This document shows, piece by piece, positions 1 to 5,347 of a stretch of DNA of 5,347 nt. Positions within the stretch are counted from its first letter, which is position 1. Every line of letters begins with the position of its first letter. This stretch comes from a virus (lineage: Duplodnaviria; Heunggongvirae; Uroviricota; Caudoviricetes). The DNA lies in IMG/VR virus record IMGVR_UViG_2698536307_000017; one strand, given 5' to 3'. The notes beneath the pieces were generated by a model that saw nothing but the letters and a program-made list of their open reading frames with translations, did no database searches and had not been told where the DNA came from. Made by a program: the position numbers and the translations under genes.

Positions 1-93
1 CCTGGCACGGCTGGGACGGAAGTCGCTGTCGTTCTCAAAATCGGTGGAGCTGCATGACAAAGTCATCGGGCATTATCTGAACATAAAACACTA

Positions 94-189
94 TCAATAA
101 GTTGGAGTCATTACCGCTGTGAAGATGATGGGCATACATGATGCGAACAACCAGAACGCAACAAACAAAAACTGCAATGCGTTTTTCAT
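94..189 (-). CDS. hypothetical small hydrophobic protein (31 aa)
   Basis: Below the ORF-track length cutoff; found by hand. Minus-strand ATG at 189..187 is preceded by a perfect AGGAGG (plus 194..199) with a 4-nt spacer; stop TGA at 96..94. Translation [31 protein letters not shown] has one hydrophobic segment and a signal/lipobox-like LFASC. No homolog recognised. Confidence 0.3.
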
Positions 190-727
190 TATTCCTCCTA
201 CAATCAATGTGCAATTACATTTAAACACACCTCAATTTGGCCGGACATATAAATATCTAAACCAGAAAAAATCACTTACATAGCGTTACAAACTCTTTAG
301 TCTAAAGGTTCATCGTAAAACATTCCCCATACTTATCAGTCCGTTCCGCGCCAGGTAGCTCATTGCCTTATCTGGCAACCTGTAATCAGGTTTCCGCTTT
401 TTCAGTTGGCTGGTCGTTTAACCGACATAGTTAATCCATTAATCTAGTTGCCGGATGTTGGTGGATTTTCGCGTTTTAGTTGTTCATAAAAGTGCACAGC
501 TTTAACCAGTTCTTCTGATGTAACTGGGACTGGTGAGGCAGTGAATAAGGCCTGAATTTGATAGTTCGGCCTGTCGTTACAATCCTCTTTTTTCGGTACA
601 TATTTCCAGTCACCAGACCACTACTTCCCCTGAAAGTCCGTAACGCCTTTTTTCACGTAGCGATATCGCCATGCCACTGGTTTTGCTTGCCCCGCCGTTT
701 CATGCCCTTCCTGATAATTAATCTCGC

Positions 728-1079
728 TCATTCATCGCCCCACTCATCACAATATGCTTCGACCGGAGTTTTTCCCGCTTCATAGTCATCACGCTAGGAT
801 TCGACATCAGCAGCACTTCCACCGCGTAACTCACCATAGTCCATTAATAGTTCATCCCGCTCTTCAAAACTGATGTTATATTTAGCTGAACAAAAATCAG
901 CCACTTTGTTCTTCCTCATCGTCTTTTATTTCGTGGTATGAGTAATTGCAGTAGTTAAAGAAAATTTCTTATGCTCCGTCATGAATTTCCTCAGGTGTTG
1001 CGTCATCGTCCACTTCGAATACATCCTCAAAATCTCCACCAGCTATTCCCGTTTCAATAATAATTTTGAACTTTCGCAT
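728..1079 (-). pseudogene. decayed remnant of an acidic protein-coding gene (fragments in two frames with internal stops)
   Basis: Hand translation of the minus strand. Frame A: ATG 1079..1077, MRKFKIIIETGIAGGDFEDVFEVDDDATPEEIHDGA, TAA at 971..969, then sense codons EIFFNYCNYSYHEIKDDEEEQSG to TGA 899..897. Frame B: MRKNKVADFCSAKYNISFEERDELLMDYGELRGGSAADVES from ATG 919..917, TAG at 796..794, then RDDYEAGKTPVEAYCDEWGDE to TGA 730..728. The same acidic composition in both frames suggests one ancestral ORF broken by a frameshift and nonsense codons. Confidence 0.3.
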
Positions 1080-1086
1080 TTCACTA

Positions 1087-1102
1087 CCGCCCTTTCGGGC
1101 GG
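1087..1102 (-). promoter_or_regulatory. GC-rich stem-loop (CCGCCC-GAAA-GGGCGG on the minus strand) between an AGGAGG and the ATG at 1079
   Basis: Perfect 6-bp G/C stem with a 4-nt loop. On the minus strand the order is AGGAGG (1108..1103), hairpin (1102..1087), 7 nt, ATG (1079..1077). No U-tract follows on either strand, so it is not a canonical intrinsic terminator. Confidence 0.3.
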
Positions 1103-1211
1103 CCTCCTGATGTTCTGAGGGTGCAGAAATCCATCCGGTTAAGGATTAAATTTTATTTACAGAACTGAATTTAATTATTCAGATATACGTATCTGTAGCC
1201 TTACGAATCTA

Positions 1212-1265
1212 CTCACTGGATGCCTCTTTCATAAAAATAATCCAGTGGGTTTTATCGTTTTTTCC
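1212..1265 (+). terminator. putative plus-strand intrinsic terminator-like hairpin with T-tract
   Basis: Stem 1212..1221 (ctcactggat) pairs with 1240..1249 (atccagtggg), 10 bp with one G-U pair, 18-nt loop. It is followed by ttttatcgttttttcc (1250..1265). The large loop lowers confidence. Confidence 0.3.
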
Positions 1266-1303
1266 CTGTTCGTTGACAGATAACAGGTTTTCTGTCTGTC
1301 AGT

Positions 1304-1316
1304 GCCAGAATCTGGC
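1304..1316. repeat. 13-bp perfect palindrome GCCAGAATCTGGC, with nearby short inverted repeats (TGACAG at 1274..1279 / CTGTCA at 1296..1301)
   Basis: Read directly from the sequence; lies immediately 3' of the methyltransferase-like ORF stop. Function unknown; could be a protein-binding site or part of a terminator. Confidence 0.6.
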
Positions 1317-1341
1317 TTACCGGTATTTGCGTTTCATTCCA

Positions 1342-1698
1342 TTAAAAAATCAGAACGCCGTGCGGCCTCAACACCCGAAAGGCTTCTTTAAATCTCTGTC
1401 GCGAATCATCACGCCAGGCATCTTTATTCAGCCGTCCATATTTCTTTCCCATCCAGGCGTTATCACCAACACTCTCAAGATGCGGAGGGTCTAATACAAC
1501 CATCGAAAAAGATGCGTCTGCAAATGATAATGCACGAAAATCTGCGATAATGTCAGGGCTGATAATCAAGCGTCTCCCATTGCGTAATGTGTATCCTTCT
1601 TTTCTGATATCGCTGAATATCGCCCGTTCGTCAGACTTATCGAACCAGAACATGCGGCTGCCACAGCACATATCAAGAATGGTTGCCGGTGCACTCAC
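1342..1698 (-). CDS. class I SAM-dependent methyltransferase-like protein (amino-methyltransferase type, DPPH motif), short and probably truncated or decayed
   Basis: 118-aa ORF from the track. Motif I-like ILDMCCGSR (aa 7-15), acidic end of strand 2 (AIFSD), motif IV tetrapeptide D-P-P-H (aa 70-73, nt 1480..1491), then FRVLRPHGVLIF. Start is GTG at 1698..1696, overlapping the upstream ORF stop as GTGA. It is too short for a complete methyltransferase fold; after TAA 1344..1342 the frame stays open for 29 more sense codons to TAA 1254..1252. Confidence 0.5.
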   Translation of the reverse strand: MSAPATILDMCCGSRMFWFDKSDERAIFSDIRKEGYTLRNGRRLIISPDIIADFRALSFADASFSMVVLDPPHLESVGDNAWMGKKYGRLNKDAWRDDSRQRFKEAFRVLRPHGVLIF

Positions 1699-1961
1699 TG
1701 CGCCACGTCCTGAAAATTACCCTGATAGAAAGCCAGTATGCGCTGCATAACTTCGCTCTTCCGGCACTCGCGACAGATTATGTTTAGGCGACTGTCGTAG
1801 CGACGTATTTCTCCGTCAGGTGATGACCAGATAAGGTCCGGATCAACCACAGCAGGTTTCTTCACCTTTGCCCTCGAGAGTTTTTTGCGGGCGTTTTGCC
1901 AGTCCTTACGCGCCTGTTCAGAGGGGAATAACCCGTATCCGGAGCTTAAGTTGCACGCCAT
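1695..1961 (-). CDS. hypothetical protein (88 aa from ATG 1961, or 56 aa from GTG 1865 with a GAGGG Shine-Dalgarno)
   Basis: ORF-track ORF whose stop overlaps the methyltransferase GTG start by 4 nt. ATG 1961 has no Shine-Dalgarno; the in-frame GTG at 1865..1863 has GAGGG 5 nt upstream. No motif recognised beyond a single CxxC (CRECRK). It may instead be the frameshifted N-terminal part of the methyltransferase. Confidence 0.3.
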   Translation of the reverse strand: MACNLSSGYGLFPSEQARKDWQNARKKLSRAKVKKPAVVDPDLIWSSPDGEIRRYDSRLNIICRECRKSEVMQRILAFYQGNFQDVAQ

Positions 1962-2019
1962 TGGGTGGGTTAAGCATAAATGTATTCCTGGTGCTAAATG
2001 GCCCGAAATTCAGGCAGAG

Positions 2020-3918
2020 ATGCGCATCTGGAAAAAACGTCGCGAAGGTGAACGCAAGGAAACCGGAAAATACACGTCTGTTGTTGATCTCGCCCGCGCC
2101 AGAGCCAATCAACAGTACACTGAAAATTCAACAGGAAAAATCAGCCCGGTCATTGCTGCCATTCATCGCGAATACAAGCAGACATGGAAAACACTGGATG
2201 ACGAACTGGCCTACGCTCTCTGGCCTAGTGATGTGGATGCCGGAAACATTGACGGCAGCATCCATCGCTGGGCAAAAAAAGAAGTTATCGACAACGACCG
2301 CGAAGACTGGAAGCGTATCTCGGCATCAATGCGCAAACAGCCTGATGCCCTTCGCTACGACCGCCAAACTATTTTTGGCCTTGTCCGTGAGCGTCCGATC
2401 GACATTCACAAAGATCCCGTAGCACTGAACAAATATATCTGCGAATACCTGACGACAAAGGGCGTGTTTGAGAATGAAGAAACAGACCTGGGCACTGTTG
2501 ATGTTCTCCAGTCATCAGAAACACAAACTGATGCAGTGGAAACTGAGGTATCTGATATCCCAAAAAATGAAACCGCGCCGGAAGCTGAACCATCTGTAGA
2601 GCGTGAGGGGCCGTTCTATTTCCTCTTCGCAGATAAGGACGGAGAAAAATACGGTCGCGCAAACAAACTCTCTGGTCTGGATAAGGCACTGGCTGCTGGC
2701 GCCACTGAAATCACAAAAGAAGAATATTTTGCCCGAAAAAATGGCACATACACGGGCTTACCGCAAAATGTAGATACCGCTGAAGATTCAGAACAACCAG
2801 AGCCGATAAAAGTTACCGCTGACGAAGTAAACAAAATTATGCAGGCAGCCAATATCAGCCAGCCTGACGCCGATAAGTTGCTTGCTGCATCACGTGGTGA
2901 ATTTGTTGAAGGGATTAGTGACCCGAATGATCCGAAATGGGTTAAGGGGCTCCAGACCCGCGATTCTGTGAACCAGAACCAGCATGAATCGGAACGGAAC
3001 TACCAAAAAGCGGAACAAAACAGTCCAAATGCGTTACAAAACGAGCCAGAAACGAAACAGCCTGAACCAGTAGCGCAACAGGAAGTGGAAAAAGTCTGCA
3101 CCGCCTGCGGTCAGACCGGCGGCGGCAACTGCCCTGATTGTGGCGCGGTGATGGGCGACGCAACATACCAAGAAACATTCGATGAAGAGTATCAGGTTGA
3201 AGTTCAGGAAGATGATCCGGAGGAAATGGAAGGCGCTGAACATCCACACAAGGAGAACACTGGCGGCAATCAGCATCACAATAGCGATAATGAAACTGGC
3301 GAGACGGCAGATCACCCAATTAAGGTGAACGGTCATCACGAAATCACATCCACCAGCAGGACGTGTGACCATCTAATGATCGACCTTGAAACCATGGGAA
3401 AAAATCCTGATGCCCCGATCATCTCAATAGGTGCAATATTTTTCGATCCGCAAACCGGAGATATGGGACCGGAATTTAGTAAGACTATCGATCTGGAAAC
3501 TGCTGGCGGAGTCATTGATCGGGACACCATTAAATGGTGGCTTAAGCAATCACGCGAAGCGCAATCTGCCATTATGACCGATGAAATCCCGTTAGATGAT
3601 GCACTGTTACAATTGCGAGAATTTATCGACGAAAACTCCGGTGAATTTTTTGTTCAGGTTTGGGGAAATGGAGCCAACTTCGACAACACGATTTTGCGCC
3701 GTTCATACGAACGGCAGGGGATCCCCTGCCCGTGGCGTTACTACAACGATCGCGATGTACGCACAATCGTTGAGCTGGGGAAAGCCATAGACTTCGATGC
3801 CAGAACGGCTATTCCATTCGAAGGTGAGCGCCATAATGCACTTGATGACGCCCGTTACCAGGCAAAATACGTTTCAGTTATCTGGCAAAAACTGATCCCG
3901 AGTCAGGCTGATTCTTAA
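2020..3918 (+). CDS. RecE-like (exonuclease VIII N-terminal-like) protein fused to a C-terminal DEDDh (DnaQ-like) 3'-5' exonuclease domain
   Basis: Long ORF from the track (677 codons from TTG 1885). In-frame start candidates are TTG 1885, TTG 1951 (GGAG 6 nt upstream) and ATG 2020; I prefer ATG 2020 because the translation upstream of it is Cys/Trp-rich and not protein-like. The C-terminal domain (nt 3376..3915) carries all three DEDDh motifs: Exo I D-x-E in MIDLETMG, Exo II GNGANFD (3664..3684), Exo III H-N-A-L-D-D (3832..3849). Upstream are acidic linkers and a Cys4 knuckle C-x2-C-x7-C-x2-C (3097..3141). The segment DADKLLAASRGEFVEGISDPNDPKWVKG and the Cys cluster match my recollection of the RecE N-terminal region; this is unverified. 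Confidence 0.85.
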   Translation: MRIWKKRREGERKETGKYTSVVDLARARANQQYTENSTGKISPVIAAIHREYKQTWKTLDDELAYALWPSDVDAGNIDGSIHRWAKKEVIDNDREDWKRISASMRKQPDALRYDRQTIFGLVRERPIDIHKDPVALNKYICEYLTTKGVFENEETDLGTVDVLQSSETQTDAVETEVSDIPKNETAPEAEPSVEREGPFYFLFADKDGEKYGRANKLSGLDKALAAGATEITKEEYFARKNGTYTGLPQNVDTAEDSEQPEPIKVTADEVNKIMQAANISQPDADKLLAASRGEFVEGISDPNDPKWVKGLQTRDSVNQNQHESERNYQKAEQNSPNALQNEPETKQPEPVAQQEVEKVCTACGQTGGGNCPDCGAVMGDATYQETFDEEYQVEVQEDDPEEMEGAEHPHKENTGGNQHHNSDNETGETADHPIKVNGHHEITSTSRTCDHLMIDLETMGKNPDAPIISIGAIFFDPQTGDMGPEFSKTIDLETAGGVIDRDTIKWWLKQSREAQSAIMTDEIPLDDALLQLREFIDENSGEFFVQVWGNGANFDNTILRRSYERQGIPCPWRYYNDRDVRTIVELGKAIDFDARTAIPFEGERHNALDDARYQAKYVSVIWQKLIPSQADS

Positions 3919-3929
3919 TGTTCAACTGT

Positions 3930-3961
3930 CGCCGGTTGTGACTGGTATTCTGCAACCGGCG
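3930..3961 (+). promoter_or_regulatory. stem-loop in the exonuclease-xis intergenic region
   Basis: cgccggttg (3930..3938) pairs with caaccggcg (3953..3961): 9-bp stem, 14-nt loop, 12 nt after the exonuclease stop and 30 nt before the xis ATG. No T-tract follows, so it is not a classical terminator. Confidence 0.3.
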
Positions 3962-3990
3962 CTCGTCTGATGTAAGAGATAAAGAAATCG

Positions 3991-4242
3991 ATGAGCGAAG
4001 TAATCATGATTGTCTCTCCCGGCAAATGGGTATCCGAAGAGCAGTTAATTGCGCTGAAAGGAATAAAAAAAGGTACGTTAAAAAAGGCCCGGGAAAAATC
4101 GTTTATGGAAGGAAGGGAATATAAGCATGTCGCTCATGACGGTATGCCATGGGATAACAGTCCATGCTTTTACAACCTGGAAGAAATTGATCGCTGGATT
4201 GAGCGCCAGGCATCAGCGAGACCAAGACGTCATCTTACTTGA
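3991..4242 (+). CDS. xis: excisionase-like protein (lambdoid prophage putative Xis, DUF1233-type)
   Basis: 83-aa ORF immediately upstream of and co-directional with the integrase. Small basic protein with the GREY...W...EEIDRWI pattern I associate with putative excisionases of Rac-type prophages. The assignment rests on position and pattern memory. Confidence 0.65.
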   Translation: MSEVIMIVSPGKWVSEEQLIALKGIKKGTLKKAREKSFMEGREYKHVAHDGMPWDNSPCFYNLEEIDRWIERQASARPRRHLT

Positions 4243-4276
4243 CTAAAAGCCACACTAACTAATGAGAGAAGTTGAA

Positions 4277-5335
4277 ATGAAATATCCGACAGGCGTGGAA
4301 AACCATGGAGGGAAATTACGTATCTGGTTTGTTTATAAAGACGTAAGAGTCAGGGAAAATCTGGGGGTTCCTGACACAGCAAAAAACAGGCGCGTTGCAG
4401 GTGAACTACGCTCCTCTGTTTGTTACGCAATAAAAACTGGTGTTTTCGACTATGCAAAACAGTTTCCCTCCTCACGCAATCTGGAAAAATTTGGTGAGGC
4501 CCGACAAGATTTAACCATAAAAGAACTGGCTGAAAAATTTCTGGCACTGAAAGAAACTGAAGTCGCCAAAACATCACTCAACACATACCGTGCCGTCATC
4601 AAAAATATCCTGAGCATAATCGGTGAAAAAAATCTTGCCTCATCGATTAATAAAGAAAAATTACTGGAGGTTCGTAAAGAGTTACTGACTGGATACCAGA
4701 TCCCCAAAAGTAACTATATTGTTACACAACCAGGGAGATCGGCTGTAACTGTAAATAATTACATGACAAATCTTAACGCCGTGTTCCAGTTTGGTGTTGA
4801 TAACGGTTACCTGGCAGATAATCCGTTTAAGGGGATCTCGCCATTAAAGGAATCAAGAACCATTCCGGATCCTCTTTCGCGGGAAGAATTTATCCGTCTT
4901 ATCGATGCGTGCAGAAATCAGCAAGCAAAAAATTTATGGTGTGTTTCTGTTTATACTGGAGTTCGCCCTGGTGAGCTGTGTGCACTTGGATGGGAGGACA
5001 TAGATCTGAAAAATGGAACAATGATGATCAGGAGAAATTTAGCAAAAGACCGTTTCACGGTACCAAAAACACAGGCGGGAACCAATCGGGTCATTCATCT
5101 TATTAAGCCAGCAATCGACGCTCTCCGGAGTCAGATGACATTAACGAGACTGAGCAAAGAGCATATCATTGATGTTCACCTCAGAGAGTATGGCAGAACA
5201 GAAAAACAAAAATGCACCTTTGTTTTGGAAGGTGCGAATAAGCAGGTCATTTCTTCCCAAGCTGACTCGCTGATTAAAATTTCTCGGATCTGGGCCGATT
5301 TTTTTCCCGCAAACACATCGAATCAGCCTATTTAG
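4277..5335 (+). CDS. int: phage integrase (tyrosine recombinase, lambda-type with N-terminal arm-binding domain), apparently C-terminally truncated
   Basis: N-terminus MKYPTGVENHGGKLRIWFVYKDVRVRE is an arm-type DNA-binding domain as in IntR-like integrases. Core box YTGVRPGELCALGWEDIDL holds the conserved Arg; the beta-hairpin Lys lies in VPKTQAGTNRVIHL. The ORF stops at TAG 5333..5335 with no HxxR, second His or catalytic Tyr. The track ORF starts at ATG 4262; ATG 4277 has a purine-rich GAGAGAAG upstream and matches the usual start of the family. Confidence 0.8.
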   Translation: MKYPTGVENHGGKLRIWFVYKDVRVRENLGVPDTAKNRRVAGELRSSVCYAIKTGVFDYAKQFPSSRNLEKFGEARQDLTIKELAEKFLALKETEVAKTSLNTYRAVIKNILSIIGEKNLASSINKEKLLEVRKELLTGYQIPKSNYIVTQPGRSAVTVNNYMTNLNAVFQFGVDNGYLADNPFKGISPLKESRTIPDPLSREEFIRLIDACRNQQAKNLWCVSVYTGVRPGELCALGWEDIDLKNGTMMIRRNLAKDRFTVPKTQAGTNRVIHLIKPAIDALRSQMTLTRLSKEHIIDVHLREYGRTEKQKCTFVLEGANKQVISSQADSLIKISRIWADFFPANTSNQPI

Positions 5336-5347
5336 GCTATTTTTTCC

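What the first reader, a model, noticed from the sequence alone, without database searches (positions are those of the whole stretch)
94..189. Unannotated 31-codon hydrophobic ORF with a perfect Shine-Dalgarno
AGGAGG-aata-ATG followed by [31 protein letters not shown]: a single hydrophobic helix or signal-like segment with a lipobox-like LFASC. This fits the profile of small membrane proteins and toxic peptides common in prophages. A possible second minus-strand ORF begins 27 nt downstream (ATG 66..64) and runs off the window.
Basis: seen in the sequence. Interest (0 to 1): 0.45.

Follow-up and report, generated by a model that had tools for sequence, protein, structure and literature searches.

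The report
IS1-truncated small prophage membrane-protein gene
The 31-codon ORF is the front 25 codons of an uncharacterised 59-codon small membrane-protein gene of an E. coli Qin-like prophage, cut by an IS1 insertion that supplies the last six codons and the stop, so here it is a broken gene remnant and not a gene in its own right.

Summary
It is a chimera. Window 1-115 is the right end of IS1, and the ORF's last six codons (VMTPTY) and TGA come from the IS1 terminal repeat. In loci without the IS1, the same start opens a 59-codon ORF ([59 protein letters not shown]) predicted to form two helices. IS1 inserted after codon 25, with a 9-bp target duplication (gctgtgaag). This exact junction occurs in 3 of 5426 complete E. 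coli genomes. The uninterrupted region occurs in about 1560.

The parent ORF is very probably a real gene. A second lineage, 41% identical and also 59 codons, sits in a decayed prophage at the Rac site. The divergence between the two lineages is strongly non-neutral in this frame (0 of 100,000 neutral simulations reach the observed protein similarity). Both lineages lie just upstream of hok. RefSeq's PGAP leaves it unannotated in every genome row examined. It matches no Pfam, NCBIfam, PHROG or PADLOC family and is found only in Escherichia and Shigella.

In this window the prophage is badly decayed: the immunity region is deleted and the integrase is cut by ISKpn26. The fragment is most likely inert. 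This is an ordinary IS disruption of a mildly interesting orphan small-protein family.

The parts
1..115 (+). Right end of an IS1 element: the 3' end of insB (stop TAA at 98-100) and the terminal inverted repeat, ending ...GTTGGAGTCATTACC at 115.
   Evidence: It is 100% identical to thousands of annotated IS1A/IS1B copies. In L003, which is identical to window 1-5226, the element is exactly 768 bp with an annotated IS1A transposase.
116..124 (.). Right-hand copy of the 9-bp target-site duplication GCTGTGAAG made by the IS1 insertion.
   Evidence: L003 has gctgtgaag|IS1|gctgtgaag. Uninterrupted loci carry a single copy (L001 6001-6009). A duplication of 8 or 9 bp is typical of IS1 (PMC12428005).
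94..189 (-). The reported 31-codon ORF plus stop. It is a chimeric reading frame spanning the prophage/IS1 junction.
116..189 (-). The native part: codons 1-24 and the first two bases of codon 25 of the 59-codon prophage gene ([25 protein letters not shown]), covering helix 1.
   Evidence: It is identical to the start of the 59-codon ORF in L001 and about 76 other loci.
94..115 (-). The IS1-derived tail: third base of codon 25, codons VMTPTY, and TGA. It is the reverse complement of the IS1 terminal repeat and overlaps the last insB codons on the other strand.
   Evidence: The same bases occur in every IS1 right end.
194..199 (-). Shine-Dalgarno AGGAGG, 4 nt before the ATG. It is native to the 59-codon gene. 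The allele AGGGGG is at least as common elsewhere.
   Evidence: AGGGGG in 44 loci, AGGAGG in 32.
190..309 (-). Intergenic leader between the upstream pseudogene and the small ORF. No promoter-like site was found in it.

Best explanation
The feature is a gene remnant created by transposition.

The parent gene: a Qin-like lambdoid prophage of E. coli carries, in its early-right ('nin') region and in the same orientation as the replication, nin-region and Q genes, a 59-codon gene for a small protein predicted to form two hydrophobic helices (about residues 4-25 and 33-55). The gene ends about 105 nt upstream of the 5' end of the hok/sok toxin-antitoxin transcript.

The disruption: IS1 inserted after codon 25 and duplicated 9 bp (GCTGTGAAG). 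Reading from the intact SD and ATG, the frame runs into the IS1 terminal repeat, which adds VMTPTY and a TGA. This gives the 31-codon ORF. The other 34 codons lie on the far side of the IS1, outside the window.

What is shown: the junction, the duplication, the 59-codon parent, its rarity as a disrupted allele, and protein-level constraint between two lineages of the family.

What is inferred: (1) the parent is an inner-membrane helical hairpin, with conserved residues on one face of each helix (W13, S17, P20/I21, T24; G39xxxA43xxxG47 with N42), which suggests helix packing or oligomerisation; (2) it is an accessory phage gene expressed by read-through from pR; (3) in this window the fragment is inert or at most weakly expressed, because it lacks helix 2 and because a 4.6-kb deletion has removed pR and the whole immunity region.
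For: IS1 identity: window 1-115 is 100% identical to annotated IS1 copies. In L003, which is identical to window 1-5226, the element is 768 bp and flanked by gctgtgaag on both sides.

The parent ORF: uninterrupted loci have a 59-codon ORF from the same ATG. Of 78 usable viral contigs chosen by a flanking motif and not by the ORF itself, 76 keep all 59 codons. The uninterrupted region is in 1568 of 5426 complete genomes. The exact IS1 junction is in only 3. The 31-aa peptide is absent from a collection of 15 billion proteins, while the 59-aa protein is seen on at least 1000 contigs.

The parent is coding: a second lineage (P0044/P0037) is 41% identical and also 59 aa. The two align without gaps at 58% nucleotide identity. 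Identity by codon position is 58/69/47%, with pN 0.35 against pS 0.70. In 100,000 neutral simulations with the same 74 substitutions, 2.7% keep the frame open, 0.27% reach the observed amino-acid identity and none reach the observed BLOSUM62 score. The opposite-strand ORF that phage records annotate has two stops in lineage 2.

Structure: AlphaFold2 on 8 sequences gives helices 2-26 and 28-58 with mean pLDDT 74. Hydropathy shows two peaks.

Context: an Rfam sok hit and a Pfam HOK_GEF gene lie directly downstream. A hok 3' remnant lies 55 nt after the lineage-2 ORF.

Decay of this prophage copy: a deletion junction at 1935-1944 and an ISKpn26 end at 5227.
Against: Within lineage 1, all 8 polymorphic sites are nonsynonymous and none is synonymous. 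Frameshift and fusion alleles exist. Present-day constraint therefore looks weak, and the gene may be dispensable in cryptic prophages.

Only two lineages are known, both in Escherichia/Shigella, so the selection test rests on one deep comparison.

PGAP annotates the ORF in none of the roughly 45 genome rows or loci I examined.

There is no expression, localisation or phenotype data. The AlphaFold model rests on a shallow alignment and has moderate confidence.

Nothing shows that the truncated ORF is untranslated.
Confidence: 0.88

Rival explanations
1. The 31-codon ORF is itself a functional small membrane protein or toxic peptide gene.
For: The strong SD, the ATG and one complete hydrophobic helix are intact. 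A single-helix peptide of about 30 residues is a plausible membrane-active molecule.
Against: The last six codons and the stop come from the IS1 terminal repeat. The allele is in 3 of 5426 genomes, against about 1560 with the 59-codon form. The peptide is absent from the protein collection. It lacks helix 2, which carries most of the family's conserved residues. The pR/immunity region that would drive it is deleted, and no promoter-like site lies upstream.
Confidence: 0.04
2. The parent protein is a lipoprotein precursor and not a two-helix hairpin. Residues 1-17 would be a signal peptide cut by signal peptidase II at a lipobox (LFAS|C or IVIS|C). This would leave a lipidated 42-residue protein with one C-terminal transmembrane helix. 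The truncated allele would then give a 14-residue lipopeptide.
For: S17-C18 is invariant across two lineages that are only 41% identical. Both lineages have K/R at positions 2-3, a 12-13 residue hydrophobic stretch and Cys at position 18. By my reading, both fit the classical PROSITE lipobox pattern, which I recalled from memory ({DERK}(6)-[LIVMFWSTAG](2)-[LIVMFYSTAGCQ]-[AGS]-C, Cys between positions 15 and 35, K/R in the first 7). The topology is the same as in the hairpin model.
Against: The hydrophobic run continues for 7 residues past the Cys (MPIIFTA / VPIILTS), which gives a 22-residue segment typical of a transmembrane helix. The conserved residues W13, S17, P20/I21 and T24 fall on one helical face, as expected for a packed helix. 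AlphaFold models one continuous helix over residues 2-26. No lipoprotein predictor could be run.
Confidence: 0.2
3. The parent 59-codon ORF is a chance open frame in AT-rich non-coding DNA, and nothing here encodes a protein.
For: PGAP does not annotate it in any genome row or locus examined. All within-lineage polymorphisms are nonsynonymous. It is an orphan with no family match. T-rich DNA readily yields hydrophobic ORFs. An SD-ATG-ORF of at least 59 codons appears in 1.9% of shuffles.
Against: The divergence between lineages is incompatible with neutrality in this frame (0 of 100,000 simulations). The length, start and stop are conserved without indels at 58% nucleotide identity. An SD-like purine run is kept in both lineages. 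76 of 78 loci are intact. There is no sign of a structured RNA (z = -0.31; no Rfam hit).
Confidence: 0.07
4. The parent ORF is a membrane toxin or a functional partner of the adjacent hok/sok module, for example a second killer peptide or a modulator of Hok.
For: It lies directly upstream of hok in two lineages that share little else. It is small, hydrophobic and carries a GxxxAxxxG-type motif.
Against: It lies outside the hok transcript as I read it by similarity to the plasmid R1 hok mRNA 5' end, recalled from memory. It survives where hok has decayed (lineage 2) or been cut by an ISNCY element (L001, L003). It shows no homology to toxin families, no antisense RNA family over it and no sequestering mRNA fold.
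Confidence: 0.1

Closest known systems
IS1 insertional gene disruption with read-through into the terminal inverted repeat
   Same: A 768-bp IS1 with its canonical ends and a 9-bp target duplication interrupts a coding sequence. The host frame continues a few codons into the IS end before a stop (IS1 properties from PMC12428005).
   Different: Nothing unusual. The locus does seem prone to insertion. An independent IS1 in the opposite orientation sits about 190 bp away in other strains. Other IS1 fusions of the family exist: P0039 in lineage 1 after codon 22, and P0050 in lineage 2.
Small hydrophobic accessory proteins of lambdoid prophages and small membrane proteins of E. coli found by ribosome profiling
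   Same: The parent is under 60 residues, hydrophobic, has a strong SD, sits in a prophage early region and is overlooked by standard annotation.
   Different: It belongs to no described family (no Pfam, NCBIfam, PHROG or PADLOC hit). It is absent from the Qin prophage of K-12 MG1655. I infer that this is why the K-12 small-protein screens would have missed it. It has two helices, not one.
Hok/Gef type I toxins (Pfam PF01848) with sok antisense RNA (Rfam RF01794)
   Same: Hok is the immediate downstream neighbour in both lineages. Both are small membrane peptides carried by prophages.
   Different: There is no sequence similarity. Hok is a single-helix peptide of about 50 residues, translated through mok and controlled by sok. 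The 59-codon ORF has its own strong SD, no detected antisense RNA and no special mRNA fold.
Bacterial lipoproteins (lipobox and signal peptidase II substrates)
   Same: An N-terminal K/R, a hydrophobic stretch and a conserved [AV]-S-C or I-S-C at positions 16-18 fit the classical lipobox pattern.
   Different: The hydrophobic segment continues beyond the Cys, and the mature part would be only 42 residues with its own transmembrane helix. Processing is untested.

Membership tests
IS1 insertion sequence | Terminal inverted repeat and insB 3' end with the IS1 sequence | tested here: met
   Window 1-115 is 100% identical to annotated IS1A/IS1B copies in 9176 records.
IS1 insertion sequence | Element of 768 bp carrying insA/insB, flanked by an 8-9 bp direct target duplication | tested here: met
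   Only the right end lies in the window. In L003 (identical over window 1-5226) the element spans 3348-4115, which is 768 bp. It has an annotated IS1A transposase with programmed frameshift and gctgtgaag on both sides. The reference properties come from PMC12428005.
Independent small-protein gene (the 31-codon ORF as a unit) | The same ORF boundaries are conserved in orthologous loci | tested here: not met
   The exact junction is in 3 of 5426 genomes. Orthologous loci carry 59 codons. The 31-aa sequence is not in the protein collection.
Protein-coding gene (the 59-codon parent) | Substitution pattern showing constraint on the encoded protein in this frame | tested here: met
   Between lineages: codon-position identity 58/69/47%, pN 0.35 against pS 0.70, and no indels. 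None of 100,000 neutral simulations reach the observed BLOSUM62 score. Within lineage 1 there is no such signal, with 8 of 8 polymorphisms nonsynonymous.
Protein-coding gene (the 59-codon parent) | Evidence of translation | not testable with these tools
   No paper in the library contains the peptide sequences. K-12 MG1655 lacks the locus in Qin.
Bacterial lipoprotein | Lipobox with an invariant Cys at a suitable distance from a positively charged N-terminus | tested here: met
   By inspection against the PROSITE-type pattern, recalled from memory: K2 ... L14-F15-A/V16-S17-C18 in lineage 1 and R2K3 ... I14-V15-I16-S17-C18 in lineage 2. No dedicated predictor was available.
Bacterial lipoprotein | Cleavage by signal peptidase II and lipid modification | not testable with these tools
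   This needs globomycin, palmitate labelling or a C18A mutant.
Type I toxin-antitoxin toxin (Hok, Ldr, Ibs, TisB and similar) | Homology to a known toxin family | tested here: not met
   No Pfam, NCBIfam, PHROG or PADLOC match at E <= 1 for the 59-aa protein or the lineage-2 protein. At that threshold the 31-aa chimera has only a chance-level NCBIfam match to phospholamban (E 0.1, 12.3 bits against a 72.85-bit cut-off). The neighbouring gene, not this one, is HOK_GEF.
Type I toxin-antitoxin toxin (Hok, Ldr, Ibs, TisB and similar) | Cognate antisense or overlapping regulatory RNA, or a translation-blocking mRNA fold | tested here: inconclusive
   No Rfam family overlaps the ORF. The fold energy is ordinary (z = -0.31). 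No promoter-like site was found on the opposite strand. An undescribed sRNA cannot be excluded.
Phage holin / pinholin | Location in the lysis cassette downstream of Q, and a match to a holin family | tested here: not met
   The ORF lies between the replication/nin genes and Q, upstream of hok. It matches no holin family.

The most novel reading that the evidence does not exclude
The 59-residue two-helix protein defines a previously uncharacterised small membrane-protein family. Its two lineages were found in 1568 and 1045 of 5426 complete E. coli genomes (overlap between the two sets was not checked). The family is persistently linked to hok/sok. In this reading it has a real membrane activity, such as a pore-like oligomer formed through its GxxxAxxxG face, a superinfection-exclusion factor, or a lipid-anchored modulator of Hok. 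The IS1-truncated 31-residue form could then be a naturally occurring helix-1-only variant.
Probability: 0.12. Interest if true: 0.5.

Novelty: new member of a known kind. Interest (0 to 1): 0.22.

Why it matters
For this window it matters little. The ORF should be read as an IS1-disrupted pseudogene fragment and not as a new small-protein gene. The case shows how IS ends create plausible-looking short ORFs with real ribosome-binding sites. The same thing happens at the other end of the window, where ISKpn26 supplies the tail of the integrase ORF.

The by-product is modestly useful. There is a conserved 59-codon membrane-protein gene with two lineages, found in 1568 and 1045 of 5426 complete E. 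coli genomes. PGAP left it unannotated in every genome row examined, some phage records annotate the wrong strand, and K-12's Qin prophage lacks it, so I infer the classic small-protein screens missed it. Its constant position next to hok gives a concrete and cheap hypothesis to test.

Tried and rejected
1. Family searches. The 59-aa protein, the lineage-2 protein and the 31-aa chimera gave nothing meaningful against NCBIfam, Pfam, PHROGs and PADLOC. The only output was a chance-level phospholamban match for the chimera.

2. Distant homologues. A word-indexed search of 5.8 billion proteins, an exhaustive HMMER search of 1.84 billion representatives, a profile search, tblastn against 50,697 phage records and a scan of GTDB species genomes found only Escherichia/Shigella sequences in two lineages. 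The long repetitive hits P0038 and P0043 were dismissed as compositional.

3. First diversity comparison. The loci had been chosen by similarity to the ORF, which biases ORF diversity downward. I set that comparison aside and repeated it on loci chosen by a flanking motif. Even then, mosaic downstream modules inflate flank diversity, so I use the result only as a weak indication.

4. Locus L089. It has indels that break the ORF and the SD. The indels are scattered single bases, several at homopolymers, across both ORF and flanks. I treated it as probable assembly error or a decayed copy, not as evidence either way.

5. Structured-RNA alternative. The fold energy is ordinary and no Rfam hit overlaps the ORF.

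6. Opposite-strand 54/85-codon ORF, annotated as 'hypothetical protein' or 'hornerin' in phage records. It has no SD and has two stops in lineage 2.

7. Promoter scan. Nothing upstream of the ORF exceeded chance.

8. Literature. Full-text searches for the peptide sequences of both lineages found no paper.

Full report
**1. Observation**

The reported ORF is real. On the minus strand, AGGAGG (199..194) is followed by AATA and ATG (189..187). The ORF then reads [31 protein letters not shown] and ends at TGA (96..94). The SD-ATG motif occurs once in the window against 0.18 expected, and 34 of 200 shuffles have at least one. With an ORF of at least 31 codons attached, it appears in 6.5% of 2000 dinucleotide shuffles. 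This is suggestive but not decisive.

**2. What the left end of the window is**

Bases 1-115 are the right end of IS1. They hold the last codons of insB (stop at 98-100) and the terminal inverted repeat, which ends ...GTTGGAGTCATTACC at 115. They are 100% identical to thousands of annotated IS1A/IS1B copies.

A complete genome, NZ_CP144928 (locus L003), is identical to window 1-5226. In it the IS1 is exactly 768 bp (L003 3348-4115). It carries an annotated frameshifting transposase and is flanked on both sides by GCTGTGAAG. This is a simple insertion with the 9-bp duplication typical of IS1 (PMC12428005). Window 116-124 is the right-hand copy of that duplication.

**3. The ORF is a chimera**

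Codon 25 straddles position 115|116. Everything after it, VMTPTY and the TGA, is the reverse complement of the IS1 end.

In loci without the insertion, the same SD and ATG open a 59-codon ORF: [59 protein letters not shown]. In L003 the remaining 34 codons sit on the other side of the IS1.

- The exact junction occurs in only 3 of 5426 complete E. coli genomes, all from the SCPM-O-B collection.
- The uninterrupted region occurs in 1568 genomes, all at least 95% identical.
- The 31-aa peptide is not in a 15-billion-protein collection. The 59-aa protein is there on at least 1000 contigs, named only 'hypothetical protein' or 'membrane protein'.

It is internal to IS1, so every IS1 copy with this sequence carries it.

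**4. Genomic context**

The DNA right of the IS1 is a Qin-like lambdoid prophage inserted next to rspB-rspA-ynfA.

The minus strand is the early-right direction: dicC (cro-like), ydaT, O, DUF977, a methyltransferase, two pseudogenes, then the small ORF, then hok/sok, and further on rem, ydfU and the antiterminator Q.

In phage vB_EcoS-640R1 the ORF stops about 105 nt before the 5' end of the hok transcript. I place that 5' end by similarity to the plasmid R1 hok mRNA, which I recalled from memory. The downstream region gives a full-length Rfam RF01794 hit, and the next gene is a Pfam HOK_GEF protein. In the Qin-type loci, including L003, the hok coding region is cut by an ISNCY element, but the leader survives.

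K-12 MG1655 lacks the whole segment in its Qin prophage.

This window's copy is heavily decayed.
- A junction with 10 bp of overlap at 1935-1944 marks a deletion of about 4.6 kb. It removes O, ydaT, dicC, dicA, ydfABC, dicF, dicB, ydfD and the 5' end of the exonuclease gene, and with them pR, pL and the repressor.
- Two upstream genes are pseudogenes.
- Bases 5227-5347 are the end of an IS5-family ISKpn26 element that truncates the integrase gene.
- No promoter-like site lies upstream of the small ORF.

**5. Is the 59-codon parent a real gene?**

Evidence against:
- PGAP leaves it unannotated in every genome row or locus examined.
- It matches no Pfam, NCBIfam, PHROG or PADLOC family.
- All searches find it only in Escherichia and Shigella.
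- Frameshift and fusion variants exist.
- In 78 usable viral contigs chosen by a flanking 34-mer, all 8 polymorphic sites are nonsynonymous.

Evidence for:
- 76 of those 78 contigs keep the full 59 codons.
- The ORF is less diverse than its immediate non-coding flanks. Heterozygosity is 0.011, against 0.021 and 0.036. Mosaic flanks make this only a weak indication.
- Most importantly, the exhaustive HMMER search uncovered a second lineage (P0037/P0044). It is 41% identical, also exactly 59 residues, and seen on at least 1000 contigs.

Lineage 2 lies in 1045 of 5426 complete genomes. It sits in a nearly erased prophage between ttcA and uspF, which I recognise as the Rac attachment region. The local features are an integrase fragment, a DUF1627 fragment and a frameshifted metal-ABC permease gene. 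A hok 3' remnant begins 55 nt after its stop codon (62 nt at 81% identity, E = 4e-12).

The two lineages align without gaps at 58% nucleotide identity.
- Identity by codon position is 58/69/47%.
- pN is 0.35 and pS is 0.70 (saturated).
- The contrast between pS and pN is largest in this frame.
- I simulated 74 random substitutions 100,000 times. Only 2.7% of runs kept the frame open, 0.27% reached 24 identical residues, and none reached the observed BLOSUM62 score of 145.
- A purine-rich SD-like run is kept in both lineages (AGGAGG or AGGGGG in lineage 1, AGGGA in lineage 2).
- The opposite-strand ORF that phage records annotate, once as 'hornerin', has two stops in lineage 2.
- The region shows no unusual RNA structure (z = -0.31).

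I conclude that the parent has been a protein-coding gene under purifying selection. Constraint is probably relaxed in present-day cryptic prophages.

**6. What the protein probably is**

Hydropathy gives two hydrophobic segments, about residues 4-25 and 33-55, joined by a short charged loop RYMEKVD. AlphaFold2 on an 8-sequence alignment gives helices 2-26 and 28-58, with mean pLDDT 74 and pTM 0.48.

Residues invariant between the lineages cluster on one face of each helix:
- Helix 1: W13, S17-C18, P20-I21-I22 and T24.
- Helix 2: F38-G39, N42-A43-L44 and E56-x-W58-R59 are invariant, and G47 is kept in all but one variant (P0046). This gives a G39xxxA43xxxG47 small-residue motif.

I infer an inner-membrane helical hairpin that packs or oligomerises through these faces. 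It would be expressed as an accessory gene of the early-right operon.

A lipoprotein reading is not excluded. Both lineages fit the classical lipobox pattern with Cys18. However, the hydrophobic run continues past the Cys.

Function is untested. Linkage to hok is the only functional lead.

**7. What the fragment in this window does**

It keeps the SD, the start and helix 1. It lacks helix 2, which carries most of the conserved residues. It also sits in a prophage copy without its early promoters.

The most likely state is an inert pseudogene fragment. A weakly expressed 31-residue membrane peptide cannot be excluded.

The locus seems prone to IS insertion.
- Other strains have an independent IS1 in the opposite orientation at window-equivalent 304-312.
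- P0039 (tail GDAANLLI, from the other IS1 end, after codon 22 of lineage 1) and P0050 (lineage 2) are further IS1 fusions.
- Several other fusion tails occur between codons 23 and 41.

**8. Verdict**

The feature is an ordinary IS1 gene disruption. Its parent is an uncharacterised and largely unannotated small membrane-protein family of E. coli prophages, which is of modest interest.

Noticed in passing
window 5227-5347: This is the terminal repeat and end of an IS5-family element (ISKpn26-like; GGAAGGTGCGAATAAG...) inserted in the integrase gene. The last ~36 codons and the stop of the 357-codon 'integrase' ORF (4262..5335) are therefore IS-derived. It is the same kind of chimeric tail as at the left end. 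The window is a prophage remnant bracketed by two IS elements.
   Followed up: partly
window 1935-1944: A deletion junction with 10 bp of overlap. Relative to Qin-like loci such as L001, about 4.6 kb is missing (O, ydaT, dicC, dicA, ydfA-C, dicF, dicB, ydfD and the exonuclease 5' end). A DUF977 gene fragment (1695-1946, minus strand) is fused head-to-head with an N-terminally truncated 3'-5' exoribonuclease-domain gene (1927-3918, plus strand). The long 677-codon ORF from TTG 1885 is an artefact of this junction.
   Followed up: partly
window 304-312 equivalent; L002 6198-6965: Other E. coli strains (for example 25-07338) carry an independent IS1 in the opposite orientation about 190 bp from this one, with the duplication TAAAGGTTC. 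Together with the IS1 fusion proteins P0039 and P0050 and several other fusion tails, this suggests an insertion-prone AT-rich spot.
   Followed up: partly
L093 7071-7250 (E. coli NC101), L091 829-1008: A second lineage of the 59-codon ORF (41% identical). It lies in a nearly erased prophage between ttcA and uspF in 1045 of 5426 complete genomes. PGAP left it unannotated in the genome rows examined. A hok 3' remnant and a frameshifted metal-ABC permease pseudogene follow it.
   Followed up: yes
L004 3068-3319 and L005 3068-3319 (phage records PV340562, ON470612; also ON470619): Deposited phage annotations call an 83-codon ORF on the opposite strand of the small gene, once named 'hornerin'. That frame has no SD and is not conserved in lineage 2, so it is probably a mis-annotation.
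   Followed up: yes
L003 2972-3143 (left of the IS1, outside the window); L005 2631-2956: A hok/sok module (Rfam RF01794; Pfam HOK_GEF in the phage) lies directly downstream of the small gene. In the Qin-type chromosomal loci the hok coding region is truncated by an ISNCY-family element. The Rfam 'sok' model matches on the hok-sense strand.
   Followed up: partly
window 310-731 and 897-1079, minus strand: These are two pseudogenes of the early-right operon: a frameshifted hypothetical gene and a DUF7167 gene with an internal stop. They are also pseudogenes in otherwise more complete Qin-like prophages.
   Followed up: no
It is a property of the IS1 sequence and not of this locus.
   Followed up: yes

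Follow-up and report, generated by a model that had tools for sequence, protein, structure and literature searches.

A very probable pseudogene copy of a small orphan phage methyltransferase in a Qin-type cryptic prophage of Escherichia coli

Orphan methyltransferases of the Dam type, such as the enzymes of phages T4, T1 and P1 and the Dam of Stx phages, are phage-borne, lie in the early region and have a presumed anti-restriction role. In the gamma class, represented by M.TaqI, and in the (D/N)PP(Y/F) N-methyltransferases Trm11, TrmN, RsmC and HemK, motif I precedes motif IV, with a DPPx tetrapeptide after strand 4. M.NgoMXV was described as an 'unusual' gamma-class cytosine-N4 enzyme with homologs (PMC3874165), and M.NgoMXV / M.NgoDCXV of Neisseria gonorrhoeae as an orphan gamma-type m4C enzyme with the target GCCHR (bioRxiv 10.1101/2019.12.17.880476). 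The closest group is a phage family of proteins of about 160 residues (phrog_954, phrog_11564 and phrog_6151), with members in phage A118 (gp50), Streptococcus phage T12, a Stx2c phage and Klebsiella prophages. A literature search on DPPH-motif methyltransferases and on lambdoid orphan methyltransferases found no experimental characterisation.

The DNA described here (the window) is the whole stretch of 5,347 nucleotides of the viral record IMGVR_UViG_2698536307_000017. Its minus strand carries, at positions 1209 to 1698, what is very probably an inactivated pseudogene copy of an orphan, SAM-dependent phage methyltransferase of about 160 residues. The window copy shares motif I, DPPH and the gene position after lygF or replication genes with the phage family named above; in contrast to that family it ends at residue 118 of 162, is frameshifted and mutated at conserved sites, and has lost its promoter. 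The Dam-type enzymes (MethyltransfD12) belong to another family: the window ORF does not match MethyltransfD12, its motifs come in a different order, and it is about 100 residues shorter. M.TaqI, Trm11, TrmN, RsmC and HemK share the motif order. However, the phage family has no target-recognition or substrate-binding domain, has histidine as the fourth residue of the tetrapeptide, is only 13-19% identical to these enzymes and is predicted to be helix-free in its first 80 residues. The likeness to M.NgoMXV is one of description: that enzyme is an orphan m4C methyltransferase, and some phage members are labelled N4-cytosine methyltransferases.

The prophage locus and its features

Many E. coli strains carry the window sequence at 99.9-100% identity in a region of the chromosome adjoining rspB-rspA-ynfA. 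This region is the site of Qin-type cryptic prophages, and relBE-hokD, flxA, ydfV and ydfW are also found there. At least 168 of 5,426 complete E. coli genomes have a place spanning at least 80% of the window, a count that refers to window coverage only. On identical sequence the order annotated by NCBI is IS1, a hypothetical pseudogene, a DUF7167 pseudogene, WP_001310834.1, a DUF977 pseudogene, an exoribonuclease-domain pseudogene, an excisionase and an integrase. The features are as follows (window coordinates, strand, description, basis).

1-117, no strand: end of an IS1 element (in identical genomes the IS1A transposase coding sequence extends to window position 100)
310-731, minus strand: hypothetical-protein pseudogene, frameshifted and with an internal stop (NCBI annotation)
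897-1079, minus strand: DUF7167 pseudogene interrupted by an internal stop; first gene past the 3' end of the methyltransferase (NCBI annotation of a 100%-identical region)
1209-1698, minus strand: ancestral methyltransferase gene of 162 codons and a stop, 490 nt including one inserted base, very probably a pseudogene (alignment with the intact genes L010, L011 and L005)
1209-1211, minus strand: ancestral stop TAG, reached in the restored frame only (alignment, frame repair)
1258-1266, minus strand: one extra base within GGGAAAAAA (plus strand TTTTTTCCC), giving a +1 frameshift (all intact genes show a gap at alignment column 446)
1342-1344, minus strand: nonsense codon TAA at codon 119, which is AAA in intact relatives (alignment column 368)
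1342-1698, minus strand: open ORF of 118 codons with a GTG start, WP_001310834.1 of NCBI (sequence reading, database matches)
1695-1944, minus strand: 3' fragment of lygF (DUF977, 'Ren-like'), about 80 of 140 codons (Pfam, phrog_142, NCBI 'missing N-terminus')
1935-1944, no strand: deletion joint, a 10-nt imperfect microhomology GTA(T/G)CCGGAG (three-way alignment across the joint)
1935-3918, plus strand: 5'-truncated exonuclease gene without its first 488 nt (phrog_2082 positions 156-822 of 823, NCBI 'missing N-terminus')
4277-5226, plus strand: integrase gene, cut after about 316 of 426 codons (the full gene in L003 is equivalent to window 4277-5557)
5227-5347, no strand: end of an IS5-family element (ISKpn26-like) abutting the cut integrase (genomes without the IS match only to 5226)

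The intact family and its probable substrate

When 5.8 billion proteins were searched, the 118-codon ORF gave 1630 matches, with intact relatives at E = 1e-63 and below; its likeness to methyltransferases is far above chance level. It is 82-87% identical to intact E. coli members, and among the proteins returned by the searches no intact one exceeded 87% identity to the window allele. Against phrog_954 ('DNA methyltransferase') it scores E = 6.7e-58 but covers profile positions 52-165 only, while the intact E. coli protein P0017 spans 50-204. By its sequence, the 118-residue copy appears to be an incomplete member of phrog_954 by descent. The full-length members are 155-167 residues long, mostly 157-167, and start at the same GTG or at an ATG (MSAPATILD...), and the sequence-only reading of the ORF as methyltransferase-like, undersized and decayed is borne out. 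The family has 2,008 representatives at 50% identity (E ≤ 0.001) and at least 7,962 clusters at 90% identity (E ≤ 1e-10). Many members from other taxa (P0126, P0129, P0132, P0143) are 200-240 residues long owing to an N-terminal extension of 50-80 residues, which in P0143 is a DUF6291 domain.

Intact members are found in temperate phages of Streptococcus, Vibrio, Acinetobacter, Porphyromonas, Listeria (A118 gp50), Gordonia, Lactobacillus, Enterococcus and Staphylococcus, so that the surmise of a phage-borne gene was correct. Across these genera they are 45-65% identical to P0017, and the phages have hosts among the Proteobacteria, Firmicutes, Actinobacteria and Bacteroidetes. Their setting is always an early replication/recombination module: they follow DUF977 or O/P-like genes, lie between abc2/DUF2737 and ead/Ea22, or follow a DnaD-like loader. 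An endonuclease partner never accompanies them. No restriction endonuclease gene was found anywhere in the window or beside intact members at eight loci, in agreement with the orphan status proposed earlier.

Among 74 diverse members the residues D9, D30, R32, P48, D70-P71-P72-H73, R108 and W120 are invariant. DPPH, which had been noted as unusual, is thus the signature of the family and no trait peculiar to the window copy. M.NgoMXV probably carries a DPPH motif as well, and a relationship to the family is possible. Scans with Pfam and NCBIfam found no dedicated model for the family and gave only borderline generic matches (Methyltransf_11, 21.6 bits at a cut-off of 21.2, over 22 residues). 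An HMMER comparison had been suggested, with N6_Mtase, MethyltransfD12 and RsmD-like families in mind; these scans assigned the ORF to no specific family and gave no MethyltransfD12 match.

The fold was modelled with AlphaFold for the intact protein P0017. The alignment of 74 diverse sequences gave a pLDDT of 95.3, compared with 53.8 when 35 close homologs were used. In the model, strand 1 (residues 7-9) is followed by a glycine loop, strand 2 (residues 26-30) ends in D30, strand 4 (64-69) directly precedes DPPH, and a long helix (95-109) is followed by strand 5 (110-121), a helix (127-131) and strands at 138-144 and 150-156. The class I SAM-dependent features are present: LDMCCGSR at residues 8-15, and D30, invariant in the 74 members, at the end of strand 2. 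The motif IV tetrapeptide stands right after strand 4, with His and not Tyr, Phe or Trp as its fourth residue. The target-recognition domain of the gamma class is absent, the Rossmann core filling the full-length members in the model. Where class I methyltransferases normally place helices behind strands 1 and 2, the P0017 model is helix-free over its first 80 residues and has a beta-hairpin at 34-46. If the prediction is right, the family would represent an unusually stripped-down Rossmann core. Searches of solved structures by sequence, with the single protein and with a profile, returned generic class I methyltransferases only, the best being PH0226 (E = 3.3e-5). The structural neighbours include the RNA m2G enzymes Trm11, TrmN and RsmC, Bud23, generic small-molecule enzymes and the DNA enzyme M.TaqI.

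In an intact lambdoid phage the methyltransferase gene is read from the early-right promoter, and its translation is coupled to that of the preceding lygF (DUF977) through the GTGA overlap. [quoted passage not shown] The target would most likely be phage DNA, recognized with low or no sequence specificity, and its methylation would blunt host restriction. DNA is moderately favoured as the substrate of the intact family, by analogy with other DPPx enzymes. The DNA substrate and the anti-restriction role are suggested by DPPH and by database labels (PHROGs 'DNA methyltransferase'; A118 gp50 'methylates cytosine residues'). An anti-restriction role can reasonably be inferred for the intact relatives, and would be ruled out for the dead window copy.

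The substrate of the intact family may instead be RNA, methylated for instance at guanine-N2 or adenine-N6 of tRNA or rRNA, or else a protein or small molecule, which is possible but the less likely case; the window copy would then be what is left of such an activity. A protein of 160 residues without a target-recognition domain would suit such a substrate, as would the presence of Trm11, TrmN, RsmC, Bud23 and small-molecule enzymes among the best structural matches; NCBI calls one member 'TRM11 family', and no curated Pfam or NCBIfam model gives a substrate. However, the genes stand consistently in the phage replication/recombination setting near DnaD-like, O/P-like, RecT and Erf genes in many phyla, and the (D/N/S)PP(Y/F/W)-type motif is a hallmark of nucleic-acid amino-methyltransferases. 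The stretch from DPPH to RVLKPGG weakly matches Pfam N6_N4_Mtase (E = 0.003), and the label given by phage annotators is DNA methyltransferase. That the intact DPPH family of 160 residues comprises a DNA methyltransferase without sequence specificity, or an enzyme acting on RNA or protein, is a tentative proposal and somewhat doubtful. In its intact form the parent family is very abundant and among the most widespread enzyme families of temperate phages; it has no curated model, and an intact member would be a reasonable subject for methylome analysis.

The window copy and its lesions

Direct reading of the sequence confirmed the minus-strand ORF with ILDMCCGSR at residues 7-15 and DPPH at residues 70-73, as well as the 29 sense codons that follow the TAA up to a second TAA at 1252-1254. 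The GTG start overlaps the TGA of an upstream ORF of 88 codons (1695-1961) by 4 nt (GTGA), likewise as first noted. A base-level DNA alignment of the window gene with three intact genes of 161 or 162 codons (L010, L011 and L005) showed that the 118-codon ORF is the front 73% of a 162-codon gene. The first lesion replaces K119, a near-invariant lysine of the family, by the TAA stop; the same TAA is found in L012. The 29 codons beyond it encode the family continuation WNETQIPVSQILALTDRKPVICQRTGK and then diverge. Full-length members read ...GVLIFKWNETQIPVSQILALTD.KP.I.QRTGK.DKTHWIIF.K... past residue 118. The second lesion is the extra base in the run GGGAAAAAA, whose position within the run is undecidable; L013 reads GGAAAAAA there. 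When one base is taken out, NDKTHWIIFMKEASSE is restored (...QRTGKNDKTHWIIFMKEASSE*), with the conserved C-terminus KTHWIIF and the TAG stop. The sequence-only reading of a once-longer methyltransferase broken by a nonsense codon and a frameshift was therefore right about the nonsense codon at position 119; the frameshift lies near the 3' end, and there is none upstream. Nor do the coordinates 1252-1961 mark the extent of the gene, since the ancestral stop falls outside them.

The window copy would be inactive. The nonsense codon would strip the last 44 residues, with the final helix and strands 6 and 7; the +1 insertion shifts the remaining frame, and conserved residues have been replaced. 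In the model of the intact protein everything after residue 118 is part of what the window copy has lost, so that its seven-stranded sheet is incomplete. Among 82 columns that are at least 95% conserved in 90 full-length relatives, the window allele deviates at eight (H36Y, C39R, D40N, P58S, F69L, R76S, G102R and K119stop), compared with a family mean of 1.5 deviations per sequence (sd 2.0). In strain 13E0767 an allele 98.8% identical to that of the window carries both lesions and still has R76 and L99. The replacements R76S and L99S of the window allele therefore postdate inactivation. This sister allele is labelled 'frameshifted; internal stop' by NCBI.

Other alleles were also compared. The same 3' homopolymer run has been struck repeatedly, P0014 (82 member sequences) having the opposite, -1 frameshift there. 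P0012 has GAA rather than TAA at codon 119 but retains the +1 shift, and P0008, a mosaic allele, has the same stop as the window copy. P0003 (147 residues) was considered as a readthrough form and rejected, being an N-terminally different chimera that likewise ends at F118.

It is very unlikely that the 118-residue product is complete or still useful, for instance as a SAM-binding fragment or a regulator, and kept by selection. Such a use would agree with the NCBI annotation of WP_001310834.1 as a normal coding sequence and not as a pseudogene, with the presence of the allele at ≥ 99% identity in 382 complete E. coli genomes (~7%), and with the retention of motif I, the acidic residue after strand 2 and DPPH. 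However, the product is without strands 6 and 7 and a helix, seven of the deviations listed above are replacements at highly conserved positions, the native promoter region is deleted (see below) and the neighbours are all dead. Variants of the same allele that are IS-fused, internally deleted, further shortened or chimeric are common (P0006, P0011, P0020, P0022). Strain ATCC 8739 is one carrier of the identical allele. Persistence at 99-100% identity is best explained by recent common descent, some residual use being also possible. The window copy represents ordinary gene decay, already annotated in hundreds of genomes. On the reading as a pseudogene, WP_001310834.1 should very probably be annotated as a pseudogene product and not as a working methyltransferase of 118 residues.

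The upstream ORF of 88 codons had been taken for a further piece of the methyltransferase, its N-terminal part behind a frameshift, and three pieces were to be aligned with full-length homologs. The downstream piece does belong to the same gene, out of frame from about 1258-1266. The upstream piece is lygF. It matches Pfam DUF977 (PF06163) with E = 6.1e-15 and 55.9 bits (cut-off 22.1), its residues 9-84 aligning with profile positions 62-134 of 134, the C-terminal half alone, and it also matches the PHROGs family 'Ren-like exclusion protein' (phrog_142). Phage records name the DUF977 gene lygF, and its intact product has 140 residues. Beyond 1944 and up to 1961 the ORF is a fortuitous reading of exonuclease-derived sequence, its ATG lying past the deletion joint in the opposite strand of the exonuclease gene. 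The intact prophages L010 and L011 carry a 140-residue DUF977 gene followed by a 162-residue methyltransferase gene with the same GTG and the same GTGA overlap. Since intact phages share this two-gene junction, the 4-nt overlap is normal translational coupling and no scar of a frameshift. The stop/start overlap and the sense codons past the TAA, on which a gene in three pieces could be built, are real, but with two separate genes in intact phages and full-length methyltransferases that begin at this GTG or an ATG, such a gene is highly improbable. Literature searches on LygF found only unrelated papers or Salmonella genome notes, and those on DUF977 with methyltransferase found no characterisation.

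Errors of sequencing or assembly in a gene that is really intact can practically be dismissed as the source of the stop and the frameshift: one lesion does lie in a homopolymer run, a typical site of error, but the 490-nt sequence occurs at 100% in many independently sequenced genomes (382 at ≥ 99%) and in the phage record PV340562, and both lesions recur in the 98.8%-identical allele.

The deletion joint and decay of the prophage

The methyltransferase gene had been described as transcribed divergently from the exonuclease. As a gene layout this does not hold; the arrangement is the scar of a microhomology deletion of 4,620 bp. On the lygF side the window is 99.9% identical to phage PhiR42_1 up to position 1944, and on the exonuclease side the identity starts at 1935. 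The 4,620 bp missing with respect to PhiR42_1 comprise the start of the exonuclease gene, genes of the ydfD/ydfC/ydfB type, a repressor and cro (dicA/dicC type), a cII/YdaT-type gene, an O-like gene and the first ~60 codons of lygF. The joint fuses the 3' part of lygF head-to-head with the truncated exonuclease gene, and the immunity/replication region of the prophage is gone. The divergent early promoters lie in the deleted region, so this later deletion took away the promoter region that served the methyltransferase gene and with it the native transcription signal of the remnant. A promoter consensus scan of the minus strand upstream of the lygF fragment and the methyltransferase gave no promoter-like site. 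In PhiR42_1 and in strain 13E0767 the region is undeleted and the methyltransferase is already broken, so the point lesions precede the deletion.

The intact exonuclease of PhiR42_1 has 823 residues. The protein is a mosaic, with a RecE-like middle part (exodeoxyribonuclease VIII model positions 271-600, E = 5e-84) and a C-terminal domain that has the Rv2179c-like 3'-5' exoribonuclease fold (PF16473, E = 1.9e-67) and is not the RecE nuclease. A CxxC...CxxC stretch, CTACGQTGGGNCPDCG, lies between the two.

The methyltransferase remnant and three further dead genes lie in a row in a Qin-type cryptic prophage, which IS1 and an IS5-family element have also cut. The locus records the decay of this prophage step by step: point lesions, then the microhomology deletion of the immunity region, then damage by the IS1 and IS5-family elements. 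An Rfam scan of the window gave no match. Intact copies of both the hypothetical gene (310-731) and the DUF7167 gene (897-1079) are present in the related prophage L013. Related genomes free of IS1 match the window only from position 116 on. The integrase fragment matches Pfam Arm-DNA-bind_2 and, partially, Phage_integrase. In strain SCPM-O-B-9504 (L016, 7941-9068) the same ISKpn26 end is found within rspB, 1,214 bp farther along, and the integrase is intact. In the strain of the window, an IS-adjacent deletion seems to have taken the 3' end of the integrase and part of rspB. Elements of IS600, IS30, the IS3 family and ISVsa5 are found at various points of the same remnant in several related genomes.

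Follow-up and report, generated by a model that had tools for sequence, protein, structure and literature searches.

The exonuclease gene of the window, by which we mean the whole 5,347-nt stretch of DNA analyzed here, lacks an annealase partner, and this annealase-less arrangement is real, typical of a phage lineage and previously described. Taking the account as a whole, we think it probable that the gene is a truncated ydfE-family member joining a RecE-like scaffold to a DEDDh nuclease, that it stems from an annealase-less lineage which delegates recombination to its host, and that the fusion originated by a domain swap.

Origin and boundaries of the prophage remnant

Judged by its sequence, the window comes from a Qin-type lambdoid prophage of E. 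coli that has decayed, and represents the left end of the remnant. In 168 complete E. coli genomes, the remnant lies beside rspB; the flanking chromosomal order is rspB-rspA-ynfA, a ydfE-family gene lies upstream of int as in Qin, and the window DNA shows identity with the ydfE and intQ DNA of K-12. The left boundary is the terminal part of an IS1 element (positions 1 to 115; the IS1A transposase coding sequence annotated in comparison locus L001 ends at window position 100), and many genomes align to the window only from position 116 on. The right boundary is the end of an IS5-like element, ISKpn26 (5227 to 5347), which is annotated in the same comparison locus and whose end there matches window positions 5219 to 5347 at 98%. 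The minus strand carries a gene for a 118-aa class I SAM-dependent methyltransferase of the phage early-right region (1342 to 1698; PGAP; PADLOC MTase_II, E = 4.5e-45) and a DUF977 pseudogene reduced to its C-terminal fragment (1695 to 1946; PF06163, profile positions 62 to 134 only). The latter, flagged "missing N-terminus" by PGAP, has lost its N-terminus by deletion and has its counterpart in the DUF977 gene of phage Tritos. On the plus strand, the exonuclease gene is followed by the excisionase gene xis (3991 to 4242; PF06806, E = 1.6e-31; "excisionase family protein" according to PGAP) and by a tyrosine integrase gene (4277 to 5226; PF12167 and PF00589), which the IS insertion interrupts near codon 317 of 426 and an intact copy of which occupies 19277 to 20557 in L001. 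Neither an Rfam family nor a tRNA was found in the window.

Comparison with the Tritos record by blastn located a deletion junction at positions 1935 to 1944, 10 bp that are common to both flanks: window positions 1712 to 1944 correspond to 3922 to 4154 of that record, and 1935 to 5226 correspond to 9042 to 12333. About 4.9 kb was lost at the junction, comprising the replication gene, cro/cI, ydfABC, dicF, dicB, ydfD, and codons 1 to 163 of the exonuclease gene. In K-12, the Qin prophage has this gene, too, in the form of the pseudogene ydfE (b1577) at an identical chromosomal location, and the two copies decayed in complementary ways. The full-length protein begins with a stretch that matches residues 1 to 256 of K-12 YdfE at 100% identity, and K-12 DNA is also identical to the window at positions 1935 to 2213. 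K-12 holds the 5' part, cut by IS2, together with dicA-dicB and without the nuclease domain or xis, whereas the window strain holds the 3' part and xis, without the 5' part or the dic region.

The exonuclease gene is a 5'-truncated pseudogene

The first-pass annotation had the exonuclease start at position 3376, which is in fact an internal ATG in a frame that is open upstream to 1885; the described exonuclease makes up only the C-terminal domain encoded by a far longer gene, present here as a 5'-truncated pseudogene. The open reading frame spans 1885 to 3918 on the plus strand, with a TAA stop codon at 3916 to 3918, and homology proper begins at 1936, so that the ydfE-family pseudogene (1936 to 3918) retains the C-terminal 660 codons, residues 164 to 823, of an 823-aa protein. 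Its product is 98% identical to the HannyBb protein (residues 150/164-823) and, overall, 97 to 98% identical to the Tritos and HannyBb homologs, and PGAP labels it "incomplete, missing N-terminus." As the start of a separately translated domain, the ATG at 3376 is unconvincing, the nearest AGGA lying 16 nt upstream, a rather long distance. Since the 4.9-kb deletion took the first 163 codons, the ribosome-binding site, and the early-left promoter, the window copy is, on this sequence evidence, almost certainly inactive.

The retained part comprises two recognizable segments. A central one (2866 to 3309, plus strand) is 74% identical to residues 471 to 611 of RecE (BLASTP against the RecE of Rac-SA53) and includes a Cys4 zinc-ribbon motif at 3097 to 3144. 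It is followed by a predicted DEDDh 3'-5' exonuclease domain of the Rv2179c-like or DexA-like kind (3370 to 3885, plus strand), matched by PF16473 with an E value of 1.9e-67 and 226.8 bits against a cutoff of 27, over profile positions 2 to 177 of 177; the match spans residues 642 to 813 of the full-length protein. PF16473 is named for an exoribonuclease, a point that speaks against our account. The catalytic D, E, D, H, and D are all present (codons at 3382, 3388, 3682, 3832, and 3847), in columns that do not vary when T4 DexA and two phage homologs are aligned with it, and the domain shows a dN/dS of about 0.1. The nuclease gene also contains a Chi site, GCTGGTGG, on the minus strand at 3350 to 3357, identified by pattern count and equivalent to a top-strand Chi site in the Tritos record. 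The main 90%-identity cluster of the protein has 23,183 member sequences. An AlphaFold2 model of the full-length protein, built with a 22-sequence alignment, reached a mean pLDDT of 36.9 and was confident only for residues 385 to 435, because all the homologs at hand are 88 to 95% identical. When 52 diverse scaffold proteins were used for a profile search of the PDB, only the RecE nuclease domain (3H4R) was retrieved, and the scaffold itself was left unmatched. A literature search on Rv2179c in phages and on ydfE returned nothing relevant.

Downstream, the sequence contains, as first annotated, the stop codon at 3918, a hairpin-bearing spacer of 72 bp (3919 to 3990), and xis from 3991. The stem-loop (3930 to 3961, plus strand) has a 9-bp stem formed by a perfect inverted repeat (3930 to 3938 and 3953 to 3961) and a 14-nt loop, with an RNA folding energy of -23.8 kcal/mol (z = -2.6 versus shuffled sequences). 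It sits just past the stop codon, where homology between different xis/int cassettes ends, and phage 640R1 keeps the stem through a double change from G-C to A-T. An intrinsic terminator was ruled out, no T-run following the stem, as was a promoter in the spacer, which has no sigma-70-like site.

The annealase is missing from the lineage

The first-pass annotation had reported that no frame of the window holds an annealase-like ORF, and Pfam and tblastn agree. Pfam detected no annealase among the main ORFs of the window, and when lambda Bet, two RecT types, and an Erf were compared with the whole window by tblastn, no match was better than E = 0.2. Taken alone, this absence weighs little, because the window spans only 5.3 kb, is bounded by IS ends on both sides, and has lost 4.9 kb directly upstream of the gene; it gains meaning because intact relatives share it. 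In the intact phages Tritos, HannyBb, and 640R1, the gene order is cI-dicB-ydfD-exo-xis-int, or more fully cI/dicA-small ORFs-dicF-dicB-ydfD-exo-xis-int, and the 823-aa protein is encoded by the last and only large early-left gene. Neither an annealase nor an SSB nor a RecBCD inhibitor was found in these phages. The same-strand ORFs upstream of exo encode repressors, DicB, YdfD, DUF1391, Rha/Ash, and small acidic proteins. The whole Tritos genome yielded no annealase by annotation, Pfam, or ORF listing, and HannyBb, PPompW, and 640R1 share its gene order. Thus, looking beyond the window in intact relatives, as had been advised, brought no annealase to light, and the early-left operons of these relatives bear out the view that the gene is not half of a nuclease/annealase pair. 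Synteny likewise separates the two arrangements, Rac having recE-recT-ralR-ydaC-xis-int and the window exo-xis-int.

This picture was extended to 160 viral loci surveyed for nuclease type and annealase, mostly from closely related E. coli prophages. An annealase accompanies the scaffold with a DEDD domain in 0 of 115 loci, whereas recT abuts the stop codon in all 36 of the loci in which the scaffold bears a PDDEXK domain. Because the loci are mostly close relatives among E. coli prophages, this split represents few independent events. More broadly, the window and 123 DEDD loci had no match to Bet, RecT, Erf, the epsilon34 SSB, lambda Gam, or Abc2. Annealases were detected with a panel of Bet, two RecT types, and Erf, together with Pfam on candidate ORFs, which a wholly new fold in the small ORFs would escape. 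The RecT of Rac-SA53 alone overlooks most recT genes beside the PDDEXK forms, and the panel includes a second, Pfam-confirmed RecT type for this reason.

The arrangement corresponds to a Chi-rich lambdoid class already described by Zheng et al. (Genome Res 2025, PMC12315714), whose Table 1 lists "Tritos" as positive for a nuclease and negative for an annealase, an SSB, and an anti-RecBCD function, with 7 to 21 top-strand Chi sites. The window shares with this Tritos-type module the dicB-ydfD-exo-xis-int order of HannyBb and Tritos, at 97 to 98% protein identity, and the nuclease unaccompanied by an annealase, SSB, or anti-RecBCD gene, the Chi density of Tritos being host-like; it differs in being decayed: the gene has lost its 5' end, nothing of the immunity region is left, and an IS cuts int. 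Our count of Chi sites in the 46 kb of Tritos was 9 on the top strand and 2 on the bottom strand, and 8.3 kb of lambda from int to pL gave none; the window has 2, in a remnant piece of just 5.3 kb. Following Zheng et al. (2025), we infer that such phages leave strand exchange to the host RecBCD-Chi-RecA system, and this delegation would explain their host-like Chi density. The same authors rank DnaQ-like nucleases among the members of recombination modules. On this view, the DEDDh enzyme would be a DNA exonuclease that trims 3' ends in the lytic phase; it might clear tails or flaps at the 3' side or prepare ends on which host enzymes act, and would not serve as the resecting partner in a two-component recombinase. 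Of note, 3'-5' exonucleases are generally reported as inhibitors of homologous recombination (PMC12315714, citing Lovett 2011), which runs counter to the helper role proposed here.

Relationship to RecE and origin of the fusion

The gene is neither RecE nor lambda Exo, in support of the earlier interpretation. With the RecE equivalog NF007259 (NCBIfam), the protein scored 282.7 bits against a cutoff of 1269, over profile positions 271 to 600 of 877 only, compared with 1354.6 bits for the RecE of Rac-SA53 used as a control. The PDDEXK domain that RecE possesses was not detected, either as a PF12684 match in the full-length protein or by tblastn of two RecE nuclease domains against the window. 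The likeness to RecE of Rac lies elsewhere, in residues 474 to 621 (the central segment described above), in a weaker match at 262 to 336, and in the same early-left slot upstream of xis-int. In contrast, RecE ends in a 5'-3' PDDEXK domain where this protein has a predicted 3'-5' DEDDh domain, the N-terminal PF06630 domain of RecE is absent from the Qin form, and no recT follows the Qin gene. The frequent label "exodeoxyribonuclease VIII," under which many records wrongly name the protein, is due to the part of the scaffold shared with RecE, and calls for caution in annotation.

In a set of 52 long scaffold relatives, a PDDEXK domain was present in 17 and a DEDD domain in 11, the other 24 having no nuclease domain; both N-terminal types of the scaffold occur with each nuclease state. 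The DEDD exonucleases of the mEp460 or PhiR47_1 type are stand-alone counterparts of the fused domain: they are 53 to 59% identical to it, are encoded by the last early-left gene before xis, and have an N-terminus (MNNLMIDLET) that corresponds to the point where the fused domain starts. They differ in being unfused, 190-aa proteins, with genes preceded by Ea22, DUF551, and YfdQ/R-type genes instead of dicB-ydfD. A stand-alone DEDD gene, normally located beside xis, may have replaced the PDDEXK domain and recT of a recE-recT module. A broader proposal, which we advance tentatively and regard as doubtful, is that the RecE-family scaffold is a modular platform, the DEDDh form of which would act, independently of any annealase, as a "polarity-swapped RecE" together with host RecBCD-Chi-RecA.

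Substrate and role of the DEDDh domain

Comparative analysis favors DNA rather than RNA as the probable substrate, the closest relatives with a characterized activity or an informative gene context being T4 DexA, a DNase, and gp34 of the Salmonella phage epsilon34, which belongs to a recombination module. Epsilon34 gp34 is 56% identical to the DEDD domain of the window over 179 aa and is likewise encoded early-left; it is a stand-alone protein of 182 aa whose gene is packed between those for the SSB and Abc2, beside the Erf annealase, whereas the window domain is joined to a RecE-like scaffold and lacks all of those neighbors. This gene order contradicts the earlier argument that a 3'-5' nuclease is unfit for an annealase module. 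An RNA-directed role, as a 3'-5' exoribonuclease like Rv2179c of M. tuberculosis acting for example on the DicF-bearing early-left transcript or on host RNAs, is quite unlikely in our view. The top Pfam match is indeed to the Rv2179c-like exoribonuclease family, PGAP names the product "3'-5' exoribonuclease domain-containing protein," and dicF lies within the same operon in intact phages; however, the placement of gp34, the scaffold shared with the DNA exonuclease RecE, the lack of any Rfam family or structured RNA partner in the window, and the fact that DexA is the sole solved-structure relative found by sequence (PDB 8KEL, E = 1.5e-6) all speak against such a role.

The resemblance to DexA, which extends to equivalents of D7, E9, D119, H186, and D191, also bears on a possible role in defense or anti-defense, the class of function that the first-pass annotation had proposed. 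As a defense enzyme, the protein would be a DexA-like "HREX" nuclease destroying the 5hmC-type DNA of invading T-even phages, hence needing no annealase. All the catalytic residues are kept, and Kang et al. (NAR 2025, PMC12153337) reported that EcD, an E. coli DexA homolog termed HREX, cleaves T4 DNA and protects cells against T4. We nevertheless consider this role unlikely. The identity to DexA is 27% only, the gene belongs to a temperate-phage early operon, and its nuclease domain forms part of a fusion with a RecE scaffold. DexA W152 and D169, assigned to 5hmC recognition (PMC12153337), align with Tyr and Ala in a loop where the alignment is less certain; the tetramer-forming D90 (Ala in EcD) is retained as Asp, and S87 aligns with Pro. 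EcD is a different protein, the cloning primers of which encode a start at MIDTET and an end at TIPETYD (PMC12153337). The PADLOC match is to a generic DEDDh model only (E = 1.8e-5). In K-12, dicA/dicB regulation is established to keep the dicB operon repressed in lysogens, and the operon of this gene would be silent there as well, unlike typical defense genes, which lysogens express.

Two further readings concern the absence itself and the reality of the gene. A hidden annealase, in the form of an unrecognized small early-left ORF or of the N-terminal scaffold, seems to us highly improbable. Some small ORFs are unmatched in Pfam (the "MRLTMEFKDLP" family of 116 to 216 aa and a 205-aa ORF), and the scaffold is without a known function even in RecE; yet a separate recT follows the scaffold-PDDEXK form in 36 of 36 loci, so the scaffold does not substitute for an annealase, the unassigned ORFs occur at some loci and not at others, and the cI-dicB interval of Tritos holds only ORFs of 72 to 78 aa. 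Pure debris, in which the scaffold-DEDD fusion would be an accident of decay without function in every genome, is suggested by the window pseudogene, by a frameshifted copy in PPompW, and by K-12 being left with an N-terminal stub only. For the family as a whole, we find it very unlikely and disfavored by the dN/dS value and the kept catalytic residues, by full-length copies in isolated phages and the size of the main cluster, and by the 11 clusters (50% identity) that bear a DEDD domain, on two different N-terminal types. The reading that we prefer remains that of a DNA exonuclease of phages that delegate recombination to their host.

The window itself is of little import: its gene is a defunct fragment within a familiar cryptic prophage, and the missing annealase of the phage lineage is already catalogued. 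The interest lies in the finding that the same RecE-like scaffold is joined to nucleases of opposite (for the DEDDh form, predicted) polarity and that the choice between them tracks the presence of RecT perfectly in the sampled loci. If the proposal of a modular platform were true, the scaffold would bear a PDDEXK domain, always with RecT, a DEDDh domain, never with an annealase, or no nuclease, and the polarity-swapped form could reveal the role of the RecE N-terminal region. The correlation between nuclease type and RecT provides a handle on that role and on the contribution that a solitary 3'-5' exonuclease makes in lambdoid phages dependent on host RecBCD and Chi.

A truncated ydfE-family gene in a Qin prophage remnant

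The apparent exonuclease ORF of the window (1885-3918, + strand) runs for 677 codons from a TTG start at 1885 to a TAA; its final 172 residues match PF16473 (Rv2179c-like DEDD 3'-5' exonuclease; E 1.9e-67), and the nuclease domain keeps all five DEDDh catalytic residues. The stop at 3918, the hairpin-containing 72-bp spacer (3919-3990), and xis at 3991 are all present as the first-pass annotation described them, and the 83-codon excisionase ORF (xis, 3991-4242) matches PF06806 (E 1.6e-31). The exonuclease start that it placed at 3376 is an internal ATG, encoding the M of 'MIDLETMG', and the C-terminal domain had thus been mistaken for the whole gene.

At 100% identity, the window matches E. 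coli chromosomes beside rspB-rspA-ynfA, where the Qin cryptic prophage has its left end, and at least 80% of the window is present in 168 of 5426 complete genomes. It is bounded on the left by an IS1 end (1-115) and on the right by the end of an IS5-like ISKpn26 element (5227-5347), which interrupts the integrase near codon 317 of 426; the remnant cannot excise. In the PGAP annotation the exonuclease gene is a pseudogene 'missing N-terminus', and the DUF977 fragment abutting it on the opposite strand carries the same label. The deletion junction was located by aligning the window with Tritos and HannyBb, both intact phages: their DUF977 gene matches window positions 1712-1944, and their exonuclease gene from its nucleotide 489 onward, together with xis and int, matches 1935-5226. 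The two segments overlap by 10 bp (1935-1944) common to both flanks, which suggests a microhomology-mediated deletion. The junction joins the antisense strand of the DUF977 gene to the nuclease gene and thereby creates the 677-codon ORF, the 16 codons before it, including the TTG 'start' at 1885, being fortuitous. About 4.9 kb was deleted, comprising a replication gene, cro, cI, ydfA-C, dicF, dicB, ydfD, and exonuclease codons 1 to 163, and the early-left promoter was lost in the same event. We show that the window copy is a promoterless, 5'-truncated pseudogene. Since the K-12 pseudogene ydfE (b1577), which is cut by IS2, encodes 256 residues 100% identical to the N-terminus of the full-length protein, the window gene represents the 3' two-thirds of a ydfE-family gene, and the decay of the two copies is complementary.

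Two more decayed genes are annotated in identical genomes within 116-1341 (- strand), a frameshifted hypothetical gene (~310-731, - strand) and a DUF7167 gene with an internal stop (~897-1079, - strand). They are followed by an intact gene for a class I SAM methyltransferase of 118 aa (1342-1698, - strand), which matches PADLOC type II/orphan methyltransferase models.

The spacer contains a perfect 9-bp inverted repeat with a 14-nt loop (3930-3938/3953-3961), with an RNA fold of -23.8 kcal/mol (z = -2.6 against shuffles); a pattern check found no T-run and no terminator-like or promoter-like pattern, and Rfam returned no match. The stem-loop region (3919-3990) coincides exactly with the end of homology among phages with different xis/int cassettes. 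In the more distant relative 640R1 the stem is preserved through a compensatory G-C to A-T change, and another, PPompW, carries a different stem-loop in the same place. The element may mark a module boundary or form a 3' structure in RNA.

A RecE-like scaffold joined to a DEDDh domain

The full-length protein of HannyBb and Tritos has 823 aa, is 97-98% identical to the window copy in both, and consists of three parts: an N-terminal region (~1-260), which forms its own PHROG and gave no match to our local Pfam copy, a middle part, and the DEDDh domain (642-813). Precomputed annotation gives the protein two new Pfam families, PF27430 and PF27432. Within the middle part, residues 474-621, which include a CxxC...CxxC zinc-ribbon motif, share 74% identity with RecE 471-611, and a weaker RecE match lies at 262-336. 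The NCBIfam RecE equivalog matches at profile positions 271-600 only, with 282.7 bits against a cut-off of 1269, and the PDDEXK domain, the 5'-3' nuclease of RecE, is absent. The protein is not RecE, and many records name it 'exodeoxyribonuclease VIII' because its middle part is common to RecE. Our analysis demonstrates a family in which the scaffold resembles RecE and the DEDDh active site is intact. Proteins whose N-terminal halves are less than 30% identical share a central-plus-DEDD part at 97-99% identity and with a dN/dS of ~0.1, a pattern that suggests a cassette exchanged recently and kept under purifying selection. In the AlphaFold2 model, residues 385-435 (window 2599-2751) are the sole high-confidence part (pLDDT 81-85), predicted as a small strand-strand-helix unit in an acidic, low-complexity, and otherwise poorly predicted middle.

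A search with the window-encoded non-nuclease part recovered only 193 relatives among 1.84 billion representative proteins. The 52 long ones carry a C-terminal PDDEXK (17) or DEDD (11) domain or no recognizable nuclease (24), and the Qin-type and the RecE-type PF06630 N-termini each occur with every one of these states. Zheng et al. (PMC12315714) call the nuclease-less form 'RecE-2'. In one of the 52, a single ORF encodes both the scaffold and a RecT domain (PF03837, E 1.2e-42); this is either a naturally occurring recE-recT fusion or an artefact of gene calling or of a frameshift. In Shigella phage 75/02 Stx, a 682-aa 'exodeoxyribonuclease VIII' (6068-8116), which has the N-terminal domain of RecE and the common middle part but no nuclease domain, lies directly upstream of gam-bet-exo; its position beside a complete Red-type module suggests a role of its own for the scaffold.

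The nuclease domain is also found alone. Phages mEp460 and PhiR47_1 encode a stand-alone version of ~190 aa, 53-59% identical, directly upstream of xis, and in the alignment the fused domain begins at the residue matching the N-terminus of the stand-alone protein. The gp34 protein of Salmonella phage epsilon34 is 56% identical to the domain over 179 aa, and its gene is packed between the SSB gene and abc2, beside an Erf-type annealase gene. This gene order contradicts the earlier argument that a 3'-5' nuclease is incompatible with an annealase.

Absence of annealase follows nuclease type

That no annealase lies between the exonuclease and xis, or elsewhere in the window, was borne out by Pfam on the principal ORFs and by six-frame tblastn with lambda Bet, two RecT types, and Erf, which gave only noise (best E 0.2), and it extends to the intact relatives. 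In HannyBb and Tritos the order is cI - small ORFs (ydfA-C) - dicF - dicB - ydfD - exo - xis - int, exo being the final early-left gene before xis and int. PPompW (protein 82% identical, copy frameshifted), 640R1 (72%), and IMG/VR locus L099 keep this order with other xis/int cassettes and integration sites. No annealase is annotated anywhere in the Tritos genome; Pfam or PHROGs searches with its unassigned proteins gave FRG, DUF977, DUF968/HNH, DUF1391, or nothing, and its non-structural half has no unannotated ORF of at least 120 aa outside known genes. Lambda Exo, Bet, Gam, and RecT were not found in 80 IMG/VR loci encoding the same protein, in which all same-strand ORFs from the repressor to the nuclease gene are at most 205 aa and encode DUF1391 (YdfA), DicB, YdfD, or small acidic proteins. 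Because the intact relatives also have none, the annealase is missing from the whole lineage and not just outside the window; we demonstrate a lineage without annealase, SSB, or RecBCD inhibitor. Candidate defence genes occur in the early-right region of Tritos (33876-35210 and 36334-38090); they encode an FRG-domain protein, which matches PADLOC PDC-S15, and an RmrT/RmrA-like pair (ImmA/IrrE-type peptidase with HTH).

Each of 160 IMG/VR loci with a scaffold-protein gene was assigned a nuclease type and examined for Bet, Erf, and two types of RecT; counting required at least 1.2 kb downstream, and one PDDEXK locus was too short. An annealase was present in 36 of 36 PDDEXK loci, with recT starting at or overlapping the stop codon (PF03837, E 2e-56, beside the common form), whereas it was present in none of 115 DEDD loci, nor in 8 more with short flanks. 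In the second DEDD set, the upstream same-strand ORFs of at least 130 aa (repressors, Rha/Ash, DicB-YdfD, or Pfam-less) included none that was annealase-like. The split is clean: the scaffold with a 5'-3' nuclease has RecT and that with a 3'-5' nuclease has none. Most of the loci are from E. coli prophages that are close relatives, so these counts reflect few independent events and are not a statistical proof.

Discussion

This arrangement is already on record as the Tritos type, and the prophage that holds the locus, Qin, is itself well known. In their survey of the recombination modules of 325 lambdoid phages, Zheng, Casjens, Davidson, Amundsen & Smith (Genome Res 2025, PMC12315714) made 'Tritos' the prototype of a four-phage class (Table 1) with a nuclease and without annealase, SSB, or anti-RecBCD protein, and left sporadic DnaQ-type genes near int out of module membership. 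They argue that a phage lacking a recombination system of its own exploits host RecBCD through Chi, and all four phages are rich in Chi (from 21 top-strand/6 bottom-strand down to 7/2). We counted 9 top-strand and 2 bottom-strand Chi in Tritos, where chance predicts ~0.7 per strand in 46 kb (46,360/65,536). The window has two (GCTGGTGG), at 3350-3357 and 1036-1043 on the - strand, the former within the nuclease gene and equivalent to a top-strand Chi of Tritos.

We propose that the DEDDh enzyme would trim DNA 3' ends, at tails or flaps, during lytic growth, leaving strand exchange to host RecBCD-Chi-RecA. The dicB operon is repressed by DicA, and HannyBb has no promoter-like site upstream of exo; as the last early-left gene, the nuclease would be made after induction or infection and not in the lysogen. 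The fusion may have arisen when a stand-alone DEDD gene beside xis replaced the PDDEXK-plus-recT part of a recE-recT module. Our confidence in the anatomy of the locus and gene is high; the specific role is tentative, and anatomy and role taken together are reasonably probable.

The first-pass annotation had suggested a defence or anti-defence nuclease; it was right that there is no RecET/Red-type pair, and it built on a mis-delimited, dead gene. According to Kang et al. (NAR 2025, PMC12153337), DexA homologues are widespread in bacteria, and one from E. coli, EcD, protects cells and cleaves T4 DNA that contains 5hmC. The primers for EcD encode MIDTET..., which shows that it is not the protein studied here, and the DexA residues that Kang et al. 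assign to 5hmC recognition, W152 and D169, align with Tyr and Ala here, the tetramer residue D90 being retained; a DexA/HREX-like defence role is unlikely. The Pfam family name points to an RNA-directed enzyme, and the sole solved relative by sequence, a 227-aa 'Exodeoxyribonuclease' (PDB 8KEL/8KEN), is T4 DexA, a 3'-5' DNase; we regard action on RNA as quite improbable. That the family is pure debris, as the window copy is, we consider highly unlikely beside the low dN/dS, and an annealase that escaped recognition has very little probability.

Trimming of 3' ends with host-run strand exchange is the role that we favour. What our analysis adds is the explicit picture of a domain swap and the clean coupling of nuclease polarity with the presence of recT, a coupling that is worth an experiment in an intact phage rather than in the window remnant.

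Follow-up and report, generated by a model that had tools for sequence, protein, structure and literature searches.

A Qin prophage integrase gene very probably split by an ISKpn26-like insertion sequence in a draft Escherichia coli genome

Disruption by insertion sequences (IS) is a standard route by which cryptic prophages lose their integrases. Without the second Arg of its active site, the His and the Tyr nucleophile, a tyrosine recombinase is unable to cleave DNA. In E. coli K-12 MG1655, the integrase end of the Qin prophage has the order ydfE' – IS2E remnant – intQ' – ynfP – rspB – rspA, and intQ (b1579) is damaged at its 5' end: an IS2E remnant, contained together with intQ in 7844-9709 of the segment compared, replaces the first ~121 nt of the gene and also truncates ydfE. 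Qin excision has not been detected in K-12, where intQ is regarded as inactive (PMC3105296), and intQ mutations are reported to be common among Qin prophages (PMC6379469). The IS5 family, to which the element described below belongs, includes IS5 itself, whose usual target is YTAR (PMC5009759).

The DNA analyzed here, referred to as the window, is a stretch of 5,347 nt that ends shortly after an integrase ORF. Exact look-up of the 352-aa product of this ORF shows that the window is the whole of CYBN01000134.1, a 5347-bp contig in E. coli draft assembly GCA_001284465.1. The submitter's product name is 'defective integrase; Qin prophage', and the defect is in this sense already known from the deposit. 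The locus has the layout of the Qin integrase end: the integrase gene lies next to rspB/rspA and is preceded by xis and a ydfE-type exonuclease gene, whose product in the window matches PF27432 (YdfE_C). There is little doubt about the nature of the defect: a single ISKpn26-like IS is very probably inserted into codon 317 of the Qin integrase gene, flanked by a 4-bp TTTT duplication.

The ORF runs on the + strand from the ATG at 4277 (an alternative ATG is at 4262) to the TAG at 5333-5335. Its product matches PF12167 (Arm-DNA-bind_2) over the full profile, positions 1-65 (E 3e-22), and contains the Arg box TGVRPGE (R230) and a Lys in VPKTQAG (K264), in agreement with an earlier note, made from the sequence alone, that had recognized an arm-binding N-terminus, the Arg box and the Lys. 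The SAM-like core-binding profiles PF13102, PF14659 and PF24624 score 19-21 bits, with cut-offs of 22-27. The Phage_integrase profile PF00589 is matched at positions 4-86 of 172 only, as compared to positions 4-165 in an intact homologue and in the reconstructed gene described below. The truncation is a deterministic feature of the sequence, and chance is not at issue.

The catalytic residues were placed by alignment of the intact protein to the Tn1549 Int (PDB 6EMY/6EN0). K264 is aligned with the Lys of PKTQSG, YQSR (356-359) with the HAMR box, GH (381-382) with GH, and Y392 with the tyrosine nucleophile. In this integrase type, the box that the earlier note sought as HxxR therefore reads YxxR. 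Since phage PhiR42_1 has the identical protein and three other phages have nearly identical ones, the Tyr in place of the first His is a feature of a phage integrase and not a sign of decay. Y356-x-x-R359, H382 and Y392 all lie C-terminal to residue 316 of the intact protein, so they are missing from the window ORF, which, as had been proposed, ends before the catalytic C-terminal residues. The complete catalytic set (Arg, Lys, (H/Y)xxR, His, Tyr) is absent from the polypeptide encoded in the window and present in that of the reconstructed gene.

The point at which the integrase sequence ends was located by megablast of window 4262-5347 against 5426 complete E. coli genomes. Thousands of matches to genes annotated 'site-specific integrase' were obtained; the top matches are 100% identical, and all of them end at query base 965, which is window position 5226. 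The uninterrupted gene is 1281 nt long and encodes 426 aa. In a three-way alignment, the window equals the intact gene through ...ACCTTTGTTTT and then changes to GGAAGGTGCGAATAAG..., whereas the intact gene runs on as TCAACCTGAAGTG past the breakpoint at 5226. The segment 4277..5226 (+) is thus the 5' part of an IntQ-type integrase gene, codons 1-316 plus 2 nt, 100% identical to intact genes; according to Pfam and the alignment, it encodes Arg230 and Lys264 together with the arm-binding domain and a putative core-binding region. The segment 5227..5335 (+) is an IS-encoded read-through tail made up of the last base of codon 317, 35 codons and the TAG. In the protein, ...CTFVLEGANKQ... of the window replaces ...CTFVFQPEVS... 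of the intact integrase. Only residues 1-316 are shared with the intact protein; the final 36 residues (LEGANKQ...NQPI, codons 317-352) and the stop are foreign, encoded by IS DNA. The earlier placement of the end at TAG 5333 is right for the stop, after which 12 nt of the window remain; the integrase sequence itself is over at 5226.

The foreign segment, 5227..5347, belongs to an ISKpn26-like insertion sequence of the IS5 family, of which it is the first 121 nt; it is 100% identical to annotated ISKpn26-family ends and opens with the left terminal inverted repeat GGAAGGTGCGAATAAG (5227-5242). Used alone as a query, 5227-5347 matches 2842 records, both chromosomal and plasmid, and frequently more than once in a genome; identity is 100% in many cases and at least 99% in 1276 E. 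coli records. In many E. coli genomes, elements that end in this sequence are annotated 'IS5-like element ISKpn26 family transposase'. In annotated copies, the transposase gene, encoded on the opposite strand, begins 27 nt inward of the 121-nt end; it is accordingly expected beyond the window, on the minus strand. Complete reference copies are 1195-1196 bp long, with 16-bp terminal inverted repeats (GGAAGGTGCGAAYAAG) and 4-bp target duplications (TTAA, CTAA, TTAA); those with identical ends encode a 326-aa transposase that matches DDE_Tnp_1 (E 1.6e-35).

The left boundary of the contig is of a similar kind: positions 1..115, read directly, are the terminal 115 nt of an IS1 copy ending in ...GTTGGAGTCATTACC. 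The identical junction in strains SCPM-O-B-9504 and SCPM-O-B-12142 has an annotated IS1A transposase directly upstream, and window 1..5226 differs from SCPM-O-B-12142, the closest complete genome, at 0 positions, IS1 junction included. Both contig ends are explained by breaks within repeated IS, as would be expected of short-read assembly.

A simple insertion makes a prediction for the sequence beyond the IS. The ORFs that it should create at the right-hand junction, given a 4-bp duplication, were looked up as exact sequences. When built with the C-terminus of strain 300709 (H386), they have 0 exact matches in the protein collection. The integrase of SCPM-O-B-12142 is one C-terminal codon apart (Q386 vs H386), and once Q386 is used, exact sequences exist for three of the predicted fusion ORFs, of 134, 125 and 123 aa. 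The 125-aa ORF lies on CYBN01000091.1, another contig of GCA_001284465.1, the assembly from which the window comes. This contig begins with 83 nt of the other IS end, followed by TTTT and then TCAACCTGAAG... to the integrase stop; the sequence after TTTT is TCAACCTGAAGTG... through that stop. On it are the 331 nt of integrase sequence that the window lacks (YxxR, His and Tyr; 110 codons), a fragment that matches PF00589 at positions 101-165. Past the integrase stop come full-length rspB (339 aa), rspA, ynfA, ynfB and speG. Two possibilities raised in the earlier note are thereby separated: the gene does continue beyond an insertion, and it does not continue in another frame, the DNA after 5226 being IS and the rest of the gene being on CYBN01000091.1.

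The two contigs fit together. The 16-bp terminal inverted repeats (GGAAGGTGCGAAYAAG) are found at both IS ends, at window 5227-5242 and at CYBN01000091.1 68-83; the IS is flanked on either side by TTTT, at window 5223..5226 and at CYBN01000091.1 84-87; and both IS ends (121 nt and 83 nt) are 100% identical to one annotated copy. When window 1..5226 is joined to CYBN01000091.1 after removal of the IS end and of one TTTT copy, the product differs from the uninterrupted locus of SCPM-O-B-12142 by 1 mismatch in 9345 nt, and the reconstructed locus encodes a 426-aa integrase identical to that of this strain. Both junctions, the duplication and the exact restoration of the gene upon removal of the IS are thus directly visible. 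The left junction recurs in assembly GCA_001285785.1 and the right junction in GCA_001286285.1. A 100-nt junction probe is covered to at least 80% in 0 of the 5426 complete E. coli genomes; the interrupted allele is therefore rare.

The integrase 3' fragment has also been annotated as a gene of its own. On CYBN01000091.1 (14-418), the IS end supplies in-frame ATGs, and the fragment is annotated as a separate 125-aa 'integrase', or one of 134 aa in GCA_001286285.1; 15-24 N-terminal residues of these predicted products are IS-encoded.

The target has one peculiarity. The uninterrupted gene has TTTTT at this site, and the two junctions together have 9 T; YTAR, the usual IS5 target, is not found. 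Among 12 other sampled ISKpn26-like copies, YTAR is present on that flank in 11 and CTTG in one. YTAR is a preference and is not required for membership of the IS5 family. The TTTT target is the sole detail of the insertion that is unusual, and only slightly so; the chance that it reflects a less strict target choice in ISKpn26-like elements than in IS5 is slender.

Taken together, the data fit a short sequence of events. One IS5-family ISKpn26-like copy of ~1195 bp very probably transposed into codon 317 of the integrase gene, duplicating TTTT. The resulting ORF consists of 316 integrase codons followed by 36 codons of the IS end, up to the TAG encountered there. The short-read assembler was unable to cross the repeated IS, leaving a contig that stops 121 nt into it. 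The other 110 codons, which encode the second Arg of the active site, the His and the Tyr nucleophile, lie intact beyond the IS on another contig, before rspB/rspA. The 991 bp between the IS ends would, on this account, make up one complete single IS.

Several other explanations predict an ORF that ends early near a contig end. The earlier note named a T7 homopolymer as a plausible frameshift site, and a frameshift or sequencing error there could truncate an otherwise continuous integrase gene; the run does sit just 30 nt upstream of the stop. Its actual position is 5299-5305 (not 5300-5306), inside the IS and outside the integrase gene: integrase homology is over at 5226, 73 nt before the run, the 121-nt IS end that carries it is unchanged in 11 of the 12 sampled IS copies, and the missing coding sequence is found behind the other IS end on another contig. 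The probability left to this explanation is practically nil, and the truncation is not an artefact from which error correction would recover the same reading frame; it is real in the genome. An assembly chimera, a junction nonexistent in the cell, would be a natural suspicion for a contig that terminates in a repeat, where assemblers can mis-join sequences. It is barely credible given that the left junction is also present in a second assembly, the right junction in another, and a proper target duplication is common to both.

A deletion adjacent to an IS deserved more serious consideration. In two related strains, rspB contains an ISKpn26-like copy that has the same orientation as here. A resident copy of this kind (as in SCPM-O-B-9504) could have deleted everything from its own position to the middle of the integrase gene, with loss of the integrase 3' end from the genome, which would also account for a junction without the usual YTAR target. 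However, in the same assembly the 3' part of the gene adjoins the other IS end by way of a matching TTTT, and a full-length 339-aa rspB follows it; the deletion was ruled out once the 3' fragment and full rspB had been found in the same assembly and is now extremely improbable. Reconstruction of the locus from both contigs therefore excludes the deletion, frameshift and chimera explanations. Finally, the IS ends could belong to a composite transposon with cargo, or to two IS copies set apart by rearrangement, because the 991 internal bases of the IS, or anything else that might separate its ends, are on neither junction contig. A matching 4-bp duplication, correct orientation of the ends and colinear flanks fit a single insertion, and there is no hint of cargo; a composite or rearranged insertion is very unlikely. 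The insertion of a single ISKpn26-like element into codon 317 remains by far the best account of the locus.

As the earlier note suspected, the gene copy in the window is inactivated, its product having no catalytic C-terminus; the split gene as a whole presumably yields no active recombinase. An excisionase gene precedes it: 3991..4242 (+) encodes an intact 83-aa product with a match to Pfam DUF1233, putative excisionase (E 1.6e-31), and RefSeq names an identical sequence 'excisionase family protein'. Despite this intact gene, the Qin remnant of this strain is probably unable to excise by means of its own integrase. There is a slender chance that the split gene is not simply a dead pseudogene. 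Judging by sequence, translation from in-frame ATGs of the IS could yield the C-terminal catalytic 110 aa within a 125-134-aa peptide of its own; the 352-aa N-terminal product, with its arm-binding and putative core-binding parts, could act as an att-site binder or a dominant-negative partner; and the two integrase pieces could complement one another as a two-piece recombinase.

The prophage around the gene is itself decayed. In SCPM-O-B-12142, the region upstream contains ydfT, ydfU, rem, hokD, relBE, flxA and ydfW, and is broken by IS3, an ISNCY fragment and IS1, with several pseudogenes. Where other strains have sequence identical to the window, RefSeq treats two of its genes, those for the DUF977 protein and the ydfE-like exonuclease, as partial. 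These partial genes, the pseudogenes and the IS interruptions indicate that the prophage was cryptic already before the ISKpn26-like insertion. The proposal that loss of the integrase locks in the prophage is reasonable in principle, with the qualification that the element concerned was already a decayed cryptic prophage. Since it has no uninterrupted integrase gene, the Qin remnant, including the methyltransferase and exonuclease genes of the window, is probably a permanent part of the chromosome, barring precise excision of the IS or the action in trans of another integrase. The K-12 annotation closes Qin 37 nt past intQ, and the corresponding point is on CYBN01000091.1, outside the window. 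A tRNA 3' end had been suggested as a downstream landmark; there are 0 tRNA genes in the window and 0 in the 10.4 kb of CYBN01000091.1.

Several further features of the neighborhood were observed. The DUF977 ORF, 1695-1961 (-), and the ydfE-like 3'-5' exonuclease ORF, 1885-3918 (+), overlap head-to-head, and in both the RefSeq partial calls denote a missing N-terminus; this arrangement points to an old junction, left by a deletion or an inversion, near 1885-1961 and common to many strains. Two other window segments are pseudogenes in the RefSeq annotation of SCPM-O-B-12142, a further sign of prophage decay: 310-731 (-), a hypothetical protein gene with a frameshift and an internal stop, and 897-1079 (-), a DUF7167 gene with an internal stop. 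The rspB copies of the ISKpn26-like element have the target duplication TTAA in strain MMC-J-0020 (positions 4619-5813 of the segment compared) and CTAA in SCPM-O-B-9504 (positions 14441-15636 of its segment); they are at differing positions, and the neighborhood has been struck repeatedly by one IS.

This is a commonplace case of a prophage integrase knocked out by an IS and viewed across a contig break, with little significance beyond correct annotation. It does hold a lesson for draft assemblies: when an ORF ends near a contig end after a loss of homology, an IS terminal repeat should be checked for first.

The integrase of Escherichia phage PhiR42_1 has 100% identity to the reconstructed 426-aa protein; HannyBb, mEp460_ev081 and Tritos, which like PhiR42_1 are isolated lambdoid phages, have integrases with 99.1-99.5% identity to it. 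In all four records the integrase gene is uninterrupted. Prior to the insertion, the gene therefore encoded the same integrase type as these deposited, isolated phages. The earlier note had compared it to the IntR of Rac, likewise a tyrosine integrase of a lambdoid prophage, with, presumably, the same arm-binding N-terminus. The locus is that of Qin: the integrase is of the IntQ type and has the ydfE-like exonuclease gene and rspB as neighbors, and further upstream in the closest complete genome relBE, hokD, flxA and ydfW are also neighbors of the Qin type, contrary to an assignment to Rac.

Among gene-knockout insertions of IS5/ISKpn26, of the IS5 group of the IS5 family, in Enterobacteriaceae, the present one shares the GGAAGGTGCGAAYAAG repeat, the 4-bp duplication and 100% identical ends, and differs in its target, TTTT here and YTAR there. 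The K-12 MG1655 intQ is the same gene in the same chromosomal place, beside ynfP/rspB; it is 99.9% identical to window 4398-5226, and the match carries on into CYBN01000091.1. Whereas the K-12 gene is damaged at its 5' end, this strain has that end intact and an ISKpn26-like element in codon 317. The two events are independent: the same integrase gene has been struck once by IS2, in K-12, and once by an ISKpn26-like element, in this strain.
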